64,000 bases of DNA, taken from positions 36,022,001 through 36,086,000 of the forward strand of contig NC_090332.1 in the NCBI RefSeq assembly GCF_035084215.1, written 5' to 3'. The notes beneath the pieces were generated by a model. The model was given only the letters and a program-made list of their open reading frames with translations. It made no database searches and was not told the DNA's origin. Source of the DNA: Heptranchias perlo (Eukaryota). Positions 1-64,000 of the stretch are shown here, one piece after another. The position numbers were made by a program, and so were the translations under genes. Position 1 is the first letter of the stretch, and every line of letters starts with the position of its first letter.

Positions 1-773
1 GGAACAACAAGGAGGGGCAATATAAACTAAATGCTACAATTCTAAAGGAGGGGAAGGAACAGAGAGACCTGGGGGTATATGGGCACAGATCTTTGAAGGT
101 AGCAGGACAGGTTGAGAAAGCGGTTAAAAAAGCAAACGGGATCCTGGGCTTTATTAATAGAGGCACAGAGTACAAAAGCGAGGATGTTATGTTGAACCTT
201 TATAAAACACTGGTTCGGCCACAACTGGAATATTGTGTCCAATTCTGGGCACTGCACTTTAGGAAGGATGTGAAGGCCTTAGAGAGGATGCAGAAAAGAT
301 TTACTAGAATGGTTCCAGGGATGAGGGACTTCAATTACGTGGATAGACTGGAGGAGCTGGAGTTGTTCTCCTTAGAGCAGAGAAGGTTGAGAGGAGATTT
401 GAAAGAAGTGTTCAAAATCGTGATGATTTAGATAAAGTAAATAAAGAGAAACTGTTCCCGTTGATGGAATGGTTGAGAACTAGAGGACACAGATTTAAGG
501 TGATTAGCAAAAGAACCAAAGGCGACATGAGGAAAATCTTTTTTACGCAGCGTGGAGTTATGATCTGGAATGCACTGCCTGAAAGGGTGGTGGATGTAGA
601 TTGAATTGTGGCTTACAAAAAGGAATTTGATAAATATTTGAAGAGAAAAAAATTGCGGGGCTACGGGGAAAGAGGGGGGGAATGGGACTAAATGGATTGC
701 TCTTATAAAGAGCCAGCACAGGCTCGATGGGCCGAATGGTCTCCCTCTGTGCTGTAATGATTCTATGATTCTA
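1..773 (+). mobile_element. CR1-clade LINE, 3' portion (ORF2 C-terminus and 3' UTR), truncated by the window edge
   Basis: ORF 93-431 reads LYKTLVRPQLEYCVQFW...LEQRRLRGDL, the typical CR1 ORF2 C-terminus; ends in an ATGATTCTATGATTCTA microsatellite tail at about 757-773. Confidence 0.95.
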
Positions 774-2301
774 AAGGCAAGCTGCACCTCTTATTTGTAA
801 AAAAATAAGATTATGGTCCGCATGGAGTCTGAACAGAGATCAGATATCGCACAAGTAAAACACAGGTGCAGGTCCCATCCCTATGTTTAAAAACTGCTGA
901 GTTATGTTAAAACATTGAATAAAGGTTGCACACTACTAAATCCCACATCCTCCAATTTGCACGCTAGACCTCACCGATCTGCTGATCTGAGTTTGTACCA
1001 GGCTTGCGAGAGTGCATGCACCAAGGTTCTCTGATGATGCGCTAGAGACCTTGGTGCAAGATGTGGACAGAAGGAGGGGCATCCTATATCCGCGGTGGGG
1101 TGGGGGGTTGGGGCAACAGGACCTCCAGACATATGCTGAAGGGGCAGTGGGAGGCAATAGGGGACTAAGTCAATGCCAGGCGCATAGCACCATGAACATG
1201 GATGCAGTGCAGGAAGAAGTTCAATGCTTTGACATGAGTGGTCAAGGTGAGCGAGGCCAACTGTCAAGTGGCATCTCCTACCAACTGCACCTCTAGCCGC
1301 ATCCACTGCTCCACGCACTACACCCCCATCACCCACATACCAACAAACTCTTTCAATCAGTACTCAACTCTTCCAATCAGATGCTTCCTCTCACCCTCAC
1401 ACACTACCACAGTTGCAAGCTGCACGCCCACAACTCACAGGTCACACACACTGGCAGCTATTCAATCATGACAGGCACATCACCCAGACATCCTGCAGGA
1501 CACTCACCGACACACTTCTTGCTTTCTTGCAGGAGAAGGTGGTGCATAACTGGAGGCAGCAAGTGGCAGCAGCATATCGCTCCTCGAGCCTGTTCCACCC
1601 TTGAATCAGATCATGGTTGATCTGTGACCTCTAACTCCATATCCTGATTTAGCCCCAGATCCCTTACTACCCTTGGTTAACAAAAATCTATCAATCTCAG
1701 ATTTAAAATTAACAATTGAGCTAGCATCAACTGCCGTTCACAGAAGAATGTTCCAAACTTCTACCACCCTTTGCCTGTAGAAGCATTTCCTAGCTTCACT
1801 CCTGCAAGTCCTGGCTCTAAATGTTGGGCTATGTGCCTTAGTCCTAGTATTCAAGTGAAGGGGACCTCCTAAAACAGGTACGACTGCATCAGCAGCCAAA
1901 AGCAATAATCCATCAACTAACCTGCATGGTTCCTTTAAATAGCGCTGGTGCGAGGTCCTCCAGGCCATCTAAGACATGTTCAGGTATTCGTGGTGAAGAC
2001 AATGCGTTGAGTGGAGCGTCAAGTGCCAAAATGGTGTCTATCACTTTAAATCAGCATTGCACACTGATCTAACGCATATTGTCTCTACCTTACATGCTGC
2101 CGGTGTTCATTATCTGCGCGTGCTCAAAACCCTTTACCAAGATGGCGTCCAGCGCATGTAACGCTACAAGCATGCGCACGCCTCCCAAAGTTCCAAAATG
2201 ACATCAGGGGTGCGCGCACACGCTTCTAGCGTTATGTGCGATGGACGCCATCTTGGTGTAATGCCGAAACAATGGGTGCTACATAGCTGAATTTCTAGCC
2301 C
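774..2301 (+). mobile_element. Non-autonomous Harbinger derivative (Myb/SANT exon 1 plus captured antisense CR1 3' fragment), left end cut by the CR1
   Basis: APRFSDDALETLVQDVDRRRGILYP at 1012+ matches the Myb/SANT exon of the element at 18253; colinear with the 8341-10007 copy; right end GGGTGCTACATAGCTGAATTTCTAGCCC resembles the right end at about 22180-22206. Confidence 0.85.
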
Positions 2302-3700
2302 GGTGTGTTTTTTTACATTTTCTTTGAGAACTTTCATGTATTAGTTAAAAAATATTGGAGATGGGGAAAAAGCCTCTTTGACTGACAGTCAAAAATCATC
2401 CAATCGGGTAATGAAGAGTCTTTCCAATTGGCTGTGAGGATGGACAAGTCGGACGACTGATGAAACCGCCAGGAATACGTCCAACCATTGTTGGCAACCT
2501 TACTCCCGCCAAGCGTTAAAATCCAGGCTAAAATCCAGGATTAAGTCTTTGTTTTGAAAGTCAGCAGTCACACAGTACTGAAAGTTATTTTTTCACTAAC
2601 ATAAACCTCTATTTAGCACGGAAGATAATTACTCAAAGACAGCATTAACCTGGATTATAGGTCTGCACTCCTTTCTTCCTCTGTAGTCATTAAAATGTCA
2701 CACCTGTCTGAGATTCCTATAAACAGCACACATATAAAACAGACCCAGTTCTATCTTCAACACAGTTCTTTTTTAAAGTAAGCCAATTAAGTATTTTCTT
2801 CAAACAATAAGGTAGGCATCAAAAAATACATTGATTACCTAAGTACCAAGTAAAGAGGGGCCTACAGAGTCACTGTTTTCAACCATTGTTAAATTTGTTG
2901 AAAATGTATGTAAAATTTAAATAACTCCTAAAAAGATTTTTGTTTGTGAATTCCTTCACTTTGATGAACACTGACAACAGGGCCCCCCTATCAGAGACCT
3001 TATCATCATGTAAACTCAAATAAAATTTCAATCAGGTGAACTTATTGAAGTATATTATTTGTTGGTGAATTATTTGCCCCATACCTACAAACTATTACAA
3101 ATTTGACAGTCACAAAAACAAACATTATAGATGCACAGACAAAGATTTTGACCTTGTCAGTATCAGGGAGCATTTTCCCATTGAAGATCATGTTTAGGAC
3201 AAATGTTCAATTTTTTGTTATTGAGAAATCCAATTATTGTTTCTTTTAGATATGCTCTTTAATGTTACTTTTTGTTTTTAATACAGCTCTTTTAAATATC
3301 CCTCTAAGTCATTTGATAATGTCACTTAACATTGCCAATTCTGCCTTTCATAATAAATGAGTGTGCACATACCTAGTATGCCATCATTTTCCTATCATAC
3401 AAGTCTGAGGGAAATGTTTCCAGCATTCTCTAAATGAGCAATGTAATTAAATTCTCTACAAAACTGCAGCAGTTGGAAAAGTGAAAATAACAACAGCAAT
3501 CTGCTGTATTTCCTGGAATACTTATGTTCGAAGATAAATACTTGACAGTTCAGCTACACAATCAATTATTACTCTGCTTACAAGTGTAATATTTATAATA
3601 GTTTAAGTGGGATTTTAAAATTGCGATTTATTTACAGATTGTGACCTTGTAGATTCTAGTTTTTGTATCATTGTGTAACCATTTAGCCCATTGACTACAA

Positions 3701-3795
3701 TGGTAATTTCAACTTTCGGTGATGGTGTAAAACGGGCGATATCAGATCAGCTGCCCATTATTCACTAGGCCCAATTTCCTTTCCATTGAAGTCCC
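3701..3795 (+). mobile_element. Short (~100 bp) Harbinger-type mini-element or terminal fragment
   Basis: Shares TGTAAAAC...GCCC...TTTCCATTGA blocks with copies at about 15745-15839 (minus) and 32885-32985 (plus). Confidence 0.55.
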
Positions 3796-4026
3796 TTCCT
3801 CCATCCCAGCTCATATATACTGCCTCCTATCTTCCTGCATACCCTAGGTCTTAAAAAAGTAAAAGATACATATTTAGTACAATCAGCAGTGGAACATGTG
3901 TATGAGCAATACACAGACAATGGAATGAAACAGAAAAGAGAGGAAACAGAGAGAGTTAATCAGATACTATGAAAAAAAAGAGTTGGACAGAGTGATGCAG
4001 ACACCACTATAAGAAGCAATACAGCG

Positions 4027-4057
4027 CTCTCTCTCTCTATATATATATATATATCTC
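4027..4057. repeat. (CT)n(AT)n compound microsatellite
   Basis: ctctctctctctatatatatatatatatctct seen directly. Confidence 0.9.
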
Positions 4058-4402
4058 TGTGAGAGAGGGGATAAAAGGCAAAGACAGAATTTTAGAGAAA
4101 GAAGCAGAGAAATAGCTAGAGAAAGATTTTAATCCATGAGTAATATCCCACAGAGCGCAATTATATATGTTACATCCTGCAACACTCAGAATATAGCATT
4201 ACCAACTTAACACGAGCAGCAACATGGGAGATCCAGTAGTATAGATATCTAAAGATATTATATTTAGATGCATGACACTCCAGATATCACAGTTCACGCA
4301 TTACAGATGTAAAAGCCAGGCATTTTATCCTAGAGCTTGAACTTTACAAGTAATTTCCTGACCTCTAATTGACCTGAGGAGTTTACAAATATCTCCACTT
4401 AC

Positions 4403-4506
4403 CTGGATTCCCATAGGGTGTATTTCAACAATGTCCTTTAAAAAACAGGGCAGGCTAGCAACTTTAGGCCCCATATAACCCAAGAGCAACACCATGACAG
4501 ATTCAC
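4403..4506 (-). CDS. Possible host-gene exon (unassigned)
   Basis: Minus strand: ttttctaattactag acceptor, open frame ESVMVLLLGYMGPKVASLPCFLKDIVEIHPMGIQ, perfect CAG|GTAAGT donor at 4403/4402. An alternative acceptor at 4435 gives a 33-nt exon. No recognisable homology. Confidence 0.25.
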
Positions 4507-6208
4507 TAGTAATTAGAAAATGTATATGTGCTCTTCAATCACAAGAGAATGTTTGCAGTATTTGGGGCTCAAATTATTTTTTAGCTAAACCCCATTCCAG
4601 AGATTTCTAAATGGCAACCAAACTGCATGGCGTCCCACCATGTTGTTCCAAGATTCCCTGAATACCAAGTTCCCAGTCTCAATAAAACTATCAAGAGGAT
4701 GATGCATTGAGCACAAGGAATCAAGTTATTCTAGTTTGCTGTTGTGTATCTCGACCACAGATTGTTAAAAAATAATAATGGCAGAAAACTGGCAGCAGGT
4801 CACCTGTCCATCTAACTCATGATTAATGACATGTGAGATGGGAGAATCTGAAAAAGGAGAAAATAATAAAATGAAGGATGAAAATGAAAAAACAAGTAAT
4901 GGATAAAAACATCTGATCAGAGGTGAATCTGCTTCACAAGGCACGAACTTATAACAATTCTCGCTAACAGTTGAATAAAAAGTGCTTTCTTTGTGTTTTT
5001 TTTTAAATATGCCGTGAGTGAAGTGTTGTATCCATCACAGTGAGAGATATCAGTATTGCGAATGGAAAACCTTTCCATTTTTGTCACCCAGAGACAGCAT
5101 CAGCCACATCCCAGATAAAGCATAGCAAAACCAGTTGCAGAGTAAAAGTCCTTTCATTCTTTCCTAACAATGTGATTCTACCCTAACCACAGGGAAGCAC
5201 CCATTACTGCAACAGTATGAATGTTCTTTACTTCCCAGACCAGCCTTTCTGAGTGAGATTTGCATATCTAGTATTAATTGATGCCGTGTCATAGGCAGTT
5301 TGCCGCTATTGGCCTCCCCTCATTACAATCTGAGATAGAACAACCCAATCTCATTTTAGAAAGAACCTCATAACCAACAAAGAAAATGTACTTGTCTTCC
5401 AATCAGTCTAGAAGAAAAACAGATTAAGAAAAACAATGTTGAAACTACGTAGGTAATGATGCAATCCCATTTTCATTGCACCCATAACTCACCTAACTAA
5501 GTATGTGATTGTCCCTTAGTCATGGGTTACAATTGTATTCCAGTCACTAACCAAGTAAGCTCTGCTCATTTAAGATCTTGTCGATAACAGTGAGTACACC
5601 TGACAGTTCACTGTAGATTGTTCCCAAGGTAAAGAAAAAGCAAATAATGCTTTTGCTGGGGGTGGTTTTGTGAATACAGTTAAAAGAAGTCACGAGAGTA
5701 GAAATGTTTTGTGAATAGTAGATGACATTAATTATGCCAGTGAACAGGTATACACATTGCAACTTCATTTGCAGAATGTTTAAGATAATGAGGTTTCAAG
5801 AGCTGAAAACAGTTGGCTTATCTAGTGAAGAATTTTACGCTAAAGGTTGCCGTTATTTGAAGTTACTACAATCAGGAACATTATTTAACAAATTTCTGCT
5901 GCTATTCACACATTTCATAATTTTGTGTCTCACATGGGTATATTTTGTAATTGCTAAACATTAATTTTAAGAGATTAATTTCAAGCTAGTAATTTCTCTT
6001 TTTTTTAGAATTTACATTTTAAATTGATTTGCCAGTGTTTTTTTGGCATCATGCTCTAATCAGATATTTCGAGTAAGTTTGAGAGTGTGTGCTTCATATC
6101 AAACACATTTATTATGATTGCTTGTTCCCTGAATACTACCTCAGTGGAGTCACTTCCTACAGGCTGCAGTAATGGTACCATCTGGCATCTTCCCAAGTTC
6201 AGGGACTG

Positions 6209-6252
6209 CAGTGCCAATGTCACCAAGTAACATCTTGGTGACATTGGCACTG
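6209..6252. repeat. Perfect 19-bp inverted repeat with 6-nt spacer
   Basis: CAGTGCCAATGTCACCAAG-taacat-CTTGGTGACATTGGCACTG. Confidence 0.95.
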
Positions 6253-7399
6253 GTGAATATATTAATGGGTAAGTGCTTTTCTGAAAGGTCAGCTGCAAAC
6301 TAAACTCAGAAGTTGGTTAAATTGGAAAAGACTGGAAACTTAAATACTTTAAATTGCTGCTGAGAAACAAAACAGACATAAAGTGAAGAATGATAGCCAT
6401 TTTAAGAGGTTAAATGTTGCACCAACTATAGCCTGGAAATCACTCTGTGATATTATCATGTGAACGTTCAATGTTTTTATAAAATTCTTTTGTCCATTAT
6501 TTCAATGCTGGTGTTAGCCCATTTAAAATAAATGGATTAGCACCTCAGTTAAATTAGCAGACAGAGGAATGCTATCTGAACATGTTCATATAATATATTT
6601 CACAATATAATTTCTAGGCTTACGGGGTTTTACTTCTTCTGTGAACTATTTGGGTTAATGGCTACATTAAAATAGCACAAATGGGAAGTAAATGTGAACA
6701 TGTAAAAGCCCTATGCTAAACAAAGCGCAAAGACAAAATAAAATTCTTGGTAAATCCTTAGTTTCAATCATTGCTTTTCACATCTGAATATCATTGATGG
6801 CAAACTTAGACCTAGTAGGGAGATAAATTTCTCTCTCTCTGCTCCTGTTGTCAAGATCACTAGAAAATTCAGTGCTGGCAACCAAAGCTGCCAGTCAATT
6901 TGAATCTACAACACATAATGACCATGGGTGTGATTCATTGATCATTGTCAGTAATGTTATACTGAAGCACTATAAGAAGATAAAGGTCTCACTTTCTTCT
7001 CAAGGTCACAATAAGATTTGATGTTAACAGTATTCATTCCAACTTCTGGGCAATCATAATTCACAGCGTAAACTGCAAGAACAGCATAAAACATGCATGG
7101 ATGCAACACTTTCAGCTCTGATATCTGGACTGAGATTGAGGAGGATAGAAAAACATAAAGCTGGTGTAACAGTAATGTCAAGGAAGCTGTTAGTCATGTT
7201 ATTACTGCTCTTCACTATCTTACCTGACTTAGAAGTGGCATAATCTTTTCCCTTGTCTTTCCCAGTTGATCCCCCATATGCCGCCCCCCCCCACACCGTA
7301 TCTTTGCTACCTCAAGTTAAAGGGGTGCAGACGTGAGTGTATCTGACTCACAACTAGTTCAGTTATCCATTACTAGATGTGGTTGGACCATATCAACCG

Positions 7400-10300
7400 C
7401 TATTGAGCCTCACTCTTCTCTGCCGAAACTCACCGCTACTCGAGGATCATTCTGGAGGGCAAAGATAACATGTGTGTTTTATCTCTAACATCAACCATCT
7501 CCTTAAACCCCTGCATCTGCCCCATCCACCCTCACCTCCAACAACAAGTGAGAGGAGCTCATGGTCTTCTTTGTCGCTAAGATTGAGACCATTCAGCTCC
7601 CTCTGCTGCTTCTCTCCCTTCCCCTGGTCCATCAACCAAACCTCCCCCCACCCCCCCCAGGCTCCGACCAGCCGAGCCCCGAACCCATGTCTTTCTCTAG
7701 TTTGCCTCATCTCCTGCCAAGCCCTGTCCGAGCCCATCTTGTCCATGAGACCCATCTCCTAATCCCTAGACCCTATTTGCACTAAACTACTGACCACCCA
7801 ACTTCCCTTCCTGGCAGCCATGCTAGCTGACATTGTAAGTGGTTCCTCTCCTCAGGTTTTCACCCATCACTGCATTAAAACAGCTCTAACTAAAGTCACA
7901 AATCACATCCTCTGTGATTGTGACTGTCGAGCATTATCCACCCTCGTTCTCTTCCTCCTCGACCTCTCTTTAACGTGGCCGACTATACCATCCTACTCCA
8001 ATGCCTCTCCTCCGTTATCCCATGCTTGGTTCCACTTTTTACTTATCCAATTGTAGCCACAGCATTTCCAGCAATGATTTCTCTTTCTGCCTCCAACTGT
8101 TAACTGCAGAGTGCCCAAGGATTGATCCTGAGTCCCCTCCTCTTCCTCAACTACATGTTGCCCCTTGGTAACATCATCCTCAGACATAGAATCAGCTTTA
8201 ACAAGTACGCTAATGACACATAATGCACCATCTCTCTTGACCCCTCCACTGTCTCTGTGTTGTCTGACTGCTTGACAGAAATTTAGCCTTGGATGAGCTG
8301 AAATTTCCTCCAGTTAAACAATGGGAAGACTGAAGACATTGGGGGAAAAAAATTGGATAGGGGCTGTTTTTCGGCGTAGGTAGCGTGATATGCTAATACC
8401 ACACGCCCAACGACCCCTGCGCAGGCAGGACACAAGCTTGGGCCCACCCCAGGACTTACCTGCAACCAGCGTTCATTTCCAGGCCTTGCACGTGGAATCA
8501 ATGCAATTTGCACTTTCCACCACCAGAGGGAGCTCAATCTCTTAAAGGGAGGATGTTTCTTAGAAATCTCTTAAAGGTAGCTGGTACCTGTTATTTGCTG
8601 AAAATAATAGTCTACTGTCTGTACGGAGTCTGAACGAAAATCAGATATCGCACATGTAAAACACAGGTGCAGGTCCCATCCCTATGTTTACACACTGATG
8701 AGTTATGGTAAAACATTGAATAAAGGTTGCCCACTACCAAATCCCACATCCTCCAATCTGCATGCCAGACCTCACCAATCTGCCGATCTGAGTTGGTATC
8801 AGGCCTGCGAGAGTGCGTGCACCAAGGTTCTCTGCTGATGCACTACAGACCTTGGGTGCAAGAGGTGGACAGAAGGAGGGATGTCCTATAGCCGCAGAGG
8901 GGGCAAGAGGCCCTCCAGACATATACTCCAAAGGCAGTGGGAGGCAGCGGGGGACAAAGTCAATGCCAGGCGCACAGCATCATGAACATGGATGCAGCAC
9001 AAGAAAAACTTCAATGCTTTGACATGAGTGGTCAAGGTGAGTAAGGTCAACTGTCAAGTGGCGTCTCCTACCAACTGCACCGGGCACTACACCCCCATCC
9101 TCCACATACCAACAAACTCTTTCCATCAATACTCAACTCTTCCAACCAGATATTTCCTCTCACCCTTACACATTGCCACTGTTTCAAGCCGCCCATCCAC
9201 AAATCACAGGCCACATACATTGGTAGCTATTCAACCATGTCTGGCACATCACCCAGACACACGTCCCGCTTTCTTGCAGGAGAAGATGGCACATAACAAG
9301 AGGCAGCAAGTGGCAGTGGCATTTAGCCCATTGAGCCTGTTCCACTATTCAATGAGATCATGGTGGACCTGTGACCTAACTCCATATACCCGCCTTAGCC
9401 CCATATCCCATAATACCCTTGGTTCACAGAAATCTATCAACCTCAGATTTAACTTTCACAAAGTGAGCTAGCATCAACTGCCGTCTGCAGATGAGCGTTC
9501 CAAACGTCTCCCACCCTTTGCGTGTAGAAGCATTTCCTAACTTCACTCCTGCACATCCTGGCTCTAAATGTTAGGCTGTGTCCCTACGTCCTAGTATTCA
9601 AGTCTAGGAGACCTCCAAAAACAGTTACAAATGTTCGACAGCCAGAAGCAATAATCCAACCACTAACCTGTAAATCTTGCATGATCCCTTTAAATAGCAC
9701 TGGTGTGGGATCCTCCAGGCATTCTAAGACATGTTCAGATGGTCGGGGTTAAGACTGTGCATTGAGTTGAGCGTTAAGTCCCAAAATGGTGTCTATCACG
9801 TTAAATCAGTGTTGCACACTGATTGAGGCCATTTTCTCCCTACTTTATATGATTCCAGTGTGCGTTATCTGTGCCTGCCTATACCAAGATGGCGTCCGGC
9901 GCACGTCTCGCAGGAAATGTGTGTGCGCATCCAAGACACCATCTTGGATGTCAGAGAGGCAGCGTAGCGCCAAAACAATGGGCGCTACATGGCCCAGTTT
10001 AGCACCCAATGTCTTTAGCCCCCGCCACAAACTCCATACCCTTGCCACCAATTCTGTCCCTCTCCCCAGCCATTGTCTCAGGTTGAACCAAACTGTTCAC
10101 AATCTTGACATCCTATTCGACCCCAAGATGAGCTTCTGATCTCATCACAAAGACTGCCAATTTCCATTTCGGTAAAATCACCCACTTCCATCCCTGCCTT
10201 AATCCATCTGCTACTGAAACCCTCACCCTGAACTATTCCAATGCTCCCCTGACAAGTCTCCCATCCTCCACCCTCTGTAAACTTCAGCTCATCCAAAACT

Positions 10301-10760
10301 CTACTTCCCACACCAAATCCCGCACATCCATCACCTCTGTCCTTGCTGACCTATATTGGCTCCCAGTCCCCCATCAAGTCCAATATAAAATTTTCATTAT
10401 GGTGTCAAAATCCCTTCATGATATCGTCCCTTCCTACATCTGTAACCTCCTCCAGGCCCAACAACCCCCATGAATTCTCCACTTCTCTGACACTAGCCTT
10501 TTGTGCATTCCTCCTTCCCTTCACCCCACTATTGACGGCCATGCATTCAGCCACCCAAGCCCCACACTCTGGAATTCCCTGCCTAAACCCCTCCACTTCA
10601 TCTCCTTCCTGTTCTCTTTTAAGAACCTCCTTAAAACCCACCTCTTTTACCCAGCTTTTGGTCACCCATCTTATTATCTCTTTGGCCCATTGTCCATTTA
10701 TTTCTGATGTGAAGCCCCTTGAGATGCTTTAAAGGCTCAATATTAATGTAAATTATTGTG
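7400..10760 (+). mobile_element. Decayed L2-clade LINE 3' part, split by a Harbinger insertion at 8341-10007
   Basis: Degenerate RT motifs (TALTKVTN, LLDLS, gtgcccaagg...cccctcctcttc, tacgctaatgacac as a YADD remnant) and a later AFSHPSPTLWNSLP; the L2 sequence resumes directly after 10007. Confidence 0.8.
8341..10007 (+). mobile_element. Complete non-autonomous Harbinger derivative with captured CR1 fragment
   Basis: G-rich left end GGGGGAAAAAAATTGG and right end CCCAGTTTAGCACCC, flanked by ATT/AAT (imperfect 3-bp TSD); Myb exon RAPRFSADALQTL, intron, then an antisense CR1 3' piece at about 9320-9595. Confidence 0.85.
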
Positions 10761-11471
10761 GTTTGATATTGTTACAATAACACTACATGGCATTGTATAT
10801 TAAGTCAATTGAGATTTCATAAAATGGAAATTAAACCCAGAAACTAACATTAGGGTTATCATTAAATTGCTCCTTTTTCATATATTCCATGATGAGCTCT
10901 ACTCTTTCATGCTCCTCTGGTCTGATTCCTCTTAAATCACCAACTTGAATTTATAACCTTGATCTGCAGTATTCAGCCATAAGATAAGGCCCACAATTTA
11001 CAAGCTTTGTTACTTTTCTTCCTCGCATAGGCATAGTGGAACAATGCTAACAATTTAACTTTCAACAGTTATTTAACAACAGCCATGTGTTACAGTTATC
11101 ACGTGCCCACGTGTTCTAGATATCAAGTGCCCACGTGTAAGGTTTTTTGACTGATAAAAATTATTTTTGGAACTGGCTTTTAACTAATCAAAGGTCAGTG
11201 TTTGATGATGTAGGCCCCACCCGCAGAATGGGACCCCAGGGCAATGGAAAAAGTATGTTTAATCATTAAAATAAAACAGTTCGAAGAAAGTGAAAATATG
11301 GTATATTATTTAAAAGTAACATTAATCTAGTAAAAAAAGAAAAGAGAAAATAAGAAAAAAAAAGAAAGATGTAGAATCAAAGTGTGTTTTTTTATTTTAT
11401 TAATATCAGATTAATATCACAGTATTGAATCCGCAGCTTGGCATTCTTGACTTAATCTATCGTTATCTGCA

Positions 11472-12743
11472 AAAATGAGACTGCCTGGAATTGAAGGTAA
11501 CCTTTTGACTTGGGTTGGAAATTGGTTGGGAGGTAGGAAGCAGAGAGTGGGGATAAAGGGTAGGTACTCAGATTGGCAGTATGTAACAAGTGGTGTTCCC
11601 CAGGGATCTGTTCTGGGACCTCAACTTTTCACCATATTTATTAATGACTTGGATGAAGGAATAGAGAGTTGTATATCCACGTTTGCAGATGACACTAAAT
11701 TGGGAGGGGGAGTAAGTAGTGCAGATGGGAGTAGGAAGCTGCAAAGGGTCATAGAGAGATTAAGTGAGTGGGCAATACGATGGCAGATGATGGTCATCCA
11801 CTTTGGACCTAAGAAAGATAAAGCAGAGTATTTTCTAAATGGTGAGAAACTAGGAACTGTAGTGGAGCAAAAAGATTTGGGAGTCCAAGTACATAAATCA
11901 TTTAAAGCTAGTAGACAGGTATAAAAAGCAATCAAAAAGGCTAATGGAATGTTGGCCTTTATCTCAAGGGGGCTGGAATACAAAAGGCTGGAAGTTATGC
12001 TTCAGTTGTATAGAGCCTTGGTCATAGTGGAATAGTGCATTCAGTTTTGGGCACTGCATCTCAGGAAGGATATATTGGCCTTGGAGGGAGTGTAGTGCAG
12101 ATTCACTGGCAGTTAGAGAGTTAAATTATGAGGACAGGTTTCATAAACTTGGCTTGTATTCCCTTGAGTATAGAAGATTGAGGGGTGATCTGATTGAGGT
12201 GTTTAAAATGTTAAAAGGATTCGATAGGATAGATACAGAGAAACTATTTCCTCTGGTGGGGGAATCAAGAACAAGGGGATATAATCTTAAAATTAGAGCT
12301 AGGCCATTTATGTTCCTATCTCAATTGTTAATTTTAAAGCTGAGATTGATAGATTTTTGTTAACCAAAGTTAATTAGGGATATGTGGCTAAGACAGATAT
12401 ATGGAGTTAGGTAATAGATCAGCCATGATCCCATTGAATGATGGAATAGGCTTGAGAGGCTAAATAGCCTACTCTTGTTCCTTTCTTTCTATGTTCCTAG
12501 GAGGGAAATCAGGAAGCTCAAAGGGTTGTGGAAATCTGGAATTCTCTGCCCTACAACGCTGTGGATGGTGGGACAATTGGAGCTTTCAAGATTAAGATCT
12601 ATAGATTTTTGTTAGGTAAGGATATCAAGGGAAATGGAGCTGAGGCGGATGAATGGATTTGAGGTACAGATCGGCCATGATCTAATAAAATGGTGGAGCA
12701 AGCTCGAGGGGCAGAATGGCCTATACCTATTCCTATGTTCCTA
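11472..12743 (+). mobile_element. CR1 LINE 3' fragment containing a second short CR1 3' end at about 12311-12499
   Basis: RT motifs [11 protein letters not shown] and FADD in ORF 11475-11924; two TATGTTCCTA tails (12499, 12743); the outer sequence ccattta|ggagggaaatc is interrupted by the inner piece. Confidence 0.9.
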
Positions 12744-12784
12744 AGATGATTTGTTTCACCCGGAGAGCAAGATGTCCAAGGATC

Positions 12785-13385
12785 AATAGAAATTGGTCCA
12801 TGGGCCTTATTAACATACTCGGAATAAGCTACCGCCATTGGCCGCCCCTCCAAAGGCAACTCACTTGAGCAAAGACATCAAAAATGTTTTTTTTAAACTT
12901 GCCTGGAGTTGGCAATTGCGGGGGCCGCTGAAGAATCCTCAGAGTGGCAGACCCGAGACCTGTCCAGATCATCACCGACTAATTTCTCGATTGGTGACCA
13001 ATTTCAACAAGCAAATTTACATATTTAAGGGACCTAATGACTGTTTTAGGCATTTGCTCGGGACACATGAATCTCCCATTTGTGAACAGCAACCAAAATT
13101 ATTTTCAAAAAAAAGATGTTTCACAACCTTGACATAAATAGGAAATGTCAGAATATTCTGACCACAAGAACAACAGTGAAAGGTGGAATTTCTTTTTAGC
13201 ATATCCTTGTCAGGCCCCGATGATGTCATTGGCCCAACTGTAATTTTCACTAGGAGGCCTGAGTGAGTTTCTCGTGAGGGCTACCCAGCGAGGAACTGGA
13301 TCAGGGCCAGAAGAAGCCCCAAAAGGTAAGATTAACTTTTAAAAAATTTCCTTGTGGGGTCAGGAGGAGAAGGAATGCATCCTCT
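12785..13385. mobile_element. Degraded Harbinger-type MITE
   Basis: Contains ccttgtggggtcaggaggagaagga and aaaaggtaag blocks shared with the MITEs at 34125, 38420, 43380 and 55870. Confidence 0.45.
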
Positions 13386-13439
13386 TTGTCTTTGTTTTTC
13401 TTCTCTATTGTTTTCTGATTCTATTAATAAGCTTGTTCA

Positions 13440-13558
13440 TCTTTTATTGTTCAGTTTCAGAGATGGGCCCAGCTCGAAATGACGACTTGTTGATTCTTTC
13501 CAGAGATGCTGACTGACCTGCTGTGTGTTTCCAGCATGTTTTGTGTTTTTTTTTGTTT
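13440..13558 (+). mobile_element. Penelope-like element terminal remnant with a decayed hammerhead core
   Basis: ...gggcccagctcgaaatgac...cagagatgctgactgacctgctgtgtgtttccagcatgttttgtgttttt resembles the common fish/shark PLE terminus; the CUGAnGA core is degenerate. Confidence 0.5.
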
Positions 13559-14297
13559 TAGGCTAGTTGTGCTATCAGTTAGTTAAAGATGTTTCCGTTC
13601 CAATGTAATCAACTTCTCCCAAAATAGGAAGGCACTGACAAGAATTGCTACTATTGTTTAATGTGGCCTTTACTTTAATATGACCCGTTCACACAGTCTG
13701 AACCTTTTCAGAAGCTCTGTGTATTGTAATATAAATAACAATTAAAACAATGCTGAACTTGTAGTTCACATTTACTTGTTTCTTTCAAGAGCGTTTGCTT
13801 TGATGTACTTTCATTAAGATTAGCCCTTTATATGTGTCTGTTATTGTTTTGTTTGTAGGAAAGTTATTGTGAAATTCTTAACTAAGCTGTTTGAAAATAA
13901 ATCATTTTGTTTAAATGGTATTACATGGTAGCATTCATTTGTTTAAATGAAGGTTACATTACTTTTGTATGAAGAGATTTTAAATATGTTCCAAACACAG
14001 CATAAGGAAGCACAGAATGAGAAACGGCCATTTGGTCTATTTAGCTGGTTCTTTCTCCCCAAAGGCCATGTACAGTCTGCTCCATTATGATCTGTGCACA
14101 ATTCATTCAATCTCCTGAAGAAAGGTTCTGCAAATTTGCTCCTGCTCCCCCAAGGGTGAATGGACAAAAACTGCAAAACATCTACCTGATTGTTCATCCT
14201 GCATTATTTATCGTTGATCTATAATTCAATTTTACTTTAAATAGTGTTGTTTTTTATACTTGTGGCCTATATATCACTGAAGTCAAAACAGATTCAG

Positions 14298-14755
14298 CTA
14301 GAAATTGGTTTGAATTGCGCCTATTTTTTGGGTGTAAAACAGGCGCAAAACATGCCAATTTAGCAGTGGGACGGTCTGCGCCCAATCTGCGCAAGTGTTG
14401 GGCCTGCCCCGCTCTGGATTCTTCAGCGCCCCACGTGGCCGCCAACTCGAGATAAGTTAAAAACTTTTTTTTGTTATGACACCCATCATGTGGAGCCAGG
14501 AGGAGCAGGATTCGCAATCAGCCCCTCCTCCTATAGACCGCTCCAATCCTCCGTCCCGGGACTTACCTGAGGGTCGCTGCATTTGAAGCAGTCGGCTTGA
14601 CATTGAAGTCTTTGTTCTGGCAAGCTGCCTGTGGAGATGCGACAAGCACCAGCAGCTCGCACAAAGTATGCTGAAGAGGCCCGAGGACCAACTTTCATCA
14701 ATCCTCTGACCTCACAGTCCAAGTGTGCACTGGTCGCTCAGCGCTGAGTCTGGGC
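14298..14755. mobile_element. Degraded Harbinger-type MITE
   Basis: gctagaaattgg start, GC-rich body with gtggagccaggaggagcagga and acttacctg blocks as in the other MITEs. Confidence 0.45.
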
Positions 14756-15516
14756 CCATAAACGGCCATCATATTGCCATGATATTACCAATATCGTAGA
14801 GACAAGGGGGTTCTACAGGATATTTCATCTATTAAAATGAATGGGACTCACTGACCTCCACAGTAAAATTCACGACATGTGCTCCTGGTAGACAAAACTC
14901 CATGCCAGGAATTCAGGAAATTGCCCCAATAATATCAGCACAGAGCTGCCAGCAGATCATACACACCAGGTTGCTTTAATGTCAAATTATCTAAGAAATG
15001 TCTCACCTGAATTCATTAGGCCATATGGCACCAGGGAGGAAAACAATGACAAATGGTAATTAGAAGAGGCTACAGAGAAAACTTGGCATCTGAGTCATAG
15101 CAACAGCCATAATCTCAATCGCATCATTAAATTGATTATGTCATTGAGAACATCATTGAAGTACAAAAACTTATAATGAGACTGTTGTTGGCAGTGACTA
15201 TGAATTGGTTATGAGCAAACTGAAGCTCAATCTTCTACAATTCCATAATGAACCATAATCAACCAAAGTATTATTGATGGTGTTCAAGGTTAACCAAGAC
15301 ATATTAGGGCCAATCTTCTTCTGGATTCTGCACCTGGGCAATAGGCAGGCGGAGCTAATGTGCTGTGCCTGAAATTACCCACCTGTAATTGTGGGTTTAA
15401 ATCATTTAAATGGCTCAGATGCTCATCAATAAGCCGGTTCCTCCTGTCAAGGCCTAGCACTTGGAAGTGGAGGATGGAAAGCCGGCAGCTGCTGTGGTTG
15501 GACCCTTTGGGCTGTT

Positions 15517-15618
15517 CAAAAACAGACCCCAGAAGATTTTTCACTGATCCCTAGCCTAGTGTCCCTATAAGAACACTAGGCTAGGGATCAGTGAAAAAAT
15601 CTTCTGGGGTCTGTTTTG
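15517..15618. repeat. Near-perfect ~45-bp inverted repeat with 10-nt loop
   Basis: CAAAAACAGACCCCAGAAGATTTTTCACTGATCCCTAGCCTAGTGT-ccctataaga-ACACTAGGCTAGGGATCAGTGAAAAAATCTTCTGGGGTCTGTTTTG; the arms differ only in homopolymer length. Confidence 0.95.
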
Positions 15619-15744
15619 GATCCTACCTGTTTGCAGGAGAGGGCTGCTATAGGGCCTAAGGCCTACTTTACTGGGTGGCCCTCAAAATGGGCATGCCACT
15701 GTGATACTGGAGGAAAATAAATAAGGAGGCCAGAATACTCCCTG

Positions 15745-15839
15745 AAGTCAATGGAAATGAAAATCGGGAGAGATGTATAACGGGCGGCTGAATCAATATC
15801 ACCATTTTACACTGTCGCCCAAAGTCAAAATCACCCCCC
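15745..15839 (-). mobile_element. Short Harbinger-type mini-element
   Basis: Reverse-complement match to the 3701 and 32885 copies; ends in aaaatcaccccc. Confidence 0.55.
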
Positions 15840-17004
15840 AATGACAACAAAGCTGAGCAGGCTAAAGCTCTTGAGTTTTAAAGTCTGAAAGCAACATGTT
15901 TAATAACAACTGTCTCCAGCTTTGATTAATCAGCAGTAAAACATCTGTTTTATGACACAATATCTCTACTAAGCGACCTATGCTCTGAAAATGAAATGCA
16001 GCCAGCGTAGAACAAAATATGCCTAAACCTTCCATTTCAGAGGGGAAAAGCTGAGCCATAGGGGGAAAAAAATTATCTTTGATGTGGCTATGCTGATTAT
16101 GTTAATTTGATTGCAATTAAACAAATAAACTTCAAGAGAATATTATAGTAGTGGTCCACGATGCAAATACATGCCATTCTCACCACAATGCTCTTTGTTA
16201 TTATAGCACTATCCTCGCTGTAAGACAATTGGATCTTGGCTCCTGACTCGTCCATATTATACTCAGTTCGATATAATATATTATAGTAAAGGAAACGTTT
16301 GGGTGTTATAAACAAGCTTTCACAAACTTTCAAAACATTTTGAGTCAGAAATGGTACAAGAGAGAAGGAGTTACTGAATATCTAAAATTAACACTGAGAC
16401 AAAATATCATGTTATATTTCTACATATGCCCTTCAAAATGAAAATTAAATTTTAGGCTTTCCAAAAAATACATTAAATGGATCCCCTTGTGCACCATTAA
16501 TTTGAAACTTGTTTTGAATCGCTTCTGTGGATGTCACATGAATTGACATATGAGATTGAATAAATGTACAGGAAAAGAAAGAACGCATACAAGATGCAGC
16601 AGCCTGGATGAAGAACTATTAACCCATAATTCAAAACATGTTATTTGAAGCTAGCAACACAAGAAAAACAAGGAATGAGAAAAATCTAACTCAACCACAA
16701 AACAAGCATTTAAACACATCCTAGTTCTCTATTCATAATTAACATATTGTACTCCCCTTTTCAATTATTTACGCTTTACCTCACATTGCTCTTTGTCTAA
16801 TTCTGGACTTGCAAACCTTTAATAGCTCCTATAATAAATACTTGTCTCGCTGTTTTCTAAATCAGCCAATTGTTAACAGGTTGACTGCACCATGTGATTT
16901 TTCAGGGTTGAAAAATCCCACTCGTGACCTAAGCAGGTGGCAATAACTTTCTAACTTCATCAAGATAGAAAACAAACTACCTTGTAAGTTATGTTCTTTT
17001 CGGC

Positions 17005-17145
17005 TGCCTTTATATTCCAGTTGCGCTGCTGGCTCCCAACATATGGACCTTGAGCAGCCAGCTCTTTATTGGATCTTCCCACTAGCACTGGTTCTCCAAG
17101 AGCTCTTCCAATGACAGGGACACAATCCCGGCAGTGACGTCATGA
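17005..17145 (-). promoter_or_regulatory. Candidate Pol II promoter module (CRE, two CCAAT boxes, TATA)
   Basis: TGACGTCA at 17135-17142, CCAAT at 17108-17112 (plus) and 17068-17072 (minus), TATAAAG on the minus strand at about 17014-17008, in promoter-like order. Confidence 0.3.
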
Positions 17146-18558
17146 CACAATGGGTTGACTTTAAGGTGACCGATTCCGTCGGGTGGGAGGTAGACGGTGC
17201 ATTCCTTCCTGAAATCGCCTACCTTCTCTCTTCCTCTAGGTTCTTTCCAGGATGAAGTATCATCTGGGGGCAGTCAGGACACCAGCAATTCACAACAGGT
17301 CATATCACACACTCCATCTGGAACAACACCCATCAAAGATCCAAGCATCCCAGGGCATTAAGATAATGAGTTTGAGGAAAGAGAACCAGGTGATGTACCC
17401 ATCACAAATGAGGAAGAACAAGGAGAAGTGGCAGCCAAAGAACAGCAAGCGGCTGCCCAGGGCCACAGACCCAGGGATTCCTCTGCTATATGGGCAAGAG
17501 ATTGGAACCCTACTGTTCTGCCTTTGGAAGGGAGATGGTAATTTAGAAAACAAGCCTTCATGACATCTTTTGAGACTGCACTGAACGTGCAGCAAAAGTC
17601 ATTAGAGAAGGTGTAGCGGTGGAGAAAATACAAAGTAAGACTTAAAATAATGCAGAATATGACAGAAGTATTTAAAATTATGAAAGGATGGGATAGGGTA
17701 GATTGAAATAGACTGTTTCCTTTTGTTGAAGGATCTAGATCGAGGATCTATAGATACCTAGATACAAGCCTCTGTAGACGACAGGCAGTGCTTATATTGT
17801 GGTCTTAAAGGGATAGAACAGGTTAACCTCAGCTTTGTCTTAGCTAGTCACATCTGTACTCCAGACTAGCTATGAGCAAGCCACAAGAGAACCATTAGTA
17901 TTTTACGAAATGTCCAAGCAAGTAATAAATATGTTGAGGAAATTCAATTAGAAAAGCCAGATTACATAATGTCAAACAAAAAGGTTCATTTCAACAGCCC
18001 TACTCTGGCAGCCTGCCCTACAGGGTTATTTCTCGGAAGCTGGTCGTTGTCCCATACTCTGTCCATTATTTCCCTAATAATGCTTAAAATATTTGTTTGG
18101 TTTTTGCGATGTGGTAGAGTATATATATAAAACTGGCTACAGTGTGTATATGGATACTTTTAACCCAGCAGCATAATGGGGATAGAATTTTAGAATGAAA
18201 ATCAATTAAAATTAATAGGGAAAGATACATTCTCATTCTTCACAGACTCTTAGTGGGTTAAATTGGGTTAAAACGGGCATGGGGATCTCGGAATTTGATT
18301 AACCCACGCCTGTTCATAGCGATGCAGGCAGCATATTAAATTTGTGCTGCCTGCTGATTTAAATGATTGCCGCGTGCAGCCAGCGCTCCCTGTTCATTGG
18401 ATGCACGCATCAGCAGGGATCCCAATATCGCAAGTGGCTAGCGCTATTTAAAGGCAGTCTGCACTTCTTAAAGGGGAGGTGCATTGTGGCTGCAAGAAGT
18501 GGTGGAAGTCAATTGTGAAGTGAATCTGTGCTGTAATATATTGAAGAAGGGCTAAACA

Positions 18559-20300
18559 TGCGCGAAAGCGTGCACCAAGGTTCTCTGATAATGCACTGGA
18601 GGCCTTGATGCAAGAGGTGGAGGGAAGAAGGGACATTCTGTATCCGCAGGGGAGGCTCCAGACATATGCTGAGGAGGCAGTTGGAGCAAATAGCGGAGTA
18701 GGTCAGTGCCAGGCACTTTGTTCCAAGAACATGGATGCAGTGCAGGAAGAAGTTCAACAATCTGACATGAGTTGTCAAGTTGAGTGAGTTCAATCTTCAA
18801 TGGCATATCCTACCAAATACACCATTAGCCTCATCCACTGCTCAATTCACCATACCCCCATCACCCACTTACCAACAATCTCTATCAACCAGTACTCAAC
18901 CCTTCAATTCATATGCTTTACCTCTCCCTCACACACACGGCATTGTTTCAAGTCTCACACTCACAACCCACAGCTGACACACACACACTGGCAGCTATTC
19001 AACCATGACAGCCACATCACCCAAACATCTTGCAGGACGCTCACTGACGCATTTCCCTCTTTCTTACAGGAGAAGGTGGCACATAACAGGAGGCAGCAAC
19101 AAACAACTGGAGGAGGACAAGCACACCTACACTATTTAACCCCCATGGAGGAGACAGTGCTGGCCATCATGGGAAGGGGCATTGCCTAGGCCGTGGCCAC
19201 TGGCGGTGCTGGAGGGATCGATGACGAGGGTCTCTGCATACCTAATCCTCCTTCTCACTTTCCAATTCTCCCTCATCCCACAATCTTTTCTGACTCACGT
19301 GTTGCAGATGGTGTAAGCATGCACTTCTTACTTTCTCCTCTCCCCTCACCGCAACCCAACTCATGTCCCTTTGTCATTTTAGATACGCAAGAACTGGTAC
19401 CTTCCCAGTCAAAGGAGGCAGAGGAAGGTGACAGTGATGATAAAGACACACCGTCACTTGATCTTACACTCACAGCTACCAGCTCAGAGACTGACGCTAT
19501 GCGTGCATTAGAGGTTAGGATAGAAGAGGGATCTGTACATGGTGAGACATCGGGCACAAGTGTGCAGGAGCCAGGGTGGGGGGAAAGGATACCTCAGGTG
19601 CCAGCTCACTGGAGGGCAAGGTCGCACACTAGTTATGTTGCAGAGGATTCAGATGAGGAATTCGAAGGCCCAGGCTACAGTAGAAGGCTGATGGACATAC
19701 ACAACCAAATGCTTGGTGCAATGGAAAGCCTGCCAGAAAGTCTGCGCACAATGTCAAGGAGCATGGAGGAGTCCAGCTTCAACTTGGCACAGGGCTTTGC
19801 GCAGAGCTTGGAGCCCATCCTTTCCCACATGGAACGGGTGGTCACCTCAGTCAGCACACCTGTGGAATCCACCATGATACAGCATCTGATGACCGATGTC
19901 ACAGCTTCCATCAAAGGTCTGACTGCTGCACTGGAAGCTCAGACTGCTGCTATCGTGGCTCTGGGTACCACTGATGAAAGAAGCTTCTAGGACATCACAG
20001 CAGTCCAGCAATCTGTTCTCCAACAGATCGCCAGGATTGCTGAGGCGCTGCTTCAGGAGAGTTGCAGTGGCACCATGGAAGACGATCCTGCTGTCCTCTC
20101 TCAGGATGACTGCATTCCTGCTCCCACCCCTGACATTCCACCAATACCCTTGCTGTTTCCTGTCAGCCAACCAGCCCAGGCTGCTGTAGCCCAGGCCGAA
20201 ATGGTGAAGTCTGAAGCTTGAAGGTCAGCAGCCTTCCACCACCCATGCTCCAGCCACTGGGGAAGCACCTTGTAGGAGCACAATGAAAGGTAAAGACACA
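18559..20300 (+). pseudogene. Harbinger Myb/SANT-like DNA-binding protein gene, three exons, frameshifted
   Basis: RAPRFSDNALEALMQEVEGRRDILYP in exon 1 (donor mutated at about 18779); cttacag|GAGAAGGTGGCACATAAC starts exon 2 at 19070; attttag|ATACGC starts exon 3 at 19383 with acidic and coiled-coil-like sequence (ORF 19193-19990). Confidence 0.8.
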
Positions 20301-20535
20301 TGAAAGACAGGAACTAAGGGAATGCACAGGGGTGAATAGTTTCATTTTGTATGCATTATTTTATAAGTGAATTTATAAATGTGGATTTGAATTTGCATTT
20401 GGTGGTGGTTTTTATTTCTATGGTGAGCTGAGGAAGGAACCAATCCGTAATCATAAAAAGGACGATGTGATGGTCAGTGAGAGATGAAAGGTAAGGAGTG
20501 TGGGACTGTTGGTGAATGGGGAAGTGTAGTTGAGG

Positions 20536-21691
20536 TTATTGATGTCGCTCATTAACGATCTGATCACATAGAGCCCTGGCCGAAAGGGCCTGTCTACGTT
20601 GTAGCCTCCCTTCCTCTTCCTCTTCCTTCACTTCCTCCTCCACTTCCTCCTCCTCCTCCTCTTGCTCGTGCTCCTCAGGTTCTCGCCTGATAGGCGGTGA
20701 CAAGGGCTGTTCCCTCATAATGGCCAGGTTGTGCAGTATGCGACATACTACCACAAATCTTGATATCCACTCAGCTGAATACTGCAGGACTCCTCCAGAG
20801 CGACCCAGGCAGTGGAAGCGTTGCTTGAGGATGCCGATTGTTTGCTCTATAATGTTACTTATGGCAGCATAGCTCTCATTGTAGGTCTGCTGTGTACATG
20901 GGTTCCTGACTGGAGTCATAAGCCATGTCATGAAGGGATAACCCTTGTCACCCAGTAGCCAGCCTTTGACTTGCCGCACTGGTTCAAATACAGGTGGAAT
21001 AGCGGACTGCCGCAGAATGAACGATTCATGACTGCTGCCAGGACAGCGGGCATTGACCTGCATGCGCTGCCTGGTGGTCACTCACCAGCTACACATTGAG
21101 GGAGTGGAATCCCTTTCTGTTGATGAATATGTCCGAGTTCAGATGTGGAGCTCGCAAGGCAATGTGCATTCAGTCAATGACACCCTGCACCGTGGGGAAG
21201 CCTGCAATCCATGCAAAACCTTGTGCTCGCTCTTCCTTCTTGTCTCTAGCAAAAGGGAATGGGATGAATGTATTTCTCATTGTATAGAGAGCCTCAGCGA
21301 CCTCCTTTATACAACAGTGCACTGCAAACTGCGAGATGTTGCTTATATCTCCAGCAGCAGCCTGAAAGGAGCCAGAGGCATAAAAACTAAGAGCAACGGT
21401 CACAGGCAATGCTGTCCTTGCTCTGTTTTGACGCTGTAGTTGTGGCTGCCGCAGTTGATAAATTTTAGTCACAACCTCTTTTGTGAACCAAAGATGTCTG
21501 ATTCACTGGTCATCGCTGAAGTTGAGGTAAGAGAATTGCTCCCTGAAGACCTTCCTTGCATATGGCCTCCTGCTGAGTGCCCTGCTCCTGCTCCTCCTCC
21601 CTCTTCTTGCATCTTGTCCTGCTCTGCATGGCCTCATTTCATTCTCCCAGTCATGTTCAATTCCCAGAGGAAGCTCTAACAGGCCACCCAT
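20536..21691 (-). pseudogene. Harbinger (HARBI1-family) DDE transposase, frameshifted
   Basis: ORF pieces contain ALSFYASGSFQ, GFPTVQGVID, PGSSHES, WLLGDKGYP, IEQTIGILKQRF, ILHNL and a poly-Glu tail. Confidence 0.92.
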
Positions 21692-23189
21692 GTCTGGAAG
21701 CTACTTTCTTCAGCACTATATTTTAAATGCCACTAAAAGTATTGCAAGACCAGCCAGACCACTGCCTGCAGAGTACTGAAGCTTTAGCCAAGTATAGGAA
21801 ATCTCCAAACACACGTACAATTGCACCAGCAGCTAAAAGAAATAATTCAGCAACTAACCTGTAAGCACTTCATGATCCCTTCAAATAGCGCTGGTGGGGG
21901 GTCCTTTATGCTGTTTAACGTTGTGTTCAGATGTGTAAGATTAAGACAGGGCGTTGGCTGGAGTGTGGTGGTGCAAAATGGCAGCGGTGGCTTCAAATCA
22001 GCCTGCACTCTGATTCATGTTGTGATCTCGCTGCTCTGCATGCTGCTGGCAATCGTTAGGCGTGCACGTGCAAACCCCTTTACCAAGATGGCGTCCTGTG
22101 CACTTCCCGTTGGAAGTGTGCGCCTGCATCTTGGTCCCCATTTTCAAGTCTTAGTTGTCCGCATAGCACCTAAAGAACGGGTGCTACACAGCCCAATTTA
22201 ACCCCCTCAGCTTTTATATCCATATATCAATAAACTAATGTTCATGGCTGGAGTTCAGCAGCCATTTGTTTCTCCTAGAAAGCCTTGATAAGAGTAACAT
22301 GCAGCACTGCAACACCATACCTTGGTGTTAAACTCACCAATCTCTAAACAATTGAATGTTTATCTGGCTTTAGCTGTTTGAGATCAACACTGTCAACCTC
22401 TGAACTTCTGGATTTGTTTTAAATATGTCTAATGTGTATTTTGAGACTGTAATATAATCCATCATTAACATTTAACCTGTTCAGAATTATATACAAATGC
22501 TTAAATCAATGTAACATAATTATATTCTTACAAGAGTTCAAGAACGTAATTTTAAGTCCTTTTGTCTTATGAACATTGACATTTAAGATATAGATACAAC
22601 ATAATTGTATTGTTCAGGGCATTTTTCTTCCATAGTGTAGCTTTTATCGAGAATAAATAGAATCTATTATCTGAATTGTCAATCATAAGGACTGCCTGTA
22701 TTCCTTTGTGCTCTGAGCTGTGCTAAAACTAATTTGCTTTTTGACTACATTGTGTTGTACTACAACTTGGTTCATACTTTAAAAACAAATTCTATTCCAT
22801 TACTCGTCCATTGTCTGAGAGAAAGGTTCATAAACCATAGGCAGTGAATGGGACTAAATAGTGGGACTGTAAATTTATAGTGAAGGATCCCTGAGGTTCT
22901 GCCAAATGGAAGACTGTACTGATTACTGATTTACATTGCTGCCTGTCAGAAATATCCATATTCCACATACTTCTTATTTCAATTCCCCATAGTCCAACTG
23001 CAGTGAAATATCTACCTATCTATTTTAATATATAAAAATGGAACATCAGTGCACGCAGACGTCAAACTCCAAACATCATACTCCAGGTATCACACTTTAT
23101 TGGTAAAACAATACCAAATTTCAAAGTGAAACTTCCAGCTGTGTGTTGTTTTTATTTATACTGAGAATTTAAGAACAACAATTGTAATA

Positions 23190-23900
23190 TGGGACCCATG
23201 CGTTTGATGCCCATTGTAGGGAAGTTGCATTGTACAGTGTGTGATTTTTGATCACTTGGAGAGTTCAGCAGTCATCAGGGATTCTTGGCATTGCTTTAGG
23301 AAGTTTAGGCCCTGCTGCGCTAACCCAATTGAGTTCTTTGAGGGACTGACCAGAATGGTGGATAATCGCAGTTCTTTTGATGTTATGTACCTTGATTTCC
23401 AAAAAGTACCACATGGACAGCAACTGGAAAAAAAATCAATCATACGGAATTATAGGACAGCTATTATGTTCAGCAGGCAGCTAGCTGAAATCATGTAAGC
23501 AGACTGTTAATAATAATGGGAATGCATCTGATTAGGATCTGGTTGTGAATGGAATCTCATAGGGCTTTGCATTAGGAATATTGTGTCCAGTTTGGGTCCC
23601 AGGTCATAGTGAAGGCTATTGAGACTCTAGAGAAGATGCAGAGAAGGGTAACTAGCATGATATTTAACTTCAGAGCTCTTAATTATGATGTTAGAGTTAG
23701 GGCTATTTACTTTGGAGAAACGTAGGGCTAGAGCGGATATGATTGAGTTTTTTTAAATGTTCAAAAGTGTTGGGTTCAGTCCAGTTGGATAAGTTATATG
23801 AGATGGATAGGGACGTTAGGACTTGTGATCATGCATATAAAATCCATAGACAAAGAGTTGGGTTATATGCCAAGAAGCATTTCTTTCTGCAGATACTTAT
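23190..23900 (+). mobile_element. Old decayed CR1 fragment
   Basis: IEFFEGLTRMVD...DVMYLDFQK in ORF 23241-23498 and degenerate C-terminal motifs. Confidence 0.7.
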
Positions 23901-23954
23901 TGCCCTCTGAAACAAACTGCTGGAACATGTGGTGGGTAAGAAGTTATTCAAGGT

Positions 23955-24171
23955 GCCAGCCATGGCTCAGAGCAAGGGAGTTTTCCCATTATCCCAGCCA
24001 ATATTTATCCTCAACTAACATCATCAAAACAGGTTACCTGGTCATGAATCTCATTGCTGTTTGTGGGACCTTGCTGTGTGCAAATTGGCTGCTGCATTTC
24101 CCTACATTACAACAATGACTACACTTCAATAATGCTTCACTGGCTGTGAATCACTCCTGACGTTGTGAAAG
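23955..24171 (+). mobile_element. Deu-domain tRNA-derived SINE, internally deleted
   Basis: cagccatggctcag head joined directly to attgctgtttgtgggaccttgctgtgtgcaaattggctgc, matching the 25139 and 36016 copies. Confidence 0.7.
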
Positions 24172-25138
24172 ACCATTTTTCACCGGAAATGACAGGGCAA
24201 TTTGCGATGTCCTCCAAATATCATCAGATGTATTTCTTGTAATTTCTGCCCTAGCAATGCTGGACACTAAGAATGCTTGTGAATGCTTGACTTCCAAGGT
24301 TGCTATGGCAGCAAAGGAGAGTGGAAAGGGGGGGGAGATTAAAAATTAAAGGATTATCTTAGCCTCAGGCTAAGTCATTATTCAAAAAAAATAAAATGCA
24401 TTTTCATCTTGGGTCTGCCTGAAGCCACTAACCATGTTGCACCACGGCAGGCAGCTGAGGGTTGCTGCAGCCAGTCTCTGCCTGTCTAAAATATGCAAAT
24501 GATCCCGTAAGACTGGCCAGGGCCAGGGGCAGGCCTTTGGGCAGGCGGAACTCCAACCCAATCAAGTAGCTCCAGTATTCTATCAAAGTGGAAAACCCTA
24601 GACTGGGTAGCAGATCACTGTGAACGTTTTTAGATACCCATATGCAGGGCAATTTGATAGCGGTGTGGAGCCAGAGGTATAAGTCAGGGTTATCAGCCCA
24701 CACTGCTCTGAAGCACGTACTGGTACCAAATTGATAGCCTACAATGCAAAGCTGTGATTAATATCATGGTCGGACTTATATAGTTTTACCTTAGTTTATG
24801 TACTCTGTATCATAGATGGATGATGGTCTTAAGTCCATTGAGAACATGAGCATGAAGCCCGAGTGTTGTGAAACTAGTACTTCTAAAGAATGGAATAATA
24901 AATATTTCTGAATAGACAACATTGCAAGGTTTTCTCTAATTATAGCAACGTACTCTATCAGCAGAATGCATGTGATCCTATTTACTGCAGGGCAGGCTCA
25001 ACTGGAAAGTCATTAATAACATTTCAGGCTGGAATTTTATTTTGCTACAGAAATCTGTGTATACATTCTGTGCTCAACCATAGCCAAAAACAAGCTTTGT
25101 CTTCACTTGTCTTAGTCATTCTTAAAGATAATAACGTA

Positions 25139-25560
25139 AAAGAAAGAACTTGTATTTATGTTGTGCTGTTCACAACCTCAGGACATCCCAAAGCACTTTA
25201 CAGCCAACGAAGTACAGTCACTGATGTGGTGTAGGAAACACAGCGGTGTCCCACAAACAGCAATGTGATAAATGATCAGATAATCTGTTTTAGTGATATC
25301 AGTTGAGGGATGAATATTGACCAGGGAGAACTCCCCTGCTTTTCTTCAAAACTGTGCTATGGGATCTTTTACATCCACCTGAGAGAGCAGATGGGGCCTC
25401 GGTTTAACATCTCATCAGAAAGATGACACCTCCAACAGTGCAGCATTCCCTCAGTTCTGCACTGGAGTATCAGCCTAGATTTATTGTTTGGAGTGGGACT
25501 TGAACTCACACCCTTCTAACTCAGCAGGTGAAAGCACTACCACTGAGCCATAGCTGACAC
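25139..25560 (-). mobile_element. Deu-domain tRNA-derived SINE, full length
   Basis: The minus strand begins gtcagctatggctcagtggtag (A box) ... gagttcaagtccc (B box), has the central Deu-like block, and ends with an aaatacaagttctttctttt tail. Confidence 0.85.
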
Positions 25561-26785
25561 CTAATAGCTGATGGAAATTTTCTGATGAAACGATTTCCAA
25601 TACTGGGAAATGCCAACCAAAACCGTGGATATTCTTCTGTCTTTGAATATTTTTAATTGTCTAACTCACAAATAAATTCCAGTAGGAACGTCTGTGGAAG
25701 AAAGTAACATTCTACAAGACTGCTGCATTGAAGCCTCGATTTTCTATCTTTTAAATTCAGATTGAGAGACAGGTGTTTTGTCACCAGCACTGTTGGTCTG
25801 CCTTTATAAACAGAATCTCTGCCTGTCACAAAATGTACTGGTAACATAAATTTCCTGACTTCAATTACATTATTACTTCTTAATAAAGCATTTGAGGGGT
25901 AAACGTCTAGTCTTCAAAACCTGCATGTATTATCAGCACCAGCATCCTTGTTCTGTTGGTACAATTTCATTCCTGTTTACTTGAAACAATATTAGAATAT
26001 TTGAACAGTTATAATCTACTTTACCAAATATCTTTGTTAAGATCCAGCAAATAAATGATATATATTGGGGTTATAATGCATCTGGAGTTTAGTCTAGCAG
26101 GTAAGTACATTCAAATCCAATGCTTTCATTATCTGGAATGTCACAAGAGATGGATATGAAAATCCATTGTTTCTAACCTTCTGTCTATTTTTCTTTCTGT
26201 CTCTCTCTCTCTTGCTCTCTGACATGCTACATTGGTTTATTGTTGCATTTAAAAGAATTAATCCAAGTAAATTCTTTAAATAATCCAATCCTTCTGGTTT
26301 TCTTTCTCCTTAACAAGTAAAGCACATCAGCTGTTGAAGATAATTTCATACGATGAATCTTTATTCTTTTTACATCCCATTTTCAGGCTTCATGCATTAG
26401 TGATAGTTGTATAGAGCCAAACAGTAAGAAAATGCCAAATAATCCCAGCTGTCATATGAGTCCACCAGAATTTTGGGGGGAATTACATATGTTTGCAGAG
26501 CCAAAATCATCAACAATTGACCAGAAGAAGAGTTACTGAAAAATATATGTAGGCCCAAGACACGAATGTTGGTCTTGAACCTCACATAACAATAGACAGT
26601 TATAAATGTTGATTCCATTTTGTTTATTATGTAGATGTAAGTTATCTGTATTTTTACTTACATTAGGAAAAACAAATCATTTGGCAGCTACATCATGTAG
26701 CCCTGAAAGTCTAGCAGTAAACCCTAAAGGTTTGCCGGATTAAATAGCACACTTAACTGACCTTAGCACCTTGCCTAAATTCATT

Positions 26786-27520
26786 GGGGGTTAAATTGGG
26801 CTGTTGTAGCTCCTGTTTTTCAGGCGCTAGGCAGCCTCCTAAGGCCTCAAAATTGCGAGCAGGAACCATGAGCATACTACCAACCAGAAGTGCACAACCT
26901 GCCTTATTGGGTAAGGATAAAAAAGAGGCGTCCTTTACCCACGCCTGAAGCAGGCGTTAGATCATTAGCGTATGTAAATAAGGGGCTTAGTGCCTGCTTT
27001 AGGTCCCTGCTGTAACATTGGTTTGCCCTGAGGCAGCCAGTGCCAGCACTGGTTACCTCGGGGATAACCAACCTTAAACATCACAAAAGTAAAGAAAAGG
27101 TAAGTACTTACCATCATCATCCTGATCGTCGCCAGTCCCAGTCCGGTCCCAAGATCCCTGACCTCTGATCTCTAGGCCCTGGCCTTGACCTTCGATCTCC
27201 CTTCCCCCGGTTCCAACCTCCAGACCGCCCTGATCTCCCTCCCAAACCAGACCTCCGGGCCCCCCAACCCTTGATCTCTCCCTTCTGACCACACAATCAC
27301 TCCTCTGAAGCCCCCGATCCTGCCTTCAGTCCCCCAATGTCAACTCGACCCCTGATCCCGAGCTGAAGTACCTAATCCCTCCTGCAGTGCCGTCTTCATG
27401 ATGATGAGTTCCGAAGTCCAATATCCGGGACTCCTCGCACCTCATCATTTGTGCGTAGGGGATGAGCGTTGCACTGGGGTGGGGTGCGCCCGAAAGTGGA
27501 CGCTCCTGACTTTAATCCCC
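26786..27520. mobile_element. Harbinger MITE with exact ATT target duplication
   Basis: ATT|GGGGGTTAAATTGGG...GACTTTAATCCCC|ATT; the left end is the reverse complement of the 22206 end of the autonomous copy; internal C-rich degenerate tandem repeat. Confidence 0.85.
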
Positions 27521-28419
27521 ATTGAGTTATTTGTCAATTCTAAGCCAGGTCACTAGATATAACACAGTGTGACAACAGAGCACATAATCTCAGGGAGAAG
27601 CAAAAAAACCTGTCAGGATGAGTCATGGAAAATCGTAACCCCTGCTGGCCACTCATTTATCAGTTATGGGATCCACAGAGACATTCATTGTCTAGATTGT
27701 CCCACTACCTAGATTGAAAGAAAGAAATGTGCTATCAGGAGGCAACAATGAGGGAACCTAAAAAAGACAGGCAAATCTAAATAGTTAAAACTTAATAAAT
27801 TATAATATAGTATGAAAACCTTTGCTTCCAGCCATATTCTGGTTTAATGCTGTTTTTTTTGATAAAACACATTCATTTCATGTTTCTCCACATCTTCAGT
27901 ACTTGTTATTGGGTTCCATCACCATCCCACATTTCTCTAGAAGTAGCATTTACAATTTTCAAACAAAGAAAAGGTAATCATCACCATATCCCTGAGACAC
28001 AAAGAAAAACTTTCATTTTCCAATTAAAATGTACTTTCTCCCCATCAACAGAAGAACATAAAAGTCTGCAGTGAGAAAAGGCCATTCGGCTCATCAAGCC
28101 CACTCATTCCGACAATCCTGGATTACATGATTATTGCAATCATGCATGCACCCACCCATTCCCCACCCAAGATTTCTACACTCTCTTCCCAACTTGCTGG
28201 CTAGTCTAATTGCAGACTGCCCCTGGATAAATCGTATAAGTTTAAAATGTTTACTTGTTAAAGGTTGAAACAGCGAGCATGTCTAATGTCATATTTTCTG
28301 AATTCTGAGAATTATAAATGTTTTTCTTAAAACCCAGCATTAAAAATGTCATTATCCTTAAGTAGAAACACGAAAGGTGTACACAATGGATGATTTTCCA
28401 TTAATAAAGGGAGAAAAAT

Positions 28420-28830
28420 GGAAAAAGGTTTGGGAGTAATTATTCACCATTCATTAAAAGCAATATAAGGCAGAAATTAACAAGATTAAGTATGATATCT
28501 CAAGCACATAGGTCATAACCAGTTACTCTGAGGCCACATTTGGAATATTGGGACAATATTTCCTCAGCATACTATGTGTAATTAAATCATAACTTTCTTT
28601 GCAAAGAACAGACTTACAATTTTGTAATGCATAATACACAAAAGAAAATCTTCCATTATGTGCAGTTTTGTGCACCCTTAAAACAATAGAGACAGTTCAG
28701 AGAAGAGCAACAAGAATGATTCAAAAGCTTAAAACTTCTTTAGGAAGACAAATTGGAGAACTGAATTTGTTTTCATTGGTGAAAAGGCAATTGAGCGGAT
28801 GGCACGATTCAAATCTTCACAATGCTAAAA
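28420..28830 (+). mobile_element. Highly decayed CR1 fragment
   Basis: IETVQRRATRMI...LNLFSLVKRQL in ORF 28668-28907. Confidence 0.6.
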
Positions 28831-29119
28831 ATTTCAAAGGCCAACTTTGGACAGCAACCCCTCTTGCTCACTGTCTATTGCTTCCACTGAACCATCAAGG
28901 CTGCTGAGAGCTAACATTGATTGCCCGAACATTATGCTTGGGTGTCCAGAAACAGAAGTACTGCAGGAGAGACAGCTCTGTCCAGAAGGCCAAGACATTG
29001 CGAAATAAAAGTTTTAAAAGTTGATTTTTTAAAATGTAATTTGGGAAGGAGTTGGAGGAATTATTGAAAAAAAGGCCATTTTGGGGTCTTATCCTCTTGT
29101 AGTCATTGGTGTATTAATT

Positions 29120-30722
29120 ATCATAGAATTATAGAAAGGATACAGCACGGAAGGAGGCCATTCAGCTCATCAAATCCACGTGGGCTCCATGCAAGAGCAA
29201 TCCAGCTAGTCCCACTCCCCCGCCCTATCCCTGAAGCACTACATATTTTTTACTTTCAAGTACTTATGCAGTTCCCTTTTGAAGGCCATGATTGAATCTG
29301 CCTCCATCACCCCCTCATGCAGTGCATTCCAGATCCTAAACACTCGCTGTGTAAAAAAGTTTTTCCTCATGTCACCTTTGGTTCTTTTGCCAATCACCTT
29401 AAATCTATGTCCTCTGATCCTTGACCCTTTCATCGACGGGAACAGTTTCTCTCTTTCTACCCTGTCTAGACCCTTCATGATTGTGAATACCTCTATCAAA
29501 TCTCCTCTCAACCTTCTCTGTTCCAAGGAGAACAACCCCAGCGTCTCCAGCCCATCAATGTAGCTAAAGTCCCTCATCCCTGGAATCATTCTAGTAAGTC
29601 TCTTTTGCACCTTCTCTAAGGCCTTCACATCTTTCCCAAAGTGCAGTGCCCAGAACTGGACACATTACTCCAGTTGTGGCTGAACCAGTGTTTTATAAAG
29701 GTTCATCATGACTTCCTTACTTTTGTACTCTATGCATCTATTTATAAAGCCCAGGATCCCGTATACTTTTTTAACTGCTTTCTCAACCTGCCCTGCCACT
29801 TTCAATGATTTGTGCATATATACCCCCAGATCTCTCTGTTCCTGTACCCCTTTTAGAATTGTACTCTCTAGTTTATATTGCCTCTCCTCGTCCTTCCTAC
29901 CGAAATGTATCACTTCGCATTTTTCTGCGTTAAATTTTATCTACCACGTGTCCGTCCATGCCATCAGCCTGTCCATATCCTCTTGAAGTCTATCACTATC
30001 CTCCTCACTGTTCACTACCCTTCCAAATTTTGTGTCATCTGCAAATTTTGAAATTGTGCCCTGTATACCCAAGTCCAAGTCATTAACATATATCAAGAAA
30101 AGCAGTGGTACCAGCACTGACCTCTGGGGAACACTACTGTATACCTCCCTCCAGTCCGAAAAAAGACCGTTTACCGCTACACTCTTTGTTTCCTGTCCCT
30201 TAGCCAATTCTGTATCCATGTTGCTACTGCCTCCTTTATTCCATGGGCCACAATCTTGATGACAAGCCTACCATGCAGTACTTTATCAAGTCTTTTTGAA
30301 AGTCCATATATACCACATCAACGCCATTGCCCTCATCTACCCTCTCTGTTACCTCATCAAAAAACGCTATCAGGTTAGTTAAACACGATTTGCCTTTAAC
30401 AAATCCGTGTTGGCTTTCCCTAATCAATCCACACTCATCCAAGTGACTGTTAATTCTGTCCCGGATTATCATTTCTAAAAGTTTCCCCATCACCAAGGTT
30501 AAACTGACTGGCCTATAGTTGCTGGGTTTATCCTTACACCCTTTTTTTGAACAAGGGTATAACATTTACAATTCTCCAGTCCTCTGGCACCACCCCCATA
30601 TCTAAGAATGTTTGGAAGATTATGGCCAGTACCTCCTCAATTTCCACCCTTACTTCCCTCAGCAACCATCCCACCCGAACCATGTGGCTTATCTACTTTA
30701 AGAACAGCTAGCCTTTCTAGTA
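29120..30722 (-). mobile_element. CR1 LINE, 5'-truncated (RT to 3' tail)
   Basis: NYRPVSLT, QHGFVKGKSCLTNL, FADDTK and LEQRRLRGDL in minus-strand ORFs; (TTCTATRA) tail at about 29120-29137. Confidence 0.95.
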
Positions 30723-31829
30723 CACAACACAATTTCCACAACAAGTTCTACCATGTGTATTGTAAATATGTTCAGTGTATAATTTATACTGAAAGTAAAT
30801 TTTAAAAGTAGCCATTACAAATTTGGATCTGCCATCGATCCTCTCTCGGGTTCATTGGCACCAGTTGCTCCCATAAACAGTCTGAGTCTGAGTGTCTTAC
30901 ATTTATGGCCATTGACTCACACTGCCCTATATCTACTTGTATGATAGTGGGACCTGGTGGTGGGGGAATGGGGCTGAAACAATCGTGCAGCCTTGTGAGT
31001 TAAACTGGATATTCATATCTTTCGCCCACATATTTCCTCACTCTCTGAAGGAAGACCAAGCAAACACTTGGTGAGATGAAGCTTGATACGAATTGTTAAA
31101 CTGCTTTATTTCACATCAGATGAACATACCGAGCAAAGTTATGGCTGGATTCCGTATTTCAATCAATTAACTTGTCTTTGCATAATAACATAACGGATAT
31201 GCTATGCTGCCCCCACATCATCCTATTAACTTAAACAGAATAACCCCTCTGCATTCTGTCCTATAACTCAGGCTGCACCCTCTGCTCCCTGCAGTCTCCT
31301 GTCTTTTTATGAGTCAGCTTTTTGCTGCCTGACTAACTGCATAGCATCCTGTTTTAAAAAGCCTCTCTCTCAGCCTATGTTCCAGCCTCTACCTTCTATC
31401 TCATTTTACAGACAGACAGAGGGCTTTCATATACAAAGGACATGAGAAGCTTTTTGATTATCCAGAAAAGCTAATAAATTGCTTGTTGTTTAGTCTCTAA
31501 ATGAATGGAAGAAAAATAGGATAGGTTCTTTTACAAGCATGCACTCTGACCCGCCCTATTATCCGATATTCATTTTGGTCAGATGATCCTGTGTGCTTGG
31601 GTGCAAACCCATGAAAATCTCTCCTATTCTGTGTGGAACTAAGATGGTTGTACCAGCTCCTGCAGTCAGGGAAAATTAGTACTTGGGAAAAACATACTTG
31701 CATCAAACTTAGCTCTATAAAAGTTGTATAAATGTTATTTCATTAAAAATACCCTCTTCATTTGTATCATTTTCATCAAGCAAAATTCTATTCAATAATA
31801 TGAACATTTCAAGAATATCTGTCTTGACG

Positions 31830-32183
31830 ATTAAACAGTGATGGAAGCATATGCTTCAATGCTCTCTCTGCCTTCCGGATGTTTCTGCCTCTCTCTGTGT
31901 TTTTTTTTCTCTGTTTTTTTTTCCCTGTTTGTTTTTTTATTGAATGTGTATTCGGAGGTTCTGCAGGTAACACCTCTCTGTCTGAACACGGTGATTGCCT
32001 TGGCAACGGGCAGTTGCAGGGGCAGTCTGTAAACACCATTTATTATTGTTCAATATGTATAAATGCGTAGGCTTCAAGGAGATCTTGAAACATTTGCCTG
32101 AGGAAGGAGAAAATCTCCGAAAGCTTGTGAATTTAAAATAAAATTGCTGGACTATAACTTGGTGTTGTAAAATTGTTTTCAAT
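31830..32183 (+). mobile_element. Penelope-like element terminal repeat (solo pseudo-LTR)
   Basis: Pyrimidine tract, GC-rich block, TATAAA at about 32058, then a hammerhead motif and AATAAA, the layout expected of a PLE pLTR; left boundary uncertain. Confidence 0.6.
32092..32132 (+). ncRNA. Minimal type I hammerhead ribozyme motif
   Basis: AUUUGC-CUGAGGA-A-GGAGA(AAA)UCUCC-GAAA-GC-UU-GUGAAU: catalytic boxes CUGAnGA and GAAA, 5-bp stem II, 6-bp stem I with two G-U pairs, palindromic AAGCUU in place of stem III. Confidence 0.7.
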
Positions 32184-32884
32184 TAAAAGCAACGGAGAGG
32201 AATCTGTGCTCAAAAGATGCTCAAAGCATCGCAGCCAAGTCCCAGGTAGAGACTAATCGTCAGTGTCTACTACACTTTATATGTGAGTACCTGATTTATA
32301 GCATGTCAATTCGTTCTCATTTGCAGTCTGACATGAATACATTAGGTCTCATAGTCCAAGGGAGAGCAACCTCTGGTTCATAGTTAATGCTCCTCATGTT
32401 TCACTAAAAGAACGCCTTAAGGCAAGGTAATTTTGTGTTGGAATTGAGATATTTACACAAAATGACAAATGCATCCTGCATTTAGTAAGCGGGTCTGATA
32501 TTTGCCTTTGGCCTGAATGCTGATGCAATGTCCTATTGCGTAGATGAAACTCATTTATTCTGAGTAGCCGCATTCGGGATTTTGCACTACATGATTGAAT
32601 ATAGTTAACTTTGCATTTCTGAGATTAATGTATAGCATAAATATTTTCCTCCATCATTCAGAGATTGGGGCCATAATAATTTTGCTCCATTGCAGGCTTG
32701 AGAGTGCTAAACATATTTAATTCCATGTAACACAATTGTTGCACAATTAATAAAAATTATATACTTATAATTAATCATGAATCAAATGCCCGAGAGAACG
32801 TCTAATCAAATGTGATAATTTCTAACTCATTCTTCATTTTTATTATGAGCTTCTTTTTGGAGAGTCAGGTTAGATAACAATTAT

Positions 32885-32985
32885 GGGAATAGTTGTTGAC
32901 TTTGTGCGATAATGTAAAACTTGTGATAATGAGTTGGCAGCCCGTTGTACATCTCTCCTGATTTTTATTTCCATTGACTTCAATG
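32885..32985 (+). mobile_element. Short Harbinger-type mini-element
   Basis: Matches the 3701 and 15745 copies (tgtaaaac...gcagcccgttgtacatctctcctgatttttatttccattgacttc). Confidence 0.55.
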
Positions 32986-34124
32986 AAAGGAGGTAGATGG
33001 TTCTAACTGTGTGGTGCTTCGTCGGGATGCCAGGATGACAATGTAGGATGTCTATCCGTAACCTTGCGTTGGCAAGATGCTGTTGACCTCGTCATCTCCC
33101 ATGGCAAGAGTTGAGTGTCACCCCACGAGCTCCATGGCCCAATGTCCTCAAAGGAGGTACTTAAGGCTGGTGTTCCCCCCTCCAGTGCCCTGTCTGTGAT
33201 GGGAATTGTCTGCCAATTTGTCCTGCAAGAAGGTAGAGCGAAGGAGGTTAAGACTAGCAGTTGAGGAATATGTGCCAAGTGCATGGGGTAGGTGAAGTAA
33301 GAGATTTGGGGGTACGAGGCTGCTAAAGTGGAGAAAGAGGTTTTAGGATTGTGGACATAAATAATTGCTGTGAGGGGAGCTGGGCAGCTATAGTGAAGAT
33401 ACCATGTTGGAGCCCCGCTTAACCAGTGAGCATTGGCATCCAGCGCTAAAACCTGAACACAAAAGTGCAAAATGCTTATTTGTTATAACTCCTCACAAGT
33501 TGTGTGGAATTCTCTGCAAGTCCATTAAAATCATCCCTCCCAGTGACCCTGCTAGTGCCACTAAGGTTGCTCTGGGGCTCTCTTTGATTTATCCAGTGTT
33601 GGATTGTTATTGGAAATAAACAAGGCATCAAGAGCTTGGCTGAACAAACTGTGAGTGACTCTTAGTTTGTGAGGTGTGGTCCTGGGTGATGATACTGATA
33701 AGTATAAAGTTTATAAAATATGTTCTCAGGGTCAAGATGTCCTTTACTCTTCATGAGAGAAGGGACACCTGATATCGTGTTGGCCACAATCTTCAATCAG
33801 AAGAAAAGAGATAGAATGGATCAAAGTATTTTCGCCCAAGGGATTATACTCTCAGGACATGTGTCCTCATTTCATTTACTGATTAATGTGTCTTTGATAC
33901 AGTTACTTCTCTGTTTCTTTGTAATATTAGAGGTTTGTCATGTTTTCCATACTAAAGGGAAACTAAACAATTCAAACAAGGAAGGTCAATGGGTTCCATA
34001 GTGGCACATAGAATGAAGTTCCAAACACTGCAGTATAACGTGGTAGGATTTAGATTCACACCCACATAAGCTAAGTTTCCAATTTCAGTCATGCTATCAG
34101 TGAGGTGCTAGGCAGAGGCCAGTG

Positions 34125-35690
34125 GCATGATTTTTAGATGGAGCCAGGAAGAGCAGGAAGAGAGTGGGGGGGAGGGGGGGGGCGGAGGTGGGGGAGATTT
34201 TCGGGCTCAAAACCTGGAAGTAAAATTCACGGGTTGGAATGTGCAATCGCGACCTAATTGAATGATTACAATTTTACTTCCAGGTTTCCCGTGCGACGGA
34301 CAGCCAGATTGGCAGGCTGGGTGCCTGTCGGGTGGGAAAGCTAGCAACTGGGGAACGAATGCCAGGTAAGTCTGACATCGCGAGGCTGGGGGGCGGGGGT
34401 CGGTCAACGAATGGGGGTTCGGGCATCATGGAGGCTGGGGACATCGGGGGGCTGTGGACATCGGATGCTGGAGACATCGGAGGCTGTGGACATTGGAGGT
34501 TGTGGACATCGGAGGCTGTGGACATCGGAGGAGGGCAATGGACATCAGACGATGGAGACATCGGGGGAGGTGTGGACATCAGAGGCTGTGGACATCGGAG
34601 GAGGGCTGTAGACATTGGAGGCTGTAGACATTGGAGGCTGTGGACATTGGAGGCTGTGGTCATCGGGGGAGGGCTGTGGACATCGGACGCTGGAGACATC
34701 GGGGGGGAGTTGTGGACATCGGAGGCTGTGGACATTGGAGGAGGGCTGTGGACATCGGAGGCTGGAGACATTGGAGGAGGCATGTGGACGTCGGAGGCTG
34801 TGGACATCGGAGGAGGGTTGTGGACATCGGAGGCTGGAGACATTGGAGGAAGGTTGTGGACGTCGGAGGCTGTGGACATCGGAGGAGGGCTGTGGACATC
34901 GGAGGCTGGAGACATTGGAGGAAGGTTGTGGACGTCGGAGGCTGTGGACATCGGAGGAGGGTTGTGGACATCGGATGCTGGAGACATCGGGGGGGGGTTG
35001 TGGACATCGGATGCTGGAGACATCGGAGGCTGTGGTCATTGGAGGTTGTGGACATCGGAGGAGGGATGTAGACATCGGAGGCTGTGGACATTGGAGGAGG
35101 GCTGTAGACGTCGGAGGCTGTGGACATCGGAGGAGGGATGTGGACATCGGAGGCTGGAGACATCGGGGGGGGCTGTGGACATCGGAGGCTGTGGACATCG
35201 GAGGCTGGAGACATTGGAGGAGGGCTGTGGACATCGGAGGCTGGAGACATCGGGGGGGCTGTGGACATCGGAGGCTGTGGACATTGGAGGAGGGCTGTGG
35301 ACATCGGAGGCTGGAGACATCGGGGGGGCTGTGGACATCGGAGGCTGTGGACATCGGAGGCTGGAGACATTGGAGGAAGGCTTGAGACACCAGGAAGGTC
35401 AGAGACATCGGGAGGGTTGGAGACATCGCGGGGAGGGTTGGGCATCGGGGGGGGGGTCTAGGTCATCGGGACGGGTCTGACATCGGGGGGGAGGGGTGAC
35501 CGGCCGTTGGTGGGGGACCGATCACGGCAGGCAAGCTTGTTGGGCCCGAAGGAAATACTCCTGCTCCTCCTGGCCCACAAGCAGTGCAATAAAGGGACTT
35601 AACAAATGAACTGGCCCTTCTTGCCTCCTTTTACCTGGCGAGATTCATGAGCCCCAGGAAAGGTGTTCTGGAGGCGTTAAATTTAAATAG
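34125..35690 (+). mobile_element. Harbinger-type MITE with an expanded internal minisatellite
   Basis: Starts GGCATGATT like the 55870 element and shares CTCCTGCTCCTCCTGGCCCACAAGCAGTGCAATAAAGG with it; right end unclear. Confidence 0.7.
34430..35430 (+). repeat. G-rich minisatellite, core GGAGGCTGTGGACATC (16 bp) with 19-20 bp variants
   Basis: Dozens of copies of ggaggctg(t/g)(g/a)gacat(c/t) and ggaggagggctgtggacatc; gives repetitive ORFs in most frames. Confidence 0.95.
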
Positions 35691-36015
35691 TAATCCCTGC
35701 TCTCTCACATCTTTCATTGACAGGTTTTATAGGGGCATTGACAGTGGTCAGGCAGCAGTACTCCTGTCCATCATGTTAATCAGGATGGTGTGTGGTGCAG
35801 GGAGATGTGAGAAGAAGAGAACATACCTTAACATGAGAACTGTCGCCAAAAATTAGAAACAGAGCTAACTGAACCGTAAACATCAACGTTCTCAAATAAC
35901 AACTTTAATCTTTATAAGAGCATTGGATGGACATAAACCACTTTCCATGAAACCTAGATAATGTGAGGGAGAGTGGGTCACAACTGAAAACTGGTCTTTC
36001 CTGCTACCTGCGCTT

Positions 36016-36476
36016 GTCAGCTTGGCTCATTAGTTAATATTCTCATCTCTGGGTCAGAAGATTGTGGGTTCAAGTTCTGCAACAGGGCCTGAGCTCATAA
36101 TCTAAGCTGACACTCCAGTGCAGTACTGAGTGGGTGCTGCATTATTAAGAGGTGCTGTCTTTTCAGATGAAACTTTAAACTAAGGCTCTTGTCTACTTGT
36201 TCCAGTGATTCAGGTTAAAGATTCCACTATTTGAAGAACAGAGAGTTATCTTGGTGTCGCTGCCAACATTTCTCTCTCAACAACCACCACTAAAATTTGA
36301 TTAAATGGTCACTCATTCATCAAATTACTCTTTGTGGACTATTACTGATGCAGAATGGCTGACAAATTTGCCTACCTAATAATGGTCACCACAGTCCAAT
36401 TGTAATTCACTCCATGAAGGTCTTCCAGATAATTTAAGAATATGATAAGTTGCTATAAAAATGCAAAATTCTTTCT
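36016..36476 (+). mobile_element. Deu-domain tRNA-derived SINE, older copy
   Basis: gtcagcttggctcattag (A box-like), gggttcaagttc (B box), gctgacactccagtgcagtactgag core, gctataaaaatgcaaaattctttc tail. Confidence 0.8.
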
Positions 36477-37069
36477 CTATCTATTCCACCACCTCTAATC
36501 CCCAGGCTATCTACTGCCTACTTACAGGCATCATTTATGTATAATTTACAAGAATTGTGATCCTATAAAAGAAGTAACCAATTGAAACTACTTTGACTTG
36601 AGATGTCTGCTTTAAAGAGCTGGAATTGTCACTGTCCAGGAATCCTACAGATTGGGTTTGTGTTGGGGTTGGTTCTCTCATTAGCTTATGAAAACCAGTC
36701 ATGTTAATTATATTCACTAGGTTTTACATACATTGAGCTGAATAGAAATGCTCCCTCTATTGTTAAACAGACCATGTATATGACATTTAGCTGAGTGAAG
36801 ATTATCATCTCATTACAAGAATCCTGGGGAATGTTCACATGGCTTGAAATTATGATGTAATATACATAGAACATGAGCACCGAGCAAGGCCGTGTAACTT
36901 GCAGATGAGGCAAAAAGTAAAAAATATATAATTTCTACATTCCATTGATTTCCTAATTAAGCAGGATTGTTGTTAAGAAAGAAAGTTGAACATGGAGCAG
37001 TGAAAATTCAAAACATTAGATGTGAATACAAAACAGGAAATACAGCTTTGTATTCCTGTCCACCCTCCC

Positions 37070-37205
37070 CTGGCCATTTATCTCTGCTGCTTTTGGGACT
37101 TTGCTGCGTGTAAATTGTCTGCCGTATTTGCCTACACAACAACTGTGAGAATACTTCAAAAATAACTCATTGGCTGTGATGTGCTTTGGGATGTCCTGAG
37201 GCACT
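37070..37205 (+). mobile_element. Deu-domain SINE 3' fragment
   Basis: tgggactttgctgcgtgtaaattg...cattggctgtgatgtgctttgggatgtcctgag matches the other copies. Confidence 0.7.
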
Positions 37206-37346
37206 ACAAAACCCAGATTTTTCTAGGCTACGTTTTCAGAGGTGAGAATTTTCTATTTGTCACATTAATGAACATCAACATCAGGGAATAAGAAATGTTT
37301 CCACTTGTTGGACTTATTGTCAGCATCAATATCTTCAAGATCAGAT

Positions 37347-37810
37347 ATGATTCCAGGGATGATGGAGTTCAGTTACGTGCATAGGCTGGAGAAGTTGTTC
37401 TCCTTAGAGCAGAGAAGGTCGCGAGGAGATTTGATAGAGGTGTTCAAAATCATGAAGGGCCTGGACAGAGTAGATAGAGAGAAACTGTTCCCATTGGCGG
37501 AGGGGTCAAGAACCAGAGGACATAGATTTAAGGTGATTGGCAAAAGAACCAAAGCGACACGATGAAAAGCTTTTTTACACAGCGAGTGGTTGGGATCTGG
37601 AATGCACTGCCCGAGGGGGTGGTGGAGGCAGATTCAATCATGGCCTTCAAAAGGGAATTGGATAAGTACTTGAAAGGATAAAAAATTGCAGGGTTTCGGG
37701 GATAGGACGGGAGGGTGGGACTAGCTGGATTGCTCTTGCAGAGAGCCGGCATGGACTCGACAGGCCGAATGGCCTCTTTCCGTGCTGTAACCATTCTATG
37801 ATTCTATGAT
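37347..37810 (+). mobile_element. CR1 LINE 3' end
   Basis: FSLEQRRSRGDLIEVFKIMKGLDRVDREKLFPL; ATTCTATGATTCTATGAT tail. Confidence 0.95.
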
Positions 37811-38159
37811 ATACCTGAGGTCAGAAGTACACCGTAGGCCACATCCACCATAGGCTGCATCAATCTGATATTTTGGTTTTCTACTGTGGCAAAGACTGTC
37901 TGCCATTTTAAAGGAACAAGCACTTCTCCTTTGTGGGATTCAATTTTATGGATGTGTACTAAAGTTGTAGCATAACTCCGCCTGATCTGACTCCAGAGAG
38001 AAGTAGTGTGTGACCCTTGGAGAAGGCACCCTCACATCTGGCAAGGGAGTCCACTAAACTCCCTACACATTTTTTAAACTCGGGAAGACAGATGTGAAAT
38101 TGCCTGAGATTGGTAGCTGAAGTATATGGTAATTGTCGGGGTAGGTATAGAGCTATAAA

Positions 38160-38410
38160 ACCATAGAAGTTTACAGCACAGAAAGAGGCCATGCAGCCCA
38201 TCATTTCTGAATCCAAAACTAATCCCACTGCCTTGCTCTAACCTTTAGCCTTGTAATTTTTAAAATTTTAAATATTTCTCCAATTTTCCTTTAAAAACTG
38301 CAATGAGAACCTGCCTCAACCATTCCCTGTGGCAAATCATTGCTCCAAAAAACCCTTTGAGTAAATAAATTCTCCTAACCTCTCTCCTCACCCACTTAGT
38401 GACAATTTTA
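38160..38410 (-). mobile_element. Decayed CR1 3' end
   Basis: catagaagtttacagcacagaaagaggccat is the reverse complement of the CR1 3' terminus. Confidence 0.65.
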
Positions 38411-38419
38411 GTCCGCCAT

Positions 38420-39230
38420 ATTGGTACCGGCAAAAAAAATTGGCGTCCAGGTCTCACACCTGAAACAGGGTTTAGGCCCTTTGCATAAGCAATTAAGGGG
38501 CATATCTCCTGTTTGAGACCCCTGTTCAAGATCAGATTGCCCTGAATGCAGCCATCGCTGTGTTCAGGAAAACCAGATCTACATGTAGCCTATCCAGCAG
38601 TCCTTAAAGGGACCGTTGGAGGGCGCTACCAAAAAGGTAAGTTTTTAATATATATTTAGCTGAACATGGAGCCGGATGGTGCAGGAGTGCTCCTCCCGGC
38701 TCCACATTCAAATCACTGTTAAAAGCCACCGCTCCCCTCCCCACTCCTGATTCCCACATCCGCATCCTCCTGTCCCTCCTGCTGCATCCACCAGCCCCCG
38801 ATCATGATATTGACCCCTCTGATTATGACCTTGACCCCTTCTCCCGGTCGGTCCCCTCCTGACCCCCTCTCTCTCGGTCACCGCCCTCCCGATCTCTCCC
38901 CCTCTCCCAGATGCCTCCCGCCCAGTCACCCCCCTATCCCTGACACCCCCCTCTCCTGGTCACCGCCTCTACGCCCGATCGCTCCACTCTCCCAATCACT
39001 CCCCTTCTGGTCACCTTCCCTTCGCCTTTAAAGACATACCTGCCGGCAACACAGCAACCCCATATTGGAAGTTTCTTGGTTGGTGAGCTGCTTGGGGACA
39101 TCGAGGAGGTGTCCGCAGCTTGCTAGTGTAATATAAATGAGCTTCATGTCCCGGTATCAGGTGAACCTCAGGCCTACTCCTTCAGGCACAGGTATCAATC
39201 CTTGTGCCCCGTTCGCACCAGCTTGTCAAG
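38420..39230. mobile_element. Harbinger-type MITE with C-rich internal repeat
   Basis: Similar blocks to 26786-27520 (cacacctgaaacagg..ttagg...taaggggc, aaaaggtaag, C-rich ccgatc repeats). Confidence 0.55.
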
Positions 39231-39296
39231 TCTTTCCTTATAACTATTGTTTCCCATCTCTGGTATCCTGGTGAATTTACATTGTAAGTTCTCAAA

Positions 39297-40065
39297 GGGA
39301 CGGACGTTGCTGTAAAAGTAACGGTGAGGCTAAAAGCCCTTACCGTTATTTATGTGCAAAACGAACAGCAGCTTACGGTGAGCGCACATGCACAGTTAAA
39401 TCGGGAAGTTGCTGTCCGAGGTGCGTCGTCCCCTACTTAAGTTGAGCGAAAATGGCATCTCGCCATCTGGCTCACCATTCAAATGTATTGAACAGTCTGA
39501 AATTTCTGCACTGACGTCGTAGAGACGGACTAAACTCGCCACGGAAAGTTAGGGCTTTTCCATTCCAGTGTACCCTTTTAATGGGGTGGTAAGTCTTAAT
39601 GACTGCGAAATAATCTCTCTGGCACTGAAGATTAGCTTTTACAAGAGCGAAGTCTCATTCCTTCAGCTTTTAATTATTGTTAGACATTTAAAAAATAAAT
39701 AATATTTTTCCTTACTTTTTCTTTCTTTCTCTTTTATCTCTGTCTCTTAATCCAATCTTTCTTTCCCTCTCTTTATTTCACTTACTGTACCTGATTTGAC
39801 ATTGAATTCACTATTCTAACTTACACTTCCTGGTTCAGTCTCTGCGCTGCTCATTAACGATTCTTCTATCTGAATGGTTAAGGAGATACACAGTTGCTTG
39901 CCCTGTTCACACAGGTCCCAGATGCCCTGTAGAGGGCACTGTACTGAATGGCTCTGTAATTTACAGGAACTTGCCGTGCAAAAGCCCATAGAAAGTGTAT
40001 GGGCAAGTGCAAGTCTAACAAATGGCTGGTGCCATTCATTCACCGCTCACAACAAAATCCGCCCC
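39297..40065. mobile_element. Non-autonomous DNA transposon (Harbinger-like TIRs)
   Basis: Left GGGACGGACGTTGCTGT versus the reverse complement of the right end GGGGCGGATTTTGTTGT; subterminal cggtga repeats at both ends. Confidence 0.65.
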
Positions 40066-40109
40066 CAGGTCTTTAATGCCCATCTTTCTATAATGGAGCA
40101 TCCAAAACC

Positions 40110-41850
40110 GCACATTCTAACTGTGGACTAATCAATGTTTTGTACAAATCTATCATTACGTCTTTATTCTTGTACTCTATGCCTCTATTTATAAATCTAA
40201 AATGCCGTTGACCTTTTTCATGGCTTTATTTACCTATAGTCAAACTTTTAGGAAATTATGTGTTGGAACCCTTAGGTCTCTGTTCATCCACACCCTTCTA
40301 TATTTCTTTCATTCAGTGTATCCCAACCCTTATTTTTTCCTCCATAAATGTATTACCTCATACTTCTCCTCATTAAATTGTATCTGACACCTACCTGCCG
40401 CTTTCACTAAGCTGCCTCTGTTCTCCTAAAGTTTTTTACAGACCTCCTCATTATTTGTCAAACTTTGTACGTGGGGCACATAGGTTTGGGGGTAATATAT
40501 TTGCGTGGATAGAGGATTGGTTAACGGACAGAAAACAGAGAGTAGGAATAAATGGGTCATTTTCAGGTTGGCAGGCTGTAACTAGTGGGATGCCGCATGG
40601 ATCAATACATGGGCTGTTTACAATATACATCAATGACTGAGATGAGGGGACCAAGTGTAATATATCCAAGTTTGCTGACGATACAAAGCTAGGTGGGAAA
40701 GTAAGCTCTGAGGAGGATGGAAAGAGGCTGCAAAGGGATATAGATAGATACAGCTGGCAGATGGAGTATATCGTGGGGAAATGTGAAATTATCCACTTTG
40801 GTAGAAAGAGTAGAAAAGCAGAATATTTTTTAAAATGTGAGAGACTAAGAAACGTTGGTATTCAGAGGGATTTGGGTGTCCTTGTACATGAATCACAGAA
40901 AGTTGACATGCAGGTATAGTAAGCAATTAGGAAGGCAAATGGTATGTTAGCCTTTGTTGCATGGACGTTGGAGTATAAGAGTAAGGAGGTCTTGCTGCAA
41001 TTATATAGGGCTCTGGTGAGACCACACCTGGAGTACTGTGTATAGTTTTGGTCTCCTTACCTAAGGAAGGATATACTTGCCTTACAGGATTTGCAACAAA
41101 AGTTCACTAGATTGATTCCTGGAATGAGAGGGTTGTCCTGTGAGGAGAGATAGAGTAGAATGGCGATAGGAAGAATGAGAGGTGATCTCATTGAAACGTA
41201 TAAAATTCTTAGGAAGCTTAACAGGGTAGATGCTGGGTGGCTATTTTTCTTGGCTGGAGAGTCTAGAACTAGGGGCCACAGTCTCAAGATAAGGGGTCGG
41301 CCATTTAGAACCAAGATGAGGAAAAATTTCTTCACTCAGAGGATTGTGAATCTTTGGAATTCTCTACCCCAGAGGGCAGTGTATATTCAAGACTGAGATT
41401 GACAGATTTTTGGACACTAAGGGAATCAAGGGATATGGGGATAAGACGGGAAAGTGGAGTTAAGATAGAAGATCAACCATGATTTTATTGAATGGCGGAG
41501 CAGGCACGAGGGGCCGTTTGGCCTACTCCTGCTCCTATTTCTTATGTTCTTATGTACTTTTATGTCATATGCAAATTTCAAGATTGTGCTCCCTATCCCC
41601 GAACGGACCCCATGCTGACCTTTGACCTACACCAATTCCGATCCTTCTCTATTATGATCAACACCCATTTACTCTATCCCTTTGATTCCTGGCTATCAGC
41701 TAACTTTCTATTCATGCTGCTACATTTTTTCTTATACCAGACACCTGGCTTTTTGTAACAAGCCTCTTGTGAGGCACCTTATTGAATGCCTTTTGAAAAT
41801 CCATATTAATCACATTCACTGCATTCCCTTTATCTATTCAATCTGACACT
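40110..41850 (-). mobile_element. Old CR1 (minus), interrupted by a younger plus-strand CR1
   Basis: Degenerate minus-strand CR1 sequence at about 40110-40450 and 41560-41850 flanks the insertion. Confidence 0.65.
40477..41555 (+). mobile_element. CR1 LINE, 5'-truncated
   Basis: [43 protein letters not shown]; CTTATGTTCTTATGT tail. Confidence 0.95.
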
Positions 41851-43379
41851 TCTTCTAAAACACATACTATATTTAGGAATGTTCTAGTGACAGCTTTGTA
41901 AAAGCAATAAGCCTTTAAAAGTGAAATTAATAATGTGTCGTTTGGTTTTGTTATGAAATCAGTTTTGAACCAAGATAAGGTAGTTTTGTGTCATACACCA
42001 ACCATCCTTTTCATTTCTCTGAGTGAGGCTTTCAGTTCAGTCCTAATAACTGTTGTTTAGTGCAACAGATTCATGCCCAAAAGAACTGGATTCAGAATGC
42101 CAATATCACTTGGGGCTCGTGCAGTCGCAGAGAGGGTTTCATCAAGTCAGTCTAGGTTAGATTTTGTAATGTATTAACATGGGAACAAAAAATGGGAATC
42201 AATACTGTGTAACAATTGGGACGAGCCCTAAAGGCATGCATGAAAGTATGAGAGCGGTAACAAGATTCTGAACAGATTAGTTAGGTCAGCACCTACAGAG
42301 CAGAGTGTCAGTCAAATGCTTGAGCTCTACAAAACCAGATCAATGTAAGAAATACAGCACAAATCATCACTATCGCTTTTCATCTTCAATTTTTATATTT
42401 GAAACTGACATAACTCCAGGGAAAATATTGAAAAATGTTTTCAAAGCAACCTTTTAAACCTATCGTTAGTGGAGAAGTGAATCTGCATGGGCTACTTTGC
42501 TTTATATGTCTTATCTCAACAAGTACTGATTGTGCTGTCAAAATCTCCATTAATGCAAACTCTCTATAGCAGGTATCGAATGAATAATTAGAAATTCTAT
42601 TTTAGGAATACAGACAAAAGAACTTACTACCACACTGTAACTAGTTATTATATCCACTCTGGTTTCTAAAACAGGGAATATTCATTGTCAGTCAATTGAT
42701 TTAATTAATGGAGTTTTGCACAGTAATTATTCCCTTTCAGTTATATTGCAAAAATATTACAAAGTAGACTCACTCGAGTGTTCAGCATTGTTTTTATTTA
42801 TATTTGACTAGCATTCTTATTGTTTGAATTTGAGTCAAGACTGCAATAACTTGTTTATATACAAGGGCCGATAATGTGATATTAAGTGGCCAAAGTGCTG
42901 TACCATTTTGGGTGCTGGAGCACAGTATCACAAGGTGCTGAGGCATACTCAATGCCCAAGGTGCACAATACCCCAAAACATGGCAAAGCACTGTTGGCAT
43001 TCTGAGCACTGCAGTGGCAGTGTGCAAGGCTCATTATGGCCCCAGCTAATATTTCAATTAGGAGTCCTTGTCATAATATGGCTGGAGCACCTGACCACTG
43101 CACCAGATGCTCAGCACTCACTTTTCAACAGGTGCTTCAGGGAAGGCTTGAAATTAAAGTGTCATTTTTCATCCTATGTGGTCCTCTCTTTTTGTTAAGA
43201 ACACACTCTCTTGCTCCCGCCAAAGGCCAACTCTCAAAAAGAATCTTCTAAAGTTATGAGTAACGAGATAGATTAGGCAGATGAGTCAAATGTGGATGAA
43301 CATCTTGGGAGCAATGACCATAATATGATGAGGTTTATGGTCCAAATAGAAAGGGAAAAAGTTAGTACAAAAATAAAGG

Positions 43380-43925
43380 GGGGAGGGGCTCGGTGGCTCC
43401 AATTTAACTCAACTTTTATTTTTAACGCATGGAGGCCGGGATTCCCAGGCCGCGGGAACGCTGGCAGGTAAAAGGAGGCGAGAATGCCGGATTCAGGAGG
43501 TAAATGCCTTTATTGCAATGCATTTGGGCCAGGAGTGCTTCCCCATGATGTCTGATTAACCCCACCCCCACAATGTCCACTGCACCCCAACCGCCCCCCA
43601 TGATGTCCATACCCCCCCACCCCTTGCGATGTCCAAACTCCTGCGATGTCTGACCCCAACGCCTTGTCCGACCCCCCCCCCCCGCCGCGATCTTTGACCC
43701 CTCCCCCCCACTTACCTGTCATCTGCCCCCTGGCTGCTTTCCAGCCCAACAGACAACCAGCCTTTCATTCTGGCTGGCTGTCGGGCGGGGAATCTGTTGA
43801 GAAAATTTAAAAGATGATCTGCCATTAAATTCAGCAGGAAATGCTGAAAGTCCTTACTTCCGGATTTCCCGTCCGATAATCCTCCCCCCCACTCTCTTCC
43901 CAGTTCTGAGTGAATATCGGGTACA
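43380..43925 (-). mobile_element. Harbinger-type MITE related to 34125 and 55870, short repeat array
   Basis: Reverse complement of the shared gcactcctggccc...tgcaataaaggca block and of ggacatc repeats. Confidence 0.65.
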
Positions 43926-45624
43926 AGGGCTCCAGATTGGAATAGAGCAGATTTTAAAATGATTGGTGTTAGTTAGCAGAGGTGAGGTAGAAAGAGAAAT
44001 AGGCACACAGGTCTGTAGATCAACAATGGAATAATTTTAAAAAGGAAATTGCAGAGTTGCAGAATAATTATATGCCTTTAAAAAAAGTCTACTTCAAGCT
44101 TCAGAAGGTCGTAGATAAATAAAGAGGTTAGAAACAAACCATAAGGAATATGGAGATTATAGGTATGATAAAAGCAAGAGAAAATATGATAAAATAAAAT
44201 AAAAGATTAACATAAGAACATAAGAAATAGGAGCAGGAGTAGGCCATACGGCCCCTCGAGCCTGCTCCACCATTCAATCAGATCATGGCTGATCTTCGAC
44301 CTCAACTCCACTTTCCTGCCCAATCTCCATATCCCTTGATTTTCCTAGAGTCCAAAAATCTATCTAGCTCTGTCTTGAACATATTCAACTACTCAGCATC
44401 CACAGCCCTCTGGGGTAGAGAAATCCAAAGATTCACAACCCTGTGTGTGAAGAAATTCCTCCTCATCTCAGTCTTGAATGGCCGACCCCTTATCCTGCAA
44501 CTATGCCCCCTAGTTCTAGACTCTCTAGCCAAGGGAAACAATCTTTCAGCATCTGCTCTGTCAAGCCCCGTCATAATCTTATACGTTTCAATGAGATCAC
44601 CTCTCATTCTTCTAAACTCCAGAGAGTATAGGACCATTCAACTCAATCTCTTTGCATCGGACAACCCTCTCATCCCAGGAATTAATTTAGTGAACATACA
44701 TTACACCGCCTCTAAGGCAAGTATATCCTTCCTTAGATAAGGAGACCAAAACTGTGCTCAGTAATCCAGGTGAGGTCTCAGTAAGCCCTGTACAACTGCA
44801 GTAAGACTTCCCTACTCTTGTACTCCAACCTCCTTGCAATAAAGGCCAACATGCCATTTGCTTTCCTAATTGCTTGCTGTACCTGCATACTAACTTTTTG
44901 TGTTTCTTGTACGAGGACACCCAAGTCTCTCTGAACACCAACATTTAATAGTTGCTCACCATTCAATAAATATTCTGTTTTTCTATTCTTCCTACTAAAG
45001 TGAATAACCTCACATTTCCCCACATTATACTCCATCTGCCACCTTCTTGCCCACTATCTTAATCTGTCGATATACCTTTGCAGACTCTTTGGGGCCGATT
45101 TTCGGATGAAGGAGCGGGTGTGTTGTGGGGGGGGTGTCCGAAAATCGCTGAAATCCCGAGCAGGTTTGGAGCCCGGCTCCAACCCGCTGACTTCCAGGTT
45201 CCCCAGTGAAGCGTCCAGGTGCGCACGCACACCTCCCGGATGCGGAAGTCCCACCGGCAATTAAAGCCGGCAGGATGATAATTTGCACAGTTTGTCCAAT
45301 AGTTAAAGTACTTCAACTACTTGATTGACTCGACATTTTGGCAGGGATGAGATATTGAAGAATCCTCAGCGTGTTTCTCGTGCTTTGGGAAACACTCCCT
45401 GTTGCAACAGACGTGTTTCAGCCAGCAGCCAGTGGGAGATGCTAATGCTTATTTGACAGGTGGGGAGAAAACGTCATTTATTGCAGCGGGGCACTCTGTC
45501 ACTTCAGACAAAGTTTTGGCTGCAAGACCTTTGTGTTTTTACTCAAATTTCTCACTTTCCACCCAAAACTCTGCTGTTCAAACATATTTAAATACTTTGC
45601 GGACCCCCTCAACCTCACACCGTC

Positions 45625-46835
45625 ATGGCTGCATTCACCACTACATCTGAGGACGAGCAATATCACCAGCCTCGCCAGGCACGGCGTCCACCTCCGCCAC
45701 GTGGAGCTCCACACCCAGTGCTGCGCCACAGGCACCTGCACAAGAGCACCGAGGGCAACAACAGAGAGAGCGACGTCGCAGGAGGCAGTACTCTCGCAAC
45801 AGGGTCTACAGACCGAGGCTCAGCTTCCTGGACCTCTCTGAGGAGCAGTGCATATACGGAGGCGCAGAGTCAGTCGCCAGGCAAGGCGTCCACCTCCGCC
45901 ACGTGGAGCTCCACACCCAGTGCTGCGCCACAGGCACCTGCACAAGAGCACCGAGGGCAACAACAGAGAGAGCGACGTCGCAGGAGGCAGTACTCTCGCA
46001 ACAGGGTCTACAGACCGAGGCTCAGCTTCCTGGACCTCTCTGAGGAGCAGTGCAAACGGAGGCGCAGAGTCAGTCGCCAGCTAGTTGCAGACATTTGCAG
46101 CCTCCTTCATGCCGAGCTGGTCCCGGCTGGGCCGAGCAGCATCTCCTTACCTGTTGCTGTCAAAGTCACCACTGCCCTCAACTTCTTCACCTCTGGATCA
46201 TTCCAGGGTGCCACCGAGGACATTGCCGTGGTCTCTCAGTCGTCTGCACACAAGTACATAAGGCAGGTCACTGACAGCTTGTTTTGCAGGGTTTAGCACT
46301 ACGTCAACTTACTCATGGATGACCTCAGCCAGACAGAGAGGGCTGTGGCTGGCTTCCCACGGGTCCAGTGTGTAATCGATTGCACCCATATAGCAATGCG
46401 AGCACCTCCACACCAGCCAGGACTGTTTGTCAACAAGAAGGGCTATCACTCCATCAACACTCAGCTCGTTTGTGACCACCGCAAGAGATTCCTTCATGTG
46501 TGTGCCAGATACCCTGGCAGCTGCCACGATTCCTTCATCTTCTGGAATTCCAACATCCCGCCTCTCTTCCATGTACCGAACACCAGTAAGGGCTGGCTCC
46601 TCGGGGACAAGGGATACCCTCTGCACACGTGGCTCATGACACCTCTGAGGAACCCCATCACTGAGCAACAGCGTCGCTATAACAGAGTGGGATGCATTAT
46701 AGTTGTCTGTTGTGCCCTGCATAACACGGCACAACAGAGAGGGGTGATGCTTGAGGACACCCCATCCACATCTGCCGCCCACATTGAGGAGGAGGTGGAG
46801 GAGGAGGAGCAACCCATGGGCAGAACAGTGGCTCA
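45625..46835 (+). pseudogene. Harbinger DDE transposase with an internal duplication and deletions
   Basis: KVTTALNFFTSGSFQ, GFPRVQCVIDCTH, YPGSCHDS, WLLGDKGYP, VCCALHN; the segment carrying the catalytic Glu is missing (YN|RVGCII). Confidence 0.9.
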
Positions 46836-48587
46836 CCGTGAGGGCTCCTCCAAAGACTCCTCCACCTGCACCAGTGCAGGGGCAGACTCAGCCACCTGGA
46901 GAGCAGGTAGCATTGCGAGTACTGGTTGAGAGGGGGGCAACCGGTGAGACATGGGAGCGCTTTGACTGGCGTCCCCACTTCCATGTCCCCTTTCACCATC
47001 ATCTCTCCCCTGGGCCAGGCCCACATCACTCCTACACGCTGATGGGCGACAGTTTGGAGGACATGGGTGATCCTTTTAAGGCCCGTGCTAGTGTATCTGC
47101 CTGCCTGTTTATGGCGGCAGAATGTTGTTTACCCTGAGGCTGAACGGCTGTTGTCAGGGCCTGAATTTTCTCATTTGTGAGCCACGCTTGAAGCTCCACG
47201 GAGGCTAGCATTCCCTCCATCGCAGACATTCCCGCACTTACCCGCGACAGTATGTCAGAGATGCCCTCACATCTCTGTGACACTATCTGAGAGATGCCCT
47301 CACGTCCCAGTGACAGTATCTCAGAGATGCCCTCCCTTACCTGTGCCACCATTCCACTCATGCAGGAGTTGGACTCCTCCATCCTCTGCGCTATTGTGGA
47401 GAGTGCACGTGGCACCTGTTCCAGCACCTCGCAAATGTGCTGCTGCCCCTCGATCATTCTCCTTTTAAATGATTGCTCCCAGGGTTCAGCATCTGTGTCC
47501 AGCTGAGCAGAGCCTGGACAGGAATGCTCCCACTGACGCGGACTCTCCACAGCTGCCCCTGCCACCAGTGTCTGCTCGTGCTCACATGTATGTGGTAACT
47601 CACCATGTGTGACCCCAACTAACTGCGGACTATCTGCGCTGGTGGATGGCTCGCTCAGATGTGACAGTGCACCCTCAGAGGCCAGCAGATCCTCTGAGGA
47701 ATTGCCCTCTGCCGTCACAGCGGTCGCTGAAGGCCCTGTAGGAGAACAGAAGGCAATATTCAGATGTGTCATGTTGCGATGAGCATACTGAGGTGCTGAA
47801 GATGGCAAGGCATGTTAACATCAATTCATATTGTGTGTGATGAATGTTAAAGTTCTGTCACCAGACGTTTGTCGGGTGCTCCGACGGACAGGCACTCAAG
47901 GGTGCGGCTCAGCTCCAGCGCCTCTTGCTCCGCGTCTGTGAGGACGACAATCTGTAGCGGCCCCCCTCAGAACCTTGCCCTCTCCCGTGCATTGTAGGCT
48001 CTCTGCTCCTATAAGTGGAGAAAGCACAGACGAGTGAGTGAGTGATGGTGACGTGGCCAACCACTGAGTGCATTGGGCTTGGATGCGGCTGACTGTGAAA
48101 GAGATGCATCAGAGGGTGAGTATGAGACAGAGCTATGAGATTGTATGAGGATTGGGTTGAGTGGTAGTGGTGGGTTGAGTAATGGGGAGGTGAGGAAGTG
48201 CTGAGGAAGTGCAGGCAAGTTGAGGATGAGCTTTAAGTGGGTGTGAGGACTGATGTGATAGAGTAGTGTTGGCATTGCAGAATGAGCTGGGGGTGGGGGT
48301 GGTGATGTGGAAGACGGAATATAGGAGAATGAGTAAGTGTACTCACTTTGGCTGACCTAGTTAGGTCATTGAAGCGCTTCCTGCACTGGATCCAGGTGCG
48401 GGAGATGTTGCTGCTGCTAGTGACCTCCTCTACCACCTCGAGCCAGGCCTTCTTGGTGGCAGAGTCAGGCCACTTCCTCCCATCCACCGAGTAGAAGACA
48501 TCCCTCCTCCTCCTCACCCCATCCAGTAACACCTGGAGTGAGGCATCGCAAAATCTAGGAGCAGTCTTTCCCCTGTGCTGCTCCATT
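46836..48587 (-). pseudogene. Harbinger Myb/SANT-like gene, spliced
   Basis: [21 protein letters not shown]...AWLEV...RTWIQCRKRFNDLTRSAK|gtgagt in exon 1; later exons at about 48008-47870 and 47736-46840. Confidence 0.85.
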
Positions 48588-50879
48588 GTGCTGTGTGGGT
48601 GTTTGCTCCAGGAACAGCCATTGGAGGACTGGCCCTTTACATAGAGCTCCTCCAGCTGACAGCCTGTGATGCACGTGCGCAGTCCGCCCGCTGCACAGCT
48701 TTCGGACGGCAAACCCGGAAGTTAAGTGGCTCCAATTGACCCGCGATTGCGTGGGAAATGGACAGATTTTATTTGGCGGGTCACCCACGCACCCATTCGC
48801 ACCTTCCCCCCACCCCCCGCTGCCATCCCACCTACCCGTTAATATCAAGGCCTTTTTGTCCTCCTCACAGCTTACTTTCCCACCTAGCTTTGTATCATCA
48901 GCAAACTTGGATACATTACTCTCGGTCCCTTCATCTAAGTCATTAATATAGATTGTAAATAGCTGAGGCCCAAGCACCGATCCTTGTGGCACCCCATTAG
49001 TTACAGCCTGCCAACCTGAAAATGGCCCATTTATCCCTACTCTCTGTTTTCTTTCTGTTAGCCAATCCTATATCCCTGCTAACATATTATCCCCAACGCC
49101 ACGAGCCCTTACCTTGTGTAACAGCCTTTTATGCGGCACCTTATCGAATGCCTTTTGAAAACCAAAAAAACTACATCCACTGGTTCCCCATTATTCACCC
49201 TGCTAGTTACATCCTCAAAAAACTCTAATAAATTTGTTGAACACGATTTCCCTTTCATAAAAACATGTTGACTCTGCCTAATCATATTATGATTTTCTAA
49301 GTGCCCTTTTACACTTCCTTAATAATGGATTCCAGCATCTTCCCAATGACTGATGTCAGGCTAACTGGCCAATAGTTCCCTGCTTTCTCTCCCTCCTTTT
49401 TTAAATAGCGGGGTAACATTTGCTACTTTCCAATCCACTGGGACCGTTCCAGAATCTAGAGAATTTTGGAAGATCATAACCAATGCATCCACTATCTCTG
49501 CAGCTGCCTCTTTTAGAACCCTAGGATGTAAGCCATCAGGTCCAGAGGATTTGGCGGCTTTTAGTCCCATTAGTTTGTCCAGTACTTTTTCTCTACTGAT
49601 ATTAATTGTTTTAAGTTCCTCACTCGCATTTACCCCTTGGTTCCCCACTATTTTTGGCATGCTTTTTGTACCTTCTACTGTGAAGACAGATACAAAATAT
49701 TTGTTTAATGCTCCTGCCATTTCCTGATTCCCCATTATAATATTTCCTGTCTCAGCCTCTCAGGGACCAATGTTTACTTTTGTTACTCTCTTCCTTTTTA
49801 CATACTTGTAGAAGCTCTTTTAATTCATTTTTATATTTCTTGCTAGTTTACTTTCATATTCTATTTTCTCCCTTTTTATCAATTTTTTAGTCGTTCTTTG
49901 TTGGTTTCTAAAACTCTCCCAATCCCTTGGCTTATTACTCTTCTTGGCAACATTATAGGCCTTTTCTTTCAATCTAATACTCTCCTTAACTTCTTTAGTT
50001 AGCCACAGGTGGATCATTTTTCCCGTGGAGTTTTCATTTCTCAATGGAATGTATATTTGTTGAGAGTATTGAAATATTTCTTTAAATGTTTGCCATTGCT
50101 TTTCAACTGTCAAACCCTTTAATTTAATTTCCCAATCTACCTTTGACAACTCATCCCTCATACCTATGTAAATGGCTTAATTTAAGTTTAAGACTCTAGT
50201 TTCTGACTTAAGTACGTTACTTTCAAACTCAATGCGAAATTCTATTATATTATGATCACTCTTCTCCAGAGGATCTTTTACTGTGAGATTACTAATTAAC
50301 CCTATCTCATTACATAATATACAAGATCTAAAATAGCCTGTTCCTTGTTTGGTTCCATGACTTATTACTCTAGGAAACCATCTTGAATACATTCCATGAA
50401 CTCGTCCTCCAAACTACCTTTGCCAATTTGATTTGCCCAGTCTATATGCAGATTAAAGTCCCCCATTGTGACTGCATTTCCTTTGTTACACGCTCCTATT
50501 ATTTCATGATTAATACTCTGTCCAATGGTATTGCGACCATTTGGGGGCATATAAACTACTCCCTCCAGTGTTTTCTTCCCCTTGTTATTTCTAATTTCCA
50601 CCCATATTGATTCTACTTCCTGATCTTCCGAGTCAAGATCGTTTCTCACCACTGTCCTTATGTCATCCTTTATTATTAAGGCTACACCCCCTCCTTTTCT
50701 ATTCTGCCTGTCTTTTCTAAATGTCATGTACCCTCGAATATTTAGTTCCCAACCTTGGTCATTTTGGATCCATGTCTCTGTAATGGCTATCAGGCCAAAT
50801 CCATTTATCTCTATTTTTTTTTTTTATTCGTTCACGGGATGTGGGCGTCGCTGGCAAGGCCGGCATTTATTGCCCATCC

Positions 50880-53177
50880 CTAATTGCCCTCGAGAAGGTG
50901 GTGGTGAGCCGCCTTCTTGAACCGCTGCAGTCCGTGTGGTGACGGTTCTCCCACAGTGCTGTTAGGAAGGGAGTTCCATGATTTTGACCCAGCGACAATG
51001 AAGGAACGGCGATATATTTCCAAGTCGGGATGGTGTGTGACTTGGAGGGGAACGTGCAGGTGGTGTTGTTCCCATGCGCCTGCTGCCCTTGTCCTTCTAG
51101 GTGGTAGAGGTCGCGGGTTTGGGAGGTGCTGTCGAAGAAGCCTTGGCGAGTTGCTGCAGTGCATCCTGTGGATGGTGCACACTGCAGCCACAGTGCGCCA
51201 GTGGTGAAGGGAGTGAATGTTTAGGGTGGTGGATGGGGTGCCAATCAAGCGGGCTGCTTTATCTTGGATGGTGTCGAGCTTCTTGAGTGTTGTTGGAGCT
51301 GCACTCATCCAGGCAAGTGGAGAGTATTCCATCACACTCCTGACTTGTGCCTTGTAGATGGTGGAAAGGCTTTGGGGAGTCAGGAGGTGAGTCACTCGCC
51401 GCAGAATACCCAGCCTCTGACCTGCTCTTGTAGCCACAGTATTTATGTGGCTGGTCCAGTTAAGTTTCTGGTCAATGGTGACCCCCAGCATGTTGATGGT
51501 GGGGGATTCGGCGATGGTAATGCCGTTGAATGTCAAGGGGAGGTGGTTAGACTCTCTCTTGTTGGAGATGGTCATTGCCTGGCACTTATCTGGCGCGAAT
51601 GTTACTTGCCACTTATGAGCCCAAGCCTGGATGTTGTCCAGGTCTTGCTGCATGCAGGCTCGGACTGCTTCATTATATGAGGGGTTGCAAATGGAACTGA
51701 ACACTGTGCAGTCATCAGCGAACATTCCCATTTCTGACCTTATGATGGAGTGAAGGTCATTGATGAAGCAGCTGAAGATGGTTGGGCCTAGGACACTGCC
51801 CTGAGGAACTTCTGCAGCAATGCCCTGGGGCTGAGATGATTGGCCTCCAACAACCACTACCATCTTCCTTTGTGCTAGGTATGACTCCAGCCACTGGAGA
51901 GTTTTCCCCCTGATTTCCATGGACTTCAATTTTACTAGGGCTCCTTGGTGCCACACTCGGTCAAATGCTGCCTTGATGTCAAGGGCAGTCACTCTCACCT
52001 CACCTCTGGAATTCAGCTCTTTTGTCCATGTTTGGACCAAGGCTGTAATGAGGTCTGGAGCCGAGTGGTCCTGGCGGAACCCAAACTGAGCATCGGTGAG
52101 CAGGTTATTGGTAAGTAAGTGCCGCTTGATAGCACTGTCGACGACACCTTCCATCACTTTGCTGATGATTGAGAGTAGACTGATGGGGCGGTAATTGGCC
52201 GGATTGGATTTGTCCTGCTTTTTGTGGACAGGACATACCTGGGCAATTTTCCACATTGTCGGGTGGATGCCAGTGTTGTAGCTGTACTGGAACAGCTTGG
52301 CTAGAGGCGCAGCTAGTTCTGGAGCACAAGACTTCAGCACTACAGCTGGGATGTTGTCGGGGCCCATAGCCTTTGCTGTATCCAGTGCACTCAGCCGTTT
52401 CTTGATATCACATGGAGTGAATCGAATTGGCCGAAGACTGGCTTCCGTGATGGTGGGGATATTGGGAGGAGGCTGAGATGGATTATCCACTCGGCACTTC
52501 TGGCTGAAGATGGTTGCAAACGCTTCAGCCTTGTCTTTTGCACTCACGTGCTGGACTCCGCCATCATTGAGAATGGGGATGTTTGCAGAGCCTCCTCCTC
52601 CCGTTAGTTGTTTAATTGTCCACCACCATTCACGACTGGATGTGGCAGGACTGCAGAGCTTTGATCTGATCCGTTGGTTGTGGAATCGCTTTGCTCTATC
52701 TATAGCATGTTGCTTCCGCTGTTTAGCATGCATGTAGTCCTGAGTTGTAGCTTCACCAGGTTGGCACCTCATTTTTCGGTACGCCTGGTGCTGCTCCTGG
52801 CATGCTCTTCTGCACTCCTCATTGAACCAGGGTTGATCCCCTGGCTTGTTGGTAATGGTAGAGTGAGGAATATGCCAGACCATGAGGTTACAGATTGTGC
52901 TGGAATACAATTCTGCTGCTGCTGATGGCCCACAGCGCCTCATGGATGCCCAGTTTTGAGCTGCTAGATCCATTCTGAATCTATCCCATTTAGCACGGTG
53001 GTAGTGCCACACACCACGTTGGATGGTGTCCTCAGTGCGAAGACGGGATTTCATCTCCACGAGGACTGTGCGGTGGTCACTCCTACCAATACTGTCATGG
53101 ACAGATGCATTTGCGACAGGTAGATTGGTGAGGACGAGGTCAAGTAAGTTTTTCCCTCGTGTTGGTTCCCTCACCAC
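50880..53177 (-). CDS. Reverse transcriptase ORF (EN C-terminus, RT, C-terminal domain), 765 codons without a stop
   Basis: [57 protein letters not shown]. Confidence 0.92.
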   Translation of the reverse strand: MVREPTRGKNLLDLVLTNLPVANASVHDSIGRSDHRTVLVEMKSRLRTEDTIQRGVWHYHRAKWDRFRMDLAAQNWASMRRCGPSAAAELYSSTICNLMVWHIPHSTITNKPGDQPWFNEECRRACQEQHQAYRKMRCQPGEATTQDYMHAKQRKQHAIDRAKRFHNQRIRSKLCSPATSSREWWWTIKQLTGGGGSANIPILNDGGVQHVSAKDKAEAFATIFSQKCRVDNPSQPPPNIPTITEASLRPIRFTPCDIKKRLSALDTAKAMGPDNIPAVVLKSCAPELAAPLAKLFQYSYNTGIHPTMWKIAQVCPVHKKQDKSNPANYRPISLLSIISKVMEGVVDSAIKRHLLTNNLLTDAQFGFRQDHSAPDLITALVQTWTKELNSRGEVRVTALDIKAAFDRVWHQGALVKLKSMEIRGKTLQWLESYLAQRKMVVVVGGQSSQPQGIAAEVPQGSVLGPTIFSCFINDLHSIIRSEMGMFADDCTVFSSICNPSYNEAVRACMQQDLDNIQAWAHKWQVTFAPDKCQAMTISNKRESNHLPLTFNGITIAESPTINMLGVTIDQKLNWTSHINTVATRAGQRLGILRRVTHLLTPQSLSTIYKAQVRSVMEYSPLAWMSAAPTTLKKLDTIQDKAARLIGTPSTTLNIHSLHHWRTVAAVCTIHRMHCSNSPRLLRQHLPNPRPLPPRRTRAAGAWEQHHLHVPLQVTHHPDLEIYRRSFIVAGSKSWNSLPNSTVGEPSPHGLQRFKKAAHHHLLEGN

Positions 53178-53763
53178 CTGCCGCAGGCTCGTTCAGTAGT
53201 GGTGCTACCGAGCCACTCTTGGTGATGGACATTGAAGTCCCCCACCCAGAGTACATTTTGTGCCCTTGCTACCCTCAGTGCTTCCTCCAAGTGGTGCTCA
53301 ACATGGAGGAGGACTGATTCATCAGCTGAGGGAGGACGGTAGGTGGTAATCAGCAGGAGGTTTCCTTGCCCATGTTTGACCTGATGCCATGAGATTTCAT
53401 GGGGTCCAGAGTCAATGTTGAGGACTCCCAGGGCCACTCCCTCCTGACTGTATATCACTGTACCGCCACCTCTGGTGGGTCTGTCCTGCCGGTGAGACAG
53501 GACATACCCAGGGATGGTGATGGAAGAGTCTGGGACGTTGGCTGAAAGATATGATTCTGTGAGTATGGCTATGTCAGGCTGTTGCTTGACTCGTCTGTGG
53601 GACAGCTCTCCCAATTTTGGCACAAGTCCCCAGATGTTAGTAAGGAGGACCTTGCAGGGTCGACTGGGCTTGGTGTTTTGCCGTTGTCGTGTCTGGTGCC
53701 TAGTGGTCCGATGCCGGGTGGTCCGTCCGGTTTTATTCTTATTATGACTTTTCGTAGCGAGAT
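53171..53763 (-). CDS. APE-type endonuclease N-terminal part of the same ORF, separated by one frameshifting lesion near 53187
   Basis: TNIWG, LTES, RQDRPTRGGG, YRPP, GDFNVHH. The frame is open from a TAA at about 53766 and contains no ATG. Confidence 0.85.
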
Positions 53764-54019
53764 TTTACAACTGAGTGGCTTGCTCGGCCATTTCAGAGGG
53801 CAATTAAGAATCAACCACATTGCTGTGGGTCTGGAGTCACATATAGGCCAGACCGGGTAAGGGCGGCAGGCTTCCTTCCCTAAAGGACATTAGTGAACCA
53901 GATGGGTTTTTACGACAATCCGGTAGTTTCATGGCCATCATTACTGATACTAGTATTTTAATTCCAGATTTTATTTTTATTAATTGAATTTAATTAATTA
54001 ATTGAATTTAAATTCGCCA

Positions 54020-54113
54020 GCTGCCGTGGCGGGATTTGAACTCATGACTCTGGATTTTAGTCCAGGCCTCTGGATTACTAGCCCAGTAACATAACCACTA
54101 TGCTACCGTACCC
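54020..54113 (-). promoter_or_regulatory. tRNA-Thr(AGT)-like head with a Pol III type 2 internal promoter
   Basis: A box TAGCATAGTGG (54105-54095), anticodon arm CTGGG-CTAGTAA-TCCAG, second arm CTGGA-CTAAAA-TCCAG, B box GAGTTCAAATCC (54043-54032). Confidence 0.85.
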
Positions 54114-54359
54114 TGCAATTAATTCATCTATCTTGTTACGAATGCTCCGTGCATTCAGATAAAGAACTTTTAATTTTGACATTTTACCATTTTTTCCTGC
54201 TTTGACCTTACTTCTTGTTGCACTATTATCGATAAACTCTCTGTCCCTTCTTGCCACACTCTGCTTATCTTTACCCAAGTCACTACACCGTTCTATTGTC
54301 TTAACTTTTCTCATTAGATTTCTAAATTTCCCCTCACCTGACCCCTTCCCCCCTCCTTA

Positions 54360-54720
54360 AGAAAGGGATTAGGGGAGTATTAGGGGAGTATCTCAGAAAA
54401 TATGAAAAAGAACAGTGAAGTATTCTGCAAATATATCAGTATAAAGAGAAATATTAATTGTGAAGTGGGGCCCTGAGAGGATAGTGAGTTAATAAAGAGT
54501 TGTGAGGCTGTGGAATACATTACCAGAGTTAATAATTGAAGCAGAGACCATGGCAACATTTAAGAATAGATTTTACCGGTGGTTAAAGGAAAGGAGAATA
54601 AGGCGTATGGGAACAAAGCAGGCACATGGGATTAGGACTGCTGCTCATGTAGAGGATAAACACTAACACCAACTGCTTGGTCCAAACGGCCTGTTCCTGA
54701 GTTGCAATTTCTGTGTAATT
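54360..54720 (+). mobile_element. Old decayed CR1 3' region
   Basis: gagttgtgaggctgtggaatacattaccagag...gaagcagagaccat...aacggcctgttcctg resembles CR1 3' ends. Confidence 0.55.
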
Positions 54721-55629
54721 CATCATGCCCCAAGCCCTTTTGCAACAAAAAATGGCACAGCTTTAAGGGCTGCCAGCTGTCCTTAATAGCAGCTGACACT
54801 AGATAATGTGGCTCCCGACCCTCGTGGCATTCCCAGCATGTCGTGCACTAAGCGTTGGGATTATTTAAATGAGCTAACCTCACATTATCGGGCAAGGTCA
54901 GCTCTGTGGGGCATACAATGCTTGAGGAGTCCCAGCAGTGCTGCATTAGGACTACATTATCAGCCCTATCATGTAATTGCTTCTCGATTTGCTCTTTTTT
55001 ATACAACCGTTCAGGTGCTACTCAAAGTGGAAGATTACAGTGAGAATTGAAAATGTTAAGCTATTGCTCACAATAAAAGCATCAACTCTGCCTATTCCGA
55101 TGAATTAAATTTTCTGTTTCAATTGATGAGTAAAGTCCTCAATATCAATGTCAGGATCAAAAATTCACAGGCCAAAATTTAAATACTGCATAGTAAGATT
55201 ACAGCACATAACTGATTTCCATAGTTCCTAACTTTATTTTCTAAACTGTGATGCGAATTTTGATGAGGGATATCAGTGTAGAAAAATTGAGCTTTTACTT
55301 ACTTCTGCACCAGTGTAATGTTTCCAGCCACCTTTAAGTGAAGCTGACAATTATTTTCATATGAAGTCAAATTATGTGCTGCCTTCTAACTATGGCAGTC
55401 CTCTGAGAAAAGAAAGCCTTTTTCCCTGGGTGAAATCCAAAGGCGAGTCTCAGTGTATTTAACCTCATAACAGTGTCTCAGTGTATTGTGAAATCACTGT
55501 GAGGACTATAGTGGAATATCACTGCCCAAAGTGTTTGATGCAATTTTTCCCTCATTGATTTAGTTTACAATGATTACTAATTATTTCTGTACTGTTAGGT
55601 CTCAGTCCATAAGAGCTGTTGAGCTGTTT

Positions 55630-55869
55630 CTGTATAATAGCCTAGTGGTTCTGGTACTGGACCAATAATCCATAGGTCATGAATTCAAATCCTACAATAG
55701 CAAGTTGTGAAATTGAATTTAATAAATCGGGTAATTTGTGGGCTAGCACCAGAAAATGACCATTTGTTGGATTGTCATAAAAACTTAATAGGCTCATTAA
55801 TGTTCTTTAGGGAAGGGGACACACCTCCCCTACCTAGTCTGGCCTATATCTGACTCCAATCCCACACTA
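55630..55869 (+). mobile_element. SINE-like copy of the tRNA head and 5' UTR of the 50817-54113 element
   Basis: tagcctagtgg (A box), gaattcaaatcc (B box), ggattgtcataaaaac...ctttagggaagg...tctggcctatatctgactcca, colinear with the reverse complement of 54105-53825; cut by a MITE. Confidence 0.8.
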
Positions 55870-56859
55870 GGGCATGATTCCCACTCGGAGCCGGGAACCC
55901 AGCGCGTGAGCAGATGTTCACATGGGGGACCCGGAAATCAAGTGAGTGCGTCACAATCTGCGATCACAACTCAATTGGAGGTAATTATTTATGTTTCTGG
56001 GTCTCAGAGACTTCAGAGGAGGGGGGGTCGGAAACATCGGGAGGGGAGGGGTCGGAGACATCGCGGAAGAGGGGGGTCGGAGACATCGCGGAGGAAGGGG
56101 CTTCAGTGACATCACGGTGGAGAGGGGTCGGAGACAATGCGGGGGGGGGGGGGGTTCGGAGAAATCGTGGAGGAGGGGAGGTCGGAGAAATTGCGGAGGA
56201 GGGGGGTTCGGTGACATCACAGAGAGGAGAAGGGTCGGAGACATTGCGGAGAGGAGAAAGGTCGGAGACATCGCGGGGGGGGGGGGGGGGGGGTCGGAGC
56301 CATTGTGGAGCAGGGGGGCTCGGTGACATCGAAGGAGAGGGGTTGGAGACATCAGAGGAGAGGGGTCAGTGACATCACAAGAGGGGGGTCGTCTGTGGGG
56401 GTGGTCTACCATGGGGGGTCTCAGCCATCGGTGGAGGGGTCTACCATCGGAGGGGGGAGGGGTTGGCTGATCGCCCCAGGTGAGTTTGTTGGGCCTGGAT
56501 GAAGCACTCTTGCTCCTTCTGGCCCACAAGCAGTGCAATAAAGGCACTCACCTCATGGACCAGCCCTTCTCGCCTCCTCTCGCCTGGCAAGAATCGGAAG
56601 CGATGGGAAATCTGTGCAGATAAGGTTAAATACGTTTTACATTTATAATCCACAAAAAATTAAGTGCCTCAACTATCGCAATGAGATACATTGCCCCTTT
56701 AACAATCCGCCCTCCGGCATTAAGCAGGGATGGGAATTCCGGGTTTTGGATTTCGCAAACATAGAAGTTGGAGCCAGGTTGCAGTCCCACTTTAAAGGTC
56801 TGTTAGTTTTACCTCCCACTCGCCCCAACCCACACATTTTTTGGGGTTAAAATTACCCC
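55870..56859 (+). mobile_element. Harbinger-type MITE with a G-rich ggagacatcg repeat array
   Basis: CTA|GGGCATGATT...AATTACCCC|CTA target duplication; shared conserved block with 34125. Confidence 0.8.
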
Positions 56860-57295
56860 CTATGTGCTTGATTTATGAGAGGGTTGGGGGGGCGTTAAAT
56901 TGGCAAAAATCTGAAACCCGACCCCAACCCACCGTGAACGCGCCTACTTCCCGTTTAACCACGGCGGGTTTGGAGGCGTTCGAGTAACCCGCACTGGAGA
57001 GGCGGCAAAGTGATTAGAATATTTAAATGAGGCTCCTTTCATGAGATTTTAGCAGTGATTTGAAATCAACGCCTCCTGCTAGGGTTTTCCGGGGTTCGGG
57101 AAACTCAGCAGTAAAACAGAGGCGAAATTGAATTTCACTTCATGGGGTTGGTTAAAGGTCAGGTGTCTTGATATGAATAAAGGATCAGTGCTCTCAGCTA
57201 CGTTCTCGGTTCCCTCTGGGGAACGGTTGGTGACAGTACTTGTTGTGAGAGACTTATTTGTACAGTTTGGAGGTGTTCACACAGAGAACCTCAGG

Positions 57296-58440
57296 ATGGG
57301 TAGCACCATGGCTGCTTTAGATTGGATTTCGGACAAGGAAGACAATCAGCATCATCACCAGAAAGGACGTATTGTGGAGGGAGCTGCAGGTGGACAACAG
57401 AGAGGGGAGCAATATAGGGGTCGAGTTCGCAGGAGGCACTACCCAGGTAACAGGGTCTATAGACAGAGGCTGAGCTTCCTTGACCTCTCGGAGGAGCAGT
57501 GCTTCCGAAGGCTGAGATTGTCACATCAGGTGGCCGCAGACATCTGCAGCATCCAAAAGACCTGCTGCCTGCTGGACCTGGTGGCCACGCATTACCAGTG
57601 GCTGTGAAAGTCACCACTGCCCTCAATTTGTTTGCCTCTGGTTCCTTCCAGGGCACTACCAGAGGCATATCGAGGGTCTCTCAGTTGCCTGCACATAAAT
57701 GCATACGGCAAGTGACAGATGGATTGTTTGCCAAGGCTGGGAATTATGTAAACTTCCCCTGTGATGACAATAGCCAGAATGAGGGGAACTCGGATTCGCG
57801 TCTCTGGCTGGCTTCCCACAGGTACAGGATGCCATCAACTGCACACATGTGGCAATCTGAACACTGCCAGATCAACCAGGAGCATTCGTTAACCACAAGG
57901 GATTTCATTCCATCAATGTTCAGCTGATCTGCAACCACAAGGAAAGGTTCATGCAGATCTGTGCTAGATTCCCTGGGAGCTGCCATGAAGCTCTCGTACT
58001 GCAGCAGTCCAACATCCCCGACCTGTTCGTACCTGGAACCATCCTTAAGGGGTGGCTGCTAGGTGACTAAGGATACCTCCTTCAAACTCGGTTGATGACA
58101 CCTCTGAGGAACCCCACCAATGAACCCCAAGAGCGCTACCATGCGAGCCATATGACAATTTGATCTGTCATTGAGCAAGCCATCAGCATGCTCAAGATGC
58201 ACTTCAGGTGCCTGGACAAGTCTGGAGGTGCCCTTCAGTACTCACCAGCGAGGGTCTCTAGCGCAGCAGTGAGGACTAGAGGTGGAGGAGGAACAAATCG
58301 CTCACCACGCTTCATCTAAATGAGGATACCAATGGAGGTGGAGGACAAGGAGGAGGAAGATGACGATGGAGCCCCCAAAGCCAGACCAGTGGATCACATT
58401 GCTGCTCTGGGATGCCCTAATAGCTCAAAGGTTCAATTAG
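57296..58440 (+). pseudogene. Harbinger DDE transposase, multiple frameshifts and stops
   Basis: RVYRQRLSFLDLSEEQC, KVTTALNLFASGSFQ, FPGSCHE, GWLLGD*GY, IEQAISMLKMHFRCLD. Confidence 0.88.
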
Positions 58441-58739
58441 TCAATCACACTGGACCATAGTAATTCTCACATCCCCTGCTCCCACCCTCCAGACCCCACC
58501 CCCCCCACCGCCACCCCCACTGACACAAAGCAGTCCCGTAACCAAACAACCACCCACTTCACATGCACCAGTTGGTCTCAGTCAGTTCATGCCTTCACAA
58601 TCATCACCAAGCAACTGAAAACCGGAGTTGCCACTCAGTAGACAAGAGAAAGTGGTGCAAATTAATACATTTTATGTGAATAAATAAATGAATGAAACTT
58701 ACAAAACATTTTCATAAACACCTATGGTGAACTACAAAG

Positions 58740-60607
58740 CTTTTCTCTTCCTTTCCCTACCGCTCCTACGTGGTTCAACCTTCATGGCTGCAACAGAGGT
58801 GGAGGCAAGCTGCTCTGATCCCTGCTCTGACTTCTGAAATGCTCATGGCCGACAACCTCTGGGTTTTGGGGCCGTGAGGGCCTCGCCAAAGACTGCTCCT
58901 CCTGCACCTGTGCAGTGGTAGTCTCTGCCATAGGTAGACAAGGCAGCATGTCGGGCACTGGTTGAGGGGGGGCAATGGGTGAGATGTGGGAGGGCTTTGA
59001 ATGGAGTTCCCACTTCCACCTCCCCTTTCGCCATCATCCATCTCCTGGACCCGTTGGCACATCACTCCTATCTCTCTGCGGGCGAGCAGCTTGGAGCAGA
59101 ACAGTGATGCCTTGTAAGGCCACGGCTAAGGTATCTGTCATTCTGTTTAAGGTGACAGAAATGTCGGCATCCATAATTTGCATGACCATAGCAATTAAAG
59201 TTCCATGGAGGAGGCCAGTCTATCCATGGAAGATATCCTCACAATGGCCTGCGACATCAATCTGCAAATACTTGAGTTGGACTCCTCCATCCTCTCTACT
59301 ATTGTGGACAGTGTCCCTGGCACATCTGCCAGTACCTCGCAAATTTTCTGTCGCCCCTCTATCACTCTCCTTTTCATTGATGGCCCCTAGGGTTCAGCAT
59401 CTATGTCCAGCTGAGCAGAGCTTGGAGAGGAGTGCGCCCTCCGACACGGACTCTCCACAGCTGTCCCTACCATCACTTTCTGTTTAAGCTCATTTGTGAA
59501 CTGAGATTCACCAGGTGAGAACCCATCTGACTGTCTAACGGGACCCACCAAAGTGCTCGTATCTGCACTGGTGCCTGGTTGGCATGTCTCCTGTGATGCT
59601 GCACCCTCCGAAGGAATGAGTTCCTCTGAGGAATTCTCATCATCACCGGGCAGGGGCTGCTGTTCTTTGTGTGAAGGCGTTGGAGGAGAGAAGAGACGGA
59701 TATGATTTAGTCATGAGAATATAAAAATGTTGCAACTCCACATGATTAAGGTAATCATATTTCACTCGGTGCTGAATTCAAGCCAAGATGACTTAGTCTT
59801 GTAGGAGATTTGGTTCAGATAGATTAATTCTGTCACTCTGCAGCAATGATGTCCCAGTCTCCCCATCTCCTGTGGTTAGGCATGCTGATATGCCGCTTAT
59901 GTCCAAAGCCTTGTGTTCGACATTTGTGAGCTCAACGATCTGAGGTAGTCCACCTCCGGTCCTCTCCCTCTCCCTTGTATTTTATGCTCTCTTCTCCTGC
60001 AAGGGGGCACGACAGACCTATGAGTGATTGTAAGGCGTGTGTGCATCAGATAGATGCAGTGCATTCGGTGAGGGTGACTATCAGCTAGGTTTGTCACGAG
60101 TGGCACTGGCGTGCTTTTGAAGACATGTGCTGAGAATCGGGGGAGCTGACTGAGGTGGTATCACATTACATAAGGATTGGGGTGAGTCGTAGTAGTGGAT
60201 GGAAGAAGGGGGAGGTGAGGAAGTGCATAGAAAGGGAACGATGGTGCTGCAGAAACTTAAGTGGGTGTGAGGAGTGGTGTGAATGGAGTACACTTGACAA
60301 GGCAGAGTAAGGGGGGGGGGGGGGTGGATGCACTACAGGATTATGGTGATTCTGCAACCTTGCACACCTTTCCTGACCTGCTTTGGTCATTAAAACGCTT
60401 CCTGCACTGCATCCAATTGCTCATGATCAAACTCCTGTTGCTTACCTCTTGGGCCACCTCCAGCCATGTCTTCTTTGTTGTGGCAGCAGGTTTTTTTCCC
60501 CTATTGCTGGGGAAGAGGACCCCCTTTCTCGCCCTTACTGCACCCAGCAGTACGTCCAGGGAAGTGTCATTGAATCTGGGTGCAGCCTTTGCCCTCCTTG
60601 ATTCCAT
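58740..60607 (-). pseudogene. Harbinger Myb/SANT-like gene, decayed
   Basis: MESRRAKAAPRFNDTSLDVLL...TWLEVAQEV...WMQCRKRFND in 60341-60607; KRRVIEGRQKICEVL in a later exon matches copy 2. Confidence 0.85.
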
Positions 60608-63600
60608 CTCCCAATTTGAACTTCACACAACACAATGCCCAGAACTCCAAACCACCTTCTCCATTGCATCTGTTAAGTGGCCCTTTAATAGTCAAGGTGG
60701 AATCGTGAGATGTGGGTTTGCATTATGCCCACTCACACGCAGTGGAGGTGTGAAACCGAAAGTAAAATGATACCGTAGCATCGCTGTTGAAATCGGACAT
60801 TCCCTCGCATCCCACGAAGTTGTGCATTTGTCGCCCAATCCCACCTCTGCGTAATTATCAGACCTATAATCTTCTCGAAACCCCTACAAATTCTAGAAAT
60901 TGAAATAAAAGCAGATAATGCAAGTACACAAATGGCTTGTCAGCATTCAGGTTCTGGGTTACACTGAAATCATTTATCCATTTTTTCTCCTATTCTTGCT
61001 GTGTAAATCTGTCTTAGTTTCAAATAACATGAGCATTAAGAAGAAATAAGTGTTTCCCCACTAACTGAAGTTAAGGGGATGCTGGCTTTGGAGATACTAA
61101 TATCCAAGTGGACATTAAGTCAAAAGTACAGATGTGAGAATACATGGACTACCAAGTGACATTTATAGACTGGCACAATTCATATACATACTTACCACCA
61201 TTTATCTTGGGCTTTCTACTCCACCAGACATAAATGGGCAAAATGCAAAAATAAACATTTGGACAGTTTCAAACCAGTTCTTAGTGGGCATGAGTGCACA
61301 TCACAACTTTCCCCATAATTTGCCGTGAATTACTGTTAAATTGCAATTTTCACTCAGAAAAGACTGCTATATGAGTTGGAACATCACACTATTGCAGTTT
61401 GAGATGTTCTGCTGAGGTAAGGTTGAAGGCTCACAGCTGAGGCAGAGTTTAGGGACATTTACTTTGCATGTATATGGCTGTGCTACCAAGTTATGTTTGC
61501 TTAACATATAAAAAGAAAAGAACCTGTCCCCTTTCTGAAAGTGTTGCACTACACTCAATTTATTGCATTTAATGTTCTGTGATAGTGATAATAATAGTAA
61601 TAACAGTAATAATAGTCCTTGGTAACAGCTGTTGTTTTACTCCATGCCCTTGATAGAACACTTGTTATGTGAAAACAGAATGACCAATTATGACATTATT
61701 TGTGCAGTAACATGGAATAATCTCCCTTTACAACATCAGATAGCAAGTATTCATGCCATACTGTTAACTAACATAAACCAGTTTGTGCTTTGTTGTTTTT
61801 ATCTAGTTCAGTTCCTGTCTCATGGTTCATTTACTCATGTATTTTATGCCTCTGTGTTGTTCTTAGTTTCTTCTTTTCTCTTTCCATTTATTTTTCTTGT
61901 GCCTTCTGATCTGAATTACTCTCTGTCAGCTGCTTAACTGATTTGCTTTTTTTGTTTATATATATATATGCCCTAATTTCTCATGTATTATTTTCTTTAT
62001 TCTTTGCATGGAACTTGTATTTTTTCAATTTCACCCTGTTATTTTTAGCGTTTCATCGCCTTCTTGCTTTTGAGTTCTATGAAAGTAGATTGTCCTGAAC
62101 GTTTGGTGTACTACCTGAGCATACATTGCAGGTCTCAGATGACACTGGTTTAAAGGTTAAGGATTTTCCAACAAAACTTTGCTCCTAATCTAACTGTAAT
62201 TATACGTTGCTAGATGAAGTCTTATTACTAATGTAAGCGAGCAGTTATGATGGAGGCACAAGGATTAAAAGAAAGAAAGCTGGGATTTTCCAAGTTTTAA
62301 AATATTCAGGCAAGAGCTCCCGGATTGAGTTTAATGATTCTATTTTGAAACAACATCAAAGCCTTTTCTGGCACTATGCGTCACCTTAATCAACACTCAC
62401 CAGCAAAGTTCAACCAATAGTGAAAAATTATTTATCAAATATTTTGGAAAGTTTCTTTTGGCAACAGCACAAGATAATTAAATGCTGAAAACTTGTGAAA
62501 ACTAGAAAAATGTGCTGATCTACATTGGATCAGACTGAAGTACCTTCCTTTGTATTGTTTCATTGCACCACCATAGGTTCGAATCCAATCTCACCGTGAA
62601 TCGACCTACCTGACAACTGATTTTCTGCTGCATACCCTGTTAAGAAATCCTATTTTTCTATCAACTGACTACATTATCAAACACAAAACTGCACATTCAT
62701 TTAGGTTGCCACTGCTTAAGAAGACCAGATCAAAACACTTGCTCTTTCACATGCTACAAAGATTAAGGGGTGAGAGCCCAGGCAGTGTCCATTAGCCTCT
62801 GTAAAGCCTTGCTGAAAAAGTGAGACTAACTTAGTCATACCTCTCCAACATGCTTTACCTGGAGTTTATGTTTCAAGTTCATTTGTTTCCTTATCTTTCC
62901 GTTGCAATACCAAACACTGAGGCTATCTGGTACTTTTGACTTCACTTTCCAACACTGTCATTATCTTGGTCTAGTGGTGGTCCGAATCACATCAAACTAT
63001 TTGTGGGAATCTCATTGTCAAGGTTACCTTAGCAACAGCCCCTGTATGTTCAATGTTTATTACAAAATATAACTCACAGTCCTTTCCTACTTTCTTTTCT
63101 CCATTCCTTATTTATTTTGCCGTTTGCTTATTTTATATTTTCTGTCTATCTACTGTTCCTTTAATCCCAAAAGGGGATATAATAGAACAAAAACATGGTA
63201 CATCAATGAAACTAGTAAATGGTTCAGTATAATTTTTTTAAGTCATTTTCAGAGATTTAAAATCAGGTTACTCACAGGTAGAGGACTGGACAGTCTTATT
63301 AAAAATGCTTATTTTTGTGATAAACCCATTTTCAACTGTATTAGTAAAACTGCACCAGGTTACCACTGTTAAATACATCAATGAATTTTTTAATGCAAAG
63401 AAAATAAACGATTCCGTTCTATTATGCTGACCGATTGCACTGGTACATGGAAAATTTGACGTTTGGGGTTATGCAAATGCATTTGTGATTATGCAAATAC
63501 ATTAAACTGTAACCTAATCAGTGCAATTTCTAGCACAACGTTTGCCCAATTAACCGATTGCCCCCAAAACAGTTAATTGGCATAGCATTTATTGCTTTTT

Positions 63601-63796
63601 CCAGGAGTCATTCCATTTTTCCACTAATATATGGCTGGCTCTTCGCAGTCTTTCCTCCAGTGTAAACCAACCCAATTCTAGAGCCTCATGACATCCGATC
63701 ATCTTACTGATTCTTCCCGGGCCCCTTTCTTATTCATTAATCTCTTGTTGAATGCAGGGTCTCCAAAACTACACACACTATTTTAAATATATACGA

Positions 63797-63957
63797 TTGG
63801 AATTTCAACGGGGGCTCTCCCGAACTCTGACCGTAACTTTGGCAGCGGATCAGTGGAATCCCTGGAAATGGTCGTTTTAACCATTTACACCGATTCTCTC
63901 AGGGTTCCGTCTAAGTTACAGCAGGAGATGGAGAGAAGCCCTGTGGAAATTGTACCT
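63797..63957. mobile_element. Short MITE with long imperfect TIRs
   Basis: aatttcaacgggggctctccc...gtaactttggc versus the reverse complement of the right arm aatttccacagggcttctctcc...gtaacttagac. Confidence 0.6.
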
Positions 63958-64000
63958 GTAATTATCAATAAGTTCGATTGGGTTAATATAATCTGTTTCA

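What the first reader, a model, noticed from the sequence alone, without database searches (positions are those of the whole stretch)
50817..54113. Candidate RNA polymerase III-transcribed autonomous LINE: tRNA head fused to an EN-RT ORF with no T4 terminator in 3.3 kb
Seen: a single insertion whose 5' end is a tRNA-like head with A and B boxes, followed by about 250 nt of UTR, one EN+RT frame and poly(A), with no ORF1. Scanning the plus strand by eye from 50826 to 54113 I found zero AAAA and only about 8 AAA (sense TTTT = 0), against about 21 plus-strand TTTT runs. The flanking CR1 on the same strand has many sense-strand T4+ runs (e.g. about 44354, 49157, 49217, 49259, 49694). A rough random expectation at about 21% T is around 5 T4 and 24 T3 runs. 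Known: Pol III uses A/B boxes and stops at four or more T; LINEs are normally Pol II transcripts and tRNA heads are the hallmark of non-coding SINEs. Inference: this family is a protein-coding retroposon transcribed by Pol III, with codon usage selected against terminators. I cannot check whether this is already published.
Basis: partly seen in the sequence, partly recalled or inferred. Interest (0 to 1): 0.93.

Follow-up and report, generated by a model that had tools for sequence, protein, structure and literature searches.

The report
Protein-coding LINE with SINE-type promoter
This is a slightly broken copy of a very abundant shark jumping gene that encodes its own copying enzyme yet begins with the tRNA-type promoter of non-coding SINEs, avoids the T-runs that stop RNA polymerase III and has no normal start codon, so it may be a protein-coding retrotransposon made by that polymerase and translated without a cap.

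Summary
Observation confirmed. The element (50817-54113, minus strand) belongs to a young 3.33-kb LINE family in a shark-type genome; 5,965 sites join its SINE-like leader to the endonuclease frame. The longest copies start at the tRNA-like head (A and B boxes), also in copies 10-22% diverged, so it is no chance chimera. The consensus has no T4; T3 is 0.29 of expectation, the lowest beside 67 related LINE ORFs (none T4-free) and far below Tx1-like LINEs of equal T content in the same genome. T4 absence alone is weak (P about 0.1 against synonymous shuffles). New here: the single 973-codon EN-RT frame has no AUG until codon 250, yet the AUG-less endonuclease is under purifying selection. The frame opens just behind a hairpin with an anticodon-like AGC loop and an in-frame GCU, a possible dicistrovirus-IGR-IRES-like start (weak support). 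Head-plus-tail deletion derivatives form SINEs repeatedly. Best reading: an autonomous Pol III LINE translated cap-independently (0.6); nothing on transcription was measured. Nine literature searches found no report; Repbase/Dfam were not available. This scan noted the same architecture in two other genomes.

The parts
50817..54113 (-). Full-length copy of the tRNA-headed LINE family (consensus 3,334 nt; this copy about 1% diverged, 37 nt shorter)
54030..54113 (-). tRNA-like head; family 5' end at 54113
54095..54105 (-). Pol III A box (TAGCATAGTGG)
   Evidence: read directly; consensus for A box from general knowledge
54047..54086 (-). Anticodon-arm-like hairpin and its tandem duplicate (about 19 nt; absent from the older SINE class, present in the 78% copy L188)
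54032..54043 (-). Pol III B box (GAGTTCAAATCC), 51 nt after the A box
   Evidence: read directly
53976..54011 (-). AT-rich tandem/palindromic spacer of variable length, without T4
53769..53918 (-). Conserved leader (SINE 'body'); candidate three-way junction and pseudoknot with two helix-context compensatory pairs
53771..53796 (-). Hairpin with 7-nt anticodon-like loop (53780-53786; C-N-AGC-AA)
53765..53767 (-). Last in-frame stop (TAA) before the long frame
53756..53758 (-). In-frame GCT complementary to the AGC loop: proposed tRNA-mimic pseudoknot and start site (inferred)
53171..53764 (-). Basic N-terminal extension plus APE endonuclease (PF03372), no AUG
53186..53192 (-). Approximate site of the deletion that shifts the frame in this copy
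53052..53054 (-). First in-frame ATG (codon 250 of the family frame), behind most of the endonuclease
50880..53192 (-). RT-bearing frame to the stop codon
51474..52220 (-). Reverse transcriptase domain (PF00078)
50826..50879 (-). 3' UTR/tail shared with the derived SINEs; two AATAAA
50814..50825 (-). A tail (last bases may belong to the target)
53796..53811 (.). 5' arm of a 16-nt, 88% inverted repeat with 50876-50891, next to the SINE deletion junctions
48846..50813 (-). Host CR1 LINE, part downstream of the insertion (continues upstream at 54114); about 1 nt lost at the target, no duplication
55640..55890 (+). Old non-coding relative with the same head and leader

Best explanation
An autonomous, single-ORF (APE + RT, no ORF1) LINE family of sharks whose own 5' end is a tRNA-derived type-2 Pol III promoter. 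SHOWN: the head is the family's 5' end across age classes; the ORF is intact in young copies and under purifying selection, including the part before the first AUG; sense-strand T runs are depleted far beyond related LINEs; head-plus-tail deletion derivatives recur. INFERRED: Pol III starts at the head, reads 3.3 kb because terminators were purged, and stops at a T run in or behind the A tail; the uncapped RNA is translated from a non-AUG site at the 3' end of the structured leader. MOST LIKELY START MECHANISM (about 0.35-0.4 on its own): an IRES that works like the dicistrovirus IGR IRES, in which the AGC loop of the last hairpin pairs with the in-frame GCU and the next codon is decoded first. 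The protein then copies its own RNA by target-primed reverse transcription, without ORF1 and without target duplication, and template jumps from tail to leader give rise to SINEs.
For: Head: 19 of 30 top copies start within 11 nt of the head's first base, with unrelated flanks; 30 of 30 head loci continue into the ORF (46); copies at 78%, 88%, 89% identity also start at the head; 5,965 leader-to-EN joins vs 98 short leader-to-tail joins. T runs: ORF T3 5 vs 12.1 synonymous-permuted (P=0.001), T4 0 vs 4.2 under a third-base model (P=0.01); Tx1-like ORFs of the same genome with 20-21% T have 7.6-9.4 T3/kb and 0.8-2.5 T4/kb vs 1.7 and 0; 0 of 67 related ORFs are T4-free and their T3 O/E is 0.54-1.72 vs 0.29; Phe 2.0% vs about 4% in most relatives. 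Translation without AUG: shared variants N:S 9:12 vs singletons 268:101 in the EN before the first Met (P=0.006; 85); GCT-to-EN distance in frame in 57 of 68 copies and leader-to-EN length in frame in 86 of the 100 listed rows (hand count, 98), with several length classes; upstream AUGs are cut off by stops or are not conserved in older classes; the codon after GCT varies (ACG, ACA, AAA), so no near-cognate start is kept; loop base 33 varies while AGC stays. Pol III RNAs need no ORF1 in the human assay (PMC2666806, passages).
Against: No transcript evidence: no RNA holder on record, contigs only. T4=0 is P=0.09-0.10 against synonymous permutation; T4-creating changes are not significantly rarer among recurrent variants (1 of 234 vs 9 of 575; 85). 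The codon-junction measure NNT|TTN (0 of 23) is also near zero in a Tx1-like control (0 of 39; 52). A 2,981-nt T4-free stretch also occurs elsewhere in the window. Two AATAAA lie at the 3' end, as in Pol II units. The leader folds no better than shuffles (z -0.53; 74), has no Rfam IRES match, lacks the published L1.1 motifs (by eye), its compensatory pairs rest on essentially two lineages and several spurious column pairs covary as well, and the AGC/GCU pairing is only 3 bp with no covariation.
Confidence: 0.6

Rival explanations
1. A Pol II LINE that captured a SINE as its 5' UTR. The A/B boxes are relics or act as TFIIIC-bound or Pol II promoter elements; T runs are avoided for another reason (polypyrimidine splice signals, U-rich decay elements, pairing with the A tail); the ORF starts by reinitiation or readthrough after a short uORF, as LINE ORF2s can.
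For: AATAAA twice at the 3' end; 3.3 kb is long for Pol III (general knowledge); in-frame ATG 27 nt before the last stop and other uORF ATGs; T3 depletion goes beyond what a T4 rule needs; T4 alone not significant.
Against: 5' ends coincide with the head's first base rather than with upstream host DNA (8, 85); both boxes are kept in old and young classes; none of 67 related ORFs or the Tx1/CR1 controls shows such depletion; the uORF ATGs are GTG or ACG in older classes.
Confidence: 0.25
2. Pol III makes the RNA, but protein comes by another route than a tRNA-mimic pseudoknot: rare master copies under host Pol II promoters supply the enzyme in trans, or a frameshift from the overlapping +1 frame (AUG at leader position 294) enters the ORF.
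For: An overlapping +1 frame with an AUG is open across the ORF start in young copies; in-frame indels preserve both frames; structure evidence is weak.
Against: That AUG is ACG/CpG-derived in older classes; no conserved slippery heptamer (65, 98, by eye); purifying selection acts on the propagating lineages themselves.
Confidence: 0.12
3. Chance SINE-LINE chimera or compositional artefact.
For: The head scores below the Rfam tRNA cut-off (7); element T content is only 19-20% (5).
Against: 5,965 identical-architecture joins; composition-matched controls have normal T runs.
Confidence: 0.01

Closest known systems
tRNA-derived SINEs (SINE2), e.g. shark HE1/HER1 and SacSINE1 pairs
   Same: tRNA-like head with A/B boxes, conserved body, LINE-type tail and A tail (pairs listed in PMC3747384, passages).
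   Different: Carries an intact 973-codon EN-RT ORF under selection. The body does not resemble the bivalve Meta-domain consensus (supplement of PMC4824008, part 1 of 4, by eye); the mismatch with Deu, V and CORE bodies is from recall only.
Single-ORF CR1-group LINEs of the Zenon type and their internally deleted SIDEs (Persaeus)
   Same: One EN-RT ORF, A tail, internal-deletion derivatives (PMC6740152, passages); 'CR1-Zenon like' LINEs are counted in the whale shark genome (bioRxiv 10.1101/443036, passage); nearest named proteins are from amphioxus and a moth at 37-39%.
   Different: Persaeus has no tRNA homology and no Pol III promoter; relatives in 80 metagenome loci lack the leader and keep normal T runs. 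That this family is the sharks' CR1-Zenon is my inference from recalled motifs; no tree with named references was made.
Dicistrovirus intergenic (type 6) IRES
   Same: AUG-less frame that opens directly behind a hairpin with an anticodon-like loop able to pair with an in-frame codon; about 150-170-nt structured leader (features from PMC12221177 and PMC10275262, passages).
   Different: No Rfam match, no L1.1/SLIV/SLV motifs, only 3-bp loop pairing, no covariation in that helix. PMC3894237 (passage) raises IGR IRESs in non-LTR elements only as a possibility.
R2 retrotransposons (recalled, not searched)
   Same: Non-LTR element not made by Pol II and translated from an uncapped RNA without a canonical AUG.
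   Different: R2 is co-transcribed by Pol I from rDNA, site-specific, with a restriction-like endonuclease; this element is dispersed and has its own internal promoter.

Membership tests
APE-type non-LTR retrotransposon (LINE) | APE endonuclease and RT in one ORF | tested here: met
   PF03372/PF14529 and PF00078; 973-codon frame in 8 of 30 copies
APE-type non-LTR retrotransposon (LINE) | Dispersed copies, fixed 3' end with A tail, 5' truncation | tested here: met
APE-type non-LTR retrotransposon (LINE) | ORF1 (in two-ORF clades) | tested here: not met
   only 349 nt precede the frame; no ORF of 150 aa or more there
APE-type non-LTR retrotransposon (LINE) | Target-site duplication | tested here: not met
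   no TSD over 6 nt found in 30 copies; 1-5 nt lost at five readable targets (by eye)
APE-type non-LTR retrotransposon (LINE) | Capped Pol II transcript | not testable with these tools
   only contigs were available
CR1-Zenon clade | Groups with named Zenon elements in an RT tree | not tested
   no named references at hand; nearest named proteins
SINE2 (tRNA-derived SINE) | tRNA-derived head with A and B boxes at the 5' end | tested here: met
   boxes read directly; Rfam tRNA alignment sub-threshold; the donor tRNA was not identified (one search returned element heads in all 100 rows shown)
SINE2 (tRNA-derived SINE) | Non-coding, short, non-autonomous | tested here: not met
   3.3 kb with a selected ORF; met only by its deletion derivatives
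SINE2 (tRNA-derived SINE) | No internal Pol III terminator | tested here: met
   consensus 0 T4; 27 of 30 copies 0 T4
SINE2 (tRNA-derived SINE) | Transcribed by Pol III | not testable with these tools
   needs ChIP/RNA-end data
MetaSINE | 66-bp Meta domain | tested here: not met
   by eye against bivalve consensus rows
Type 6 (IGR) IRES | PKI anticodon-codon mimic directly before a non-AUG codon in frame | tested here: inconclusive
   hairpin and in-frame complement present, frame kept; 3 bp, no covariation
Type 6 (IGR) IRES | PKII/PKIII ribosome-binding domain | tested here: inconclusive
   one long helix and one candidate pseudoknot each with one compensatory pair; z -0.53
Type 6 (IGR) IRES | L1.1, SLIV, SLV sequence motifs / Rfam IRES_Cripavirus match | tested here: not met
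   no match at E 10; motifs not seen by eye
Type 6 (IGR) IRES | Factor-independent ribosome binding | not testable with these tools
   bench test

The most novel reading that the evidence does not exclude
A dominant vertebrate retrotransposon has left the Pol II/cap/AUG pathway altogether: Pol III makes a 3.3-kb protein-coding RNA from a tRNA promoter, a cellular IGR-IRES-like tRNA mimic loads ribosomes without cap or initiator codon, no ORF1 is needed, and SINEs are born from it directly by internal deletion; an 'autonomous SINE'.
Probability: 0.28. Interest if true: 0.95.

Novelty: new variant of a known kind. Interest (0 to 1): 0.82.

Why it matters
It would break the textbook split between Pol II, coding LINEs and Pol III, non-coding SINEs, give a natural multi-kilobase protein-coding Pol III unit in a vertebrate, and show a direct route by which SINEs with head, conserved body and LINE tail arise. 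It also offers a testable function for a SINE 'body' (a translation element left over from a coding parent) and a candidate for the IGR-type IRES in non-LTR elements that PMC3894237 only speculated on. Young intact copies exist, so all steps can be tested in cell culture; a compact ORF1-free, cap-independent retroelement is of interest for RNA-based gene insertion.

Tried and rejected
The apparent shared start at query position 513 was a search artefact. ARAGORN: no tRNA in the window (2), and none relevant in 52 of the 80 metagenome loci scanned (one opposite-strand tRNA-Ile in L201). Viral contigs: no relative (39). No RNA holder listed (57); contigs of four runs from organisms B, C, D, G cover all 30 bins and show head-to-tail joints, but no listed piece spans the leader-ORF junction, and strand, start or level cannot be read (58). 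Meta domain rejected (31). Hammerhead and HDV-like ribozyme folds were considered by eye for the leader and rejected (core motifs missing; motifs recalled). Covariance model of the leader found nothing in 80 metagenome loci or 6 Tx1-like loci (best E 0.12). NNT|TTN junction statistic rejected as non-specific (52). TTT:TTC ratio not significant (19). The 5'-3' inverted repeat is one of 24 pairs and not exceptional alone (94). A systematic count of tails and target sites was lost with the script machine (86); those statements are by eye. Nishihara 2006 was not held under the id I tried (14). ESM Atlas gave only generic EN-RT clusters (107).
Full report
1. Observation. On the minus strand, 50826-54113 has no run of four T, 8 runs of three T and 21 runs of four or more A; base shuffles give 4.3 and 21.8 (P=0.01, 0.0005). 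The 5' end shows an A box (54095-54105), an anticodon-arm-like hairpin with a tandem duplicate, and a B box (54032-54043). Rfam aligns the head to tRNA only below threshold (18.7 bits) and ARAGORN calls nothing, as is usual for SINE heads (general knowledge). Pfam finds an APE endonuclease in 53171-53764 and RT in 50883-53192; the two frames are split by a deletion private to this copy (3,297 vs 3,334 nt). The element sits inside a CR1 copy, with about one base lost and no duplication.

2. Family. The genome G000 (3.25 Gb) holds many copies (44 matches from 40 scored of 10,686 candidates). Re-aligning the 30 fetched loci, 19 start within 11 nt of the head's first base, 11 exactly at it, in unrelated flanks; the other 11 are 5'-truncated. 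All 30 loci fetched with the 5' 664 nt continue into the ORF. An exact two-motif pattern counts 5,965 leader-to-endonuclease joins. Copies differ from the consensus by 0.2-1.2% and 8 of 30 keep a 973-codon frame. Older copies at 88-90% and 78% identity also begin at the head, and one at 68% links the leader to the endonuclease. Most of the RT-domain loci I inspected belong to this family. Nearest named proteins come from sharks of two superorders (67-84%), then amphioxus and a moth (37-39%), so the host is a shark by inference. Contigs of four runs from four organism labels cover the whole element and show head-to-tail joints but do not prove head-ORF linkage there. Two earlier notes of this scan describe the same architecture in other genomes (unchecked AI notes).

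3. T-run depletion. Consensus: 7 T3, 0 T4; 27 of 30 copies have no T4; 109 of 123 non-redundant copies have none in aligned columns. In the ORF, T3 is 5 against 12.1 under synonymous permutation (P=0.001) and 20.6 under a third-base model; T4 is 0 against 2.0 (P=0.10) and 4.2 (P=0.01). Controls from the same genome: Tx1-like ORFs with the same 20-21% T have 7.6-9.4 T3/kb and 0.8-2.5 T4/kb against 1.7 and 0; the host CR1 consensus has 30 T3 and 8 T4 in 2.6 kb. Of 80 metagenome loci with related LINEs, 67 had an ORF of 450 aa or more; none is T4-free and their T3 observed/expected runs from 0.54 to 1.72, against 0.29. Phe is 2.0% against about 4% in most relatives. Against: TTT:TTC is not significant (P=0.19); the NNT|TTN measure is shared by one Tx1-like control; T4-creating changes are not significantly rarer among recurrent variants; another element in the window has a 2,981-nt T4-free strand.

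4. The frame has no usable AUG. The first in-frame ATG is codon 250. Yet variants shared by five or more of 123 copies are 9 non-synonymous to 12 synonymous in the endonuclease before that ATG, against 268 to 101 for singletons (P=0.006); behind it 23:23 against 902:294 (P=0.0004) (CpG changes excluded). The distance from the GCT at codon 3 to the endonuclease is a multiple of three in 57 of 68 copies over several length classes, and the leader-to-EN length is in frame in 86 of the 100 rows listed (hand count), so the basic N-terminal extension is read. An in-frame ATG 27 nt before the frame is followed by one or two stops in 67 of 68 copies and is GTG in older copies; the ATG of the overlapping +1 frame is ACG-derived in older classes. 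The codon after GCT is ACG, ACA or AAA, so no near-cognate start is conserved.

5. Leader structure. Just before the frame lies a hairpin (53771-53796) with a 7-nt loop C-N-AGC-AA; position 2 of the loop varies (T, G, C, A) while AGC is kept in 65 of 68 copies, and AGC can pair with the in-frame GCT 12 nt behind the stem. This is the layout of PKI in type 6 IRESs (PMC12221177, PMC10275262; passages). Upstream, a long helix has a U-A/A-U swap (37 vs 20 rows) and a candidate pseudoknot an A-U/G-C swap (37 vs 13) (65 rows). These exceed the shuffles in cells, not in number of pairs, and rest on essentially two lineages; several non-helical column pairs covary too. Folding energy is unremarkable (z -0.53), Rfam has no IRES match and the published L1.1 motifs are absent by eye. 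So 'works like an IGR IRES' is a lead, not a membership. A model of the leader finds only this element and an old SINE in the window, nothing in 86 other sources.

6. Derived SINEs. 98 sites join the leader end to the tail across 30 nt or less, with many different junctions; their heads range from 74 to 96% identity, and an older class of about 400 nt has the same head and tail. This fits repeated internal deletion of a headed LINE rather than one fusion. An 11-nt exact complement between leader and tail lies near the junctions, but it is one of 24 inverted pairs.

7. Mechanism. Shown: anatomy, family status, selection on the ORF, T-run depletion, deletion derivatives. Inferred: Pol III transcription (internal boxes at the exact 5' end plus terminator avoidance), termination in or behind the tail (4 of 30 copies have T5-T9 in the tail; for this copy the next T4 is near 50333), cap-independent non-AUG translation, and ORF1 independence, which matches the finding that Pol III RNAs need only ORF2p while Pol II RNAs also need ORF1p (PMC2666806, passages). 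Rivals: a Pol II LINE wearing a SINE 5' UTR (0.25), Pol III RNA with another translation route (0.12).

8. Literature. Searches (listings) showed no autonomous tRNA-headed or Pol III LINE. Read: PMC7245038 (passages), PMC5786205 (abstract and passages, 13, 17; it assumes LINEs are Pol II and SINE heads are added to deleted LINEs), PMC3747384 (passages), PMC4824008 (parts 1-3 of 6 and part 1 of 4 of its supplement; 26, 28, 29, 31), PMC11481361 (passages), PMC5499810 (abstract and part 2 of 6; 42, 43), PMC3894237 (passages), bioRxiv 10.1101/443036 (passages, 93; supplements closed), PMC6740152 (passages), PMC5911963 (passages). The library lacks most subscription papers, figures are not held, and Repbase/Dfam could not be checked, so the family may be catalogued without this being remarked; R2 is cited from recall.

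9. Verdict. Real, robust and unusual: a new variant of LINE that carries SINE-type transcription signals and needs an unconventional start. Interest 0.82; Pol III plus IRES-like translation together 0.28, worth 0.95 if true.

Noticed in passing
window 45569-48549 (also 18274-20454, 57083-57607): Harbinger/PIF-like DNA transposon pieces (label from recalled motifs in the translations); the first is a 2,981-nt minus-strand stretch without T4, the second longest in the window.
   Followed up: no
L119, L120, L136 (G000 C38, C13, C725, C1626): Tx1-like L1-clade LINEs with intact 1,311-1,319-codon ORFs in tandem at about 7-kb spacing, suggesting target-specific insertion into a repeated gene.
   Followed up: partly
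L121-L123, L129: A second Tx1-like family that also avoids T before TT-starting codons (0 of 39) and has few T4; its target and promoter were not examined.
   Followed up: partly
L005, L006, L007, L019 3' ends: 4 of 30 copies carry a run of 5-9 T inside the A tail, a possible built-in Pol III terminator.
   Followed up: partly
window 53796-53811 and 50876-50891: Leader and tail are complementary over 11 nt exactly; SINE deletion junctions lie within about 40 nt of both arms, so end-to-end pairing may guide template jumps.
   Followed up: partly
window 34226-35847: Tandem repeat giving long open frames on both strands.
   Followed up: no
P0001, P0009, P0014, P0113, P0159: Pieces of this family are built into predicted shark gene models (67-84% identity), probably annotation artefacts or exonisation.
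   Followed up: no
P0016, P0019, P0034: Some close non-shark relatives also have low Phe (1.5-2.3%); their DNA could not be fetched, so heads and T runs are unknown.
   Followed up: no

Follow-up and report, generated by a model that had tools for sequence, protein, structure and literature searches.

Viral cyclization sequences are short complementary 5′ and 3′ segments. Comparable segments, CYC5 and CYC3, can close the RNA of Ty1, an LTR element that requires strand transfer and for which mutants and probing have established the pairing (PMC3592414). Bipartite derivatives of RTE, Ingi, Vingi, and R2 retain 5′ and 3′ parts and have lost the ORF, and template jumping is one mechanism offered for such non-autonomous LINEs and SINEs (PMC5786205, PMC3414825). 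In the available portions of those papers, the tRNA head is a later addition, the parent LINE is taken as Pol II, and no end-to-end helix is proposed. Closest to the element described here are the lepidopteran LINE Zenon (CR1-Zenon), with a single ORF, a length of about 3.3 kb, and a poly(A) tail, and Persaeus, its short form with an internal deletion; 5′+3′ derivatives were born there independently and repeatedly (PMC6740152). Their junctions are attributed to a 5-bp direct repeat, and the available part of that paper makes no mention of "secondary structure" or "stem".

We find that a LINE of the shark Heptranchias perlo combines these traits. Like Ty1, it carries short complementary segments able to close its RNA; unlike the Ty1 pairing, its helix is a prediction from sequence, with almost no covariation. 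Like the bipartite systems, it gives rise to derivatives with both ends and no ORF. The window is a stretch of 64,000 nucleotides (NC_090332.1, positions 36,022,001 to 36,086,000), in which the following features were located:

50812..54113, (-) strand: full-length copy of a 3.33-kb, Zenon-like single-ORF non-LTR retrotransposon
54032..54113, (-) strand: tRNA-like head (A box 54105-54095, B box 54041-54032)
53837..53932, (-) strand: 31-codon upstream ORF (uORF) within the conserved 5′ body
53874..53898, (-) strand: "body", a second 5′ segment able to pair with arm 2 and both tail-hairpin flanks (three-way junction)
53796..53811, (-) strand: arm 1, the strand that the 5′ UTR contributes to the 16-bp helix
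53771..53796, (-) strand: local hairpin of the 5′ UTR, immediately within the loop
53735..53741, (-) strand: 7-nt anti-arm segment that pairs to the outer portion of arm 1 (local alternative, P about 0.6-0.7 in the full-length fold)
50880..53764, (-) strand: APE endonuclease and RT frame
50876..50891, (-) strand: arm 2, comprising the final codons, the UAG stop, and the base of the tail hairpin
50836..50880, (-) strand: 3′ tail stem-loop (stem P 0.96-0.99 in the fold)
55630..55880, (+) strand: copy, interrupted ahead of the arms, from an old SINE family of head+tail type; its relatives carry arm 1 fused onto arm 2

The LINE copy lies in a CR1-type LINE remnant and has no clear target-site duplication. 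Its single ORF with APE and RT, length of about 3.3 kb, and poly(A) end (about 50825-50815, after a tail stem-loop that is presumably the RT recognition signal) are those of CR1-Zenon elements, whose tabulated lengths are 3,064-3,741 (table 1, PMC6740152). The nearest named proteins are lepidopteran (Loxostege, 35-37%) and amphioxus (Branchiostoma, 39%). By eye, the C terminus resembles Zenon-1_Hmel, and the 3′ part of Persaeus begins at the same last ORF codons as arm 2 (PMC6740152, available part). Intact copies have 973 codons from stop to stop, with no start AUG and the first Met at codon 250; the window copy carries a 37-nt frameshifting deletion at 53188. When an old copy or a distant protein was used to look for more diverged families in this genome, the same lineage came back; a separate subfamily beginning at element base 512 was rejected as a search artefact.

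The element looks, from its sequence, like a Pol III-type protein-coding LINE, which would be unusual as such. It has internal A and B boxes and a fixed 5′ start (loose ends at 54113), whereas Persaeus, in the part of its description available, is without a Pol III promoter (PMC6740152). The head scores 18.7 bits with a tRNA model, below threshold, and ARAGORN found no tRNA in the window or in 27 relative loci; the spacing between the boxes is lengthened by a ~19-nt duplication missing from the old SINE. On the sense strand there is no TTTT, against 4.3 expected (P 0.015 for mononucleotides, 0.08-0.09 under stricter nulls), while 26 relatives have 7-38; Phe codons are 16 TTC to 3 TTT. These marks fit an earlier note's premise of an uncapped RNA. 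Given the boxes, the lack of TTTT, and the position of the first Met, cap- and AUG-independent initiation would therefore be needed.

As in MetaSINE and UCON3 SINEs, a conserved central body follows the tRNA head (PMC4824008, PMC7245038). A Meta-domain or UCON3 label for this body was rejected, with no by-eye resemblance to either domain in the available supplements of those papers, and four body and tail words had no match in the hagfish supplement. The body motif was not found in prokaryotic and viral collections, nor were LINE relatives in viral contigs; the Zenon tail motif had seven viral matches, all without RT. Sequence words of the element matched only unrelated primers in the literature.

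The earlier note had described a pairing of sense 53811-53796 with 50891-50876, and we confirm it: the 16 pairs are contiguous (14 Watson-Crick and two G-U), and the 3′ arm includes the UAG that ends the RT frame of the window. In isolation the helix has −22.8 kcal/mol. It is the longest in the 3.3-kb element with at most two G-U pairs, the runner-up being 12 bp. When the 465-nt 5′ end and the last 150 nt were dinucleotide shuffled, none of 1000 shuffles reached 16 bp (maximum 14), and 1 of 60 whole-element shuffles did. The complementarity thus exceeds chance. The overlap of arm 2 with a local hairpin is also real: the outer five pairs compete with the tail hairpin (50880-50836), which leaves 11 inner bp and an imperfect extension of 7 bp as the helix able to coexist with it. 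The 5′ strand of the hairpin at 53771..53796 can alternatively serve as an extension of the long-range helix. With segments picked post hoc, shuffles as good as arm 1 against the folded tail numbered 0/200 and 1/200 in two lineages.

The pairing is kept by the majority of the family. Arm 1 is retained in 33 of 35 aligned full-length copies and pairs 1-15 in 30; at pair 16, 22 copies have C-G and 13 have a C·A mismatch. A 33-mer spanning arm 1 has 7,560 exact genome matches. The expectation of conservation among relatives failed further out, as no common helix was found among 26 invertebrate distant relatives. Seven of these gave p<0.05 for some 5′/3′ helix in a crude block shuffle (one too-short locus excluded), and these were rejected as support, with unshared positions and sequences and many in coding or low-complexity DNA. 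In contigs of other sequencing runs, no arm differences occurred among the 40 differences listed; a further 705 lay beyond the listing.

Large deletions map to the edges of this helix. Among loci of this genome, in a sample enriched for heads, 64 of 65 deletions over 1 kb have a left break at or before element position 377 and a right break at or after 3175, within the last ~160 nt; the remaining one is ORF-internal. Among 30 young copies chosen solely by a tRNA-head 30-mer, five join head to tail, and within the first 1.55 kb of these copies no further deletion exceeds 1 kb. The eight distinct young junctions, with 0-4 nt of microhomology, have their left break 1-60 nt past arm 1 and their right break anywhere between 84 nt ahead of arm 2 and 8 nt within it. 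A junction that recurs reflects an amplified SINE master, so that copies cannot be counted as events; per junction event, the null is 0.0027 (uniform), or 0.2 for arm 1 retention given a product of at most 560 nt. Two independent junctions fall exactly at the end of arm 1. In contigs from four runs of other organisms, 10 among the 15 joints listed skip 2.8-3.0 kb and join the same regions.

Related SINEs were predicted to join the two segments, and the old family does so: arm 1 is fused directly to arm 2 at the apex of one hairpin, whose core has P of about 0.85. Two loci (L153 and L178) have the old-SINE head running on into the LINE 5′ UTR; the LINE therefore came first. The proposed origin of SINEs by loss of the looped-out ORF is supported insofar as deletions lie at the inside edge of the arms, in this genome and in the four other runs. 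Against it counts a SINE without the arm-2 core, which has 199 exact copies and leaves a need for the helix in SINE mobility unsupported. Arm-1-less copies number 102, on three backgrounds, with no sign of a master.

We consider somewhat more likely than not an origin of these head+tail SINEs by loop-guided template jumping of the RT at a closed RNA loop. The inner 11 bp and short extension would stack on the 3′ tail hairpin, closing the LINE RNA as a loop and placing the 5′ UTR beside the start point of target-primed reverse transcription. On pausing in or just past the G-C-rich stem, the RT could then cross to the adjacent strand through 0-4 nt of microhomology and leave out the ORF. Such products would retain the Pol III head and the tail and would therefore be ready-made SINEs, and such jumps may have been repeated many times. 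Duplex formation would take place in the RNP and the jumps during reverse transcription. Weak selection may maintain the pairing in the LINE itself, for example for a compact RNP or full-length copying.

A possible but not probable alternative is that the complementarity is incidental, a chance or relic feature. The head+tail clustering would then reflect a survival need for the whole conserved 5′ module, which would end near arm 1 for other reasons, for the tail, and for short length, with joining by microhomology as proposed for Persaeus/Zenon. Bipartite derivatives are indeed common in RTE, Ingi, Vingi, R2, and Zenon (PMC5786205, PMC6740152, available parts), and small deletions with microhomology, left by the RT, are numerous throughout (51 gaps in 35 full-length copies). 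Compensatory change across lineages, expected of a cyclization element, was essentially absent from the covariation check: one two-sided change, at one pair, in 90 copies of lineages only about 10-20% apart. Conservation of the arms does not exceed that of the remaining 200-340 region, and sub-lineages with a broken core pair do spread; pair 10 is C·A in 10 of 69 young copies and in 12 among the first 100 matches listed of the arm-1 33-mer, and three young copies (L231, L237, L250) have an arm-2 mismatch. In the computed full-length fold the helix does not dominate: its P is 0.008 (0.8%), although the gap to the rival 5′-3′ helix, about 3 kcal/mol, is within error. Net binding of the two LINE ends (−13.6) is not clearly above that of internal windows (P 0.07-0.13). 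Against an incidental origin stand the two independent junctions at the very end of arm 1, the above-chance helix length, the lack of a long direct repeat at the junctions, and the age pattern. Older lineages have the helix with mismatches and the youngest copies pair best, so that pairs were gained over time, not lost; three positions with C·A mismatches in the old lineage pair as U-A in the young, and both G-U pairs are unchanged. This gain is perhaps ascertainment, because the helix was noticed through being perfect in the young family.

Another reading, extended from the earlier note, is a regulatory switch of an uncapped, AUG-less RNA in which arm 1 and the body contend for arm 2, giving translation-competent and RT-competent folds. 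The two 5′ partners of one 3′ strand are near-isoenergetic (body −17.8, arm 1 −16.8 kcal/mol) in young and old lineages, and the body helix takes that strand with P 0.95-0.99 in the full-length fold; a body 26-mer has 7,349 exact genome matches. A local anti-arm segment is present, the Pol III-type marks and late first Met agree, and the body overlaps the conserved 31-codon uORF, translation of which would open the body helix. This uORF is open in young and old lineages and broken in the fused-arm SINE. We nevertheless consider a switch quite unlikely, given that covariation is seen in neither helix and that long-RNA folds are unreliable. In addition, arm 2 does not contain the stop codon in every copy: in older copies whose arm 2 is 1 nt shorter, the frame continues to a later UAA, and a special role for the UAG is unsupported. 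Ribosome recycling through end pairing is unsupported.

DNA deletions can be promoted by inverted repeats, and this general tendency might have acted after insertion, but such an origin is highly improbable for arms of just 16 bp, 2.9 kb apart and with two uncorrected G-T pairs, where the loop alone is lost, the arms are retained, and identical junctions occur at unlinked loci.

For loop-guided jumping, the 11-bp core forms with P 0.8-1.0 in three natural head+tail copies. A wider and doubtful extension would make the LINE RNA a Pol III circle, in which two mutually exclusive 5′-3′ helices on an RT-binding hairpin couple AUG-less, uORF-aided translation to reverse transcription and jumps act as a standing SINE factory; the clamp would perhaps be ancestral in Zenon-type LINEs, explaining Persaeus.

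Why some LINE clades repeatedly yield 5′+3′ derivatives is described as an open question (PMC5786205, available part), for which the Zenon paper could offer microhomology alone (PMC6740152, available part). Here, dozens of natural junctions have a concrete RNA helix at their edges, and the question thereby reduces to a mutate-and-rescue experiment. Were the LINE itself also served by the pairing, the helix would be a cis element that acts end to end in a non-LTR retrotransposon; none such was found in print among open-access papers.

The helix at issue lies in a shark retrotransposon, fragments of which turn up in Heptranchias, Heterodontus, and Chiloscyllium proteins. Intact copies encode APE endonuclease and reverse transcriptase (RT) in a single 973-codon frame, which a 37-nt frameshifting deletion at 53188 (2-nt microhomology) breaks in the window copy. 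We aligned this copy with 34 other near-full-length copies (91-98% identity). Among the 35 there are 51 gaps of at least 8 nt, small deletions of that sort being common, which suggests a slippage-prone RT. The 3.25-Gb host genome holds at least 7,560 head-bearing copies, a floor set by exact matches of a 33-mer spanning arm 1.

Features of the window and of the LINE (element coordinates are numbered along the family majority sequence, starting at 54112)
54113-50812, minus strand: LINE copy, a 3.33-kb non-LTR retrotransposon, one copy of its family
Element 302-317, majority sequence: arm 1, the 5' UTR strand of the helix
Element 3259-3274, majority sequence: arm 2, the 3' strand
53932-53837, minus strand: 31-codon upstream ORF that lies in the conserved body and stays open in both lineages, young and old
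20536-21081, 45592-47814, and 57083-57607: ORF remnants
34430-35470 and 56016-56457: G+C-rich tandem arrays of 16/36-nt and 26-nt units with a similar core

A CR1-Zenon placement would agree with the element's length, its one ORF, its poly(A) terminus, and the named proteins closest to its own (lepidopteran at 35-37%, amphioxus at 39%); Repbase probably already catalogues the family. The copy is nested in a decayed CR1-type LINE (54200-48850, minus strand), whose APE start and RT remnants flank both sides, and no clear target-site duplication surrounds it at this locus. The ORF remnants elsewhere in the window resemble, from their motifs, what we take to be Harbinger-type transposases and Myb/SANT partners.

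The 16-bp pairing claimed in the earlier note is confirmed as described: at -22.8 kcal/mol in isolation, it is the longest such helix in the LINE, equaled by none of 1000 shuffles of the ends and by one of 60 shuffles of the whole element. Pairs 1-15 are kept in 30 of 35 full-length copies. Its overlap with the tail hairpin also holds, since the outer five pairs compete with that hairpin, which is firmly predicted in the fold of the LINE RNA; with the hairpin intact, arm 1 is still predicted to form 11 bp plus a short extension. The UAG lies within arm 2 in the window copy, but some old-lineage copies have an arm 2 shorter by 1 nt, which puts the stop outside. The arm-2 core 7-mer recurs in the tail 16 nt downstream (50891-50866, minus strand), and this second copy could be an arm 1 partner in the SINE subfamily lacking arm 2.

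In the partition function of the whole RNA, the helix reaches only 0.8%, and another conserved stretch of the 5' part (215-239, or 53898-53874 in the window) pairs instead with arm 2 and both tail-hairpin flanks at 0.95-0.99. The two segments bind the folded tail almost equally (young lineage, -17.8 and -16.8 kcal/mol; old lineage, -12.4 and -14.3 kcal/mol), and at most 2 of 200 shuffles bind as well. Either predicted state would close the RNA on the same 3' strand. Binding of the whole 5' and 3' ends is not clearly better than that of internal windows (P 0.07-0.13).

From oldest to youngest, the classes run fused-arm SINE, old lineage, mixed young, and perfect young, with median identities to their own majority of 0.876, 0.893, 0.952, and 0.971, sampling differing among the four. 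The old lineage is mismatched at pairs 2, 8, 9, and 16; the young lineage has U-A or A-U at pairs 2, 8, and 9 and retains both G-U pairs. The gains run in the direction expected from RNA selection, but all changes are one-sided, and it was its perfection in the young family that drew attention to the helix. The covariation check proposed earlier went against the pairing, with two-sided change in just 1 of 90 copies, and we found no extra conservation of the arms relative to neighboring sequence. One sub-lineage (10 of 69) carries a broken pair 10. Exact copies of a SINE that has shed the arm-2 core number 199. The arm-1 core is lost in 102 copies, recurrently on three backgrounds and with no shared diagnostic changes between the two copies compared; this pattern points to slippage rather than to an arm-less master.

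SINEs joining the two segments were predicted, and they exist. An old high-copy SINE, traced from a copy at 55630-55880 (5,853 first-look candidates), consists of a head of the same kind as the LINE head, arm 1 fused directly to arm 2, and the tail. Some copies with its type of head (L153 and L178) continue into the LINE 5' UTR, and thus the SINE derives from a LINE. Of 30 young copies, drawn in genomic order and solely by a tRNA-head 30-mer, five are head+tail joins (three junctions), with no other deletion >1 kb within the 1.55 kb viewed. Across all loci examined in this genome, a set enriched for heads, 71 joins skip >300 nt and 65 skip >1 kb. Of the latter, 59 break at 300-385 on the left and 3150-3300 on the right (element coordinates), one is ORF-internal, and in five the left break falls a little before that range, though for three of the five it is the alignment end of an old copy still carrying arm 1. 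In young copies, eight distinct junctions fall 1-60 nt past arm 1 with 0-4 nt of microhomology, and in old-lineage copies nearly every junction differs between copies. In contigs from four sequencing runs of other organisms, 10 of the 15 joints listed link these two regions and skip 2,812-2,983 nt, with 4,580 others beyond that list. Predicted folds of three natural head+tail copies give the 11-bp core 0.8-1.0.

Under a uniform null, the junction placement has a probability of 0.0027 per event; if only products of up to 560 nt survive, arm 1 would be retained with a probability of 0.2 per event. Incidental complementarity plus module selection is a rather unlikely account, and a translation/RT switch is more unlikely still.

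Beyond sharks, no shared helix was found in 26 invertebrate relatives (26-42% protein identity). The closest full-length relative (42%; L071:440-735 and 3553-3722) has a differing 5' end, an ATG ahead of APE, TTTT runs, a (TAA)n tail, and a G-U-rich 13-bp helix joining its 5' end and the 3' UTR start (p 0.13). Judged by eye from PMC6740152 (figure S3, dataset S1), the 3' part of Persaeus shares its starting point, within the last codons, with arm 2, and 6 nt just before the Persaeus 5' breakpoint are complementary to that spot in the Zenon elements of Papilio and Heliconius; the 5' UTRs do not align, and we treat the complementarity as a lead.

Many animal LINE contigs also lie within bacterial and archaeal MAGs from symbionts of clams, sponges, and others (L376-L455), as host contamination. 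Several have a GDxxxNPGP motif upstream of APE, which is presumably 2A-like.

The entire LINE looks adapted to Pol III: A and B boxes in the head, a 5' start fixed across copies, no sense-strand TTTT (expectation 4.3; base-shuffle P 0.015, rising to 0.08-0.09 when synonymous-codon or Markov nulls are used; every one of the 26 relatives has 7-38), Phe codons at 16 TTC to 3 TTT, and no AUG before the first Met at codon 250. The upstream ORF, in whose frame several old SINE changes are synonymous, could supply AUG-less reinitiation on the main ORF.

Among open-access papers, we found no precedent for an end-to-end helix in a non-LTR element. The pairing would work in the manner of a cyclisation element but fails some tests of belonging to that class. 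On balance, we lean toward a pairing that physically forms while the RNA is reverse-transcribed and would guide template jumps that yield this family's SINEs.

What the first reader, a model, noticed from the sequence alone, without database searches (positions are those of the whole stretch)
53171..53820. EN-RT frame has no AUG; an overlapping upstream ORF lies one frame away
Seen: the endonuclease frame is open from a TAA at about 53766 through ...PSRPCKVLLTNIWGLVPKLGEL... and has no Met in the whole EN portion; the ORF track start at 53623 is a GTG downstream of the first conserved Asn. An AUG-initiated 83-codon ORF (53820-53569) overlaps it, with EN in the -1 frame, but I see no canonical slippery heptamer. 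Inference: translation starts by a non-AUG or IRES-like route or by frameshifting, as an uncapped Pol III transcript would need. A copy-specific 1-bp indel is the simple alternative.
Basis: partly seen in the sequence, partly recalled or inferred. Interest (0 to 1): 0.7.

Follow-up and report, generated by a model that had tools for sequence, protein, structure and literature searches.

The report
Shark retrotransposon lacking a start codon
A young, abundant shark jumping gene begins with a tRNA-like promoter and keeps an intact protein frame with no normal start codon, so it probably recruits ribosomes in an unusual, virus-like way that can be tested directly.

Summary
The stretch is the 5' end of a 3.3-kb Zenon (CR1-group) LINE. 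57 of 58 other copies have no Met before the conserved Asn; 24 of 150 protein hits keep a 973-aa open frame, with the first Met after the endonuclease. Published consensuses of five other elasmobranchs show no in-frame AUG in their visible 400 nt (read by eye). The 1-bp-indel idea is refuted; this copy's own lesion is a 37-bp deletion at 53186. The 83-codon uORF is not conserved: it is 76 or 83 codons, uses the eighth AUG, and has no slippery site. Copies start at a tRNA head with A/B boxes and lack T4 runs (P about 0.01; 0.006-0.09 by null), suggesting an uncapped Pol III mRNA. Just upstream of the frame is a conserved hairpin with an anticodon-like loop (CU-AGC-AA), followed after a variable linker by a conserved in-frame GCU, like dicistrovirus PKI. 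Best reading: AUG-independent, structure-directed initiation (0.5); AUG plus frameshift or reinitiation 0.25. No translation was tested.

The parts
50814..54113 (-). Whole Zenon (CR1-group) LINE copy, 3.3 kb, single EN-RT frame, poly-A tail, inserted without target duplication into a CR1-type endonuclease
   Evidence: 5' end matches SquAca_Zenon-1 of PMC13343379 supplement (by eye)
54030..54113 (-). tRNA-derived head; A box 54105-54095, B box 54041-54033; 5' end of the element
   Evidence: weak Rfam tRNA match 54105-54050, 18.7 bits, E 0.53; similarity among copies ends at 54113; 31 of 60 loci start exactly there, 42 of 60 within 5 nt (the window is counted twice); loose ends at 54113 in runs X14 and X18; box consensus recalled
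53771..53915 (-). Conserved central block, shared with a SINE-like deletion family and five other elasmobranchs; contains the distal AUG at 53820
   Evidence: folds no better than shuffles (z -0.74)
53771..53796 (-). Hairpin with 7-nt anticodon-like loop 53786-53780 (C-U/G-AGC-AA); candidate tRNA mimic
   Evidence: pair 53791:53775 is A.C here, G-C in the SINE (G in 28 of 30), A-U in stingray
53756..53758 (-). Conserved GCU in the EN frame, complementary to loop AGC, after an 11-12-nt variable linker; proposed frame-setting codon
   Evidence: in frame with the Asn and open in 62 of 63 parsed young copies (7 of 70 not parsed)
53569..53820 (-). AUG-initiated uORF of the finding (83 codons here, 76 in many copies); probably incidental
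   Evidence: no Pfam hit; no homologue for 53889-53740
53734..53736 (-). ATA here; ATG (uORF frame, overlapping Asn-Glu codons of the EN frame) in five other elasmobranchs
   Evidence: 6154 ATA versus 50 ATG exact pattern hits in the own genome
53639..53755 (-). Basic leader in the EN frame (13 K+R in 42 aa), folded into a stem 53728-53644
   Evidence: z -2.06; young-versus-older substitutions at 53683, 53651, 53642 are synonymous in this frame
53171..53764 (-). Endonuclease frame without Met; N43, E70, Y142, D176, N178, D221, D242 invariant in 16 aligned proteins
53185..53187 (-). Site of a private 37-bp deletion that breaks EN from RT in this copy
50880..53192 (-). Reverse transcriptase frame, 770 aa
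   Evidence: RVT_1 E 2.4e-37

Best explanation
The element is an autonomous Zenon LINE whose 5' end is a SINE-type tRNA promoter. Pol III makes an uncapped 3.3-kb RNA (inferred). Its structured 5' region places the ribosome directly in the EN frame just after the TAA at 53765, without AUG, giving a roughly 970-aa basic leader-EN-RT protein (inferred). The most specific version: the hairpin loop AGC pairs with GCU 53758-53756 as an anticodon:codon mimic, and translation starts at the next codon, as in dicistrovirus PKI (about 0.3 of the 0.5). Shown: family-wide lack of AUG, intact frame under purifying selection, fixed 5' end, lack of T4 runs. Not shown: Pol III use, the pseudoknot, the start site.
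For: No in-frame AUG in 57 of 58 other copies. First Met at residue 250 in 13 of 15 intact copies, 204 and 287 in the others. EN is translated: 7 synonymous versus 1 non-synonymous young-versus-older majority differences in 53700-53186, leaving out a CpG polymorphism at 53694; 10 of 16 listed differences in other species over 53441-53671 fall on third positions (counted by hand, 24 rows not shown). Nine AUGs lie upstream of the Asn, against 5' scanning. No T4 run in 3284 nt against a null mean of 4.4, P0 0.009; none in 11 of 15 intact copies; the flanking CR1 has 8 in 2215 nt. GCU is kept while the linker varies in all five other species and in loose-end consensuses of X14 and X18. GCU is in the EN frame in four of the five (21, 21, 21, 18 nt to the Asn-Glu codons). 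Related proteins have basic leaders that begin with Met at a similar place. A 3-bp anticodon loop can drive an IGR IRES weakly (PMC3517527 passages).
Against: No covariation between loop AGC and GCU: 97 of the first 100 loop-mutant hits are uncompensated, though such copies decay neutrally. The SquAca_Zenon-1 consensus has 20 nt, not 21, from GCU to the Asn-Glu codons. An older class with GCT-TAA has 363 exact hits against 1114 for its in-frame sister and puts the distal AUG in the EN frame instead. Rfam finds no IRES family. The block and hairpin fold no better than shuffles (z -0.74, -0.76). The linker is 11-12 nt from the stem, against 6-10 nt reported for dicistroviruses. The motif was spotted after the fact (rough chance about 5%). 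With the element's own codon usage the T4 absence has P 0.06-0.09, and T-poor relative L177, which has an AUG, has only one T4 run.
Confidence: 0.5

Rival explanations
1. Translation starts at an AUG in the uORF frame (53736 in most species, 53820 here) and reaches EN by a -1 shift, or by stop and AUG-independent backward reinitiation.
For: Every species examined has an AUG in that frame: the proximal one in five species; here it is ATA but the distal frame is open to the Asn in 54 of 63 parsed young copies. It also fits the dogfish consensus and the GCT-TAA class. The older A7 class has an A-AAA-AAA heptamer in that frame (motif).
Against: No slippery heptamer in the young family. The proximal AUG follows simply from Asn-Glu codons and was lost in the dominant family (6154 versus 50). 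The three fixed leader changes are synonymous in the EN frame and non-synonymous in the AUG frame. The distal AUG is the 8th AUG and is shared with non-coding SINEs; the uORF stop is polymorphic.
Confidence: 0.25
2. Conventional Met-tRNAi initiation at a near-cognate codon in the EN frame (ACG 53755, or AAG/AGG 53740 helped by the stem 12 nt downstream) after internal entry.
For: ACG in fair context in the young family; leader stem z -2.06; AAG or AGG at the equivalent place in four of five other species.
Against: ACG is ACA or AAA in older classes and in four other species; AAG and AGG are very poor starts (recalled).
Confidence: 0.14
3. AUG-less copies do not make EN themselves: they are moved in trans by rare AUG-in-frame copies, or an AUG is supplied by spliced host Pol II read-through.
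For: AUG-in-frame copies exist: the GCT-TAA class and L076, L078, L080. The machinery clearly works in trans on SINE derivatives.
Against: The AUG-less lineage shows purifying selection on EN and is the youngest, 0.3-2.3% from its majority against 2.7-4.8% for the AUG-in-frame class. A fixed 5' end argues for its own promoter.
Confidence: 0.1
4. A copy-specific 1-bp indel removed an in-frame AUG.
For: The copy does carry a private deletion, but at 53186.
Against: 57 of 58 other copies share the arrangement, 29 of them found with a query that lacks the AUG region; other species share it too.
Confidence: 0.01

Closest known systems
Zenon (CR1-Zenon) LINEs of elasmobranchs, PMC13343379
   Same: No ORF1, APE plus RT, poly-A tail, about 3.3 kb; the first 400 nt of SquAca_Zenon-1 closely match the window.
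   Different: The passages searched hold no mention of tRNA, start codon or methionine; hagfish and coelacanth Zenon consensuses do not show this head in their first 400 nt.
Dicistrovirus IGR (type 6) IRES, PKI domain
   Same: Hairpin with an anticodon-like loop, a variable linker, a complementary codon in the frame of an AUG-less ORF, and an upstream block of about 150 nt.
   Different: Only 3-4 possible pairs, no covariation shown, no Rfam match, PKII/PKIII, SLIV and L1.1 not identified; it lies in a vertebrate retrotransposon.
R2, L1Tc and RTE elements with HDV-like ribozyme leaders
   Same: Uncapped non-LTR RNA thought to be translated by an IRES-like 5' structure (PMC6765202, PMC7650587 passages).
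   Different: Here the 5' end is a tRNA-type promoter; Rfam found no ribozyme.
RTE-1_DAn and relatives; bipartite or internally deleted SINE/SIDE elements
   Same: A LINE with a tRNA-like sequence is mentioned in PMC5786205; short derivatives join a LINE's 5' and 3' ends, as here.
   Different: Different clade; nothing on translation in the passages read.
Human L1 ORF2 and SART1 ORF2 (recalled, not retrieved; one search found nothing)
   Same: Unconventional start of the EN-RT frame.
   Different: Those depend on termination of a real ORF1 on a Pol II mRNA; there is no ORF1 here.

Membership tests
Zenon LINE | Single ORF with APE endonuclease and RT, no ORF1 | tested here: met
   973-aa frame; Pfam
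Zenon LINE | Poly-A tail | tested here: met
Zenon LINE | Close identity to published Zenon consensus | tested here: met
   first 400 nt of SquAca_Zenon-1 and four others compared by eye
Zenon LINE | RT phylogeny with named reference elements | not tested
   supplement cells are cut at 400 characters; no named RT references were on hand
Pol III (SINE-type) transcription unit | A and B boxes with the 5' end about 9 nt before the A box | tested here: met
   box consensus recalled
Pol III (SINE-type) transcription unit | No internal T4 terminator | tested here: met
   0 observed; P0 0.009, 0.006-0.09
Pol III (SINE-type) transcription unit | Pol III occupancy or 5'-triphosphate RNA | not testable with these tools
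   only contigs were available for RNA runs
Type 6 (IGR) IRES | PKI anticodon:codon mimic in frame with the ORF | tested here: inconclusive
   complementarity and frame conserved; no covariation; two exceptions
Type 6 (IGR) IRES | Match to curated IRES covariance models; PKII/PKIII core | tested here: not met
   only tRNA found at E<=1 over 53500-54300; no triple pseudoknot could be drawn with support
Type 6 (IGR) IRES | Factor-independent ribosome binding and non-AUG start | not testable with these tools
   needs toeprinting and reporters
-1 programmed frameshift cassette | X XXY YYZ heptamer with a structure 5-9 nt downstream | tested here: not met
   the leader stem starts 2 nt after the best partial site
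MetaSINE central domain | Similarity to the Meta-domain | tested here: inconclusive
   bivalve Meta sequences share only a short stretch (part 1 of 4, by eye); the label was recalled and is not used

The most novel reading that the evidence does not exclude
An active vertebrate LINE, transcribed whole by Pol III from a SINE-type head, starts its EN-RT protein with a tRNA-anticodon:codon mimic like the dicistrovirus IGR IRES. The same block, kept in its SINE derivatives, would be a ribosome-binding module, giving a function for a conserved SINE body and a cellular counterpart of factorless initiation.
Probability: 0.25. Interest if true: 0.92.

Novelty: new variant of a known kind. Interest (0 to 1): 0.7.

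Why it matters
LINEs are normally Pol II units and SINEs non-coding Pol III units. This family joins a SINE head to an intact, selected, very recently active EN-RT frame with no AUG, and the layout recurs across sharks and rays. It makes three open questions testable with a 480-nt leader: whether a long Pol III RNA can be translated, whether factorless IRES initiation exists outside viruses (PMC12221177 says its origin is unknown), and what conserved SINE bodies do (PMC5499810 calls their conservation unexplained).

Tried and rejected
Copy-specific indel: rejected. ACG 53755 as conserved start: not conserved. The 50 ATG copies as an ancestral subfamily: they are heterogeneous and 0.8% of the total, close to what back-mutation would give; the ancestral state rests on other species. 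In-frame leader indels as proof of coding: weak, as most remove 15-nt or 3-nt repeat units. 'Meta-domain' and 'RTEX' labels: recalled, then dropped. Covariation of loop and codon in the own genome: none. Searches for the block outside sharks: one chance hit in metagenomes, four chance hits and then none in viral contigs, none in GTDB contigs, none in 80 distant CR1-group loci by nhmmer, no protein homologue, no Zenon relative in viral contigs. Run X22 laid no reads and X21 only 20. No earlier findings of this scan. PMC3308841 was not held. Met-free EN as a selected trait: 2 of 15 homologues also have none. Expression was not shown.

Full report
What is there. The finding lies at the 5' end of a 3.3-kb element on the minus strand, 54113 to about 50814, inserted into the endonuclease of a CR1-type LINE. 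It has an endonuclease frame (53764-53171) and an RT frame (53192-50880) and ends in AATAAA plus A's. The own genome is 3.25 Gb; the 421-nt query gave 1588 candidates and the 40 scored were 97-100% identical. A near-identical stretch of the protein is embedded in a gene model that NCBI names for a shark (P0033). PMC13343379 (passages; supplement rows cut at 400 nt) describes Zenon elements in elasmobranchs with no ORF1 and a poly-A tail, and its SquAca_Zenon-1 start matches the window closely by eye. I file the element as Zenon; no RT tree with named references was made.

Observation. Every coordinate is right. The missing AUG is a family trait: 28 of 29 copies found by DNA and 29 of 29 found by a protein query that lacks the AUG region have no Met before the conserved Asn. 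24 of 150 hits have a 973-aa stop-to-stop frame; in 15 of these fetched, the first Met is residue 250 in 13, and 204 and 287 in the other two. The window copy's own lesion is a 37-bp deletion at about 53186. In the five other species the visible 400 nt show no in-frame AUG after the shared ATG-GCC-TAG; only the stingray and SquAca-3 rows reach the Asn, and stingray shows the same -1 offset (translated by hand). The unseen remainder of those supplement rows bears on this claim.

The endonuclease is made. Catalytic-type residues are invariant in a 16-protein alignment. Between the young family (0.3-2.3% from its majority) and older classes, differences in 53700-53186 are 7 synonymous to 1 non-synonymous, leaving out a CpG polymorphism. 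In two other organisms 10 of 16 listed differences fall on third positions (24 rows not shown). So an AUG-less start is needed.

The uORF. It is 76 codons in 20 of 29 copies, and its stop column is T24/G31/C3. Its AUG is the eighth of nine upstream of the Asn, and there is no slippery heptamer. The AUG lies in a block also carried by a SINE-like family that joins the 5' end, up to about GCTA, to the last 110 nt of the LINE (539 pattern hits; 30 examined). In stingray, whale shark and dogfish that frame is closed early. All five other species have a second AUG in the same frame at the place of 53736, overlapping Asn-Glu codons of the EN frame; here it is ATA in 6154 hits against 50 ATG. That every species keeps some AUG in this frame is the main support for the frameshift rival. 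Against it, the three fixed leader substitutions are silent only in the EN frame, and the EN-frame leader is basic like those of Met-initiated relatives.

Promoter. Similarity among copies stops at 54113, 31 of 60 loci begin exactly there, and contigs of two other organisms break off at the same base. An A box starts 9 nt in and a B box follows (consensus recalled; weak Rfam tRNA hit). The sense strand has no run of four T's in 3284 nt (local shuffle mean 4.4, P0 0.009; codon-aware nulls 0.006-0.09), while distant CR1-group frames have 7-46, apart from T-poor L177 with 1. This favours Pol III and an uncapped RNA but does not prove it.

Candidate start signal. Just before the TAA lies a hairpin, 53796-53771, with the loop CU-AGC-AA. 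One stem pair is G-C in the SINE, A-U in stingray and A.C here. After an 11-12-nt linker that differs in every species comes an invariant GCUA. This GCU is in the EN frame in 62 of 63 parsed young copies and in four of five other species. That is the layout of the dicistrovirus PKI domain, where an anticodon-like loop pairs with a codon beyond a variable loop and translation starts at the next codon (PMC3517527, PMC12221177, passages). Against it: no covariation, no Rfam IRES match, unremarkable folding energy, a 20-nt spacing in the dogfish consensus, and an older class of 363 hits with a stop right after GCT and the distal AUG in frame. It is a lead, not a membership claim.

Known and new. 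Uncapped R2 and L1Tc RNAs are thought to use IRES-like leaders (PMC6765202, PMC7650587, passages), and a tRNA-like sequence in an RTE LINE is noted in PMC5786205 (part 2 and passages). Also read as passages: PMC4824008 (plus supplement part 1 of 4), PMC11481361, PMC5499810, PMC4982230. L1 ORF2 and SART1 are recalled only. Searches listed no paper on a tRNA-headed, AUG-less Zenon; subscription journals and Repbase were not searched.

Verdict. Observation confirmed, indel refuted, uORF probably incidental. A known LINE clade with an undescribed SINE-type head and non-canonical start: new variant of a known kind, interest 0.7.

Noticed in passing
CTAG sites in the element, e.g. window 53785, 53702, 53592 (- strand): In 73 young copies the T of sense-strand CTAG is changed in 83 of 520 observations (16%; to G, C or A) against 0.5% for other T's, and in 39 of 282 (14%) in 58 older copies, so it does not grow with age. 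The A is changed in 35 of 635, never together with the T. Looks like an error or lesion made at insertion; unexplained.
   Followed up: partly
L106-L135: SINE-like internal-deletion family: tRNA head plus central block joined to the last 110 nt or so of the Zenon LINE; 539 exact pattern hits.
   Followed up: partly
L136-L155: Older class with one extra T after GCT (363 hits) that brings the AUG at 53820 into the EN frame; whether it was autonomous is open.
   Followed up: partly
window 55620-55870 (+): Degenerate copy of the same head and central block, cut before the hairpin.
   Followed up: no
window 45592-46929 and 57083-58070 (+), 48233-48721 (-): Frames that look like Harbinger-type transposase and Myb/SANT-like pieces (by eye, labels recalled), with a 202-bp tandem duplication at 45672-46080.
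   Followed up: no
L061-L080 flanks: Insertions show no clear target-site duplication; L078 has flanks that are inverted repeats of each other.
   Followed up: no
L176-L255: GTDB bacterial and archaeal assemblies (e.g. Sedimenticola, Thiodiazotropha MAGs) hold many CR1-group LINE contigs, probably host contamination.
   Followed up: no
window 34430-35382 and 56016-56391: GC-skewed minisatellite arrays with a GACATCG-type core.
   Followed up: no
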